From: Selaginella moellendorffii | Lineage: Eukaryota > Plantae > Lycopodiophyta | Assembly: GCF_000143415.4 (NCBI RefSeq) | Contig: NW_003314302.1 | Location: 389,182-453,181, forward strand | Direction: 5' to 3' | Length of the DNA stretch: 64,000 bases | In this document: positions 1 through 64,000 of the stretch, one piece after another | Position numbering within the stretch: position 1 is the stretch's first letter | Layout of the letters: every line of letters starts with the position of its first letter | The notes under the pieces: generated by a model | Database searches by the model: none | Seen by the model: the letters and a program-made list of their open reading frames with translations, nothing else | What the model was told of the DNA's origin: nothing | Program-made: the position numbers and the translations under genes

Positions 1-1269
1 AGGAGCAAAGGGGATGGGAGCACAAAGCAATGTTGGAATAGTCCTAGAGCATCTAACATCTAATGCCAAAAGCAATATATAAAATGAAGCTAAATTAAAT
101 TTGGTGCTATATCAACATACTGATGGCTTAGCTCGAGGATATGAGTACTCCATCAGGTAGTATGGTATAGAGCTTGGGCTTAAACTCACACTAGGTGCAA
201 AACAAAGATATGCATGCAAGCAAGACCTAGATTACACTTTAAGTTAGTTAGCCATACCTAACCTATCCACTATCCTTACTATACATTTGGCAACAACCCT
301 CGCACCCCCCCCCTAAAAGTTAGTCTCTGGGACAATTATACAAAAACTTTCTAAATATGGAATGGTGCTAAATTGCGCATTTGAATATGAGACCAACACC
401 ATTGTGATCATAATCTTTACAGATATGCCCAACTAACAAATCTAGACACTTTTCATAAATAGCCAATGAGATATATGGCATAATAGCGAGAGTATTTTGG
501 TGCATATGGTAAGTTATCATTTTGCGAATATTAAGGGAATAAGCTCAATATTGCACGGGGTTATCAACATTAGCAAGTGGAAGCTAACAACATAAGTCTC
601 ATCACCAGGTCAAGTATGCTTCACTAAATGACAATTTAAGATTTCTTTCTTTAGTGCCTTTTTGGTGTAAATGCACATGTGGTGACTAGCTTCTCAACTA
701 ACTTAGATGGAGAAGGGTCAAGTAATACCAACTTTACACCATCGTAGCAATAAGGAAAGAATATCTGAAAGGATTTTTTGGTAAATAACTGTCAATACCC
801 ACAATTACATTCACAACACCATTGCACCACTTTAGGGCAGGCTTTTGTTCCATAGCCTTAATATACCCTTGAGCTTCCCTTTGACCCATGTTGACCATGT
901 GGTAAAAATTGGACATGTGGCAGGACTCCATGGTATACCTATAGAATTCAAATCACATTTTGGTTCTTTAAGGCAATCAAAATGTTATAATATAATATAC
1001 TATTTTTACTTTATGTCTTACTATATGTTAAAAAGGTCAAGATTACCATAGCCAATACCCACATTGCACAATCTTAACTTAAGCTTATATATGCTTGCAA
1101 ATGATGTGGGGTATAGTATTGAAGACTAAAAGGGACCAAAAGAGTGATAAAATAATCAATTTGCATCTATTGCATTATAGTCTCATGCTTTTGTTGGCTG
1201 TTACAAGACCCTAAAAAACATTAAGGGTAAGTTAAAAGAATGATGTTCCAAGAAATCCAATTGGCATCA

Positions 1270-4200
1270 TCTATATATATAAAGCAATAGTGGGGAGGTC
1301 CACTAGCAGTTGGATCCTAGGCTTGGGCTAGGATCAATTTGCATGGTTGCACGAGAAAGTTTTCTGATGTTAGCCTTGGCCAATGGGAGATCACCACAGC
1401 TCTGGTGCTCATTGGCTTTGAGCAAGGCAAAACAGGCATTTGACATATGTCACCAGTGGTGTCTTGCCCCCGTGCCCATTCTTTTTAGCTTGCCCTAGAT
1501 GCCCTGCTGCAATCAAGCTAACACTTGCTTGCTGGATCAGTGGCAATCATAGCAATTGTGCTTCTTCCTGCAAAGATCTGTGTTCAACGTAGGTCCAACG
1601 GCCACTAATTTGGCCCCCAACCACAACAATCTAGATTTTTGTGTGCTGTGGAAATTTGAGACATCTTCATTTGGGTTTGTGGATGCCATTGAGCAGCAAA
1701 GCTGGAGCTAGAGCCAACCTTCATGGCCAGAACCATTAGAGAGTTTGCAGTCCCTATCCTTCTCCAAGAGAGAACAAGCCCAATGTGAGTTCTCAAACTT
1801 GCAAACCCTACCCACCTCTCATGGCTCAAGTGTCATTATATTTTAAAAAGCACGGGAGGCTTTTTGAGTGCTCACCACGCCTTGGAAAAGGTGTGCTAGT
1901 AGATTAGTCTCTTTTGTTTACAGCTTAAGGTGTATATAGATATAGATTGTGCTCTCACTATATAGTCTTTGATTTTTTTTTATTTTTATTTTTTTTCTAG
2001 TGTAAGAACACAAGTTCTGGCTTTTACTTAGAATCTCTAAAAATTTTAAGATAAGTGTTTTGATTTTCTTTTAGATTGATGCATCACTCACATCTACTTC
2101 TTGCCTTAAGTTTAAATTTGCACTAAATAGGTTATTTCACTTCATTTATTAAACAAAACTTCCTCCCTAGCAAATATGCCTTGGCTTTAGAAGTATTAAG
2201 AAGCATACATCACCAATTACTTCCAACTATTGACACTAGCAGATATATTCATACTCACAACAACCTTGCATATGGTAATGAAGAAACTAATCTAACATGC
2301 TAATGCAAAAATTACTTTAGATCTTGATGATGCTAATACAAACATAGCATATGCTGATGAAGGTCATACAAATATAGACCTTGAAAATGCTAAATAAAAG
2401 TAATACAAATGCATGGAATCATCATAGTTATACTGTCTACAGTCTACAAATTAGCACATCAAAAGAATTATAATGGCCATACAACACATATGTTTAATAT
2501 TGAAAATATGTCATCCATATATGTTTTTTGTAGTGCATTACATTTTGAAACGAGTCAAGATTAATGTGTTGCTAGAATGGAAAGGTTTCCCTTCCCCAAC
2601 TTTTATCTTTACCTACTATATTGCATATGCTTTTTAATGAAAATAAAAACTCTAACTTTAAAATTAACATAAGAAATTTCAATAGTGCTTTAGCTTTTGC
2701 ATCAATGGGTGCTAATATTGATAATTTAAGTGGTAAAAGCCCATATTGCTTTAAAATACATGGTCAAATATATCACAATATTGCTTTAACATATCTTGCT
2801 ACTAAAGTGCCACCATCATATGGACAACTTTACATGCTTGACGCATTTGAAGCTACAAATATTAGAAAGCAAAACCCATTCAACACAAACTGTGATTCTA
2901 ATTTGTTATTGCAATTAGATCACTTGCTAAGACCAATAAACCTATACACACAAGCTTTTCAAATGATGTATAATCTTGAATTCCAAGAACAACATTGCTC
3001 AATTTGCAATGGAATTCCGAAACATGGTGTTTATATGATTGCTAGAAGTGAAAGTACTAATTTACATTGTTATGACTTGCCGCGGACTAATGATGTTGCT
3101 GTTGCTTTTGCTATTGATGAGGGGAGCCATCTCTTGACAAAGAAATATGCATACATCCATATAACTCACAGCCAAAAGAAAATTTTATTCTTATGAAAAT
3201 TGTGATCCTATAGTTTATCTTTTACTTTTACCATTTGGTGATAAAGGTTAGCATGAAAAAATCTACCACAATAAGTTGTATGTAATGTTACTCCAATACT
3301 ATATATATTGATTATCTCAACAAGATAGTATTGGCAACTCTTTCCTTTATGATTAATTGCTACATGTTGGGAAGCTCACTCAATAATTTATGGTTGATGC
3401 TTATATAAAGGTTGAATCTAACAACTTTACTTTCTTTAGCACTCATCAAAAACATTTAAAAGTGGATTGTTACATAGGTATTATGGACTATGTTAGCAAT
3501 AGAACTGCTACTAATAATGCTGAGCTTAGAAAAGTTATAATTTTACCTTCTACATTTCCTGATAGCCTACAAGCAATGCAATAACATTATCAAAATGCTA
3601 TTGCTATTGTTACATATTTTGGAAAATCTGACTTATTTATTACATTTACACACAACCCAAAGTGGTCTTAAATTGTATAAAACTTACAACTGAATGAATC
3701 ACTTGAGGATTGATTTGATCTTATTTTAAAAGTTTTCAACTTAAAACTTAAAGAATTTCTACATAACATAAGTATCAAAGGAATTTTTGGGAAGTGCATC
3801 ACATATGTTTATGTTTCCAAAAAACAGGTTTGCCTCATTATCATTTCTTAGCAATGTTATCAAGTGAAGACAAGATAAAAAACCATGACTTGGTTGGCAA
3901 ATTTATCACTGCACAATTGCCACACCCATTGCTAAAATCAGAATTGCATAACATAATTACAAATCATATTATATATGGTTTATGTGGTAATTTTAATTAT
4001 TTAATTTGCATGGCAAATAACAAATGCTCTAAGAATTATCCAAAAGAATTTAATGTTGAAATTATTTATTGTATTGATGGTTATCTTAATTACTACCAAC
4101 CCAATAACGAACACACTTTCATAAAAAATGGTTGTACTATTGATAATAGATGGGTTGCTCTTTATAATAAATACCTTTGTAAGAAATATAAAGCATACAT

Positions 4201-7115
4201 CAATGTAGAAATTTGTGCTTCTATTAAAAGTATTAAATATTTATTTTAATATATGACTATGCAACATTAGAATTCATAACTACATTTGAAGAATGAGGGA
4301 CTTTAAATTGGGACAAAATCTTAAGTTTTGTCAATGTTTGATATATTTATGCTCCCAAAGCCATATGGCATATATTTAAGTTTCATATGCATGATAAATC
4401 AATAACTATTATATGCTTTCCAGTTCATTACCTATTTTTTAAAATGTCTATTTCATACCAGGTCATGAACAAAAAACACTAGAAAGAACCACTCAAAATG
4501 GAATAATGCTTACACAATGGTTCAATTTAAACATGTAAGATACTAATGCAAGACAATACATATATGCTTAAATTTCGTTACACTATATATATAAAAAATC
4601 CTCTCATAAATGGCAATTACACCAATGAAAAGCTAAACTCATACCAAGAATATATTCCATATCTTCTTCAAATAGTGAGTTGTACCATTTGTGGCTTATA
4701 TTATTCCATATAAAAGGTGTTATATCATTTGAGGATATATATATATTGTTAAAAGTGTTATTTTCTCCTCTTTTAAACAAGTAGTTATAGCAATAAGATT
4801 TCTAACAAATGATTCAAAATGGCAACATTGCATACAAGAAACTTCTACTTTTAAAATGCCATCCCAATTAAGACATATTATTTTTTATTTATTTGTATTA
4901 TTCACTAAAAGATCCAAATCTATTATGGGATCAATTCAAAATTGATATATTTAAGGATTATGCTAGAAATTATATAAACTATTTTGATATTGCTTTACTC
5001 GATATTAACTCAAAATTTCAACTACACAATAAATCTAATTGTAATTTTAGTTTACCACTCCCAACTCTTACTTGCATTGTCGAACATATGTTTAATACAC
5101 AAATCCCTGATCCATCACAAAACCAAATCAATGCAAATATAAATCAATTCAGTCATGAATAACGTTATATTTTTGAACTCATTATGAATGCTATTGACAC
5201 TGACCAACATCAATGTTTCTTTATTGATAGACCTAGTGGTACTGAGAAATTTTTCTACTTAATTACACATTACAATTATAAAGATAAAAGTAATCAGTAT
5301 GGCATGAACTAGGATTGCAAACATTTTGGTAAAATATGGTCAAACGACATATATAACTTTTAAACTTTTTGTTCCTTTAAATGAAATTTCTATCTCTACT
5401 TTAACAATTAATAGTATTGCTAGAAAAACCATTAAACAAGCAAATGTTTTCATATGGGATGAAATTAGTATGGTCTACACACATGTTTTTTCTGCGGTTA
5501 ATAAATTTTTAAAGCATCTCAAATGTAATTCTAAACCATTTGGAGGCATTACAATGGTTACAAGTGTTGACTTTTGTCAAACCCTTTTTATTATTCCTTA
5601 TGGCTATAGAACTTCTATTATTTCAAGCTCAGTTAGAATAAATGGACTATAGTCACTCTTTACAACACTAACATTAATAAAGAATATACATTCAAACAAT
5701 CTTTGTTTTTCTAAATGGCTTCTCAAACTTGGCAATGGTGATAGTAGTTTGAAGTTGCTATATCTCCCACCAGATATTATCAAAATACCACATGCATTAT
5801 CTATCTCTACATTTGTTATAAACTTTGTTTTCCCAAATACCAATGATATTATAAAGATTTACACAGCTGCATCAAAGGTTATTCTCACCCCACTCAATGA
5901 TGACATATTTAGAATAAATAATGACATTGTTAGAAGACTACTAGGTGATCCATATGTTTACTTAAGCATTGACACAATTGACTCAAATCAACCTGAAGTG
6001 TTCCCAATTGAATTCTTAAATTCAATCACCCCATCGAGACTACACCACATAAATTAATTCTAAAACAAAATGTGATTTTGATTCTTCTTAGGAGTATATC
6101 TTCACACTCACCTCATTCTCAAGCAAGTATCTTGAAATGTTTTGGACTGTGAATTTATCATAAGACAATTCAAGGGATCACAAGTTTTTATTCTACGTAT
6201 TACCCTTACACTTTTTGATCTTGAAATCCCTTTTAAGGTGTCCCGAAGATAATTCCTAATTCATCTAGGTTATTGCTTAATTATTTCTAAAGCTCAAGGC
6301 CAAATTTTCAATCATGTTGGCATTTACCTCCCTCAACTTATTTTCACATATGGTCAACTTTATATTGCTCTGTCAAGGTGTAGATCATCTGAACAACTTT
6401 GTGTTCAAGTGCTCACAACCCCCCTTCAAGGCAATCTTATACCATATGATCAACACTTTTACATTGTGAATACAGTCTACGCTAAAATTCTTAAGTAGAC
6501 TGATCAATATATGGCACAATTCCAAATCCAACCATGATTCCACAAAGCTATCACCTTTGACCTGCAATTATGAGTTTAAAGTGCATGCTACAACAAAGCT
6601 AGCATTGAGTGGTGTGCATTGGGTGGTGTGCCATTTTGGTTATGGCAACATGCTATTAAGCTGCTAATGGTAGAGGTACAGTTTTCATCCTGTTGCTTCT
6701 TGAGTGCAACTTTTACTATAATATAATAGTTTCCAACTCATCCCAAGAGGAACCTCTCTAGTGGGCTGTGGAGCAAGTAGCAACACCTGCACCAAAGATG
6801 GACTTGGAAGTATTCTTTGGGCTCTTTGTGTTCAAAATGGAGGAATGTAACTTAATAGTGATGTAATTTAGCTTATGTAATGCTTATGGGCAAAGTTTGT
6901 AAATTCCAGCATAGGAAATTTGGATTTGAGGAGTTTAGACAACAATCAAGTATGGTAAATGCATTATTATTTTATGATTACAAATAACACATTTGGTCAA
7001 AAGAATATTTTTCAATTGTGGAGTTGATCAAACAGTAAACATAACTATACTTAGCAAACCTCTTGAAATGACATCAAATTTGTCAACCACGCAGCATTTG
7101 CTGGGCAATTGCTAG
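1270..7115 (+). mobile_element. Helitron (full-length, decayed autonomous element)
   Basis: 5' end A|TCTATATATATAAAG at 1270. 3' end hairpin CAGCA-TT-TGCTG followed by CTAG|T at 7112-7115. Inserted between A and T with no TSD. Contains RepHel remnants. Confidence 0.85.
2430..6498 (+). pseudogene. Helitron Rep/PIF1-helicase (RepHel) pseudogene
   Basis: Fragmented ORFs carry Rep motifs (FNSALAFASMGA..YCFKIHGQIYH, VILPSTF, DLFITFT.NPKW, FQKTGLPH, IDNRWV..YN, INVEICASIKSIKYLF). They also carry PIF1 helicase motifs (FIWDEISM, PFGG, DFCQTL, KAQGQ, GQLYIALSR). Many stops and frameshifts; start approximate. Confidence 0.92.
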
Positions 7116-8176
7116 TATTAAATATTTTTTGGGACAAATGCTACACCAGCATCTTGTCAAAGAATTCTTTTGCCTTTTCCAAATCTCTTTACAATTTAGA
7201 GTTGTATTAAGAACAGCTAGTTATATCCCACTTCAAACAAGCTCATGGCATTTGTGTTACACTTGGCCTTGGCATATGCAGAGATCCTTATTGTCCACAC
7301 CAGATTTCATTGTGGCATGCAATTAAAAACTCCTCTAGCTTTTGATTCTCAGCATATCCCACGAGTATAGCGTTCCAAGAGTAAATGCCCTCTATAGCAT
7401 TCCATTAAAAACCACCTTTGCATTCCCCACATTGGAAATAAGCAAACAGCATTGTTGTGTATGAAATTATATCCCTTTCATCAAACAGGTTTTTTATCTT
7501 AAGAATATTTCCATCATAATGTATGCCTCAACGTCAACAACGTGTTTTGACTCTTTCCAAATGTCTGGCCGTGGTAAATGCAGTCTACCACTTTTGGCGA
7601 ACACCTTCTCAGCAGCCGCTTGTATCATTGTGTTCCGGTGCGGCATTGTGTCAAGATGAGAATGTAAATGCCGTCTGCGACTAGCTTTGTTGACGCGACC
7701 ATGACTTGGAATCGCGTGCAGGGAGGCAAAGCGCAAGTTCTTTGAATCGATCTCCACCAGTCTTTCCGCTCGTGGACAGAGGAACACGAAAGAGAGCTCA
7801 ATACGCTCGTTAGACCCTAAAAAAAACAAAGAAAATCAAACAGATGGAATGCCCCCTCTCTTTCTCGGGCGCTCTGCGAAGAGTTTGAGGTACACATTTC
7901 GTGCCATCTTTATTTCCGAGTTGGACAAGACTGGGAGGAAACTTCGTGTGCCAGGGAGCATATTCAGCTAATAACATAGTTTGAACCACAAATGCGTTTG
8001 CATCCCCCTGTCTCCCCGGTTATATTCGCTAGCAGCAAGCACTCTTGGAGCTGATCAAGTGCAACCAGAAGCTTGAATCCGGAGGAAGTTGCGAGCTGAG
8101 TGCTCGTTCTGGCTGGGGCAAACAGGGGAGGGGGCTGGATTATGCAAACTAGCCATCGATCAGATCAGCTATTGTC

Positions 8177-10580
8177 ATGATTATGCTACTCCTGACCCTC
8201 TTGATGATCCTTGGAGCAAACTTTCTAGCCGCTGGGAAGCTCCTCATGCACACCCAAGACGACGATCACACCCTCACCGATGCCGCCAGCAACGAGCTCC
8301 ACGCCAGGTTCTTAGCCCTCATCACCACAATCCCTTCCCAGCTCGTCTACGATGGAGCCACGGATCCATACTTCCGGGGCCAGGCCATTGGCGACACCTT
8401 GTTTCTCCCGGAATTTAATCTCTCGTTGGTTCTCAACCTCTACTTCTACAACGTCGAGCACTGCGGCCCCGGCTTTAGCCCACATTTTGGTAGCACTGGC
8501 AGCAAGCTTCGCGAAGGATTCACGGCTCTCTTGCCGGATCTTCAAAGTCTCATGAACCGCAGCTATGGTGCCGCCTATGTCACGCAAGGCCAGTTCCAAG
8601 CCGGATACTACATCCAGGGGATGAACTTGCGAGGATCCAATGGATCGTGCTCGTCTCTCCGGATCGAAAACACCACGGATAGTATCGGCTACTGCTACGG
8701 CTACGAGGGGACGCGATTGAGCTTCAGTGCTTTCGACAGGCTCTACCCGGGTTGCCGGATTAAATCCATGAGAAGGCCCGAGTACGTTCTGGAGATGGGA
8801 GAGGATTGCAATGCGGTGTTTAGCGACAGTTCGAACAACGAGGTCTTGTGGCAGTCGAGAACGAAGGGGAGTGGACGGGAGTGCGAGCTTGTTCTCGAGG
8901 AGACGGCGACGATTGGCGTGTATGATCGAAACGGGACTGTGTTAGCGAGATTTGGGACGAACAACTCCACGAATGCGTCCTTGTTTGCGATGCAGGAAGA
9001 TCGAAACATGGTGATCTACGCCATCAGCAGTATGAAGAGTGGCATGCCTGTGTGGAGTTCAGACACTTACAAAGGCGAGTTTTTGAAGAGCTTACGATGA
9101 GATCATACCTTTCTTGTGCAGATCCATCTTCAATTGGGAGGAATGGCACGACGATCAGTCCAGTTTCGCTGCCTTTGCCGAATGGAACGAGCTCAAACTC
9201 GTCCAACAAACGATCAAAGATTCTTGGATTTTGCTTGGGAGCGGTGTCGCTCGTTGTTGGAGTGGCAATTGTCGTGGTGATTTTGCGACGAAGAACGCGC
9301 AGTATAAGAGCTGGTGGGGAAGCATTGAACTGGCTACCACCCGGTAGCCAGGCGAAGAAATACTCGTACGAAGAGCTCCAGGAGGCTACGAAAGGATTTC
9401 ACAAGGAGAACTTGATCGGCACCGGCGGATTTGCGAGTGTATACAAGGTATTCTTCTAAATTCGATGGTCTTTCTTACCGAGAAAAACTCCATTGTTGAT
9501 ACACACACTCAGGGAGTTATAGACAGTCACGTTGTTGCGGTGAAATACTTGACAAGCTCCGATCTATCGGAGAAAGCGAGGCTGGATTTCGAGAATGAGG
9601 TGTCCACGATTAGCCTGCTCCAACACAAAAACGTTGTCAAGCTTTTCGGGTTTTGCTCCGAGAAAGAACACAAGCTCATCGTCTGCGAGCTCGTTGAGAA
9701 TGGGAACCTCTCCGACGCCTTGTTTGGTTAGCAACTCTAAAGAGATCTTTTAAGAAATCATGAAGAGAGTTTCTTCCATTTCAGTGTGGAAGGATTTGCA
9801 GCTAGATTGGACTGCCAGATACAACATTTGTGTGGGTGTTGCCCAAGGTTTGGCATACTTGCACGGAGAAACATCGCAGGCAACCATCGTACACAGAGAT
9901 ATCAAAGCCCTCAACATTCTTCTAGCCAGCGATCTCAAGCCAAAGATCTCGGACTTTGGATTGGCAAGACTGATCCAGCAAAGTCGAAGCTATACCAGCA
10001 CACGAGCAGCAGGAACAGCGTAAGTTATTCCACCAATTCTCTATCTAATTGTTTTTAACTTTTCCATCTCTAGTGGCTATCTAGCTCCAGAGTATGCTCT
10101 CTCTGGTCAGCTCACCGAGAAGGCCGACGTCTATTCGTTTGGGATTCTTGTTCTTGAGATCATAAGTGGAAGAAAAAACATGGACTTCACACTCTTGGAC
10201 AGCGAGTTTTTCTTGCTCGAATGGGTGAGTATGTGGTTTTAAAGTTTAGATCTTCTAGATTTGTGTGATTACCACAGGCATGGAATGCATTCCAAAGTGG
10301 CAATCTCCAAGAGATCATCGACAAGAGACTGGAGGTGGGTGACCAAGAGATTCACGAGATCAAGCGAGTGTTCACAGTTGCTCTCCACTGCACACAAGCC
10401 AGTCAAAACAAGCGCCCAGTGATGTATAGAGTGGTGGGGATGCTCATGGGTGACATGGACATCAGTGGCACCATCTCAAAGCCCGGCTTCCTCTGTGATT
10501 TAAGGCAAAACCCTGAGCAGACCGGCATCAATGACACTCACACTCCCTTTATTGAAACAAAGAGTGCAAAAGATAATTAG
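8177..10580 (+). CDS. Bulb-type (G-type) lectin receptor-like Ser/Thr kinase, ~708 aa; exons 8177-9074, 9122-9447, 9513-9726, 9785-10019, 10074-10224, 10278-10580
   Basis: Signal peptide, B-lectin motif [11 protein letters not shown] helix [22 protein letters not shown] followed by RRR. Kinase motifs [44 protein letters not shown]. The joined exons total 2127 nt in frame; the first intron is GC-AG. Confidence 0.92.
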
Positions 10581-10656
10581 ATACTAAACGGATAAAAAAG
10601 AATCCAGCTAATATTTTGAAATGAATAAGAAGTCAATATCTAAGGTGCATTATAAA

Positions 10657-10768
10657 GTCATTATGAAACACTCAACAAAAACAAGCTCAAACTTTTTAAC
10701 TTGATGAAATTGTCATTATGAAACACTCAACAAAAACAAGCTCAAACTTTTTAACTTGATGAAATTGT
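10657..10768. repeat. Perfect 55-bp tandem duplication
   Basis: gtcattatgaaacactcaacaaaaacaagctcaaactttttaacttgatgaaatt occurs at 10657 and again at 10712. Confidence 0.9.
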
Positions 10769-10889
10769 ATGATGCAGTTTAATGCTAGCTTTTGAGGTTA
10801 AGATAATTGAGTTAGATAAAGTTTGGAATAATGGCCATTGCACTTTTCTAAAAATGTCTTTTATCCCTTTTTTCTATAATATTATGTTT

Positions 10890-13800
10890 ATGTAGCACAT
10901 ATAATCATGGGATGAGATTTGAATATACTATCACCGTGAATCTTTAGAATTTTAGGGGATAAATGGGGATAAAATAGCCATTAAGGGCTCTTTTATCAAG
11001 CAATTACCCTTTTTTTAATTTGTTTAAGGGGAGAGAGATAAAATGTGTTACATATGTGTAAACTCATGAGTTTGGACTTCCCGGGAGATCACCTAGCCCA
11101 GTACTATTCAAACCAAGGACATTTAACTCCAACTATCCTAAGACCCTTAACCAATTAGAAAAGGGGGTGTACTCTTGCTCATGGGCCCTTAACCAATTAG
11201 AAAAAGGGGTGCACTTTTGCTCATGGGCCCTTTCCCTCTATATTTGAACCCTATGGATCGTCTTTCGACCTTTGGTTGCTTATAATCCACCATGCTTCCC
11301 TACAAGTTCACGCCCTTGTGAATGGAAGCTGAGAACCGTAGCTCTCCCAAGATCCCCGCTCTCTTGACACCCTACCCCTCGGCTTCCTTACAAGTTCACG
11401 CCCTTGTGAACGGAAGCTGAGAGCCGCAGCTCTCCGGAGAGCCCCGCTCTCTTGACACCCTACCCCTCGGGTCGAGCCCAGCGGGAGCAAACTAGAGTCG
11501 GATTCGAGACCGCTCTAATACCAAATGTAAGCTCATGAGTTTGGACTTCCCGGGAGGTCACCCAACCCAATACTATTCAAACCCAAGGACGCTTAACTCC
11601 AACTATCCCAAGACCCTTAACCGATTGGAAAAGAGGGTGCATTCTTATTTATGGGCCCTTTCCTTCTATATTTGAACCCCATGGATTGTTTTTCGAGTCG
11701 TTCCCTTTGGTTGCTTACAATATGGTATTAGAGCAAATGGCAAGGGTTCGATTCCCATTGATTAGTGGCTGCTTAAAAATATAATATACCCTTGAGCAAG
11801 ATATATTCCTACCCCTAAATTTGAAATTATATGTATTGAGCATCCATGCGTACGTCCTTCCTCTTGGTGGAATATCTAGGGATGAAAGTATATATATAGT
11901 GGATGAAGGTATCCACTGTATGTATTGAGCATCCATGTAGGAAATGGAGATGTTAATTCCCCTTGGTTCAATAGGGGCTTACACAATGGAAGGAAATGGA
12001 AGTTCTGGTAGGAAATGGAAATGTTGATTCCCCTTACCTCAATAGCCTCAATAGAGGTCTACACAATGGAAGGAAATGGAAGTGCTGGTAGGAAATGGAG
12101 ATGTTGATTGAGTATAGTTATTTCTAACTTAATTTTTTGAAATTGAGATATTAGTATTTATATTATAATTTTGTTTATTAAAAGGTTATATACCTATATG
12201 AGTCCATCTAATAGTCTTTACTTTAGTTTTAATGGAGTGTTGAGCATTTGTAATTAGCTTTTTCAATCATGCTCAAAGCTATTAGTTATATATATATATA
12301 TATTAATGGGCTTATTGTTATACAATTAGATTTAAGTAGTCATTTTGTCTATATTATTCATATTTTTATATGTTGTATCTAGAGTGTTACTTTTATATTG
12401 AACAAGTATATAACTTGATCATGTGAGTTTGGTATTTGAGTTTTATGAAGGAGAGATAAAGATTGATTATTGGTTGCTTTGTGACTAGTGATTACTTGTA
12501 AACTTTATCGGAGACTACTAACACTTTACTTAGTTTAATGATGATTTAACAATGATGAGTTTATTTTACTAAATGGTGTTGTAGAGGATCATATTATTAA
12601 ACTTGTATGGTTTTTCTATATTAGCATATGGATTCACCTTTGTTAATATTGTCATTTATAGCTAAGTATTATTGAAGGAGTAGTTTCAGAAGTATCTTCA
12701 ACCTTGGTTAGTTTGAGTTTTGAATTAGTGATTCATCCTTGTTTTCGATTAGCTTTGTTTTAATGTTGATGGCATTGAAATGATGCCTTGGTGTTGATAT
12801 TGTTGGAGTTAAAATTGGAATGAAATGAGATATTTCTCTATAAGCATACTAAAGAAATTAGATTTTCCATCTATGGAGATTGATATTGAGTTTCATTCCT
12901 ACTCACTACAACGAGCATCACAATCTTAATAAAATAATGTTGATGATTTGGCTATATTTTTATGTTATTGGTATTTATGCATTTGTTTGTTAAGAACTAT
13001 ATTGAGAAAAGTGATTTAGTCATAGTAACTAGCTTTTCAGAAAGAAATGTTAGTGAGTAATTGAAGTTGTTAAATCTTTATTAATTTGAGTTAGAATTAT
13101 ATAGATTATTGATGATTTTCATTGTGTTTGTCCTGAAGTGAGTTGAATCTTGACATAAAAGGTGGATTCATGAAAGATCAATTTAGTAATCATTTATTAA
13201 TCATAGCTTTGTTGTGCTTAACTTTTGGACTGAGTACAAATACACTCTTTATTAGCTTTGCATTATAAAATTTAGTTTATAGACATATCAAAAGAACATT
13301 ATGATTTCATTTTTGACATTGAAGTTAATTATGAGACTTGTGATTGTTATTATATGAGACTTTGATATATAATAATTTATATAGGTGGTGTTTACATCTA
13401 ATAAGCATTGATGATGATTGATTGTCATTTAAGATAGTTAATTATCTTTCTTAGATATTTTATTTTATTATTATTAGTGATGAATGATTTATTATTTTTC
13501 AAGATGGTGGATTATCTTTTAATTATGATTGTGCATCTTTATTGATTGGGTGATTGATAATATCTAGTGATGGTGAGTTGTTCTATTTGATAGTTTTTGG
13601 CTTTACATTATTATATATTTTGTAATTTACTTTGAATTGATTTTTCAAGTATGAAATGTTAGTAAGATGTTGTTAATGCTTATTTTAGCAACATGGGTTC
13701 TTTAGTATTATTGACCAGGATCTATTCAACTTTTCTAGTGCAATAGTTAGCAGATAACAAATGTTTTTTGTGCTTCCAACATTCATTTTGATCTATTAAC

Positions 13801-14750
13801 TATTGTTAATATTATTTTTGATAGATTGAAATGTTATTCCTTATAAGTGATACATTTGTGAGCATTTTTCTTGTCAATTATTAATAATTTATGTTTTTAT
13901 AGCTGTCTTATATAAATTGTTAGCATACTATCTACAATATTTGGTAGTAAAGCTTTATCATTGTTTTTTTTTATGATATCCTTGCTATTAAATTTTGTTG
14001 GATGGTTAATCATATGTTTTTAAATTATAATGATCTTAGTGGTTCCTTTACTATACTGATTTATCAGATGATAGCTTAATTAGAATAATGTTCTGTTTTA
14101 GTCTAGACTAATAAAGCCAAATTAGCTTCAGCATTGCATATACATAGTAAATCTTTAGTTATGGGGTAACTACAATAGATTAGTCATACCTTTCTCACAA
14201 TGTTCTTAATTTTATTAAAAGAGAATTGTCTAGTTATAGTAGTCTATCTAAATCTTAGTAACAAGTTTGGTTTATTGTTTAATAGGGTTTGGGCTATTGA
14301 CTTTTCTCTTTATATCATCTATAGGTAGAGGTATATCAAATTTTGTAAGTTGGGTGACTTGTTATATAGCAAAGGTGGATAATTCCATTGATCATTTCCT
14401 TATTGGTGATGACTAAAAGATATTTATAGAAAGCATTTAATTTACTAGTGAGTAATATCTATAAAATATAATAAATTTCTATGCATTGCATTTAGCAACA
14501 TTTGTTTTGCTTTATAGTAGTGTTATTTTTACTTATTAATCTAATTGATCAAATAAAGTTTATAATTATAAACATGTTTATCATTTATAAACACAAGATT
14601 AATCTTATTGCATATCAACCATTAGATGATAAAAAAAATATACTAAAAAGGGTTTAATAAAGTTTATAAATAATAAACATGTTTATAAATTATAATTACA
14701 AAATTAATCTAAATGAATAACAACCATTAGATGGTAGAATATCCTAGAAT
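10890..14750 (+). mobile_element. Highly decayed LTR retrotransposon (probably Ty3/gypsy), interrupted by the Cassandra
   Basis: Removing the Cassandra rebuilds ...TGTGTTACA-TA-TGGTATTAGAGC (LTR end plus PBS). About 75-bp tandem repeats at 11935-12110. Faint integrase-like traces near 14500-14630. Very AT-rich; boundaries approximate. Confidence 0.5.
11057..11719 (-). mobile_element. Cassandra-type TRIM retrotransposon with 5S rRNA-derived LTRs
   Basis: Two LTRs at 11057-~11284 and 11526-11719. The minus strand of the LTR reads GGAGTTAAGCGTCCTTGGG...GGGTGACCTCCCGGGAAGTCC (5S A-box/C-box region). Met-type PBS TGGTATTAGAGC and purine tract GGGAAGCATGGTGGA on the minus strand. 5-bp TSD ATATG at 11052-11056 and 11720-11724. 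Short non-coding interior with an ~88-bp tandem repeat. Confidence 0.9.
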
Positions 14751-16680
14751 GTCCAAGCAGATTCTAGGTATATTCACTACCATCTCAGTTACAGATTTGC
14801 TTAAGCAAACCAATTATTATACTGAACATAGTGGTATTCATATCTCAACTTTGGAGGGTAACTCTTTTTTTTTTCTTTTGAAATGTTTATTTGAGATCTA
14901 CCTTAGAGTCTACTAAAATGTATAGATTTCAAAGTATAAAATACGATCAAGCAGATATATAATAAATTAGTATAAATATATTTAATATGTATAGTACATA
15001 TAAAAAGCACTTTAAAACAATAATAATACATGAATTATTCATCGATTGACTATTACATTATATTTACCTCTTTATTAAAAATTTTATTTTATACTTTATG
15101 ATTCAAAACTTATAACACTATCTTTCATTATGAAAGGTTTTTTTTCTTAGTTTAATCTTTCTTGTGAAAGGTTCAATAAAAAATTTCCTTTCTATGAAAG
15201 GTAAAATACCTCTTGAAAGGTATAAAAGCTGTCATAATTGAGGAATGACACTAATATTGTTTCTATGTCTAAATTTGCAATTTAATATTTTATATTTAGT
15301 AAGTTTTTCAAGATTGAGACTAGGTAAAAGCCTAAAGCATGTTTTTTTTATAAAGGGGGACTTGTGAGGAGTTCTAAATGCATCATAGGGATAGTAGGTA
15401 AGTTAGATATAACTGAACAACTTAAGACATTTTTTATCTTTCCACTAGGCATTTGTCCTTGTTCTATATCTAGCTTGGGTCTAAATCTAAATTTTATACG
15501 ATGTTAGTTAGTGGAGTATTTATATCTTTGTGATAGTCCATCGATATATTAAAATAATATTAGACTCTATATAACTCTATTTTGCATGTTAGTCTTTTCA
15601 TTGGGATATTAAATGCTTTAAACTGTTCTAATGTCATTTTGTGTTTCTATCCTTTTAATCTTTAATTATACACTAGAGAGTTGTTTTATATTTTAATTCT
15701 TTCACTCCTTAGTTATATGTGCAGGAGTTTAGCTTTATCCCTTCATTTAATGGCTCAAGCCTTGAAACTCTAGTTTTACTCCATTGTCTTTGACACACTT
15801 GTTTAAGATTTATGTTTTGCTTCATGGTTATCTTATGACAATTCACTATGAAAACCACATATCTACATTGATGTTTTTTTAATTTATAAACTTGTATCAA
15901 TTCATTTTTATTAAGTTTAGGAAATAACTATTGATATGTTAAATTTATGCTAAACTCTATCTAGGTATAATATTCTTGAAGTTCAGCTCCATAAAAGTGA
16001 AGTTGCACATGGGAGAGTGTTTTATAATATTGTGCTAGCCATGCTAGAGTGAGTGAAATATAAACCCCACAAGGTTTTTGACATGCTATAACATGCCTAA
16101 CTTAGTCCACTTCTAACATATTTAGTTTCACACTGGAAGCAAACACTAAATTATTAATACACCCTTTACAAATATAATGTAATTCCTAAAAAACATTGTA
16201 ATAAATTCAAATGCATGTTTAAAGGCTTTTGGAAGAATACCCTAATCTCCATGAGTTGTTGTGTCCATTATATTGTACCATCACAATATCATCCTTTGAA
16301 AACATGTGGAAATTCATGAAATATCAGGCATTATACCAAGAATAATAATTGGCAATGAGAACAAAGTGATCAAAACCAATAATACACATCATCTTTGGGA
16401 TTACATAAAAGAAACTTAGCCAAATTAGCAACAAAAAAAGCTCTAAAACACTATAACTTATATATAAAGGAGCAAATGGTCACTTACCTCAAAAAATGTT
16501 TTGATTTTAGAGAATAAACTAAATCATTCTAAGATACATACTCTAAAGATAAAATTTCTCTTGATCTCTTGTCAAGATGATCACACAGTGGATAAGATCC
16601 AAATCCTATCAACACAAGGAAGAGCAATACTGAGGTTTTATTCATTCTTAAACGACTCAAGTTTGAAATGTACTTGGCTG

Positions 16681-17964
16681 CTATGTTGAGACGGATAATT
16701 TTTCCTTCAATGTGCTCTCTGAACTCTCAAGAGCTGACACAAGGAGACTACTACTTCTTCCAGCCTTGGAAATCCATATCTTTACCAGCAGGCACCCGGG
16801 ACTTTGCTGGAACAGCGTCGCCTTAAACTCGGATTTCCCATCAGAATTTCGTTGATCGAATCCTTCTCTTTGATCGCCAGGAGTTCCAGTGATCGCAAAA
16901 GAAGCCGCATCGATCTTGCAAGCCACTCCGCCAGCTTCCAAGTGACTCCCAAGATCTCCCAGAACCTCCAACGCACTGCATTTTCGATCGATGCCCTCCA
17001 GAACGAACGAGAAACTCCCGCTGCTGCTCGTCCCAGTCCCGAAACAACTTCGCCCAGATCCACTCTTCACTGCTCCAGCACTCGAGAAACTCCATGCCAG
17101 CCCCCACCTCGACGTCTTTCCTTGCACAAACTCGGTGGTCTTCACCATCGTCGCTCCACAGCCTCGAATCTCGGCCTTGAGAGCCTTCAAGCTGGATTTC
17201 TTCCCGACCATGCTCGTGTACCAGTGGATCTTCGTCCCGAGCTCCACGCTCTCGCGGATCAGCCTGCTCACAAACCCGGCCTCTCCTCCGGCGCAAACCA
17301 TCTCCTCCGGCGTTCCACCGCAGGCCGTGCGAGGATTCATCCCGGCCTCCTCCATGCTCTCGAAGAACGGTGGATTGCACATACTGAAGTCGAAGATCTC
17401 TTCATCTTTCACCACTCCAACGAGCAGCCTGTGGTTTTCTTCCTCATCTTCACCACCATTCTTCGCGGCGCTTCTCACTTCGATCAGCTCCATGAGGTGT
17501 GGATTCGCCGCGATGTTCCTCCTTCCCCATTCCAGCGCCACACTCGTCACGTCCGTCGCTACGAACTTCCATCCCCGCAAGGAAGCCCCGAGGAGAGGAT
17601 AGATCGCGCTAGCACCGGTCCCAATGTCTAGACCAAGAACTCCCCCCTCTGCATTCTTCCCTGGAGCTGGAAATCCTTGGAGCAAATCCTCGATCCAGTG
17701 GATGTAGTTTGCACGATTCGTCACCGCCGGGCAGAGCTGGCCGTCGGGAATCCACCAGCCGAGAATGCCGTAGTCGCAATCCAAGAGAACTCGAGTGAGC
17801 TCTCTTGTGGCGGCGTAGTCCCTCCAATCGATGCTGCCCCGCCCAGTGGAGGGATTGATCCTCACGTAGCGCGCAAACGAGGCGTAGCGCGCCGCCAGCG
17901 CTGCGAAATCTGGGCTGCCCTCGGCATACCTGTTTCGTGGGTGCGTCGATCGCTTCCTCTTCAT
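16681..17964 (-). CDS. FIO1: METTL16/FIONA1-family RNA N6-adenosine methyltransferase (RlmF-like), intronless, 427 aa
   Basis: HPRNRY, PDFAALA, LCPAVTNRANYIHWIEDLL, SAM-binding LDIGTGASAIYPLLG, catalytic MCNPPFF, GGEAGFV, WYTSMVGKK and QGKTSRWGLAWSF. First ATG at 17964. Confidence 0.93.
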   Translation of the reverse strand: MKRKRSTHPRNRYAEGSPDFAALAARYASFARYVRINPSTGRGSIDWRDYAATRELTRVLLDCDYGILGWWIPDGQLCPAVTNRANYIHWIEDLLQGFPAPGKNAEGGVLGLDIGTGASAIYPLLGASLRGWKFVATDVTSVALEWGRRNIAANPHLMELIEVRSAAKNGGEDEEENHRLLVGVVKDEEIFDFSMCNPPFFESMEEAGMNPRTACGGTPEEMVCAGGEAGFVSRLIRESVELGTKIHWYTSMVGKKSSLKALKAEIRGCGATMVKTTEFVQGKTSRWGLAWSFSSAGAVKSGSGRSCFGTGTSSSGSFSFVLEGIDRKCSALEVLGDLGSHLEAGGVACKIDAASFAITGTPGDQREGFDQRNSDGKSEFKATLFQQSPGCLLVKIWISKAGRSSSLLVSALESSESTLKEKLSVST

Positions 17965-18040
17965 CCAAAGAACCAATATTAGGGTTCTTCGTTCTCCATC
18001 GTCTCCATGGAAGAACCAAGATTAGGGTTCTTCGTCCTCC

Positions 18041-20285
18041 ATGCGCTTTGGCCTTGTCGAGCTCCGCTTGGCAAGATTTCACAGGTGCGCTGCTCTCTCG
18101 TCACGATTCTCGGCCTTTCAAAGAATGCGCTCTCTCTTTGGCCAGATCTTACAGCACTCTCCAGGAGCAGCGCTCCGCGAATCCGCAAGAGCTCCGGCGA
18201 GATCTCGACAGATTATGCGAGGTTCTTGATCCCGCGGCGGTAGATCGTGCTCACCTCACACAGCTGCTCAAGCAGTGCGGGATTCTCCAGTCCACCTCCG
18301 AGGCACGGCGGCTCCATTCTTGGATCGCGAAGACCGGGCTCGATCGGGATCCATTCTTCGCCAACAATGTCGTCCAGATGTACAGCCGCTGCGGCAGCAT
18401 CGACGAGGCCGCCAGGGTTTTCCATGCCACGCCGCGCAAGAACGCCCGATCGTGCGAGATCATGCTCGCGGCATTCGCGAGGAGTGGGGATCTCGATTCG
18501 GCAAAGCAGATGTTCGATGCGATGCCGGAGCCTGGAGTTCCGGCCTGGAATTCCATGATCGCGGCGCATTTCCACAGCGGGGACTCCATCGCGGCGCTGA
18601 GGTTCTTCCAGCGGATGATGGCCGAAGGGATTCGTCCCAATCCACGGAGCTTCGTCGCCGCGCTGGATGCCTGCTCCCGGCTGGAAGAGGGAGATTTCAT
18701 CCACGAGCCCGCGATCGCGGTAGGCCTGGCATCCGACGCCATTGTTGGATTCTCACTAGTGGGCTTCTACAGGCGATGCCACAGGCTAGATCTCGCTCGC
18801 AAAGTCTTTGACAAGGTGGAAGAGATCACCGCGCCGCTGTGGACGCAGATGATCGCAGCGTATGCCAAGGCTGGGCATTTGCTCGAGGCGAGAGCTTTGT
18901 TCGATGGTCTTCCCGAGAAGGACTCCGTGTCGTGGACGTGCATCATCGCAGCTTACGCACACCGAGGCCGATGGATCGAAGCGAAGCAGCTGTTCGACGA
19001 GATGCCCGGCCGCGATGTCATCGCCTGGAACGCGATGATCTCCGCGAATGCCCAGAGCGGGCGCTCGGATCAAGCTCTCGAGCTGCTACTCCTGATGGAT
19101 CTCGACGGCGTCCATCCAAACAGCGTCACCTTCTTGAGCGCTCTCGAGGCTTGCACCAACTTGAGTGATGCTTCCCGAGGATCAAAGCTCCACACGGAAG
19201 GTATGCTCGGCTCTGGCATTGAAAACTCTCGCAAGGTGTCTAACGCGCTCATCAACATGTATGGCAAATGCAGGGAGCTGGGCCGGGCCAAGGCGGTGTT
19301 TGACGGCATGAGCGATCGAGACACGGTTTCCTGGACGACCATGCTCGCATCCTTTGCGGAGAACGGTGACTTGGAGCAAGCAAGCCGAGCTTTCGACCGG
19401 ATCCCGGAGAGACAATGCGTGGCTTTCAACTCGATGCTGGCGGCGTATGCCCAAAACGGGCATATCGAAGAGGCAAAGCAGCTCTACGACGACGCGATCC
19501 ACGAGCCGGACATCGTTGCTTTCACGACGCTGCTCACGGCATTTGCTCAGCACGGCCGAGGCGAGCAGGCGCTGTGCTTGCTCCGGGCCGGGGATTTGGA
19601 AGGACTGGAGATGGATCTCGTCAGCTTCGTGGGGATCCTCGACGCCTGTGCGTGCTGCGGAGCTCTCAACGAGGGAAGATCAATCCACCAGGAGGCTGTT
19701 CTTCGCGGTTTCCAGGACGACGTTACCATCGGCTCGGCGCTCGTCAACATGTATGGGAAGTGTGGACAAGTCGAGCCGGGAAGAGAAGTTTTCGACGGGA
19801 TGCCGTGGAGGAACTCTATCACCTGGAACGCGATGCTCACGGCGTATGCGCAGAACGGGCATAGCGCCGAGGCGCTGGAGCTGTTTCCAGTGATGATCCT
19901 CGAAGGTGCCGAGCCATCCGAGGTAACTTTCATCACGCTTCTCTCGGCTTGCGCTCAAGCGGGACTTTTGCAGGATGGCCTCCGCGTGTTTGCTCTCATG
20001 GAGCGCGACTTTGGAGTGGCTCGCGGCGCCGGGAACGCTGTGTGCCTGGTGGATTTGCTGGGGAGAGCTGGGAGGCTGGAGGCTGCCGAGGAGATGTTTG
20101 CGTGGGTGCCTGTGGAGGAGCGTGATACTGCATGGACGGCCTTGTGGGGGAGCTGTAAGATCCATGGCGATGGTGGGAGAGGTGTGAGAGCCGCCGAGTC
20201 TGTGCTCGCGTTGGATCCAGTGGCGTCTACGCCTTACTCGCTACTCACTGAGGCTCTGGTGATGCCACACCTGGAAATCTACTAA
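18041..20285 (+). CDS. PLS-class PPR protein with E domain (organellar RNA-editing factor type); N-terminus appears frameshifted
   Basis: Repeated PPR motifs (MYGKCG, VSWTTML, AYAQNGH) and an E-domain tail (LVDLLGRAGRL...WTALWGSCKIHGD). No DYW. The only plausible ATG (18041) is out of frame with the PPR body, whose first in-frame ATG is 18378. Confidence 0.85.
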
Positions 20286-21239
20286 GATTTGGAGCTTAAC
20301 ATCAACTTTTATTGGACGAGATTTACAGTCTATAAGAGTTTGATCGCGAGTTTTGGAGCTGGGTCTTTGCGAGATCTGGCACCCATTGTGAGAGAGGGAA
20401 ATAGTTGCGAATTCAAAGATTCGTTTGGAACGTCGACTTTAACACGACCAAATGGCACAAGCATGAGGTGAGCATTGCGCTGGCGCCACACACGATCAAC
20501 ATCCGAAACAACGAGCAGTTCCTTCCTAACTCCAAGATCGCATCCAGGTTTGTTGCTTTTTCGATCGCATGTCTTTCTAATTTGATCCGATGGATTCACG
20601 ATGCATGAATTTCTTCGAGAGTGTATCTGGCAGAGAAGACGGGCAAATTCATCTCGCAAGATCCCAGGGGAGACAATCCAGTGGCTCTTCTTCCATATGG
20701 CAAGCATTGGTCCAATGTGCGGCCAGGTAAGAGAGAAACATAAAGAACAAAAAGGATTTTTGCTCTTAAAGTATTGTTGTGTTGTTTGTTGTATTTGGTC
20801 TTGTTTACCTTGGTTTGTAAGCGCATATCCCTTAGAGCCAGTTGAACTGATGGGTAGTTTTTATCCAAACTAAATTTTAAATTTAGTTTTTTATAAAAAT
20901 ACAAGAAGAAAGTTAATATTAAAAAATTATAGTTATTAAGTTATAATATGTTAAAGGTTAATATATTAAATTATAATATAATGTTATTTAAGTTTTATAA
21001 GTTTTATTTAATATTATATAAAGATTTATCATGAAGGTTTGGGGTTACTTTCTCATAGTTTTTCCAGTCCTCTCATTTTTATTTTTTTTTATCCCTCTAC
21101 TTCTATCTCTGTTTCCATCACTTCTATCTCTCCATTACTTCTTTCTATATTTCCATCTTGTTTTTTTATTTCCTCTTTAGATTCTCATAACAGTCTTTAT
21201 GTTGTAACAGCTAACTACCTCAAGAAGGATTGAATTAGA

Positions 21240-24020
21240 TTTGTTGTTTAAGCCTAAGATTGTAACACATCATCCTATACTAACTAGGATGTTTATCTAA
21301 TCAAATGATTATTCTGAATGTGTATCCTTTTTCTCACACTACTGACCTTCTAGATCTTTGAGGGAGAAATTGTTAATTCACTAAGTTAGATTTTGCTTCT
21401 ATGTATTGGTAAGTGTTAATGGCCGAAGAAAATATTCTCAATATTATTTTTTGTACACTATTTAGTTTATATGAATTCTTTGTGATGTTATTTAGTTTAA
21501 ACAATGCACTAAGTAGATGATGGACGAGGTTCTTTGCAATATGCTAAAGGTGACTGTTTTATCAATGATGTCTTGATCCACTCAAAGGGGATATAGAAGG
21601 AATATATTAATGATGTTAGTAAGGTGTTAGATTGGTTGCAAGAAGTTTATTTAAAGTTGAAGCGATCAAAATGTGTGTTTGGGTTCAAAGATACAACTTA
21701 TCTTAGGTATCGTATTTCTCGTAAAAGTTTGTAAGTTGATCTTAACAAACTTGTAGCTGTTCTAAAGTTCCCTATTTTAAAGTGTATAAATTATATAGAA
21801 CACTTCATATGCAAGATGCAATATATTGATCATTTTGTTAATCATCTTTTTTATTATATTGCATTGTTATGATTGATGTTGAAGTTGTCAATATTGTCTT
21901 TTATCTAATTTGTGGACTATGAGCAGGCATTTAGAGATCTCAAAGAGTTGTTTTTAGTTTTGGCATATCTTACTTACACTTAACCTTCATTTTACATGTG
22001 GATGCTTTCAATATTAAATTTAGAAGTGTGTTAATGCAAGAGAGCCTAAGCATGCCTAGCTAATGCCATCCTATTGCATATATCAATATACATTATAACT
22101 AGTAAAAATTAACTACTCCACAATAAAGAATGAGTGTTTCGTAGCAATTTAGGGTTTCAAGAAGATTCATACATATTTATATGGTTTTCGAATATTACTA
22201 AAAGGTGATTATATATATTTGTTATTTTGTTATTGAAGCAAAAGAACTTGGTTGATTGTACTATTTTGTAGGCTCTAAAGCTTTAGATATATGATTTTGA
22301 AGTTGTTTATGACCTGAGGAGTTTTATAATTGATGTAAATATCCTTTCTCGAGCTCCTCTCACTTCTTCATTCTCTTCTTCTATTTTTGATGAGCCTATT
22401 GTTATAGTAATAGTGGATTTTCTAGACAAGAATTTGATATTTAGTGTCTATAAGGTGTAAAGCAAGATTTATCTTTTCTTGATAAAATTAGTGAGGCTCA
22501 AAAGGTTGAACTATGGATCCAAAAACTTTGTAAAGGGTTTGAAAATTTTATATCACTTGTTGATGACTTGTCATTTTGGGATTTACATTCACAGTATTGC
22601 ATAAAATATGACCTTTTTTATTTTGTCAAAATTGATCATAATAATCATTTATAGCTAGTGGTGCTATCAATATTTACTGCATACTTTCTCCATACTTATC
22701 ATGACTCTTCTCTTCTATATAAGCATATAGGACATTAGTATGTGATTGAGAAACTGCATAGGTCTTTCTATTAGTCGGAAATGTGATATGATATTATCTA
22801 ATATATGTATATTTGTGTTTAGTGCTAAGCTTACAATACTCCTTTTCATGTTACAAAAAGATGGTTGGAGTCAATTGTAATTTTTCATCCATTTGAGTTA
22901 GTGGTGTTTGATTTGATAAGGCCTTTTCCACAGTTGACTGCTGATAATGAATATGTCATTATTGCCTTAAACTTTTTAACTCACTAAATGGAAGTTGGTG
23001 CTCTTAATAGTGTGTCAGTGACTACTATTGGGTACTTTCTTCTCAATTAAGTAGTATTTCAATATTTTTGTTTAAAGTAGATTCTCTCAAATAATGGTCC
23101 TACATTTATAGCTGAGGCATTTCATATTTTAACATCTTGGTTGAGTATATATCACACTTTCATGAGTGCTTATCATTTAGCTTGGTGGAACATTTTATTT
23201 AGACGTTCAAAGGGATGATTGCGAAGTACATGAATTTTTATAGATTTAGATAGTTATTTACTATCTCTTTAATATGCATATGTCATAAAGGTATAGAATT
23301 TTATTGATGCTTCACCATATAAACTTCTATATAATTATAATCTAATACTACTAATGAAGTTGAGTTTACTTTCATAATTACCACGAGGTGCTGATATTAT
23401 GTCTTGGGATCAATATTTAATAATGATTCTTCCACTTGTTTAGGCAAAGTTTTCTGAACACTTAGGCCACATACAAGTGGGATAACAATAGCACTACAAT
23501 TCCCATTATCAATCACTTGTAGAGTATAAAATGGATAACTATGTTAATCCATCTTTTCAATCTTATGGTATTTAGTTTGTCTAAAGGGCTCCTTGCTTAG
23601 TGAAATCAAGTGTTATAGCTAGTTAACCCACAAGTTTATGAGGTTTAGCATAATGTTCAATAGATTAATCCTTTAGAAATTCTACATATGTAGTGGTTGA
23701 AACACTTCATATAAAGGGATTATAAACAATTGGCACCACATACAGATCCACTAATACTTCCTTTTGATGTTTCTCTAGATCCCAAAGAACTTTAACTACA
23801 TTCTATCCTTTTGAGATCCTAAAGAACCTTAACTACATTCTATCCTTTTGAGAGGAAGAGATGATGTGAAGTCAAATATATAATTATTATATTAAATATT
23901 AATATTAGTCTAGTGGGATTTTGATGGCTGTCAAATTGCTTTTAATCCGAATCAATCGCCCTATATATAAACTAGGGTTTTTAGGCTAATTAAAAAAAAA
24001 TTGTATTTCATACACTGATA
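21240..24020 (+). mobile_element. Decayed Ty3/gypsy retrotransposon (RT-RNaseH-integrase plus 3' LTR remnant)
   Basis: Degenerate RT 'FINDVLIHS' (~21560), RNase H 'LHVDA' (~21990), integrase 'PFELVVFDLI.PFP' and 'NNGPTF'. Purine tract gagaggaagaga at ~23850 followed by LTR-like TGTGAAG. Boundaries approximate. Confidence 0.8.
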
Positions 24021-24465
24021 AAGTGTGTTTAAAAATTCAAGCATATATGTTTTTTAAATACATATATCTTACAGATTACCCTAGGTACACCTCCTCCTGA
24101 AATATGCAATCACAAATTGCTTATTTGCCATAGGTGAATATATTTTTAAAATGTGTTTTTGATCTCTAACCTTGCAAATGGTAAAAAATGTAGTAAGATA
24201 ATGTTAAAAAGTAAAACTACTAGAGGTAAGATTCTAAGAATATCCTTATGTACTCTAAAATTATTATAAGTAATATGGCTGAAAACTTTTGTGTGTGATC
24301 TGAAACATGCCAAATGCAAACTTTGAATTAAACATTTAGGCAGCTAGTGAACTTACTAAGCAGCTGGGTACTCGAAACTATTTGAACACTTTGGGTAAAC
24401 ATGAATCTTATTTTCCTTTGTAAGCAACAACGACCACATTCTTTAATTTGTTTCCATAACACCAA

Positions 24466-24973
24466 CTAAGCATGGACCTTTAGAACTTGAAAGCCCGAAT
24501 GAACCAATTGCCATGGTGAATGATACAGCTCATCCAGCTGGAATTTCTCACAACAACATACTGCAATCTGCATGCTGCTGCTGTGTAATATACCGAAGCT
24601 GCTGAGCCACACCAGAGAGGAATATAATGCAGAGCTTCCAAAGTACAAAGACTGCAAGCAGCCTGATCATTGCAAGTGAGTTCTCCAAGCAAGTCACCAG
24701 GCTGGGTGGTGATATTGCTCGAGGTGTGGAGCATATCAGTGAAGGCTGCTCTGAGAGCAGCTCCAATTTTCTGGGAGAGCTATCTGGCCAACACTTTGGT
24801 ATGCTCTTGCACAAAGTTATCTATCTGGGATCCATCAACAAGTGCTGGAGCTGGAGCTGGAGCTGAAACTGGAGTTGGAACTTGAGAGATTTTGAAAGGA
24901 GGAGATTTATCAGCTCCAGCTATTGTGATTATAAAGGAGAGTGCTTCGCTAAGAAAACTTTACCTTGATCCAT
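24466..24973 (-). pseudogene. Type-A secreted Cys-rich (DUF26-like) gene copy disrupted by a 91-bp internal inversion
   Basis: Close paralogue of 58776-59267 (MDQGK...ITIAGA..SPPFKISQVPTP). Segment 24756-24846 lies in the opposite orientation and introduces a stop. Confidence 0.88.
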
Positions 24974-25343
24974 TGTCTATGGTATGGTTTGGCTTGGAAA
25001 CCTGATAGTAATTTATATAAGAGTCAGGAGAAAGGCTCCAGAAGTGGACAAATTATTTGACCATAATTATTAAAGTTTGCTCTAACGTTTTTTTTGTATC
25101 ATAAGCAAACATTGGGTAGTATAGGTATGTGCATTATGTTCTTAATTTAATAGCTGATTCATATGCTTCTAGATAATAATTGCCAGGCATAATACCAAAT
25201 AACCTTGAGTATATAATTGTTGTCAAATAATTGTCTACTTCTAATCATTTGCCAGCCGGTGGGGAAATATCGAGGCCCTCTTCATGACTTTTATATATAT
25301 CAGGTTTCCAAGGTCAAAACAGTCAGTTCATAGTTCATAGACA

Positions 25344-25839
25344 ATGGAGCAAGGTAAAGTTTTCTTAGGGCTCTCCCTCGTAATCATAATTGCTGGAGCC
25401 AAGAGATATCCTCTTTCCAGAATTTCTCCAGTTCCAACTCCAGCTCCAGCTCCAGTTCCAATTGTAGCTCCAGCTCCAGCTCCAGCAGCTCTTGGACTTT
25501 GCTGGAAGAGCTACCTATCCAACACTTAGGTATGCTCTTGTGCAAAATTATCTATCTGGGATCCATCAACCAGGGCTATTGGAGCAGCCTTGACTGATAT
25601 GGTCCGCACCTCAAGCAATATCACCACCCAGCATGGTGACTTGTTTGGAGCTCTCACTTGCAACGATCAGACTGCTTGCAGGCTTTGTACTTTGGAAGCT
25701 ATACATTCTATTTCTTTCTGGTGTGGCTCTGCAGCTTCGGTGTCTTACACAACAGCAGCATGTTGTGAAAAATACCAGCTGGGTCAGCTGGATCATTTGC
25801 CAAGGCAACTGGTTCATTCGGGCTTTCATGTTCCATTGA
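25344..25839 (+). pseudogene. Type-B secreted Cys-rich (DUF26-like) gene copy, pseudogenised
   Basis: Close paralogue of 57919-58422. TTG>TAG stop at 25527-25529 and a 13-nt deletion near 25760. Confidence 0.88.
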
Positions 25840-27758
25840 AGAAGTTTCAGCATGCCTGGAAATAAATTGCGGAACATACAACTCATAAGATGCATTTTGA
25901 ACATTTTAAAACACCTTTCTTTAGATACATGTTTATAGTCACCTTTAACCCGGGACTTTTTATAAGGAAAAGGTGTGTATGATTGCTAAAGAAAAATATT
26001 ATGAATGGCCGCAGCCTGGTATAAACTTAACACATGCAACACAGTTCGGATTGCTGAAGTCCTATGCCTGCACCAACCTTGGGTACGTATCAAGCGACCT
26101 CCCCCTCCCCCGAGGGTGGCCGATCACCCCCCGGGGCGACTTCCTCGCCATCTTACCGATATCATGACCCACCAAAACTCGCCACAACGCCAACGGGTGA
26201 GATCCACAAGAGCTCTTGCCCCATGTGTTTATTGCCAAATCTCACCGATCATGATTCAAGAATGGTGTCCCTGCCTGGTTGCAGAAATTCATTACTGACT
26301 CGGGGGGCGGTCGAGGAATCGGGAGGCGAGGCCGTGTCTTGGGGTCCCGGGGACGAGGTTGAGCCGGTCTCGCACTCCGACTATTGGGACCGGTGAACTG
26401 TCAGTCAACGATGAGTACCGGCTGGTCTCATGCGTGTGTGGTGCACTTTTTGGCACTTTACGTGGCATGACGAGGTGACAGTCACATTTGAAATTGTGGC
26501 TGGAGCTATGGCGTCACGACTGAGGATGTATCGTGGCTGAGCTTGAGGACGTGCTGTTGATTTAGGGCTTGTGGGCTTGAAGCAGGGACGGTCGAGAGAC
26601 GCTTCACAAGGCTGTTGCTGAAGATGTTTGGGGCCAGACACGTCTGTGGACCCTGTCAAGCTTCTGTCTTGCAAGATCTTCGTAGCTTGTGAGGTCTCGA
26701 TCTTGTGGCTGCAACATCACAGAAAAACAGCTCGTAAGAGCTTACCTCGCATTGCCTAGCCCAATGGCCAGCCCTTTCAATTGCCAATACAAGTTTTTGA
26801 ACGCTATGCCTGGATGGTTTATAACATCCAATAATTTACACTGTTTATATGATCTGCCACTCCACTTAAAAGCTTGAGACCTCCTAACAGACCATGTTCT
26901 TACTTGATTTCACTCGTACTAGAACGGGGAAATGCCAACACAAACATCCAAGGATTTGCTATGAAGGACAAAGCCTTGAGATGTTAGAACTCCTAATGGT
27001 ATTTCATTTTGCATGAATTGTTGATGCAAAGCTCTCTCGGAAACTCAACCAGAGAGATGCTTTTCTCTTTGAGTACCTCAAAACGAAGAGAGGCAAGGAA
27101 AAGAAGACAATGAACGAAAGATGCAAGGGGATAGAATCAACTCAAAGATGTCCAAGGGAGAAAAACAAAAAAATAGAGAGAGAAAAAAAAGCAAACTATG
27201 TCATAATTGTACCTTGCCCTGTACTTGGTACCATTTTGATGATGACAAAGTACACAACAGCGGGTGCATCATGGCTGGGACAAATTTCTTTTTCTCTGTT
27301 TCTTCAAGTGTTCATCTTGGATCCTCCCACATTAAGGTCTAAAATGTAAGTTCAAACAACAATGCAGAATCATAAGATAACCATGGTCTTGAGATCACTT
27401 CAACCTTTCTCATGAACTTGGGAGTCATTTGTCTTGGATCAACAACTTGCCACCAAACTTCCTTGATTCCCTTTGTTGTTTGCTGGCTGTAAACTCTCAT
27501 ATAGACTTTGGAGCTCTTCACTTGAATTCCCCTGGATGATTGACATGACCAGAGCATAAAAACAATCAAAATCCAAAAGACCCACAGTCGATGACTAGAA
27601 ACTTGACTTGGTTGACCCCCCCGGATTGACCACTAATTTGTGTGTTAGAACTGGAGCATGAGAAACTTTCAATCCAGTTCCAAGTGGTACATTTGTCACT
27701 CTAGAGCTATGTAGAGTAAAATGTAGGTGGAAGTAAAGAAAAGGCATAAGCAAATTCA

Positions 27759-29190
27759 TTTGAGGTTTCGAGAAACTTCATGTATATCTACATAATTCTT
27801 AAGTGATTATGTTGTAATTACTTTATTATTGAAGTGAAAGAACTTAGTTAGTTATACTATTTCGTGGGCTTTGAAGTTTCAGATTATGATTTTGATAGTG
27901 TTCATCGCCTAAGAAATTTTATAACTGATGATGATGCCCTTTCTTAAGGTCCTTTTCCTTTTTTGCTCTATTTTCATGTTTTTGATGAGTTTGTTATTTT
28001 AGCATTTGTGGATTTTTTGGACAAAAATTCCATGCCATCAACATTTGCTATACTTAATGTTTAATGTTCACAAGGGGTGAAGCAATATTTACTTTTTAAG
28101 GCTCAAAAGGTTCTAGATTCGAGAAGGAATGTCCGAGCTTAAGATGGCGATCTTGTGCCAGGAGTTTAAGCCGTGCATCCAAAGGTTTTGAGATGGGTTT
28201 GAGAATTCTATATCACTTACTAATGACTTACCATTCTGGCATTTACATTCTCAATATTGTTTTAAGAATAATTTTCTTTACTTTGTAAGGATAGATGTTA
28301 ATAATCATTTACGACTGGTAGTGCCTTTGATCTTTATTCCACTCTTTCTCCATGCCTACCATGATTCTTTTATTCTAGACAAATATATAGGACATTGTTG
28401 TGTGATTGAGAAGTTGTATAGGTATTTTTATTAGCTAGAATGCAATGTGATGTTATTTGATATATATGTAACTGTATTTGGTGTCAAGTTCATAATACTC
28501 CCTCTCGTGTTATGAAAGGATAGTTGGAGTCAATTATAATTTCCTGTTCATTTGAGTTGGTGGTATTTGATATAATAGGGCCTTTTCCATTATTAATTGC
28601 TAATATTGAGTATGTCATTATTGTTTATGACTACTTGACTCGCTAGGTGGAAGTCAGTGCTCTTGCTAATGCATTTGCAATTACTGTAAAATACAAAATG
28701 GATGATTTAGTTTTAGTTTATTTTCCCAATCTTACAATACATGGTTTATCTAAGGGGTTTCTTACTCAACGAAAGAGACTGTATCAGGTGTTATGGCAAG
28801 TTATACCACAAATTTATGAGGTTCGGCATAATGTTTAACAAGTTGATCCTCAAGAAATTGTGCATGTGCAATAGTTAAAACACTTTGTATAAAGGGATTA
28901 AGAACAATTGACACCACCTATAGATCCATTGACACCTCCTTATAATGTTCCTCTAAATCCTAGTTTCTCCACTTAAGAACTTTAATTGTTTTTCATCATT
29001 TTGAGAAAAGGGGATGATATGAGGTCCAAATGTATGGCTACAATGCCATATATTAAAATTAATATAGTGGGATTTTGATAGCTATCAAATTGGTTTCAAT
29101 TTGAACCACTTGCTGTTTTATATAAATTAGGGTTTTTGGGCTAATTGATTTGCACATTTCTATACTCTATCTCCATACACTCACATTTTA
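27759..29190 (+). mobile_element. Second decayed Ty3/gypsy copy of the same family (5'-truncated, internally deleted)
   Basis: Colinear similarity to 22146-24010: RNase H end, integrase 'FELVVFDIIGPFP', purine tract gagaaaagggg, and LTR segment gtgggattttgat...tagggtttt. Confidence 0.8.
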
Positions 29191-30413
29191 TAAATTTATA
29201 TTTTAAAATATCAATTAGATATATATAATATTTATATAAATACTATTTAAAAAAAAGGATTTTCATGTTACAAAATTTTTATAAAAGAAATTATAATAAA
29301 ACTATGAGTGATTAGGATATAGGATAGGTATGTTAATTAAAGTTTAGACTTTTATTTATTTACAAGAGTGGATGGACCAGATTCAGTCTCAATGGATGGT
29401 CTATATACTATAATACCATAATTAATGTATATATACATACATATATATACAAACCTTACACCATCCTCCAATTCTAAAGATGAAAAGGTGATGATAATAA
29501 GTTAAATAGAACATTTGGAGCTTTTGCTAGGCGATTATAAACTATTGCAAAAATCTAAAACTCCCACAAAACCATCAACAAAGTTACTGATAATTACTAC
29601 TAAAACAAAATCTAAAGTTATAGCACAAGCATTAGTCAACTACGGAATCCCAATAAACCAGTTGCAACTTCGTATGCAATTGCCAAATGCTCAAACTAAC
29701 TATAAAGCCATAACTTTGAACTGAAGCAAGGGATTTGAGAGCCATTGTAGCCTATTGCTGCAAATAATATATTTTATCTCTAAATTTATTCCTCTAAGAC
29801 CATCATTAACTTAGACTCACGATCATAAGTAGAATTTACTTTTGCGTTTTCCCTTTAGTTAATATCCAAGATCTGTATTAACTTAAACTCACAACTGTTG
29901 TTCTCATCCAATACCACATATGGGAGGTCGAACTCACTTCATTTGTCCTCCACATCCTTTTTATCCCCTTCTCGAAAGAAAAAAAAACTAAAACATTGGC
30001 TCCATTCCGATTTATTGCATTTGTCTTCACTCTTCTATATTTAACTTCACTTCAGTATTGCATTCATTCAACTTCACTATGTAAAGGATGGATATTTTGT
30101 TCATATTTGTTATATTTGTCCTTACTTCACAATTTATATTGTTTATCCTCTCTCCACTATTATATCCGCTCGTCCTCACTCCATTGTCAGAGTCAGACTC
30201 TCATCCATCCCCTCTACCCCTTCCTCTAAAGATAAAAAAGTTTGAAGTGTCAGGACAAAAAGAAAAAAGCAAGAAAAAGGGAGGATAAAACATTATGGAA
30301 AAAGAAAAAGTGGATAAAGAAGCATCAAAAGAAATTTTCAATAATTTTCAAAGTAGAAATGGGAGAAAAGAAAGGAATATGTTTAAATCCTAATGAACAA
30401 AGAATCTATTGTG

Positions 30414-30638
30414 TGTAAATAACCAAAAAGAAAGACTCAAAAAAACTTTTAGAAAAGCATGATGGATTGTAAGAAACCAAAAAGAAAAACTTAAAATACG
30501 ATTTATAAGGGTTCAAATATAAAAAGAATTGGCTCATGAATAAAAGTGCACCCCATTTTTTAATCGGTCAAACAATCTTGAGTTTGAATAGTATTGGGTT
30601 ATATAACATTTCAAGAAGTCTAAATTTAGGAGCTTACG
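30414..30638 (+). mobile_element. Old, internally deleted Cassandra TRIM
   Basis: LTR start tgtaaataaccaaaaag, then a degenerate PPT agaaaagcatgatggat, then a 3' LTR (30468-30638) matching the 11526-11719 LTR with many G>A changes. 5-bp TSD TTGTG on both sides. Confidence 0.75.
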
Positions 30639-31947
30639 TTGTGATAAAATACTTCAGTTAGCACAAAATAAGTAAGAGATTCACATTGTTCAATTTCCTC
30701 AACACACAATTCAACCTAAGAAATTCAAATTCATGAGCTTACATTGTGATAAAATACTTTGGGTAGCACGAGATAAATAAGAGATTCACACTACTCAACC
30801 TCCTTAACATATAATTCAACACTTGAGACAAGAAAATCAATAAAAAAGTCCACACTCTCAAAAGAATATATAAACCCTTTAGTAGCAATAATAAAACAAA
30901 GACTCTCAATGACACTCACAATTAAAAGCATGCACTTAATTTGAAACTCTAGCTAGAGTGACTCAACACTTGGAATAGAGGAATCCTTAATACTAGAATT
31001 GATCAAAGACTTTACCAAAAGAAATAAAAATAAGATTTTCAGCTTCATATACATACTTAACATTCAAATTAGTATTAGTAGGATAGAAAACACTTAACTC
31101 AACACTAGATTAAAAATAAGAATCATGAGAGTAAAAAATGATTAATGTGTCAAGAAAAGAAAATATTGCAAATGAGGAAGGAACATTAAAATCACAAGAT
31201 AAACCAAAAAATAAGAAAAAGTTGGGAAAGAGAAAAAAGTAAAGAAAAAAGATTAGATGGCAGCTTAAAGGATTGACACCTACTCTGTGAAATCTTTAAT
31301 TCATCTCTATAACTATTTTTATAATAATCAATTTTTTTATCACAATCTAGAATCCATTTGAGCTTGTAAACATCATCTTCCACTTAATCCTCAAACATTC
31401 TCAAAGAATTAAATTGCATTATCTATAGTTTGCCAATCAATATCATGATTATGCTTCATATCAACAAGAAATGGTAGAAGAACATTGAGAATAAGACATC
31501 ACATCCCACAAAAGTTAGAAATAACAACACACAAAAGAGGGGTGTATCATCAATATAATCATACCCTATAACACCAAAAACTTAATTCAATGAAATAGCA
31601 TCAATAGCCTCAAATGACATACTTTTTAATTGATGAGAGTGTGTATGGTAGAAAAAAAGAATGTAATGAAGATTAAAAGAAAGAACAAATCTAAATATAG
31701 TGATAGCTAAAATTCTAAATCTTGCAAAAAGTTAATACAAATTTAAATCTAAAAGAGAATGAAAAAATAAAAACAAAAAGCATGATTTTGAACACTAAAG
31801 TAAAACACTACTAAAAAGCCTTACTTTTTATGAACAAATTGCAATGCCCCTCACTTCCATTAATATGAGCTACTTATATACAACAATGGATAGACTTGAT
31901 TCACTCCATATATTATAGTATTATAATTAGTGTATTACCTACCTAAG

Positions 31948-31948
31948 G

Positions 31949-31997
<49 letters not shown>

Positions 31998-31998
31998 G

Positions 31999-32049
<51 letters not shown>

Positions 32050-32064
32050 ATATGTATATATATG

Positions 32065-32145
<81 letters not shown>

Positions 32146-32191
32146 ATATATATACACATATATATGTATGTATATGTATATATATATGTAT
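31948..32191. repeat. (TA)n microsatellite with TG interruptions
   Basis: About 240 bp of TA/TATG repeats. Confidence 0.97.
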
Positions 32192-32425
32192 TTACAAACT
32201 TTACAAAGTGAAATTATTTTTTCTTGATGGTGATATTTTTTTAAAATGTAAACAAGTTTATGTTTAGTTTTTAGCAAATTAGAAAAGAAAATATTCAATT
32301 TAAACTCTTTAAAATATTATTAAGTTTACTACTTTTATCAACAGCAAATTATCTTTACAAAAATGTTATATTTATACCCTCAATGCCAAGCTCCAAAGAG
32401 CTGCACTTATCCATATTTTTGTTGC

Positions 32426-32660
32426 CATCAGAATTTCGTTGATCCAAGGATCGCAAAAGAGGCCGCATCGAGCTTCCAAGTGACTCCCAAGATCTTCCAG
32501 CACCTCAAATGCACTGCATTTTCCCTCCAAAAAACTCCCGCTGCTGCTCGTCCCAGCCCCGAAGAACTTGCGCCAGATCCACTCTTCACTGCTCCAGCAC
32601 TGGAGAAACTCCATGCCAGCCCCCACCTCAACGTCACAAACTCGGTTGTCTTCACCATCT
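32426..32660 (-). pseudogene. Fragment of the METTL16/FIO1 gene
   Basis: Matches ~16838-17150 (MVKTTEFV..RWGLAWSFSSAGAVKSGSG) with several short deletions. Confidence 0.9.
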
Positions 32661-33344
32661 CACTGTGATGGAAATCTGCTAAGCTCTGCAGCTTTGATCT
32701 TGGAGCTTTGATCTAAACTTTATAGAAGCACATCGAGATGCACGAACCAGTCTCATCGCTTATGGACTAGAAAACTAAAATTTCTTTGTTTGGTCTGACG
32801 TTCCTCAAGGATCAACAAAAACTCCTACCAAGATTCGACTTAACAGAGATTTGATCTCGAAAGAACTACCATCGATCGATCGAACTGGATCTGGAATTCA
32901 AAGACCCAATTTGGTCCTTCGCCAGTGCCTCCTCTTCGCATTGTAGCTGCAAATTCGGAAGGAGAAACGAAAGAAAGTGAGAAATTTTCTCTTGGAGATG
33001 AGAAATCTAAAGCGCTTTACCGGATGGTGTTGTTCGTCCGCATTCTTATCCAGTGAGGAATTGGGCGATTCTGGCGGAGCTTCTTCCCCAGCTTCTGCTT
33101 GATCCGGAACGTCTTGTGCGACGGCTGCGGGAGAATCGATCAACGCCACGCTGAGAAAGCGAAACAGAGAATACATACCATGGCGGCAGCACTGGCGGCG
33201 GCGACACTCCAAAACCCTAGCCAAGAACCCTAAAATCCCGTTAACTTTTTCTATTAGATGACGATACGAAGGTAAAGTTTTACTCCGAGTGGAAGAAAAG
33301 TTCCAAGAGTGGAAACCCCGATTTGGGGAAGAGTCCATTCCTCC

Positions 33345-34214
33345 ATGGATCACGCTCGAGTTCTAGACGAAGATCACAAAGATGGTCACCGCATTTCCAA
33401 CAACAACAACGCTATGGCAACAGCAGCAGTGAGCATCACGCCGGTTGTGGTTGCTCTAGTCACTCTCCTCGTCATTCTCTTCTTGCTGGTAAGCTACTAC
33501 AGACTCCTCGCCTCTTGCTACAAATCCTGGATCACTGGCGACTCTCCCCAAATCCCAGAAACGTCGAATTCTCCTCCGCAAGACCATCAACAAGATCGCG
33601 ATCCCGAAGAGCAGCAGCAGCAGCAGCCGACCCTCTTGATCCAGACCCCCGCTCTCTCGAAATCGCTCATCCAGAGACTCCCGGTCTACAAGAGCTCCAA
33701 GAGCAAGAGAGTATCGTCCGACTGCGCGGTTTGCTTGGGCGATTTCCAAGAGGGCGAGGACGTCAAGATACTTCCAAAGTGTGGCCATGGCTTCCACGTC
33801 GAGTGCATCGATACTTGGCTCTCGATCCACTCCAACGTTTGCCCCCTGTGTCGAGCCCAGGTTGAGGATCCGGCCGCGATCGTTGTCTCGATCGATCCAG
33901 CAGCCGCCCAAGTGGTCGAAGATGGATCCTCTCCACCTCTAGAAGATCATGCCACTATAGGATCTGATCGCGCAGGAGGAGTAGTAACATCGGGGATAAG
34001 GAAGAAGAGCTCCAGTCTCGAGGAAGGGAGCCCCTTGTTTCGATCGATCTTTGCGAGGTTCTCGAGAGCTGGTGCTCCCCCGGATGATCAAAATCCCTCG
34101 CTGCCATCGTCGTCGTCGTCGCCAGAGGATTGCAGGATGAGACGTTCGTGGTCGAGTAGCCGTGTTTTTTCGTTTCGAAGGAACAGGCAGCAGCAAAGCG
34201 ATTCTCTTCCGTAA
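33345..34214 (+). CDS. ATL-family RING-H2 E3 ubiquitin ligase (TM plus RING-H2), intronless
   Basis: Hydrophobic N-terminal helix, GLD-like ALSKSLIQRLP, and RING-H2 CAVC...CGHGFHVECIDTWL...CPLC. First ATG at 33345. Confidence 0.92.
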   Translation: MDHARVLDEDHKDGHRISNNNNAMATAAVSITPVVVALVTLLVILFLLVSYYRLLASCYKSWITGDSPQIPETSNSPPQDHQQDRDPEEQQQQQPTLLIQTPALSKSLIQRLPVYKSSKSKRVSSDCAVCLGDFQEGEDVKILPKCGHGFHVECIDTWLSIHSNVCPLCRAQVEDPAAIVVSIDPAAAQVVEDGSSPPLEDHATIGSDRAGGVVTSGIRKKSSSLEEGSPLFRSIFARFSRAGAPPDDQNPSLPSSSSSPEDCRMRRSWSSSRVFSFRRNRQQQSDSLP

Positions 34215-34766
34215 TCGGACTGAACTCCGTGCTGAAAAGTCGGAGTCAAGCTTAAAAGCATTGTTTCTTGTCTATCCTCTTTTTTCTTTTCAGTGTTGTG
34301 CTGTAGGTTTTTCTTTTCTATATTTTTTTGACTAAAGAGATAAAGGAGTGAAGTCGTGTGTTTGACCTACAATATCAGTGGGAGGAAGCATTTGCCTCAA
34401 TCAATTAACTTCTCCAAGTATATTGATGTAGGAAAGAGTCAAATGATAAAAAAAAACTAAGTGAATTCATAGAACCATTATAGAAAGAAAAATAAAAAAA
34501 GTTATTGATAAACTATTAAGTTTAAAAAAGGTGAGCTATAGAAACCAGCATTATATCAGCTAGAAAATAGAAAATAAAAGGTTTTAATATTTTAAAAAGG
34601 AAAACAATTATGACTTTAAACTTTTATAAAGTAGCTGGGGAAAAATATTGTAAAGATATTTATTTGTTCTTTTACAGATTTTTTTAATATATAACAAGGA
34701 AAGCATAATCTGGTAGAAACAATAAAAAAAGAGTAAATAAACTAATTGAAGTCTCTTGTATAAAAA

Positions 34767-35675
34767 ATGTCATACAAAAGAAAACACTTTATATGGTATT
34801 TTTTCATTCTTAAAATTGTTTCTGCAAAAAGGAAAGTGAGTCTAGAATTTGGAAATAATAACACTTTAACTCGTAATGAAACTGGAATGATAATTGATGA
34901 GGGAATTCAAATAATACATAATAGAATCTCTACTTCAATAATTCCATATTATCCAAGAAATTATGAAGATATACAAGTTATTAATATTGGTGAAAGAGGT
35001 AATATTCTAGTAACTTTTCAACGCATGGATGGTGAAATTCCATATTGTTCATCCGGACAATCTTCAATTAGTAAAAATGTTACTGGTACTTCTATGAGGC
35101 ATGCAATAAGTAATTTAATGAATAAATATAGAGATGATATAATTAGTGCTTCTTCTGATAGATGCCGAATTACATCTAGAGTATATCAACTTGAATATAT
35201 TTTAATTCAAAAACGATATTATTTGTTTTCTTTTGATAAAATAAATACATATAATAACTCTTATTCTCCTTACAAAATTTGTGATACTACTTTAACTACT
35301 TTAAATGCTGGATTTAAAAATAATTATCTTTACAAAGGCCAGTTTATAACATCCCCAAATCGTAAAAATTTATTAATATTAGAATCTAATTGTCAGCTTG
35401 CTCTTTACTCTGGAAAGTATTTATTATGGAAGTCAAGTAATAAAATAGATTATATTGGTGAATGTTCAATTATTCTTCAAAATGATGGAAATTTAGTTTT
35501 ATATACTGAGAAAAAAATTGCAATTTGGTCTAGTAATAAATATTGTTTAAATTGTCTTATTTTTACATTTTTAACTATACAAAATGATTGTAATATAGTT
35601 ACATATGAGGCAAAAGCACCAAATAAAGTATGGTGGACAACAAATACAAATAACCATTTTCTCTGTTTGAGATAA
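34767..35675 (+). CDS. Secreted bulb-type (GNA-like) mannose-binding lectin with an unrecognised N-terminal domain, 302 aa
   Basis: Signal-peptide-like N-terminus and two intact QxDxNxVxY motifs (QNDGNLVLY, QNDCNIVTY). Uninterrupted ORF despite roughly 25% GC. Confidence 0.82.
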   Translation: MSYKRKHFIWYFFILKIVSAKRKVSLEFGNNNTLTRNETGMIIDEGIQIIHNRISTSIIPYYPRNYEDIQVINIGERGNILVTFQRMDGEIPYCSSGQSSISKNVTGTSMRHAISNLMNKYRDDIISASSDRCRITSRVYQLEYILIQKRYYLFSFDKINTYNNSYSPYKICDTTLTTLNAGFKNNYLYKGQFITSPNRKNLLILESNCQLALYSGKYLLWKSSNKIDYIGECSIILQNDGNLVLYTEKKIAIWSSNKYCLNCLIFTFLTIQNDCNIVTYEAKAPNKVWWTTNTNNHFLCLR

Positions 35676-36556
35676 TTATAATTTATAATGGTAATTATAA
35701 AACATTAAAACCAACATTTTTGCTTAAACTATAGAGCACAAATCAGAAAGAAATTGAAATACATTGATCCACATGTCTATCACTAAAAAAGAAAATACTC
35801 CAGCTCTTGCTAACCAAACAAATAGCAAAGTTCATCTTAAAAATAAGATTAGTATTAAACCATATCTTAGCACACCAAACTTATAAAAGAGAGTGTTGAT
35901 GCTTTTGGTGTTACTGTAGCTTTAGCATTTACTTTGCAGGCCCTCAATGATAACTTGGGTTTGTGTTGCCCAAGGCTAGGTAACAATAAAAGGGGGTATC
36001 AGGGGGAGTATATGGATTTGGTCTTGGTTGTGTTGTGGTGATGATATAATGTCATGGCTGTAGGACATAGCATTACTAACATTATGTCAAGCATGGCACC
36101 TTGGCTATAGTGCAATTCTGCCAAAAACATACAATAGTACCCTTTTATAAATAGAAAAATGGATTTTAGATTATACATTGTGAGTGCTTACTTGGCCCTC
36201 ACAACATCATTGAGAGAGCTTAAACAAAATAATAATAATTTTTTGTCATGTTCTATACTAATTTTAGATGCCCATCAGGCACCAAAAGAGCTAAAACAGG
36301 TCATACATTTTCATTAATACCTTAATAATGCTTATATTAATTGAAAAAATAAATATATCAATTACTATACCACATAGATAAACAAAAGTTTTGACCACAT
36401 ATTATTTTAGTATTATTAGAAAAATATATCAAAGTTATATCAAAATACTCAACTTTAAAACCATACCGTTGGACTCCTTCGCCGTGGCGAGATCTGGACC
36501 GTTAATGTCATTGTAGTGCCTCTGGCAGTTTTAGGGCTCGTTCCATCGCGAAGAAA

Positions 36557-37569
36557 ATGCGGTGCTTGGGGCACCTTCATATATCCGTGGTGGAGGGAAG
36601 GAATCTCTCTGTCAAGATCGATGCGCGGCCCTCTGTTTTGCTACAGATCGGCAAAGAACAGGTAAAATGCTGGTTATTTTTATCCATCTCTAGAGTTTTG
36701 GATGATGGATTTCTTTCTCTAGGCTAGAACGGCGCCGCTCAAGAACTTAAGTTCCAAATGGCTGGCAGAGTTTAGACTGGATGTGGCGTCGGAGGACTCT
36801 TGCCTCACGGTAACAAGTTCTCTTCTTCTCCTTTTATTCGTGTTTCTATCTCCTTGATCTTCATAGGTGACACTTCTGGATGATCACTCCAGCCATCCAG
36901 TGGGAAAATCTCTCGTTCCCATCCGTGATCTAATCTCGATCGGGACCGCGGTTCAGTGGGTCACACTGAAAGATCCTTCCGGAAGAGATGTTGGACAAAT
37001 ATGTCTAGTTCTTCGGTTTCTCAAAGGTTTGCTCCATGGCAAAGCCAAAAACGATTTTTCTAGATTTTTCTTCTCCTCTTTTTCAGAGATCAGTAACGTC
37101 AAGCGAGAGAACGGTGCCTCCATTCCCAGCGCTCACCACCATCTCCTAAATGGCGATGCAAACTCGGAGCTTTCGTCCTCCACCTCGTCTTTGTCGCGCG
37201 AAGATGACGATCAAGACGGGATCGTGCCACAGGACGACGATCATCGCTCCAAAAAGAAAGATCAAGCCAAGAACACGGGACGAAGCAAATACTTCGTCGT
37301 CGCTGCTACCGCCGCCGCGACGATCCTCCTCTCAGTTTTCGCCTGGACGAGCCACCAGAAACAAAAGTCCAAGTATCACGAGGTTCGTATCCTATACATC
37401 GTTTTCTTCGTGAGCTTGAGCTCTTCCTCTCCAGGTGAAAGAAGGTGATACGATGAGTTCTATCGCGAACAAGTATGGATTGTCCCCGGACGATGTTTTC
37501 GAAGCCAACATGAGCGTTACCAGCGATCCCGATAGGATCTATCCCGGGGACAAGATCTACATTCCATGA
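36557..37569 (+). CDS. C2 domain - transmembrane - LysM protein, 260 aa; exons 36557-36661, 36723-36809, 36867-37026, 37087-37382, 37435-37569
   Basis: All introns are GT-AG and 52-61 nt; the joined CDS is 783 nt in frame. C2-like LHISVVEGRNL...W..EF...VTLLD...VGKSLVPIRDL...WVTL...GQICLVL. TM YFVVAATAAATILLSVFAW. LysM YHEVKEGDTMSSIANKYGL...EAN....DPDRIYPGDKIYIP. Confidence 0.85.
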
Positions 37570-37642
37570 AGATCATTCTCGCAAGGTTTCCTGGAGAGAT
37601 GGTAGTTTATCTAAGATCACAATGAGAACTTTCTTATAGCTC

Positions 37643-40246
37643 ATGTTTGTGACCTTGAATAGATCTAAGCAAGAAGTATCGCGCTTTGCGAGCGCGATCA
37701 AGCAGTGCCGCGACTCGCTCGATCCTCACAAGGGCGAGTTCGTCCACACCCAGATCCTCGCCTCCTCCCACGCCAGCAATGTCTTCCTCTCTAATCTCCT
37801 CGTCGACATGTACTCCAAGTGTGGCCGCCTGGATCGATCGCTCCAGGTCTTCCATGCCGCCGAGTGCCGCAATGTTTTCTCCTGGAACATCATCGTCGCG
37901 GCGTTCGCCCATCACGGGCATCTGGGCGATGCTCGATTCTTCTTCTCTCGCATGCCGCAGGTGGGATCCGTGGCGGCCACCGTTGTGATCCTAGCACTTG
38001 CCGAGGAAGGGCATTTTGCCGAGGCCGAAAACCTGTACTGTTTCATACCTGAGAAAGACACAGCGTCGATGAACGCAATGATCAACTTGTACGGTAGAAC
38101 TGGTGATGTTTCCCAGGCACGAACTGTATTTGACGCGATTAAAAATCCGGACGTGGTATCGTGGACAAGCATGCTTCAGGCAAATGCCCTTTCCGGGCAT
38201 TTGCAGGATGCAAAGAATCTCTTCCGCGCCATGCCTCAAAGAAACGACTACTGCTGGAACACTATGCTGAATGGATTTGCATCGCACGGGGACGTCACCA
38301 CAGCCTGCTTGATCTTGCAACTGATGCCGCAGCATAATGTCGTGTCCTGGACGATCATGCTCACCGCGTATGCCGAAAGGGGGCATCTTGCGTTAGCTTT
38401 GTCTGTATTTGATTCCGTCCCGGCACGGACCGTGCGTTTGTGGAACGCGATGCTCGACGCCTGCGACGAGGTTGGCGAAGCCAAGTTTGTGTTTTGGAAG
38501 ATGCCGTACTGGGATAATGTGTCCTGGAACACGATAATTGCCGCAATGGCACAGAGTGGATGCTTGATTGAGGCCCGCCGTACGTATGGGCAGCTTCTGG
38601 AGCCGGCAAACGAAGGCCCGATTGCGGTGGAAAGCCTTGTACGGAGAAAAGGTGGCGGTGAGGATGATAATACGTCGCTAATCAAGAGCTATGCCGAGTG
38701 CCGGCTTCTTCACGAGTGCGAGATTCTGTTCCGGAACACACCCGTCAGAAACGTTTTTACATGGACGGTTATGATCGCCGCTTTTGCGGAGACAGGCAAT
38801 CTGGAATCGACTACACAATTTTTCCAGAAAATGCCGGCGTGGAATGTTGTTGCCTGGAATATCATCGTACAAGCAAATGCCCAAGGGGGGCATCTGGATA
38901 AAGCCAAAGAGCTGTTTGACTTATCGTCGGCTAGAAGTGTTGTTTCCGCCAATGCCCTGATCGAAGCGTACGGAAGCGAGGAGAAACTATGCTACTCGTG
39001 CCGGATATTCGATCGGATGCCACAGTGGGATTCCTGGACGTGGGTAGCCGTTATTGGAGCGTATGCCGGGAGTGGGAATCTTGACATGTGCGAGAGAGTG
39101 TTCGCAAAGATTCCCGAAAAGGACGTGGTTTCGTGGACCGTGTTAATCCAGGCCTTCGCAGAGAATGGGTATCTTGACAGAGCGGAAATGGCATTTCGGC
39201 TGATTCCTTTCAGAAACTCCGTCTGCTGCAATGTGATTCTCACGGCATATTCCCGGGAGGGGCATGACGTACAAGCAAAGGCCGCTTTTGATTCCATGCC
39301 GTACAAGAGCATCGCCTCTTGGAACATAACTATGACCGCCTTAGGTGCCGCATCTGCAGGTCAAGTCTTCAGGAATATGCCCCAGTGGAATGCCGTGTCC
39401 TGGAACACTGTCCTCTCAGCAAATGCCGCACAAGGGCATTTGGAAAATGCGATCGGCATCTTCCACGCCATGCCACTGTCCAACACCGCGTCGTACAACT
39501 CCATGATCCAGGCGTACGGGAGCAACAGCCGGCCCATGGACGCCCGCCACGTGTTCGATTCCATGGACCAGCGCGACGTTGTGACGTGGAACGTTCTCGC
39601 CCAGGCATTGGCCGGGAATTTCCACGTGGACGAGGCCATGCTAGTGCTGGAAAAGATGCCCCACCACAGCCTCGTGGCGGTCAACTCGATGATCACGGCC
39701 CACGCCCAGGCCGGCCACGCACACGTGGCAAGGCACCTCTTCAAGAATATGCCCGCCCGGAACGTGGTGTCGTGGAGCGCCACCATTGGAGCGTACGCCC
39801 AGGCCGGGTATATTCCCGAATCCCTGGAGCTTGTACGGGCGATGCTGCTGGAAGGAGTGAAGCCAAACGAGGTAACTCTCGTGGCCATTCTCACCGGGTG
39901 TAGTCACTCGGGGCTCTTGCACGAAGCTCGCGAGCTCTTCTTTTTCATAACCAGAGATTTGGAGCTGCGCCCCTCGATCGATCACTACTGCTGCATTGTC
40001 GATCTCTTGGGTCGATCCAAGCAGCTCAACTTTGCCGAGGAGCTCGTCTCGAGCATGCCGTATCGACCGAATACCACCGTGTGGACGACTTTATTGGGAG
40101 CTTGCAAAACTCAAGGCGATTTCCAGCGAGGAGCTAGCGCTGCAAAACAGGCACTAGCACTGGATCCCGAGGGCTCTGGAGTTTACGTCCTTCTATCAAA
40201 CATCTACGCTTCAATCCGGAAAGAGAAACATCTTACGGTGTTCTAG
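37643..40246 (+). CDS. PLS-class PPR protein with a long run of short (~31-aa) repeats and an E domain, 867 aa
   Basis: MYSKCG, repeated MP.. (N/D)VVSW motifs, and an E-domain tail HYCCIVDLLGR...WTTLLGACK...YVLLSNIYA. No DYW. Confidence 0.92.
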   Translation: MFVTLNRSKQEVSRFASAIKQCRDSLDPHKGEFVHTQILASSHASNVFLSNLLVDMYSKCGRLDRSLQVFHAAECRNVFSWNIIVAAFAHHGHLGDARFFFSRMPQVGSVAATVVILALAEEGHFAEAENLYCFIPEKDTASMNAMINLYGRTGDVSQARTVFDAIKNPDVVSWTSMLQANALSGHLQDAKNLFRAMPQRNDYCWNTMLNGFASHGDVTTACLILQLMPQHNVVSWTIMLTAYAERGHLALALSVFDSVPARTVRLWNAMLDACDEVGEAKFVFWKMPYWDNVSWNTIIAAMAQSGCLIEARRTYGQLLEPANEGPIAVESLVRRKGGGEDDNTSLIKSYAECRLLHECEILFRNTPVRNVFTWTVMIAAFAETGNLESTTQFFQKMPAWNVVAWNIIVQANAQGGHLDKAKELFDLSSARSVVSANALIEAYGSEEKLCYSCRIFDRMPQWDSWTWVAVIGAYAGSGNLDMCERVFAKIPEKDVVSWTVLIQAFAENGYLDRAEMAFRLIPFRNSVCCNVILTAYSREGHDVQAKAAFDSMPYKSIASWNITMTALGAASAGQVFRNMPQWNAVSWNTVLSANAAQGHLENAIGIFHAMPLSNTASYNSMIQAYGSNSRPMDARHVFDSMDQRDVVTWNVLAQALAGNFHVDEAMLVLEKMPHHSLVAVNSMITAHAQAGHAHVARHLFKNMPARNVVSWSATIGAYAQAGYIPESLELVRAMLLEGVKPNEVTLVAILTGCSHSGLLHEARELFFFITRDLELRPSIDHYCCIVDLLGRSKQLNFAEELVSSMPYRPNTTVWTTLLGACKTQGDFQRGASAAKQALALDPEGSGVYVLLSNIYASIRKEKHLTVF

Positions 40247-40298
40247 AAAGAAAAGCTCTCGTCTTCGTCTCTTCGTCTAAGTTTCTCGCGGGGTCGTC

Positions 40299-41314
40299 TC
40301 AATTGAGTTGCTGAGTCTGCAAAGAGAGTTTTTTTTCCGTTAGCATCCATTGGTAGTGTTACATACCTTCCAGAGTCCATCGTTGAGATAGTGCATATTG
40401 TCCACTCCAATCCCTTTGTTGATATTCTTTCTGCGAGAGTTTAAACACTTAGCTTGATTGTTTCCAAGCAAACCGGTGGCTCACATGTCGAGAGCAGACA
40501 TTTTCGTGAAGCCTATCGCGAGCGCGTGCTGCTTGCCTTCCGCCATTATGGCCTAGAAATCACGAGAACACGAGTGTGAGAAGAAGCTATCTGTCAAAGA
40601 ATCGTGAAATCGTACCACAGGTGCCTCGGCTGCCACACTTTCGTCCAAGCCACCTCCAGGAGAAGTCAGTCCGGGACACATGATATTTGCTCCGGCGAGG
40701 ACGAACTTGATGGCTCCTCTGTCAACTTGGAGCTTCTTCATCACGGTCGGGTCTGGAGATCACGAAAGCGAAAACCGTTAGCTCGTTTTCTCCTCAGGCT
40801 ACGAACTTGCATTGGTGGAGGAGCCTCAAGGTTGGCATGTAAGGACCGTCTCGGACGTTGAAGAAGAGCGGCACATTGTTGACGAGTATCAGGTTGACAT
40901 GGTTCTGGCTGCAAATGTTGAACCGCAAAAGGTTAGAAATGTCCGATTTAAGTAGCTTAGCTCACCATTTAGCAACGATGACCGGAGATTTTTTCGGCAG
41001 GATATCATCAAGCACGGGCTCCAACTCTGGATACTACACAAACAAAACAAAGTTTGAAGTTTCGGAAAGAAATACTCGAGAAAGAACTTTTCTTTTTACC
41101 TCTTCAGCAACGCTTTGCCGGATTTTTCTTTGAACGGAGGCTTTCACCTGATTCTGCGCGGTTACCTCTTCCTGGCTAAACCTGATACACACAAAAAACA
41201 CACACAGTTAACTTCCATTTCCAGGAAACATTAAGCAAGAAAGACCACAGAAAAAAAGAGAGAAAAAAAAAACATGCGTAGAAAAAAAGTCCATCGTACT
41301 TACTTCTTAAACAT
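40299..41314 (-). CDS. MCTS1: MCT-1/MCTS1 (Tma20) PUA-domain translation reinitiation factor, 181 aa; exons 41314-41304, 41181-41100, 41033-40966, 40908-40811, 40752-40616, 40552-40485, 40430-40367, 40316-40299
   Basis: MFKKF...[56 protein letters not shown] and [18 protein letters not shown]. Exons sum to 546 nt; one intron is GC-AG. Confidence 0.93.
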
Positions 41315-41593
41315 TTCGAAGTTGGAGCCTGGAGAGCAAAACCAAAAAAAAAATCACATCGAAGAAAGGAAAAAAAAAAAAATCAACCACAAGTTCACAA
41401 CACGAAACATCCTAAACTTAACTACATTCATTCATAGTTAACAAAACAGTCGGGCAAGAAGAATCGAGGAGCAAACAGCCAGCGCAATCCGATAATCCGA
41501 TCGAAAAACTCACCGCGATCGCGTGCGCAGCAGCAGCGGCCGCTCCTCAGCTCCTCGGATCGAGCACTGCGATGGATCGAGCGGGGAAGAAAG

Positions 41594-41630
41594 GGGGCTT
41601 TATAGCGCACCCTAGGGTATATAAAGCCCC
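41594..41630. promoter_or_regulatory. Dyad-symmetric candidate core promoter between MCTS1 and TFIIA-gamma
   Basis: GGGGCTTTATA-gcgc-ACCCTAGGGT-a-TATAAAGCCCC: 11-bp perfect inverted arms, each carrying TATAAA on its own strand. Confidence 0.55.
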
Positions 41631-41778
41631 AATGCGCAGTTATAAGCTCTAGGTCGAGAGATATATAAAGGGTTTTCTGTCGTGAGAGTTTGAGCTCCGC
41701 CATCGCTCCATCGCGCCTGGAGCTGCGAGAGGGAGGGAGAGAGAAGAAAGGCGCGCGCGCTAGCGACTAGCGAGGGAG

Positions 41779-42575
41779 ATGGGCAGCTTGGAGCTCTATC
41801 GCAAATCCACCATCGGCATAGGCCTCACGGATGCTCTGGACGAGATGGTAACGAACGGCAGCATTCCTCCTCTTCTCGCCGTGCGTGTGCTCATGCAGTT
41901 CGACAAAGTAAGCTTCTCTTCCTTTTTTTTTTCTTTGTGGAATGAGATGAGATCTCAGTTTTCCATTGGGATTTCTCTTGTTTTTTTCGTTAGTTGTAAC
42001 TTTTCTTTTGCTTTGATCGAGTGAGCGTTTCGTGTTCTTCTTGGCTGCTTGATCGAATTGAGTTTCTCACTGGGAATTTTGGCTTTCTCTGTCTGCTAGT
42101 TGTAACTTTTCTTTTGGTTTGATTGAGCGTTTCGTGTTCTTCGTTTTTGGTTCCCGTTACTAACTCAAATGGTTTTTTTTCTTTTCTTTTCTCCTTGGAT
42201 CCTTACAGTCGATGGGTGAGGCACTGCAGAGCAAAGTGCGAGCTAAGACAACCTTCAAGGTCTGTAAATTAGCCTCTTTTTTCCATAATTTTTTCAAAGA
42301 GAAAGCTTTTCTTGTGCCTCTGATTTTTTTTTCTTTCTTTCGTTGGCATTGCTTGAGGGAACTTGAATTCTTCATGTTTTTTGGTTTTTCATGTTTGTTT
42401 TCCTTGTCCTCTTGTTTTCCTTTGGCAGGGCCACTTGCGCACATACAGGTTTTGCGACAACATCTGGATCTTTTTGCTGGAGAACGCGACGTTCAAGACG
42501 GATAACGAGGTCCAGCATGTGGATCGGGTGAAAATCGTTGCCTGCGACGCCAAGATCCTGGCCCGGCCAGCATGA
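41779..42575 (+). CDS. TFIIA-S: Transcription initiation factor IIA gamma (small) subunit, 108 aa; exons 41779-41907, 42209-42259, 42429-42575
   Basis: [20 protein letters not shown]...VLMQFDKSM.EAL...[19 protein letters not shown]...VKIVACD, with GT-AG introns. Confidence 0.95.
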
Positions 42576-43159
42576 AAATCCCATGAAGGCACGAATGATA
42601 ATATCAAGTAAGTCGTGAAAGGCAAAGCTCTTAGCATTTTGTATTATGGAAGCAGTCTGAATGAAAAATCATGAACCAGATGCGTCGTGGGACACTCTCG
42701 TTTCGTGATTATCTAGTTTGTAGCTGATACAATGTGGAATCACTGCTTAACTGATAACTATATGGTAGCAAATAAATCAAGGGCATTTTGTTCTTGTAGA
42801 TCCCACAAGATGGAACCCCAAGACCTTCAAGGAAAAGAACGTCCGCTTAAACCATGGAAAAAGAGCCATGTCGAGAAAGTTCTATAAATTGTTTATTCAA
42901 AGAATTCAACCAAGCCACAAATTTAATTAGCAGAATAAAATTACTGCAAGGTTTAATTCAATACATGTATCAATTGTTTAGACCGCGCCATGCGACCGCG
43001 ATCTTGACAGCCACCCTTCAGTTCAGATTTGAAACAGTTAATCCAATACGTATAATAATACGATTCCAAGGACATCGTGCATGAAAACATCTTCTAGATT
43101 TGAATATCGAGAAAGTTCCATGGATTGTTTATTTAAAATATAGAAAGTCTGTTACAAAT

Positions 43160-44155
43160 TCACTTGCAACACATTGTCACAAACCCAAATAAGTCATCGA
43201 AGAACCGATCCAACGCCGGAGATGGAGGCCCCAAGTAGAACGCATGGCCGGCATCATCGTATTCCACGACCTGGACGTGCTTGTTTGCCCCCTGTAGACG
43301 TCGTGCGACCTCTACTTGCCTCACGTACAAACAATCCTTGCGCCCAATCGCCATGAAAATTGGCGCCATCTCTCCCGGAACTCGATGTTCCTCCAGGAAC
43401 TTGGGCTGGTTGCAATAGGGATGATCGCGATCGGCCCCAATTGGGAGCGCGAGCTTCCAGCAGAGATCCGAGCTCTCCATGGTGAGGATCTCGCCATTGG
43501 CAAACTCCACCTCCGAGTCCTTGCGGTCCATGCCGCCGTAGAAAGGCTGGACGAGGACGACTCCCACGACTTTGATCGTGGGATTTTTCGTTTCCTCGAC
43601 GTTCTTGAGCTCCTGGCGGAAGAACCAATCCAGTGCCGAGTGTTGGGCGATGTTTCCCCCAGCGCTATCGCCCGAGATGAAAACACGGGATAAATCGCCA
43701 TGGGAGCGAATCCAATCCTCGCCCAAGCACTGTGGTTCTTGGAGCCATTGCAGGGTTCTAGCGGCGTCTTGGTACGCTGCCGGCAGCCGGTGCTCGGGAG
43801 CGAGCCTGTAATCCACAGAGACCACCAGGGCTTTGAGATTTCTCGACATGGATTCACAGAAATAGTGGAAAAAGTGAAACTTTGGGGTGAAAACCAGGAA
43901 TCCACCACCGTGGAAGTAGACGAACACTGGCAGCTTCGAATCGTGCTCGCATTCCGGGAGGAAAATCCGTGCCGAGAGGCCTGAAATCTCATCAATCACA
44001 ATGTCCTTGGACGCAACACCTTGTACAAAGTGAGGAATTGCTGGGATGGATTCCAAAGGCTGCCTGGTGGCAGCAAAGTCGTTGTAGTTTGGATCATCCT
44101 TGTTGTCGATGGGAAGCCCCGGGAGAGACGCCTTAATCCAGTGGAGTAGCGCCAT
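43160..44155 (-). CDS. Carboxylesterase (CXE/GID1-like alpha/beta hydrolase_3), intronless, 331 aa
   Basis: YFHGGGF oxyanion motif, VSVDYRLAPEHRLPAAY, nucleophile GDSAGGNI, catalytic Asp (GRKDCL) and His (AGHAF). Confidence 0.93.
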   Translation of the reverse strand: MALLHWIKASLPGLPIDNKDDPNYNDFAATRQPLESIPAIPHFVQGVASKDIVIDEISGLSARIFLPECEHDSKLPVFVYFHGGGFLVFTPKFHFFHYFCESMSRNLKALVVSVDYRLAPEHRLPAAYQDAARTLQWLQEPQCLGEDWIRSHGDLSRVFISGDSAGGNIAQHSALDWFFRQELKNVEETKNPTIKVVGVVLVQPFYGGMDRKDSEVEFANGEILTMESSDLCWKLALPIGADRDHPYCNQPKFLEEHRVPGEMAPIFMAIGRKDCLYVRQVEVARRLQGANKHVQVVEYDDAGHAFYLGPPSPALDRFFDDLFGFVTMCCK

Positions 44156-47100
44156 AGCTCTCTTCCTTTCTTCTACACAACAGCTTAAAATGATCTATCT
44201 CTCTCCAACTCTGAATGTCAAAAACCTTTACACACCGTCCCACCCCAGCTCTGATGTCAAAGACCTTTACACCGTTGCACGAAATTCACGCAATAAGAAT
44301 TTCTCAAAAATTTCAAAGCTTAATGCTGGGTATTTAAGTTTATTTTTACTTGTTAACTATGACAACATTTTAATTTTAAATCATTGTTTAAAATTAGAAA
44401 AAAAGAGAGAATATTTTCAATTCATTTACAGCTAGCAACGAAATGCAATTGTATGCCATGCAAAAATATAAAAAATAAAAAATACATGTAAAGACTTAAT
44501 CCTTGAACTATGTGTTATGGTGAAGTGAGCATTTCTTTGTTGAGTTGTAGCTAACGTAAATCACCTTTCCGGTAGCAAATTATAAGACCTCCATGAAAAG
44601 AAGAAAGAATTGAAAATGAAGATCGTGCGATGAGAGACCGGGATTGCCAGCGTTCCCAGCTCTGAGAATTTAAAAGATGATGTCTTAAAGGTGTGTTTAC
44701 TGACCCAATTAAACATTAGCCAAGTGATCCCTTTTCACATTTTTGGTTCAGTTCCTTGTGAATTTTGCTTCTCAAAAGTTACCCCCAACAGTGAGCATGA
44801 TGATGAGAAGTAACCTCTTCTTAGTCTGCTGGTCACTTCTTGATCTGAGAAATCACCAGATCATTTCTGCCACTGATGATCCAGAAATCATCAAATCACC
44901 AAGCCAGATTTGATGATTTCTCCAAGCTCTTGGGAAGGGGGCGTTGATCGTGTTCTGGATGCATCCCTGCCCGACTCATCCTACGGCGTGCACGCCCTTG
45001 ACTAGACATGTTTTTCTGGGTCTGTTAGCGCCCATCTGGAGGCATAAAACCAAAGGGACCAAGTACCTGAGCAGGAGGTATGAAGGCTGGAGCCTACTGG
45101 GACTACGTGACCGTCAGGAAGAACTTGTTGGTGGGCGACCACAAGGATTTGATGTTCTGTCTGCAAATTTTTGCTAGAATCGTCCAGTAAAGAGTTCTTT
45201 TCTAAAGGTGTCACAGATCAAGTTAGCAAGGTTTTCTTGCCATAGGATAGTGAGAAAAACAATGTTAAAAAGTAAAACGTTTAAATGTTTACACCCACTC
45301 CCGGCAGAAGACCCCGAAGAGACTTGTTGGGTTTGGATCTGCCCCACAGTGGACCCTCCTCACACCAGCCGTTCACTCTCCCCACGAAGAACACCCCATG
45401 CATCATTATAAACCTTTGTTAGCCATTGATTACGTTATAAGATTTAATTTCAACCATTTCTTGAGAATATTCTCAAGAAGCTAAAATAATTAGTGATAAT
45501 TAGGTTTTCTTAAGAAAAATGAATCTTAATGTGTTATATATGTTTATAAACAAAAGGTAACAATAGTAGTTTAGTGCTATGAAAAACAACATTGTTTGCA
45601 TTTTCTGGTATATTCTAGTATGTTTTCGTTTTATAGTGTTTTAAATAGTAAACAATCTGTGACAGTATACCAAAGATAACGTCATGTGGAAGCTTATTTG
45701 CCACGTCATCAGGTCGCAAACCTTCTTTGGAGCGTGAATCCAACCATATGACGAGCGCATTGCTCACGATCACAATGAGTCACATTTTGATCCGGTGCAA
45801 CATGGATTCCAGCTCTAGCAAGAACCACGAGTAGAGACCAGAATGAGACAGGAGGTTATGGTGATCTTGCTGCTGGCAATAGAAATTCGAGAAGAAGGGG
45901 ACAGCTTCCAAGCACTGTGATTGACGAGCTTGAGAGATGCTTTGAGAGTATGCCATGGCATTCTTTCTCTTTTCTTCCTCAAATGGGAGCTCCACAGCCA
46001 AGAGGCTCTTATCTTCCTGCTATCAAGAGAAAATTGATGAGGAAATGCTATAATGAGAAGAAAGAGAGAAGCCAACCTCCAATTTGTATGGTGGCATGTG
46101 AGGGGCTTATCTCCCAGCAATTCCACCAAAAACCTTTGCTCACGTATTTTATGTAGAGCTTGTTGAGCTCCTTATACGAACACGCCCTTGGATATGAATA
46201 CACACAACATTATGGTGACATTGACTATAACTTTCCTGTGAATACTCTTCAAGTGTGTGGCGTCAAGCGCAAGCAGTGTCTCTGCATCTTTGAGAGCCCG
46301 CTCATCCTTGCATGTAGAAATTTGTCTTTTCATTTAGAAAAATGTTGGCTGTGCAAAATATCCATTGTCTATCAATGATCTAGTTAGATGATATGCTCAT
46401 TCACGACCTACCAACGTCTCAGCACTTTAACCTACAACTCTGTTTTGCAAAAGCCTTTCGTTGTCTGGACCTATTTAGTTTGTATGCAGTTTAGCCTTTA
46501 TTAGTCAGGATGGAGCGAGGACTCTAACCATCAGCTTTAATTATTTTAATCTTAAAGGAAATACACAAACCGCAACTAGTTTCTACATCCAACATTATTT
46601 AAGCTGGCATCATTGCATAAAGTTGCTTGCATTTGTGCGTTTTGTGTTATATTGTTTATCATAACCATTATTACTTTTCACATGATTTACTTTACATGGA
46701 GTTGCTATTTCTAAAAAAGTCCAAGATTAAAAATTATTTTATGTTAAATTAAAAATTATATTTGTAAATTATTATATCTAATGTATTGGTTCTTTATTAC
46801 TATTCATTTTATTTCTAATTCAGAAAAGCTACTTTTATATAAAAATAAAGAATTATTTTTAATATTTAAGTGAGTCAAGTTATAAAACTCAATAATTATA
46901 TTTAGAATTTTAACGTTTTGCTATTTATAAAATTATAAAATACCTATATTTAGAAAAGTCATTTACAATCAACTTAAGTGTAGCTACATTGCTTCATTTG
47001 TTAATGATTTGAATAAATATGTATTAAATTATAAAGAATTAAAAAAACCATTAAATTAGGTTAATATATGTTAATTTTGATTTTCAAATTAGATTCTAAA

Positions 47101-47665
47101 AAAATTCATCCATGGGAATTATTTATTGATTAATAAAAACATTATATTAATCTCTTCTTTGCATCAAAACCAGAGGGGATTGGATTTTACTACTGGATTT
47201 TACTGCTTTATATCATATTTATTATTAAAAATACTTGTCATTAGATAAATTAAAATTTTATTTTATGTAGTAATATTTTGTTTACTTTGAATTTTTATAA
47301 ATTTAATTAAGAAACTAAAATATTTTATTATGTATTTATTTATATTAAATATCCATTAGTTACCAATATTTACCAATAATCATATATAACAGTAAAAAAC
47401 ACCTTAAAATTTATAAATATATTATAAATTAATTTTAATATTAACATATATTACTTATAAAACCACCACTAAATAGTGGTGGTGAATAAATGTTTTTGAG
47501 TGTTTTTACAAAATAATACATGAGTTTTATTAATTTTCTTCCATGTCGAAATATATTATTATTGAATAAATATAAATAAAATTTTAAGTGTAAAAAATTT
47601 TATTTTTACATTTATTCTCATATTTTGTCTTTAAGAGATTTAAAGTTAGGGTAAGGAATCAAAGA

Positions 47666-49804
47666 ATGCGTTTCAGGTCATTTCAAGCTGGTCTCAAATG
47701 GAGGAGGCGACCCAGGAAAGCGGCCAGCTCCCACGGTAATCCCTCTCAATCCATCCCGCAATCCACTGCGCAGTCGATAGAGGATGTGGAGGATGCGCTG
47801 GGCAAGCTGCCGCAGCTCCGTCACGGCAGCAGGGCGACATTCATCGGCAATCTTCTCCAGCGATGCACAGCTCCCGAGCATCTGGCCATCGGCCGCGCGG
47901 TCCACCAGCAGATCGCTCGATCGGGAGACGCCCGCGACAGATTCGTCCAGAATCTCCTCATCCAGATGTATGGGAAGTGTGGCGCTGTCCAAGAAGCCAG
48001 GAAGATCTTCGACGCCATAGCTGACAAGAACGTCTTCTCCTGGAACATCATGATCGGGGCATACGTAAACAATGGCTTGGACGATCACGCTCTGGATCTG
48101 TATAAGCGAATGGCGCCGGCTCTTCCAAGCGCCGTCACCTTTGTCTCGGTGCTCGAGGCGTGCTCCAGCTTGGTGGACGTGAATTCTCTCCATGGCCGGA
48201 TCAAAGAGCTCGGGCTGGAAACCAATCCAGTCGTCGCCACCGCGCTCATCAACGCGTTTAGCGCTGCTGGAAGCTTGCTCTCGGCGGAAGAAGCCTTCCA
48301 CTGCGTGGATTGCAAGGACGCTGTGTGCTGGACGTCGATGATCACCGCATTTGCCAGGAATGGAGACGGCATTGGAGCTCTCAAGACGTTCTCGCGGATG
48401 AACTTGGAAGGTATCTTTCCCGACGAGATTTGCATTGTGAGTGTCATAACCGCGTGCTCGCTTCTCAGGTCCTTGCTGCTCGCGCACCGGCTCTACAAGA
48501 GCGTCGTCCGAGCGATGGATTGTCTCTACCACGTAGAAGTCGGTGCCGCGCTCGTCAACATGTTTGCAAAGTGTGGAAGCCTGGCCGATGCGTGGAAGGT
48601 TTTCGATCGGAGCTACAAGGACGACGTTGTGCTGTGGAACACGATGATCTCCGTCTACGCCGACTATGGTGAGAACCACAAGGCTCTCACGCTCTACCGG
48701 GAAGGAATGCGCAAGGAGTTTGATATGGCTCCCGATGCCGTGACTTTCGTGGTGCTGCTGGAGGTTTGCACGAACTTGAAGGATCTCAAGCAGGGGACTC
48801 TCGTCCACAAGGACGCCGTTGGCGAGGGGCTTGACAGGGATCCAGTGGTGGCCAACGCGGTGGTAAACATGTATGGGAAGTGTGGAGAGCTCCAGCACGC
48901 CAGGAAAGTTTTCGATCTCCGGAGTGACAAACAGAGGGTGGTGTCGTGGAACGGGATGATGGCGCTCTACTTGCAGCACGGACAGGGTGAAAAGGCTCTC
49001 GAGCTCTACAAGACGATGAGCGTGGAGGCCGACGAGCTGACTTACGTGACGTTGCTGGCCGCGTGTGGCAGCGTTGGCGACGTTGAAGAAGGCCGCAGAG
49101 CTCACGCGAAGATCACTGCCAGTGGATTCGAGGCTGTTCCGGTGGTCGCGAATTCGCTGCTCAGCATGTATAGCAAGTTTGGGCGGTGTGACGAAGCGAA
49201 GGTGGTGTTTGAGAAGATCCAGCGGAAGGAAACAGGGGCTTTCAACTCGATGATCTCGGCACTCACAGAACACGGGAAGTTTGAGGAGGCTCTCGGCTTG
49301 TTCCCGCTCATGGACATAGATGGTGTGAGGCCGAACGACGTGACTTTCATCAACGTGTTCTTGGCTTGCACCCATGCCGGACTGGTTGACAAGGCCTGGG
49401 AGCTGTTCCTGTGCATGGTCGAGGAATGTGGGATCGAGCCTTCAGAGAAGCACTGCGGTTGCGTTGTGGATCTGCTAGGACGAGCCGGGAAGCTAGAGGA
49501 GGCCGAGAAGTTTATCGCGAACATGGAAGCTCGGCCGGGGGCTGTGATCTGGATGACACTCTTGGGTGCGTGCAAGCTCCACGGAGATATCGATCGAGGG
49601 AGATTTGCGGCAGAGAAGGCTATCGAGATCGATCCTGCTGACTCCGGGCCTTACGTTGCATTAGCGAGCATCTTCATGGCAGCCGGTATGAAAGACGAGG
49701 CTGATAAGTTGAGAAAGCGGCTTAGCGAGCAGCAGAGAAGGCTTAAGCAGTCTCAGATACGAGAACAAGGCGTGGAATTCACCAGAGAAGAAGGACAAGC
49801 TTGA
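47666..49804 (+). CDS. PLS-class PPR protein with E domain, 712 aa
   Basis: Basic transit-peptide-like N-terminus, P-L-S triplets (MYGKCG, VFSWNIMI), and E domain HCGCVVDLLGRAGKL...WMTLLGACKLHGD...YVALASIF. No DYW. Confidence 0.93.
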   Translation: MRFRSFQAGLKWRRRPRKAASSHGNPSQSIPQSTAQSIEDVEDALGKLPQLRHGSRATFIGNLLQRCTAPEHLAIGRAVHQQIARSGDARDRFVQNLLIQMYGKCGAVQEARKIFDAIADKNVFSWNIMIGAYVNNGLDDHALDLYKRMAPALPSAVTFVSVLEACSSLVDVNSLHGRIKELGLETNPVVATALINAFSAAGSLLSAEEAFHCVDCKDAVCWTSMITAFARNGDGIGALKTFSRMNLEGIFPDEICIVSVITACSLLRSLLLAHRLYKSVVRAMDCLYHVEVGAALVNMFAKCGSLADAWKVFDRSYKDDVVLWNTMISVYADYGENHKALTLYREGMRKEFDMAPDAVTFVVLLEVCTNLKDLKQGTLVHKDAVGEGLDRDPVVANAVVNMYGKCGELQHARKVFDLRSDKQRVVSWNGMMALYLQHGQGEKALELYKTMSVEADELTYVTLLAACGSVGDVEEGRRAHAKITASGFEAVPVVANSLLSMYSKFGRCDEAKVVFEKIQRKETGAFNSMISALTEHGKFEEALGLFPLMDIDGVRPNDVTFINVFLACTHAGLVDKAWELFLCMVEECGIEPSEKHCGCVVDLLGRAGKLEEAEKFIANMEARPGAVIWMTLLGACKLHGDIDRGRFAAEKAIEIDPADSGPYVALASIFMAAGMKDEADKLRKRLSEQQRRLKQSQIREQGVEFTREEGQA

Positions 49805-52800
49805 GGATTTACAAAGACCAACAGGTTTGCAGCTCTTTTTTCGCTAACGTCCATTTGCTGACGACGATCTCGCAGCTTTTTCTCCAGATTCAACGAATGA
49901 TCGGGGCTAGCGGACAATCGAGCCAACGAGAAAAAGGCAGAACAAGTTGGGAGGTTCAGCTCTCCGTGATGGACTGGTACGAATCAACTCGAGATGTAAG
50001 TTTACAATCAATCAAAGAGAGGCATTTTCTTTCTCTTTCCTCTTCAGTTCTTTTAAAAGTCCATGCTTTCTTCCAAGAAGGGCCTTTGATTGGTAACTGG
50101 CATTGATTCCAGAGGGAGGGATGACGAGGGCCCTGAGTACTTCCAGAGGCCAAATAGAATAAAGCACTGGCAGAGCGAAAAAGGGCCGAGTTCTTACAAT
50201 TTGCTGCTGCTGCAAACTGTGAAGTTCTTACGTATGCCAGAACGGGGCATATGTAGTACAGCAGTTGCAACAGGAGCCCACTAGCAAAAGTTTTATAAAA
50301 AAAAATATAGAATTTCAGTCTGTTTTTTTCTTTTCTTTTTCTTTCTTTACTTTTCTCGAGCAAATTATAAAAATGTGATGGGATTTTCTTCCTAGGGAAC
50401 GTGGGTGAGCAGCTTTTTTGTTTGTTTTGGTCTTAAAAGTGCTAAAAGGAAAAGTAATGATAACTTACTATTTCTAAATAATTAACAATGGAAAGGAGAC
50501 CAGCTTTGCTTGTTTGTCTTGGCATTTGGGATCACAGGCCAACCAGCAAGATCATACATAATCATCCACACAAAATCCACAAACACCCCTCCTTGATCTC
50601 ATGAAGCGCGGCAGCTTGGGTTGGCAAAATCATTCATCTAATATGCATGTGCCAGGCCAACAAGGTGCGATCTCTCCTCCACACACAAACTTTTGCCTTT
50701 GTTCCCCGACAAGGCCGCTTGATTGCTGCTAAACAATGCGAGCACGGATCCAGATCTCCGCGAGTTCATGATCTCCCGCCCTAGAAAATATGGCTGGATA
50801 ATCCCTTTGTCTTGTCAAGGGAGGTTTCTACAATCAATGTTTAGTCTAAAAGGTTGTATTGTTTTCCTTGTTCTCTAGATAGATGCTAGAGAGAACATCA
50901 TGCTGCCAGAGAAACATCATATTGTTCTGGCTTGCTGGACGATTGGGCCATCGAGACACTCACGATCAGTCACCGCTCGCTTGCAAACAAACATACAAAC
51001 AAAAACTGCGCAGGGGGAACAACTTGTGTCTCGTTTCGCTACATTCTTTTCATTGTGAACTTTCTCTCTTGTTTTTTTCCTCTTTGTTTTTTTTTTTTTG
51101 GCGTTTTTGGAATTCTGATAAAGTTTTGCTTGGTAGGACCATTCACGCCTTTGCCTTGTCTGATACGAAGCTCTAAACTCTTTATATCAAATGTTACAAA
51201 CAGAAACACCTTTTTTTTATGATTTATGTATAAAAGATATGTATATGTGACCAAATCTTTTTAGCTTGTTATACATCTCTCATTTTAGGATCGCTGCCCA
51301 CCACCAGTATCAAAACAACGCTCCACCGAGCCCCTTGCACCTGCCATGCAAATATGTGGAGATTCTATGTGATTATTCTAATGTTTTCCCTGGGCTGCCA
51401 ATAGTGGACAAAAAACCATTAAAACAGCCACAACAAACCATCATATTCTAGCAAGTTTTAGCTATACAAAATAATAAATATTTCTTTAGCCTTTTTTGCG
51501 AATTAAGAATTCCAAATGTTGATGCAGCGGCCATCATGGCGTGGCTTGTGCCGCTGGGTTCAGACGCGTGCCTATAATATATAATGTTTTGGGCCCAAAG
51601 CTTATCCATCCCATCCATTTCGTTTGTTGCAACCCACGACCACGTGAAAGGTAATAGACGCTCCATTTGCATTTGCATGCTAGGGATTTGGACAAACTGG
51701 GGAAAAGGTGGTAAAGGTGGTGCGCATAAGGGCATTAAGTTTATATAGAACCCGATATGGTGATCCATTGAGGAAGAAAAGCCCTCGCACACATCAAACA
51801 AGTTGAGCAAAGGAGCGACGGTCTCTTTCGGGATTCTCTCGGAGATCAGTCAGCTTCAAAACCTCTGTGCATTTTCCATTAAGGATTGCTGCTGGCGATG
51901 AACACGTGTTCTTCAACTCAGGGTTAAACAACTTACAAGAAAAGCCATGATATTTTCACTTGGCTGTTCTATCGACAGTCATATAATTAGTTCTGGCTAC
52001 AGAAACTCGATGTTAAGTGTGCAATGAAGGTGTTTTTTTGCTCCAGCTGGAGAGCAAGACCACTGACGTGAAACTTTGAGAGTGGGTCAGCTCGATCGTT
52101 CAAGGGCTATTGATCCTAGCATTTGTATAGAACAAAAGCACGGTGAACCGTACAGAATTGTCAACGTTCGAGAGTTTCCAAACAATGCCCCTGATGGTTG
52201 AGCCAGAGAGAGGACGACTTTCTCCTAGCTATCCTGGGGCTTTTCGAAAGCTCCGCAATAAACAAATGGGCAAAAGTAAAGCTCGATGTCAAGCACAAGA
52301 AACTTTGAGAGGAGCGTGGCCTGATCTGAAAATATAATTCTTCTTCTTCTTCTTCGCCTTTCTCTTTTCCTCTCAGCAGCATCAGCAGCAGCATGCAGCA
52401 GTGACTTTAGCCTCGCTTTGGCGTGCACTTGGTTTCTCCTTCCTTCACATGAGCAGCAGGAAGGATCTAGAGCCCAAAGCCCAAAGCGATAAAGAAAAGA
52501 GAAAAGAGGAAGACAGTATTAGAGCGCTGAAGACCATTGCCATAGGAAGCACAACTCAAATAATATAAATACTATCTCTCAAATAAGTTCTTCTCGATAT
52601 GTCTGCGTAGAGCTTCCATGAAAATTTGTACATGGTAAACGCGCATAATTGAAAACTCAACAAAGCCTGCATTCTTGCATCCACAAGTCTCATGCTTCAC
52701 ATTGGCCACCACAAGACTATCAAATAATTCTTGCAGCGCGCAACTGGGACGCATGGGATCAAAGTAGCATATAGATAAACAGATAAGTAAGAGAGAATAT

Positions 52801-54012
52801 TATAACTAGCCTAATAGCATCACCGTACCAATATACTATGGAAGTATTTATTTGACAAGTTCCTCCACAGGGAACTTTGTCACTCTCAAAGAAAACATTT
52901 GCATCGACCTCTCTTCTTTCTCGCTTTGGAGGGTCCACTTGTTTGTGTTTATACTAGTCTGTCACATGGGACAAGGAGATGGCCTAGAGAGCAAGCACAT
53001 GGAATCGTTGCCATGGTTTAGTACCCGTCGCTGGAGACTTTGGCCTCAAATGAAGCACATGGAATTGTTTGGGAGCTCTCAGTTCCAGCATACTCCATCC
53101 AGATTCAACACCCAAGACAAAACAAATGCAGTGGAATGTCTCGATGATCTTGCGATGTTGAAATAAGGTTTAGCATTTGTACTTAGCCAAATAAACATAA
53201 AATAGAAATTTTTATGTGTTTCTTGCTGAGCATACTTGACCTGGCTCTTAGTTCTCTTTTAAAACAATGCAAAAAGGAATTAATTTAAAATTAAAATTAA
53301 AATTAAAGTTCACAATTAAATATAATATTTTATAATAATAATAATTATTATTATTATGATTATGCTGCCTTCTTTCTGTACATGCATTCCCAACTTAACA
53401 TACATGACCGGACTGTAAGCTCTACCTTCCAGAAATACGTAATCTTTTGTAGGGGCACTTTAGCTTTGGACATATCAGAGATTAATAGCTGCTGATAGTG
53501 GAGGTGTCAGCTCCGCACCGTATTGGTTGGAGCGGTAGAGAGTGGGTTGTATAAATACGGGCCGTGATACACGTCGAAAGAATCAGCATAAAGTCAAACG
53601 CAGGCAAGGCAGCAGCTGGTATATACCCAGGCATCAGTATCAAGTCAATGTTTTTTAATGTTTTGATGTGTGCTTTTGCTCAGGAAAGAGCAGCAGAATC
53701 AAAGTGGGTGTAATTGTTGTTGTTTCAGGCCTGGGAATTCTAACAATTATCAGGTTTGATTAGTTTTGAGGGATAACCTTGGAGAGTTAAAATAGAAAGA
53801 GAGGAGCTCAAGGCTCAAAAGAGAGTCTTGAGGAGGGTTCTTGGTGTAAGAAACAAGAAGAGAGGAAGAAAGTGTGGGGAATCCATGCACCAATTTTCCA
53901 TTCTTTTCCATGGCCACACTCACATTGACTTGATGCTCCATTCAATCCTCCACACTCTCAATGATGGAGTGATTTCATTCTAGGCCTCACTCCAATCTCC
54001 TCATGATTTTGT

Positions 54013-54123
54013 GTAGCTCCATAGGACCAGGAGAAAGATCTTCAAGAACTTTGGTGGTAGATTCACTTGGTAGCTCCATAGAAGCAGGAGACAGATCTTC
54101 AAGAGCTTTGGGAGATTCACTGG
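54013..54123. repeat. Imperfect ~57-bp tandem duplication upstream of the ATL gene
   Basis: gtagctccatag..caggag..agatcttcaaga.ctttgg..agattcact occurs twice. Confidence 0.75.
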
Positions 54124-54201
54124 GGAGGAAGAAAGAGAGGAGAGCTCTGTGAGGAAGGAAGAACTCTTTGGAGCAAAGAAAAGGAGAGAAGAGAGGAATC
54201 G

Positions 54202-55356
54202 ATGAGCACTTGGATGGATACACCCTCTACATCCTCCCCGGAGAACTCTTCCCCTCCTTCTTCTTCTTCTTCTTCTTCTTCCTCTCTCCGGGGATGGGCA
54301 TCCAATGCCACCGTCGCAGTGGCGATGGCGATGAACCACAGCATCCCCGCGGGATCGTCCGGCAGCCCTGGAGGATCCAGCGTGGAGATGAGCGCGCGCT
54401 TCAATCCCTCCATGGCGATCATCATCGTGGTGCTGCTGGGCACATTCTTCTTCATGGGAATCCTCTCCATCTACGTGAAGAAATGCGTCACCACCGAGGC
54501 CGACCTGGAGCGCCACCAGATTCCAATCGCGAGCTGGACGATCGATCACAACCCGCGCTGGGTATCGCAGCGATCGTCCTCGGCCGGCGGCCTCTCGTCG
54601 CTGCTCCAGATCCAGCAGCAGCAGATCCACATCCAGAGCCAGCTCGGGCTGGACAAGGCGTCGATTCAAGCGCTGCCCATCGTCGTCGCCAAGCCCACCG
54701 CCAAGAACCCTAATCACGAGTGCTGCGTGTGCTTGGGGGAATTCCAGGAGCAAGAATTCGTGCGCCTCCTCCCGGGATGCGGCCATTTCTTCCACGTCGA
54801 GTGCATCGATCTATGGCTGCTCGCGCACACCACTTGCCCTCTCTGCCGATTCAAGCTCACCCCGGACAACGTCCACGCCGCCGGCGCCGTGGTCCTCGAC
54901 GTCCCGCAGGAATCGCTGGAAAATCTCCCGCAGCAGCGGCATCGAGCGCCGGAATCCAGCCGCATTCGCTCGATCATCGCTAGGGTTTGGGGTTTCCAGG
55001 GGGAGCGCGCGCGCCGGGGGCAAGAATCCGCGAATTCGGCGCAAGACGATCACCAAAATCCACGCCAGGACGATCATCATCAACATCATCATCAGCAGCA
55101 GCAGCAGCAGCAAGATCACGAGCAGCAGCCGCAAGCCCACCAGGAAATCTCTGTTTCTCCCAGCGATGCATTGGAGCAGGGGAGCGTGGTGGATCAAGCA
55201 CAGCTCCAAGAATGTGGGGACCAAGAACAGCAAGAACACCACCACAGCTTGGCACCCCTTTTGCTACTCAAGAAGGTATGGGATGTTTTTAGGTGCTGGA
55301 AAATGGGGAGATTGGTTGCAAGTGGGAGAATCTTTGGCAGCAGCAGCGGCAGCTAG
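54202..55356 (+). CDS. ATL-family RING-H2 E3 ubiquitin ligase, 384 aa, intronless
   Basis: FNPSMAIIIVVLLGTFFFMGILSIYV TM helix, GLD motif (GLDKASIQALP), RING-H2 CCVC...CGHFFHVECIDLWL...CPLC, and a Q/H-rich tail. Confidence 0.93.
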   Translation: MSTWMDTPSTSSPENSSPPSSSSSSSSSLRGWASNATVAVAMAMNHSIPAGSSGSPGGSSVEMSARFNPSMAIIIVVLLGTFFFMGILSIYVKKCVTTEADLERHQIPIASWTIDHNPRWVSQRSSSAGGLSSLLQIQQQQIHIQSQLGLDKASIQALPIVVAKPTAKNPNHECCVCLGEFQEQEFVRLLPGCGHFFHVECIDLWLLAHTTCPLCRFKLTPDNVHAAGAVVLDVPQESLENLPQQRHRAPESSRIRSIIARVWGFQGERARRGQESANSAQDDHQNPRQDDHHQHHHQQQQQQQDHEQQPQAHQEISVSPSDALEQGSVVDQAQLQECGDQEQQEHHHSLAPLLLLKKVWDVFRCWKMGRLVASGRIFGSSSGS

Positions 55357-57918
55357 AGAGGGATCCAATGCGATCCTCGCAAGATTGCTCGCAAGAGCAA
55401 GAACAATACATACTCCAAGAACAAAAAAAGAAAAAAGAAGAAAAATTCGATCTTCGCCTTTCTTGGGCTCTTTGGCACAAAGGAAAGGAAGTACTCTCTC
55501 TCCTCTAGACACCCTTCCTGTGTATACGAGACGACTGTGATGAATTGGGCCGTATAGCAAGGGGGGGAGGAATTCGATCGATTGATCGTAGCTGGCCGTC
55601 TTTGCTTGTGTAAAAGCCGACCATTTCTATCGTCCTGGCTTTGGTGCTTCTTTGAATTCGCCTGTGCCTTCTCTTTACTTCCACCTACATTTCGCTCTAC
55701 GTAGCTCTAGAGCGACAAACGTACCGATTGGAACCCGGGATGGATCGAAAATTTCTCGTGCTCCGGTTCTAACACGCGAATTAGTGGTCAATCCAGGGGG
55801 TCAACCAGGTCCAAGTTTCTAGTCGTCGGCTGCGGGTCTTTTGGATTTTGATTGTTTTTGTGCTCTGGTCGTGTCAGTCTCGCCATCCAGGGGAATTCAA
55901 GTGAAGAGCTCCAAAGTCTCTGTGAGAGTTTACAGCCAGCAAACAACAAAGGAAATCAAGGAAGTTTGGTGGCAAGTTGTTGATCCGAAGACAATTGACT
56001 CCCAAGTTTCTTGAGAAAGGTTGAAGTGATCTCAAGACCATGGTTATCTTATGATTCTGATTTGCAGTTGTTTGAACTGAAATCATCAAAACAGCTTACT
56101 ATAATCCGTCGGTCTCATGCTTTTTGGTGGGCGCTACGAAACCTTGTAAACAGTTAATGAATGAATGAATGAATGAACTTACATTTTAGATCTTAATGTG
56201 GGAGGATCCAAGATGAACACTCGAAGGAAAAGAGAGAAAAAAAAACTGTCCCAGCCATGATGCACCCGCTGTTGTGTACTTTGTCATCATGAAAATGGTA
56301 CCAAGTACAGGGCAAGGTACAATTATGACATGGTTTGCTAGTTTTTTTTTTCTCTCTATTTTTTTTTTTTTGTTTTTCTCTCTTGGACATCTTTGAGTTG
56401 TTTCTATCCCCTTGCATCTTTCGTTCATTGTCTTGTTTTCCTTGCCTCTCTTCGTTTTGAGGTACTCAAAAGAGAAAAGCATCTCTCCGGTTGAGTTTCC
56501 GAGAGAGCTTTGCATCGACAATTCATGTAAAATGAAATACCATTTGGAGTTCTAACATCTCCAGGCTTTGTCCTTCATAGCAGATGTTTGTGTTGGCATT
56601 TCCCCGTTCTAGTACGAGTGAAATCAAGTAAGAACATGGTCTGTTAGGAGCTCATATGCAATGAAAACACGGTCTCAAGCTTTTAAGTTGGACTGGCAGA
56701 TCATATAAACAGTGTAAAGTCTTGGATGTTATATTCAGAAACTTGTATTGGCAATTGAAAGCAAGTTGACGGCTTTGCGAGGAGAGGCGCTGGGTGCTGG
56801 GCTGGGCATTGGGCCAGGCTAAGCTCTTTTACGAGCTGTTTTCTCTGATGTTGCAGCCACAAGATCGAGACCTCACAAGCTACGAAGATCTTGCAAGGCA
56901 AAAGCTTGACAGGGTCCACAGACGTGTCCGGCCCCAAACATCTTCAGCAACAGCCTTGTGAAGCGTCTCTCGACCATACAAGCCCTACATCAACAGCACG
57001 TCCTCAAGCTCAGCCGCGATACATCCTCAACCTCAGTCGTGATGCCATAGCTCCAGCCACAATTTCAAATGTGACTGTCACCTCGTCATGCCACTTTAAA
57101 GTGCCAAAAAATGCACCACACACTCATCGTTTGACACAGTCCACCGGTCCGTTCTCAATAGTCCGAGTGCGAGACCGGCTCAACCTCGCCCCCGGGACCC
57201 CAAGACACGGCCTCGCCTAGGCCGGTTTCAACAAAACGAGCACCGTCCCCTGGCACGGACCGACACATCCGCGTCGGGCTCGCCCCCCCAGGACTCGAGT
57301 CAAACTCAGATTGCTGAAGTCCGGCTACATAGTAACTCGGATGGCACACTGACTGCCTGCTCTCTTGCCACGCTCAGCTACAACCTCGGGCCAAAGATCG
57401 TCCTGTGTCGCTACTGTGTCCGGTTTGTTCTGCATGCCATTGGGCTCAATAGACCTTCCGTTAGACAGTGCACTCACAGACTCCCCCATCCCCACCCATA
57501 CAAGAGTGTGCCCATACACGCCGTCACACAACCTCTGGCCAACTCCAAGGCCACATGCCTCACGCCCTAGGCTGCACACGACAAGGCGACCCCCTTCCTA
57601 AGACAAAAGCGAATCAAAAGCTCTTGGCTCTTCAAAGCGACCTCTCCTACCACCACCCCAGGGTGGCCGATCACCCCCGCGGCGACTTCCTCACCATCTT
57701 ACCGATATCATGACACCAAAACTCGTCACAACACCAACAGGTTAGATCCACATCTGCCGCCTTCCTCTGGGCATTGCTCGCCCGTTCATACTTAGTATAT
57801 TTCTTCAGCCATCAAGCTCGTGTAATAAAAAAAACCTGCATTTTAAAATTAAATTGGCATCTTATTTTCTTTTGAGTTCAATGTTCCTCAATTTATTTCC
57901 AGGCATGCTGAAACTTTT

Positions 57919-58422
57919 TCAATGGAACTTGAAAGCCCGAATGAACCAGTTGCCTTGGCGAATGATCCAGCTGACCCAGCTGGTAGTTTTCACAACATAC
58001 TGCACTCTACATGCCGCTGTTGTGTAAGACACCGAAGCTGCAGAGCCACACCAGAAAGAAATAGAATTTATAGCTTCCATAGTACAGAGCCTGCAAGCAG
58101 CCTGATCGTTGCAAGTGAGAGCTCCGAACAAGTCACCATGCTGGGTGGTGATATTGCTTGAGGTGCGGAGCATATCAGTCAAGGCTGCTCCAATAGCCCT
58201 GGTTGATGGATCCCAGACAGATAATTTTGCACAAGAGCATACCAACGTGTTGGCTAGGTAGCTCTTCCAGCAAAGTCCAAGAGCTGCTGGAGCTGGAGCT
58301 GGAGCTGCAATTGGAACTGGAGCTGGAAGTTGAACTGGAGAAATTCTGGGAAGAGGATATCTCTTGGCTCCAGCAATTGTGATTACGAGGGAGAGCGCTA
58401 AGAAAACTTTACCTTGCTCCAT
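57919..58422 (-). CDS. Type-B small secreted protein: signal peptide, (AP)n linker and 8-Cys domain (divergent DUF26/Gnk2-like)
   Basis: Intact 167-aa ORF with TATATA upstream. C-x5-C-x2-C motif (TCNDQAACRLC) followed by WC...ACRVQY. Confidence 0.8.
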   Translation of the reverse strand: MEQGKVFLALSLVITIAGAKRYPLPRISPVQLPAPVPIAAPAPAPAALGLCWKSYLANTLVCSCAKLSVWDPSTRAIGAALTDMLRTSSNITTQHGDLFGALTCNDQAACRLCTMEAINSISFWCGSAASVSYTTAACRVQYVVKTTSWVSWIIRQGNWFIRAFKFH

Positions 58423-58775
58423 TGTCTATGAACTATGAACTGACTGTTTTGACCTTGGAAACCTGATATATATAAAAGTCATGAAGAAGGCCTCGATATT
58501 TCCCCACCGGCTGGCAAATGATTAGAAGTAGCCAATTATTTGACCACAATTACATAGGCTGGCAATTGTTATATGAATTAACTATTAAATTAAGAACATC
58601 AGACTCATTCATACCTATATGACCCAATGTTTGCTTATAATACAAAAGAAACGTTAGAGCAAACTTTAATAATTATGGTCAAATCATTTGTCCACTTCTG
58701 ATCATTTGCGGAGCCTTCCTCCTGACTTTTATATAAATTACTATCAGATTTCCAAGCCGAACAATATCATAGACA

Positions 58776-59267
58776 ATGGATCAAGGTAAAATTTTCTTAG
58801 CGCTCTCCTTTATAATCACAATTGCTGGAGCCAAGAGATCTCCTCCTTTCAAAATCTCTCAAGTTCCAACTCCAGTTGCAACTCCACCTCCAGCAGCTCC
58901 AGTTTGCTGGGAGAGCTACCTGGCCAACACTTTGGTATGCTCTTGCACAAAGTTATCTATCTGGGATCTATCAACAAGTGCTATCGGAGCAGCCTTCACT
59001 GATCTGCTCCACACCTCGAGCAATATCACCACCCAGCATGGTGACTTGCTTGAAGAACTCACTTGTAACGCTCAGGCTGCTTGCAGTCTTTGTACTTTGG
59101 AAGCTGTGCAATATATTTCTCTCTGGTGTGGCTCAGCAGCTTCGGTATATTACACAGCAGCAGCATGCAGATTGCAGTATGTTGTTATGAGAAATTCCAG
59201 CTGGATGGGCTGGATCATTCGCCATGGCAATTGGTTAATCTTTCAAGTTCTAAAGGTCCATTCTTAG
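58776..59267 (+). CDS. Type-A small secreted Cys-rich protein (divergent DUF26/Gnk2-like), 163 aa
   Basis: Intact ORF paralogous to type B, with TATATAAA about 45 nt upstream. Confidence 0.8.
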   Translation: MDQGKIFLALSFIITIAGAKRSPPFKISQVPTPVATPPPAAPVCWESYLANTLVCSCTKLSIWDLSTSAIGAAFTDLLHTSSNITTQHGDLLEELTCNAQAACSLCTLEAVQYISLWCGSAASVYYTAAACRLQYVVMRNSSWMGWIIRHGNWLIFQVLKVHS

Positions 59268-59563
59268 TTGGCGTTATGGAAACAAATTAAAGAATGTCGA
59301 TGTTCACAAAGGAAAATAACTTTTTACATTAAAACATAATTTCTAGTACCTTAAAATAATAATATTTTTAACTCTCCAAGAATTTATATTTTTTATTTTA
59401 AAATATTTTTCAGACTACATAACTCAGGGTTTGATAGGTTTTAAACAAGTTTTAGTGTCTAAATCTGTATCAGCTGCCAGCATAAAATGTTAAAAGCAAG
59501 ATGATTTATAACTCAACCTTGAAGAGGGTTTAATTGGTTTTAAACATAGTGTCTAAATCTTTA

Positions 59564-60034
59564 TCAGCTTGTATCAGCTGCCAAGTGGCGAATGATCCAG
59601 CTCATCCAGTTGGAATTTCTCACAACAACATATTGCAATCTGCATGCTGCTGCTGTGTAATATACCGAAGCTGCTGAGCCACACCAGAGAGGAATATAAT
59701 GCACAGCTTCCAAAGTACAAAGACTGCAAGCAGCCTGATCCTTGCAAGTGAGTTCTCCAAGCAAGTCACCATGCTGGGTGCTGATATTGCTCGATGTGTG
59801 GAGCATATCAGTGAAGGCTGCTCCGATAGCACTTCTTGATGGATCCCAGATAGATAACTTTGTGCAAGAGCATACCAAAGTGTTGGCCAGGTAGCTCTCC
59901 CAGCAAACTGGAGCTGCTGGCGCTGGAGATGAAACTGGAGTTGGAACTTGAGAGATTTTGAAAGGAGGAGATCTCTTGGCTCCAGCAATTGTGATTATAA
60001 AGGAGAGTGCTAAGAAAATTTTACCTTGATCCAT
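59564..60034 (-). CDS. Type-A secreted Cys-rich protein with a replaced/truncated C-terminus, 156 aa
   Basis: Near-identical to 58776-59267 up to WIIRH, then runs into unrelated spacer sequence (LAADTS*). Confidence 0.7.
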   Translation of the reverse strand: MDQGKIFLALSFIITIAGAKRSPPFKISQVPTPVSSPAPAAPVCWESYLANTLVCSCTKLSIWDPSRSAIGAAFTDMLHTSSNISTQHGDLLGELTCKDQAACSLCTLEAVHYIPLWCGSAASVYYTAAACRLQYVVVRNSNWMSWIIRHLAADTS

Positions 60035-60416
60035 TGTCTATGATATTGTTCGGCTTGGAAATCTGATAGTAATTTATATAAAAGTCAGGAGGAAGGCTCT
60101 GCAAATGATCAGAAGTGGACAAATGATTTGACCATAATTATTAAAGTTTGCTCTAACGTTTCTTTTGTATTATAAGCAAACATTGGGTCGTATAGGTGTG
60201 AATGAGTCTGATGTTCTTAATTTAATAGCTAATTCATATGCTTCTAGATAATAATTGCCAGGCATAATACCAAATAACCTTGAGTATATAATTGTGGTCA
60301 AAATAATTGTCTACTTCAAATCATTTGCCAGCCGGTGGGGAAATATCTAGGCCTTCTTCATGAATATATATATCAGGTTTCCAAGCTCAAAACAGTCAGT
60401 TCATAGTTCATAGACA

Positions 60417-60896
60417 ATGGAGCAAGGTAAAGTTTTCTTAGCGCTCTCCCTTGTAATCACAATTGCTGGAGCCAAGAGATATCCTCTTCCCAGAATTTCT
60501 CCAGTTCCAACTCCAGCTCCAGCTCCAGCAGCTCTTGGACTTTGCTGGAAGAGCTACCTAGCCAACACGTTGGTATGCTCTTGTGCAAAATTATCTGTCT
60601 GGGATCCATCAACCAGGGCTATTGGAGCAGCCTTGACTGATATGCTCCGCACCTCAAGCAATATCACCACCCAGCATGGTGACTTGTTTGGAGCTCTCAC
60701 TTGCAACGATCAGGCTGCTTGCAGGCTTTGTACTTTGGAAGCTATAAATTCTATTTCTTTCTGATGTGGCTCTGCAGCTTCGGTGTCTTACACAACAGCG
60801 GCATGTAGAGTGCAGTATGTTGTGAAAAATACCAGCTGGGTCAGCTGGATCATTCGCCAAGGCAACTGGTTCATTTGGGCTTTCAAGTTCCATTGA
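60417..60896 (+). pseudogene. Type-B secreted Cys-rich gene with a premature stop
   Basis: TGG>TGA at 60762-60764. The rest is colinear with 57919-58422. Confidence 0.85.
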
Positions 60897-62399
60897 AGAC
60901 GTCTCAGCATGCCTGGAAATAAATTGAGGAACATAGAACTAAAAAGAAAATAAGATGCATTTTGAGCCAATTTAATTTTAAAATGCAGGTTTTTTTTTAT
61001 TTGGCTGAAGAAAAATACTAAGTATGAACGGGCGAGCACTCCTCGGGAGGAAGACGGCCGCAGCAATGAATTTCTGCAACCAGACAGGGACACCATTCTT
61101 GAATCATGATCGGTGAGAGTTGGCAATGAACACATTGGGCAAGAGCTCTTGTGGATCTCAACTGTTGGCGTTGTGACGAGTTTTGGTGGGTCATGATATC
61201 GGTAAGATGGTGAGGAAGTCGCCGCGGGGGTGATCGGCCACCCTGGGGTGGTGGTAGGAGAGGTCGCTTTGAAGAGCCAAGAGCTTTTGATGCGCTTTTG
61301 TCTTAGGAAGGGGGTCACCTTGTCGTGTGCAGCCTAGGGCGTGAGGCATGTGGCCTTGGAGTTGGCCAAAGGTTGTGTGACGACGTGTATGGGCACACTC
61401 TTGTGTCTTGGGGATGGGGGAGTCTGTGACTGCACTGTCTGACGGAAGGTCAAATTTTCGATTGAGCCCAATGGCATGCAGAACAAACCAGACACAATAG
61501 CGACACAGGACGATCTTGGCGCGAGGTTGTAGCTGAGCGTGGCAAGAGAGGGCAGTCAGTGTGCCATCCGAGTTACTACGTAGCCAAATTTGGTGCAGGC
61601 ATAAGAGGTCAGGACTTCAGCAATCCGAACTGCGTTGAGTTTGACTCTATTCCTTGGGGGAGGGGGGGAGCCCGAGCAAGCTACGCGGATGTGTCGGTCC
61701 GTGCCAGGCGACGGTGCCTATTTGTTAAAACCGGCCTAGGCGAGGTTGAGCCGGTCTCGCCCTCGGACTATTGTATGGAAGGGGGTGAAATCTGGAATAT
61801 TCTTGAAGTTCAAATTAAGGAAAGGAATAAAAGATTATTAGCATTTTGTTAATCCATGAATCTCATTTTTCTTTCAAGTTCAACAAGAACCAAATCTTTA
61901 TATGTCTTCAAGGCCAAGAAAGTAAAGTAAGGGCCTTATGATATCATACATGTTCAGATATAACCCAACTGTGCTCAAATAAATTAAATCTAATCATCAG
62001 AAATTTAGCCTTTTCCCTGCCAGCCCCATGTTATTTTATTAGTTTAGATACAAAAGGCTAGAAAAAATCAACTGTCTATGTGTTCCAGTGTTGATCATTA
62101 TTTTCTCATAGTCAAAGCGAAGGAGGAGGGAATAGGTCGATGGGATTCTCAGGCCAATTGGGTCGTCATGGACAAACAAGAAAGTGAGAAATCACTCGTG
62201 TGGCATGGATAGATTTCAGAGATCAAAATGGTATGAAATTTCCACTCATATATAGTGGTTGTGTTAAAATAAAATGGAATCAATTTAGCACCCATTACGT
62301 TTATTTTTTATTCCAACACACTTCCTATGTTTTCTTCTACCAAAAACTAAATGATTTTTTGAAGCATATCATAAGGGGGGTAAGAATGCTAAAACCTCT

Positions 62400-62921
62400 T
62401 CAATGGAACTTGAAAGCTCGAATGAACCAGTTGCCTTGGCGAATGATCCAGCTGGCCCAACTGGTAGTTTTCACAACACTATACTGCACTCTACATGCCG
62501 CTGCTGTGTAAGATACCGAAGCTGCAGGGCCACACCAAAAAGGAATAGCACGTAGAGCTTCCAAAGTACAAAGCCTGCAAGCAGCCTGATCGTTGCAAGT
62601 GAGAGCTCCAAACAAGTCACCATGCTGGGTGGTGATATTGCTTGAGGTGTGGAGCATATCAGTGAAGGCTGCTCCAATAGCACTTGTTGATGGATCCCAG
62701 ATAAATAACTTTGTGCAAGAGCATACCAAAGTGTTCGCCAAGTAGCTCTCCCAGCAAAATGGAGTTGTTGGAGCCGGAGATGGAGCTAGAAATGGAGTTG
62801 GAACTGGAGCTGGAGCTGCAATTGGAGCTGGAACTAAAGAATTTTCGGAAGGAGGATATCTCTTGGCTCCAGCAATTGTGATTACAAGGGAGAGTGCTAA
62901 GAAAACTTTACCTTGCTCCAT
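62400..62921 (-). CDS. Secreted Cys-rich family member with mixed A/B sequence features, 173 aa
   Basis: Intact ORF. B-like N- and C-termini with an A-like middle (CWESY...CTKL...TSAIGAAFTDMLHTS). Confidence 0.8.
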   Translation of the reverse strand: MEQGKVFLALSLVITIAGAKRYPPSENSLVPAPIAAPAPVPTPFLAPSPAPTTPFCWESYLANTLVCSCTKLFIWDPSTSAIGAAFTDMLHTSSNITTQHGDLFGALTCNDQAACRLCTLEALRAIPFWCGPAASVSYTAAACRVQYSVVKTTSWASWIIRQGNWFIRAFKFH

Positions 62922-63099
62922 TGTCTATGAAACTATGAACTGTTGTAATTGTTTTGAGATTGAAAACCTGGTTGAAATTTATATAAAGTCAGGAGGAAGG
63001 CCTTGATATTTCCCTACCGGCTGGCAAATGATCAGAAGTAGACAAATCATCTAAAGGTCTTTAACGTGTTTTTTAGCGACAAGGGCGGAGCAAATATTG

Positions 63100-64000
63100 A
63101 TCTGCCAGTTGTCCTCTAAGAAGCATGAGGTAAATGGGGTTAGCATTTCCTGTTAGTACAGTGAATCAAATAAGAAGATGGTCCGGTAGTAGCTCATATG
63201 CAATCAAAACATAAGAAATCTACATCCAAGGATTTACTATGTTCGTGTAGAGCTTGAAATGTTTAAAATCTTGGTGTTTCCTTTCCTGTACATGAAGTTC
63301 CACGCAAATGGCGAAGCTCTCTCGGTCTCCAAAACTCAGCTGTGGAGGTGGCTCCAAACGAAGAGAGGCAAGGAAAACAAGACAATGAGTAAAAGATGCA
63401 AGGGGATAGAAAAAACTCAAAGATGTCCAAGGCAGAAAAACAAAAAATATAGAGAAATAAAACCACCCAACGAAGCAAACCATGTGATAATTTAGGTACC
63501 ATGTTTATGATGACAAAGTACTGGGGACAGTTTTTTTTTTCTTTCTCTTTTTCTCTTCGAGCGTTCTTCTTGAATCCTCCCACATTAGTAAGATCTGGAA
63601 AACATAGGCTGTAAGTTCAAACAGCAATGCAAGATCATAGCCTTGGTCTCGAGATCACCTCAACCTTTTCTCATGAAACATGGAGTCAATATCAGCAAAC
63701 CTTCCTTGATTTCCTTTGTTGTTTTGCTGGCTGTGGAATTTCACAGAGACTTTGGAGCATTTCACTTCAAATTTCCCGGATGGTGAAACTGAAACGATCA
63801 GAGCACAAAAACAATCAAAATTCAAAAGACACACACTCGCTGACCAGAAACTTGACCTGTTTGACCCCTGCGTGTTAGAACCGGAGCATGAGAAATTTTC
63901 GATTCATCCTGGGTTCCAATCTGTACGTTTGTCGCTCTAGAGCTACGTAGAGCGAAATGTCGGTGGAAGTAAAGATAAGGCACAGGAATTCAAGGAAGCA
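63100..64000. repeat. Third, more diverged copy of the non-coding flank module seen at ~26900-27750 and ~55650-56650
   Basis: Shared strings such as aaacgaagagaggcaaggaaaa..agacaatga and gtgttagaac.ggagcatgagaaa...ctctagagcta.gtagag. Confidence 0.8.

Follow-up and report, generated by a model that had tools for sequence, protein, structure and literature searches.

A Selaginella moellendorffii gene predicted to encode an orthologue in an ancient green-lineage family of C2, transmembrane and LysM proteins

The gene at positions 36557-37569 (+) of the stretch of Selaginella moellendorffii DNA analysed here (64,000 nucleotides, hereafter the window) encodes a 260 aa protein, SELMODRAFT_444228 (EFJ19342.1; UniProt D8S822; database protein P0001), which is identified by sequence comparison as an orthologue in an ancient green-lineage C2 / transmembrane / LysM family. 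The design is rare in land plants, not new, and the family appears to have a characterised member in Chlamydomonas MIN1 (mini-eyed 1). It is about an even chance, in our judgement, that the Selaginella protein is a MIN1-type orthologue working as a tail-anchor-like plastid tether or positioning device, and not as a receptor. The gene by itself is ordinary and annotated, and its family has been named before; the gene's value lies in comparison, as a protein known only from the Chlamydomonas eyespot gains orthologues in each of the streptophyte-algal grades and in a single vascular plant.

The gene has five exons, all on the forward strand, and all splice sites are GT-AG. Exon 1 (36557-36661) carries the start codon and residues 1-35, which form the opening strands of the C2 domain, and ends at the donor GTAAAA at 36662. 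Exon 2 (36723-36809; residues 36-64) continues the C2 with a conserved K-W-L-x-x-F strand, and exon 3 (36867-37026; residues 65-117 and the first base of codon 118) ends it with a conserved C-L-V-L-R-F strand; a family C2 HMM scores 41 bits on exon 2 alone and 85 bits on exon 3. Exon 4 (37087-37382) holds residues 119-216, and exon 5 (37435-37569) residues 217-260 and the TGA stop. The exons sum to 783 nt, while introns 1-4 measure 61, 57, 60 and 52 nt, run from GT to AG with pyrimidine-rich acceptors, and have a GC content of 0.33-0.46 against 0.52 in the exons. Translated exon by exon, the gene yields residues 1-35, 36-64, 65-117, 119-216 and 217-260 of the database protein, with the split codon G|AG supplying E118, so the five-exon gene proposed in the initial annotation agrees with the GenBank protein piece by piece. 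The same annotation had described the gene as missed by the open reading frame track, which holds for that track but not for GenBank, where the gene is annotated, as a hypothetical protein. Intron 3 (37027-37086, 60 nt) is in frame and free of stop codons, with a read-through reading frame at 36867-37448; its retention would add 20 residues after the C2, and these are absent from the database protein.

Six-frame HMM scans of the whole window confined the family C2 and LysM signal to the five-exon gene and found neither a second family member nor a PPASP gene in the window. Since this signal is confined to the exons of the gene, a match by chance was dismissed. Fusion of two genes as an artefact of the model was also rejected, given the canonical splice sites and consistent exon phases, the liverwort C2 coding pieces that break at approximately the same positions, and the transcriptome-derived homologues that hold both domains in one reading frame.

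The initial annotation had described a protein lacking both signal peptide and kinase, in which a C2 domain, an acidic and serine-rich linker and a basic patch precede one transmembrane helix and a lone LysM at the C-terminus, and this anatomy is borne out by Pfam, AlphaFold2 and hydropathy. Pfam places the C2 at residues 5-98 (30.9 bits, cut-off 22) and the LysM at residues 215-260 (47.3 bits, cut-off 20.9). On single exons, Pfam finds the LysM (46.2 bits on exon 5 alone) and does not detect the C2 in pieces of 29-53 residues; because it is invisible there, the C2 call rests on the identical database protein. In an AlphaFold2 model built with a 22-sequence alignment, residues 1-120 form an eight-strand sandwich (pLDDT 92-98). 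The top PDB matches in Foldseek are exclusively C2 domains (E ~2e-7). The linker that follows (37087-37244, residues 118-170, the first part of exon 4) is acidic and Ser-rich, and residues 134-184 are modelled as disordered (pLDDT <50). A basic patch at 37245-37289 (residues 171-185) lies on the N side of the membrane segment and contains six K/R, with a net charge of +5 in residues 172-186. The single hydrophobic segment of the protein, at 37290-37349 (residues 186-205), is Ala/Thr-rich and moderately hydrophobic (Kyte-Doolittle 19-mer mean 1.96); the 22-sequence model gives a helix at 188-208, where an earlier run with 3 sequences left the membrane helix unmodelled. No hydrophobic signal was found at the N-terminus, which is instead the first C2 strand, with no apparent signal or transit peptide ahead of the domain. 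Beyond the helix, a short basic stretch (37350-37373, residues 206-213, three Lys) leads to the LysM (37377-37566, residues 215-260), which is interrupted by intron 4 (37383-37434) and lies mostly in exon 5. Residues 213-259 are modelled as the beta-alpha-alpha-beta fold of a LysM (pLDDT 90-95), and this single LysM ends the chain at residue 260 of 260, as in relatives, where 0-2 residues follow it.

A profile HMMER search over 1.84 billion representatives returned, among the matches listed, about 30 proteins whose parts come in the same order; their sources span the prasinophytes, the core chlorophytes (Volvocales among them) and all the streptophyte-algal grades. They include proteins of Mesostigma, Chlorokybus, Klebsormidium, Chara, Coleochaete, Spirogloea, Closterium and Netrium on the streptophyte side, together with Nephroselmis, Pycnococcus, Pyramimonas, Tetraselmis, Pedinophyceae, Neomeris and the volvocine Astrephomene; a word-index search with the 22-sequence alignment recovered at least 8 family proteins. 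Land plants are represented among the matches listed by Selaginella and a liverwort copy that lacks the LysM, and the best 150 of 6834 matches held no two-domain protein from Physcomitrella, Sphagnum or angiosperms. Many of the homologues come from transcriptomes (TRINITY, MMETSP), and therefore place C2 and LysM on one mRNA. The alignment of the Selaginella protein with that of Astrephomene runs from one end to the other and takes in C2, membrane segment and LysM (E 2e-17), and the Astrephomene protein matches a profile of the Selaginella and Klebsormidium-type sequences (A1) at E 5e-34. In the gene tree, streptophytes split from chlorophytes (SH-aLRT 95 each) and Selaginella stands beside the liverwort copy (87) within the streptophyte-algal grade. 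As the gene tree tracks the species tree, vertical descent is indicated, and a horizontal origin of the Selaginella gene was rejected.

The initial annotation had presented this architecture as unusual, to be given up should a characterised family turn out to have it, and in part such a family exists. Among the architectures that angiosperms have lost, Zhang et al., 2009 name 'C2+LysM', which they assign to green algae, Chlamydomonas included, and early plants (PMC2728734); the Selaginella gene ID and 'C2+' gave no match in the supplements of that paper. The genetically characterised C2/LysM protein is MIN1 of Chlamydomonas, which is found in the eyespot proteome and was postulated to link the chloroplast envelope to the plasma membrane, its envelope location being a hypothesis (PMC3084665, PMC3276157). 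Mutants in min1 have small, disorganised eyespots with reduced ChR1 and EYE2 (PMC3084665, PMC3276157). Our assignment of MIN1 to the family is made through these descriptions and a volvocine relative, not the MIN1 sequence itself: both are green-lineage C2/LysM proteins, and a homologue from the Volvocales, its parts arranged in the same order, aligns over its full length with the Selaginella protein and sits in its family tree. A transmembrane sequence reportedly lies between the C2 and the LysM of MIN1, as Mittelmeier et al. are said to have described in 2008. MIN1 differs in being known through the eyespot, an organelle absent from Selaginella, and therefore the function of the Selaginella protein must be more general. 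The same holds for the family, whose function must exceed eyespot assembly because orthologues occur in groups without an eyespot or any flagellate stage.

Both domains have diverged in Selaginella. The family C2 profile aligns best with the C2 domains of ferlins, synaptotagmin, Munc13 and E-Syt. The Asp of a D-P-Y motif, kept by streptophyte-algal members and absent from chlorophyte members too, is replaced by Arg24 in Selaginella and by Arg in the liverwort. In profile alignment to synaptotagmin-1 C2A, loop 3 of the family C2 is shortened, and what we take to be the first Ca2+ ligand of C2A falls in an insertion that the family lacks. The five acidic Ca2+ ligands that loops 1 and 3 carry in a C2 of the synaptotagmin C2A type are not all present; most of the canonical ligands appear to be missing from the Selaginella C2, whose binding is probably Ca2+-independent. 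The Selaginella LysM, for its part, lacks two Cys that nearly all relatives keep in theirs, and the liverwort orthologue has no LysM and ends 21 residues after its helix. A hidden LysM exon at the liverwort locus was sought and rejected, since the best six-frame HMM match in 14.7 kb reached 7 bits, whereas the Selaginella control gave 104 bits. Given the missing Cys and the LysM-less liverwort copy, the LysM may be losing its role in land plants, and the partly degenerate C2 site and LysM of Selaginella, taken with the liverwort copy, suggest that the family is being dismantled there. Outside land plants, conservation within the family is highest in the LysM and the short basic neck before it.

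The sequences nearest to this LysM among solved structures are E. coli Kbp, then SafA and MltD. Kbp (YgaU), a BON + LysM potassium sensor, matches at E 2e-5 and has in common with the Selaginella protein a C-terminal motif, I-Y-P-G-x-x-x-x-I-P, at the extreme end of the chain. It is, however, a soluble bacterial cytoplasmic protein without a C2 or membrane segment. The match shows that a LysM of this subtype need not bind wall glycans, and its ligand here could be either a glycan of an intermembrane space (peptidoglycan included, where present) or a protein partner. EYE2 of Chlamydomonas is likewise a single-pass LysM protein of the eyespot chloroplast-envelope region, in an alga without the full Mur pathway, and its LysM was proposed by its authors to mediate protein contacts (PMC3084665). 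Unlike the Selaginella protein, EYE2 carries a transit peptide, has its LysM at the N-terminus and a thioredoxin domain besides, is probably in the inner envelope, and has no C2.

A segment equivalent to the Selaginella membrane segment is present in the tabulated two-domain family members, with Kyte-Doolittle values of ~1.3 to 2.6. The linker before it varies from 40 to 250 residues, while the tail after the helix measures 48-61 residues in most members. The gap between helix and LysM is 8 residues in Selaginella and 3-9 in most relatives, usually with 2-4 K/R (range 1-4); Coleochaete has a longer gap with 7 K/R. The charge of the N-side flank ranges from -1 to +8 across the family, so the positive-inside rule alone does not fix the orientation. 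Nevertheless, the orientation put forward in the initial annotation, with the C2 cytosolic and the LysM across the membrane, is predicted to be the most reasonable. In classical tail-anchored proteins the helix lies within ~30 residues of the C-terminus, as it does in the liverwort orthologue, whereas 55 residues follow it in Selaginella, and for this reason we speak of a tail-anchor-like protein. Anchors of plastid and mitochondrial outer membranes combine a moderately hydrophobic transmembrane domain with a C-terminal positive region (PMC4010795), a type that the anchor features of the family appear to match. The outer-envelope plastid division proteins PDV1 and PDV2 have the same proposed layout, a cytosolic N-terminal part and one C-terminal helix, with a short intermembrane-space tail that contacts partners there (PMC4010795). 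They have no C2, no LysM and no sequence relationship to the Selaginella protein, and the likeness is in layout only.

In the plastid tether that we favour, the C2 and the spacer would remain cytosolic and the 55-residue, LysM-bearing tail would cross the membrane. The anchor would lie in the outer membrane of an organelle, and the likeliest such membrane is the outer envelope of the plastid, where MIN1 is proposed to sit; anchored there, the LysM would therefore lie flat on the intermembrane-space face. The C2, on its flexible spacer, would bind another membrane, for example the plasma membrane, or a protein on that membrane. Of the plastid-envelope role suggested in the initial annotation, the compartment thus coincides with that proposed for MIN1, while the peptidoglycan part fits the phylogenetic profile poorly. 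A simple tether model is weakened by the finding that EYE2 and ChR1 are still co-positioned in most min1 cells (Boyd et al., 2011).

The first alternative, which we consider rather unlikely, is that the core function is anchorage to plastid peptidoglycan, with the LysM binding envelope peptidoglycan or its lipid-linked precursors in the manner of bacterial outer-membrane-to-wall anchors. Selaginella retains the full pathway (MurA-G, MraY, Ddl and PBP; PMC4815162 Table S5), and pathway and family also occur together in streptophyte algae and in several prasinophytes, e.g. Nephroselmis. The envelope site proposed for MIN1 would place the LysM in the right space, and its distance of ~4-8 residues from the membrane would suit a ligand that is lipid-linked or forms a thin layer. 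In the intermembrane space, plastid peptidoglycan is acted on by a further LysM protein, DipM (PMC4015805). However, the initial annotation, which had proposed such anchoring, had also proposed a comparison of the phylogenetic profile with the Mur/PBP genes, and the distribution of the family does not track them. The family is present in Volvocales (Astrephomene, and in Chlamydomonas the C2+LysM architecture and MIN1), but MurA, C, D, F, MraY and PBP are missing from both Chlamydomonas and Volvox (PMC4815162). Physcomitrella, Sphagnum and many angiosperms keep the pathway and have no two-domain protein among those best 150 of 6834 matches. The LysM was dropped from the liverwort orthologue, and its nearest solved relative is a cytoplasmic K+ sensor and not a wall-binding enzyme. 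The LysM protein that does track the pathway is PPASP, which co-occurs with the Mur pathway as the C2/TM/LysM family does not (PMC4815162). PPASP resembles the Selaginella protein in that one C-terminal LysM, predicted to lie across the membrane, comes after a single hydrophobic helix, and it is present in Selaginella as genes 438100 and 438219, not 444228 or 443644. Its helix of 21 residues is N-terminal, with neither C2 nor spacer, whereas that of the protein studied here starts at residue 186.

It is highly improbable that the tail is instead anchored in the ER, with the C2 on the plasma membrane or another organelle in the style of synaptotagmin or E-Syt and a luminal LysM of minor or structural importance. 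The C2 profile is nearest to ferlin, synaptotagmin, Munc13 and E-Syt, a long spacer of variable length (40-250 residues) is typical of tethers, and the liverwort copy manages with no LysM at all. Synaptotagmin, E-Syt, plant SYT1 and the ferlins have the same C2 fold, are anchored in a membrane and reach a second membrane through the C2. These tethers, anchored N-terminally or, in ferlins, C-terminally, have several C2 domains with complete Ca2+ sites, whereas in the Selaginella protein a single C2, its site incomplete, is combined with a LysM on the other side of the membrane. The conservation of LysM and basic neck outside land plants means that the LysM is no accessory; both the genetics and the proteomics of MIN1 indicate the chloroplast and eyespot, and the anchor features fit organelle outer membranes better.

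Equally improbable is a type II glycan sensor of the secretory pathway or plasma membrane, with an ER-inserted helix, a luminal or external LysM binding chitin or bacterial peptidoglycan fragments, and a relay through the C2. The LysM is a good match to the generic Pfam model and retains the G-D-T and Asn positions, which in other LysMs form the lining of the glycan groove, and an N-in, C-out orientation is plausible. The plant LysM receptors (CERK1/LYK, CEBiP/LYP, LysMe) share the LysM fold and membrane association with the Selaginella protein. Yet the receptor models LysM1_NFP_LYK, LysM2_CERK1 and LysM3_LYK4_5 all score below cut-off, and at ~4-8 residues from the membrane the LysM is too near to reach into the wall, both of which count against the microbial-glycan sensing first suggested. 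LYK and LYP proteins are type I, with a signal peptide, three N-terminal LysMs and a kinase or GPI anchor, and LysMe proteins have one LysM; the Selaginella protein has one LysM, C-terminal and ending the chain, no kinase match or other signalling domain, and a C2 with no known relay function. ER and plasma-membrane anchors are not usually marked by a moderately hydrophobic helix with a basic flank after it (PMC4010795). The history of the family also runs counter to that of the immune LysM receptors, which expanded: the family is at its oldest and most frequent in unicellular algae, and most land plants have lost it. The idea of a novel immune glycan sensor, tempting as it was, is removed as unsupported.

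Returning to the plastid tether, a bolder version of it can be put forward, although we think it quite unlikely. MIN1-type proteins would be an ancestral green-lineage device pinning the plastid to the cell cortex, with a tail anchor in the outer envelope, the LysM on an intermembrane GlcNAc-containing component (residual peptidoglycan or lipid-linked Mur products) and the C2 on the plasma membrane; most land plants would have dropped it on becoming multiplastidic, and Selaginella would have retained it. Many Selaginella species have one giant, positioned chloroplast per epidermal cell (PMC10784399). If the idea were true, the eyespot phenotype of Chlamydomonas min1 would be a special case of general plastid anchoring. 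Whether the membrane is that of an organelle or the cell, Selaginella, Klebsormidium and the Zygnematophyceae are places in which to study what a membrane-hugging LysM does on its far side.

The five exons of SELMODRAFT_444228 lie on the forward strand at 36557-36661, 36723-36809, 36867-37026, 37087-37382 and 37435-37569, and their translations are exact consecutive substrings (residues 1-35, 36-64, 65-117, 119-216 and 217-260) of P0001, the 260-residue hypothetical protein SELMODRAFT_444228, with E118 encoded by a codon split as G/AG across the exon 3/exon 4 junction. The five-exon gene proposed in the initial annotation is thereby borne out; the model was derived from positions 35800-38400. 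All four introns (61, 57, 60 and 52 nt) start with GT and end in a pyrimidine-rich tract followed by AG, and their GC content is 0.33-0.46, compared with 0.52 in the exons. P0001 was the sole match of a word-index query made of the stop-free read-through from exon 3 across intron 3 and through exon 4, and the gene is already annotated in databases (EFJ19342.1, UniProt D8S822). SELMODRAFT_443644 is an allele distinguished by N121D. Intron 3 (37027-37086, 60 nt) is in frame and without stops, and is spanned by an ORF at 36867-37448; its retention would lengthen the protein by 20 residues at the junction of C2 and spacer without interrupting it.

Full-length protein analyses were run on the database sequence P0001, and the exons were translated and searched singly. 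In the exon-by-exon Pfam scan LysM alone scored (exon 5, 46.2 bits, cut-off 20.9), and C2 was without a score in any single exon because it is too fragmented across them. Scanned whole, P0001 matches the C2 model over residues 5-98 with 30.9 bits (cut-off 22), and the LysM model scores 47.3 bits over residues 215-260. Hydropathy shows one hydrophobic segment only, with a Kyte-Doolittle value of 1.96 over residues 186-205, and no signal at the N-terminus. AlphaFold2 given three sequences folded C2 and LysM confidently and left the hydrophobic segment without a helix; given 22 family sequences it predicted a C2 domain at pLDDT 92-98, disorder at residues 134-184, a helix at residues 188-208 and a beta-alpha-alpha-beta LysM at pLDDT 90-95. 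The top Foldseek PDB matches are all C2 domains (among them plant SYT1 C2A, CAR4, Munc13 C2B and a Trichomonas C2), and the family C2 profile matches myoferlin, synaptotagmin-1, Munc13 and E-Syt2. The anatomy originally described, namely C2, linker, basic patch, transmembrane helix and C-terminal LysM without a signal peptide, holds in full.

A word search with P0001 returned only two other proteins of the same layout, from Klebsormidium nitens and a JGI sample, and a profile of the three was used in an exhaustive HMMER search of a library clustered at 50% identity, giving 6834 matches at E <= 0.001. The best 150 of these were scanned with the family C2 HMM, the LysM HMM and a hydropathy window, and at least about 30 representatives combine C2, spacer, one hydrophobic segment and terminal LysM. 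Placed by source names, they span streptophyte algae (Mesostigma, Chlorokybus, Klebsormidium, Chara, Coleochaete, Spirogloea, Closterium, Netrium), prasinophytes (Nephroselmis, Pycnococcus, Pseudoscourfieldia, Pyramimonas) and core chlorophytes (Tetraselmis, a pedinophyte, Neomeris and the volvocine Astrephomene). The ORFs of several homologues come from transcriptomes, and one ORF runs uninterrupted along a 1.4-kb Logan contig, so in homologues C2 and LysM lie on one mRNA. The Selaginella and Astrephomene proteins can be aligned over the whole architecture, first C2 strand to final LysM strand (E 2e-17). In a maximum-likelihood tree streptophytes and chlorophytes fall on opposite sides of a split, each with SH-aLRT 95, the order of the streptophytes approximates the species tree, and Selaginella groups with a liverwort sequence (SH-aLRT 87); this topology indicates that the Selaginella gene descends vertically from the green ancestor. 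Two Logan sequences were placed by the tree alone, one with Zygnematophyceae and one with chlorophytes. Closterium P0047 and P0072 carry two C2 domains ahead of the helix and LysM. Many top matches (P0004, P0012 and others) are very large, 1000-3900 aa, and are matched in 5-15 stretches; their best-scoring stretch is C2, and LysM was not found in the HMM scan.

The 2008 paper on MIN1 of Chlamydomonas reinhardtii reportedly places C2 at the N-terminus and LysM at the C-terminus, with a transmembrane sequence between them, and is said to have proposed a plastid-envelope location. The C2/LysM architecture, initially taken as unusual, is that of an already described family that includes MIN1 (Zhang et al.; PMC3084665; PMC3276157). 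In min1 mutants grown without acetate the eyespots are miniature and disorganised, and ChR1 and EYE2 are lowered in min1 mutants (PMC3084665, PMC3276157). What ties the Selaginella protein to MIN1 is the shared architecture, the taxon in which it is described and a homologue from the volvocine algae, rather than a comparison with the MIN1 sequence. We infer that the ancestral role must have been more general than eyespot assembly, since the family occurs in eyespot-less algae and in Zygnematophyceae, which are without flagellate cells.

Across the family the C2-to-helix spacer is 40 to 250 residues and is followed by a moderately hydrophobic helix with many Gly, Ala and Thr residues. The helix-to-LysM gap is 3-9 residues in most members, with 1-4 K/R (usually 2-4), and the chain ends with LysM. 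Charge on the N-side flank is inconsistent (-1 to +8), and the conserved positive charge is that on the C side, an unusual arrangement for insertion into the ER. With no signal peptide, a folded domain of 120 residues is not expected to cross a membrane, and for this reason C2 and spacer are probably cytosolic and the 55-residue tail translocated. The anchor resembles those of plastid and mitochondrial outer membranes, which combine a moderately hydrophobic transmembrane domain with a C-terminal positively charged region, and such a topology has precedents in PDV1 and PDV2 of the outer envelope (PMC4010795). A tether in the plastid outer envelope is the reading best supported by these anchor features together with the MIN1 hypothesis; in it LysM would sit on the intermembrane-space face and C2 would reach a second membrane via the flexible spacer.

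Anchoring to plastid peptidoglycan, also proposed initially, fits the phylogenetic profile poorly. The full Mur/PBP set occurs in Selaginella, Physcomitrella, Sphagnum, Nephroselmis and some Micromonas, and a near-full set in many angiosperms; Chlamydomonas and Volvox have Ddl, MurE and MurG only, plus MurB in Volvox (van Baren et al. 2016 Table S5, PMC4815162). The family is nevertheless present in the Mur-poor Volvocales, and no C2/TM/LysM proteins of mosses or seed plants were among the best 150 of 6834 matches, a list with a floor of 85 bits on which a liverwort C2-only copy scored 129. The protein that does co-occur with the Mur pathway is PPASP, with a transmembrane segment and LysM, encoded elsewhere in Selaginella (genes 438100 and 438219) (van Baren et al. 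2016, PMC4815162). Peptidoglycan may be bound in Selaginella; judged by the profile, such binding cannot be the family's defining function. Among solved LysM domains the nearest in sequence is that of the cytoplasmic K+ sensor Kbp, so a LysM of this subtype does not have to bind wall glycans. The initial interpretation is partly supported, on anatomy, topology and the plastid-envelope lead; a new architecture and an immune or microbial-glycan sensor are not supported.

Besides Selaginella, the only embryophyte among the best 150 of 6834 matches is the liverwort Calypogeia fissa (P0042, P0179), and absence from other land plants, judged from that part of the 50%-clustered library, is provisional. 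The liverwort C2 is 52% identical to that of Selaginella, and the boundaries of its coding pieces roughly coincide with those of the Selaginella exons. Spacer and helix are kept and the chain stops 21 residues later; in the 14.7-kb locus (orthologue at 6001-8665 of L002, GCA_965154635.1) no LysM-coding piece was found, with a best six-frame match of 7 bits against 104 for the Selaginella control. Lacking a LysM exon, the orthologue is predicted to be a true tail-anchored C2 protein. In the family alignment A2, nearly all members have a C-x4-C pair in the first LysM helix, where Selaginella has Ser and Lys. This replacement and the liverwort loss suggest relaxed constraint on LysM in land plants.

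The calcium-ligand positions of synaptotagmin-1 C2A were placed onto the family C2 alignment. In the profile alignment the first acidic ligand sits in an insertion absent from the family, and loop 3 is shorter. Streptophyte-algal members retain the Asp of the D-P-Y motif, whereas Arg replaces it in Selaginella and the liverwort, both of which read R-P-S-V rather than D-P-Y-V. The family C2 is thus unlikely to be a standard calcium switch.

The SELMODRAFT_444228 stop codon (from 37567) is just 73 nt ahead of the first ATG of the next forward-strand ORF, an intronless pentatricopeptide-repeat protein of 867 aa (37643-40246), and with this gap the 3' end of the gene and the 5' end of the next one must either overlap or be crowded into very little space. 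Directly upstream is a 302-aa forward-strand ORF (34767-35675) with a weak, sub-threshold match to D-mannose-binding B_lectin (27 bits, cut-off 32). Elsewhere are two forward-strand RING-H2 zinc-finger ORFs (33309-34214 and 54202-55356; zf-RING_2, E ~1e-13 to 1e-14) and, on the reverse strand, a METTL16-like RNA methyltransferase ORF (16681-17976; Methyltransf_10, 274 bits) and a carboxylesterase-type ORF (43160-44155; Abhydrolase_3, 188 bits). The 64-kb window holds three long intronless pentatricopeptide-repeat ORFs on the forward strand (17937-20285, 37643-40246 and 47666-49804), one of which matches the Pfam E motif model PF20431.
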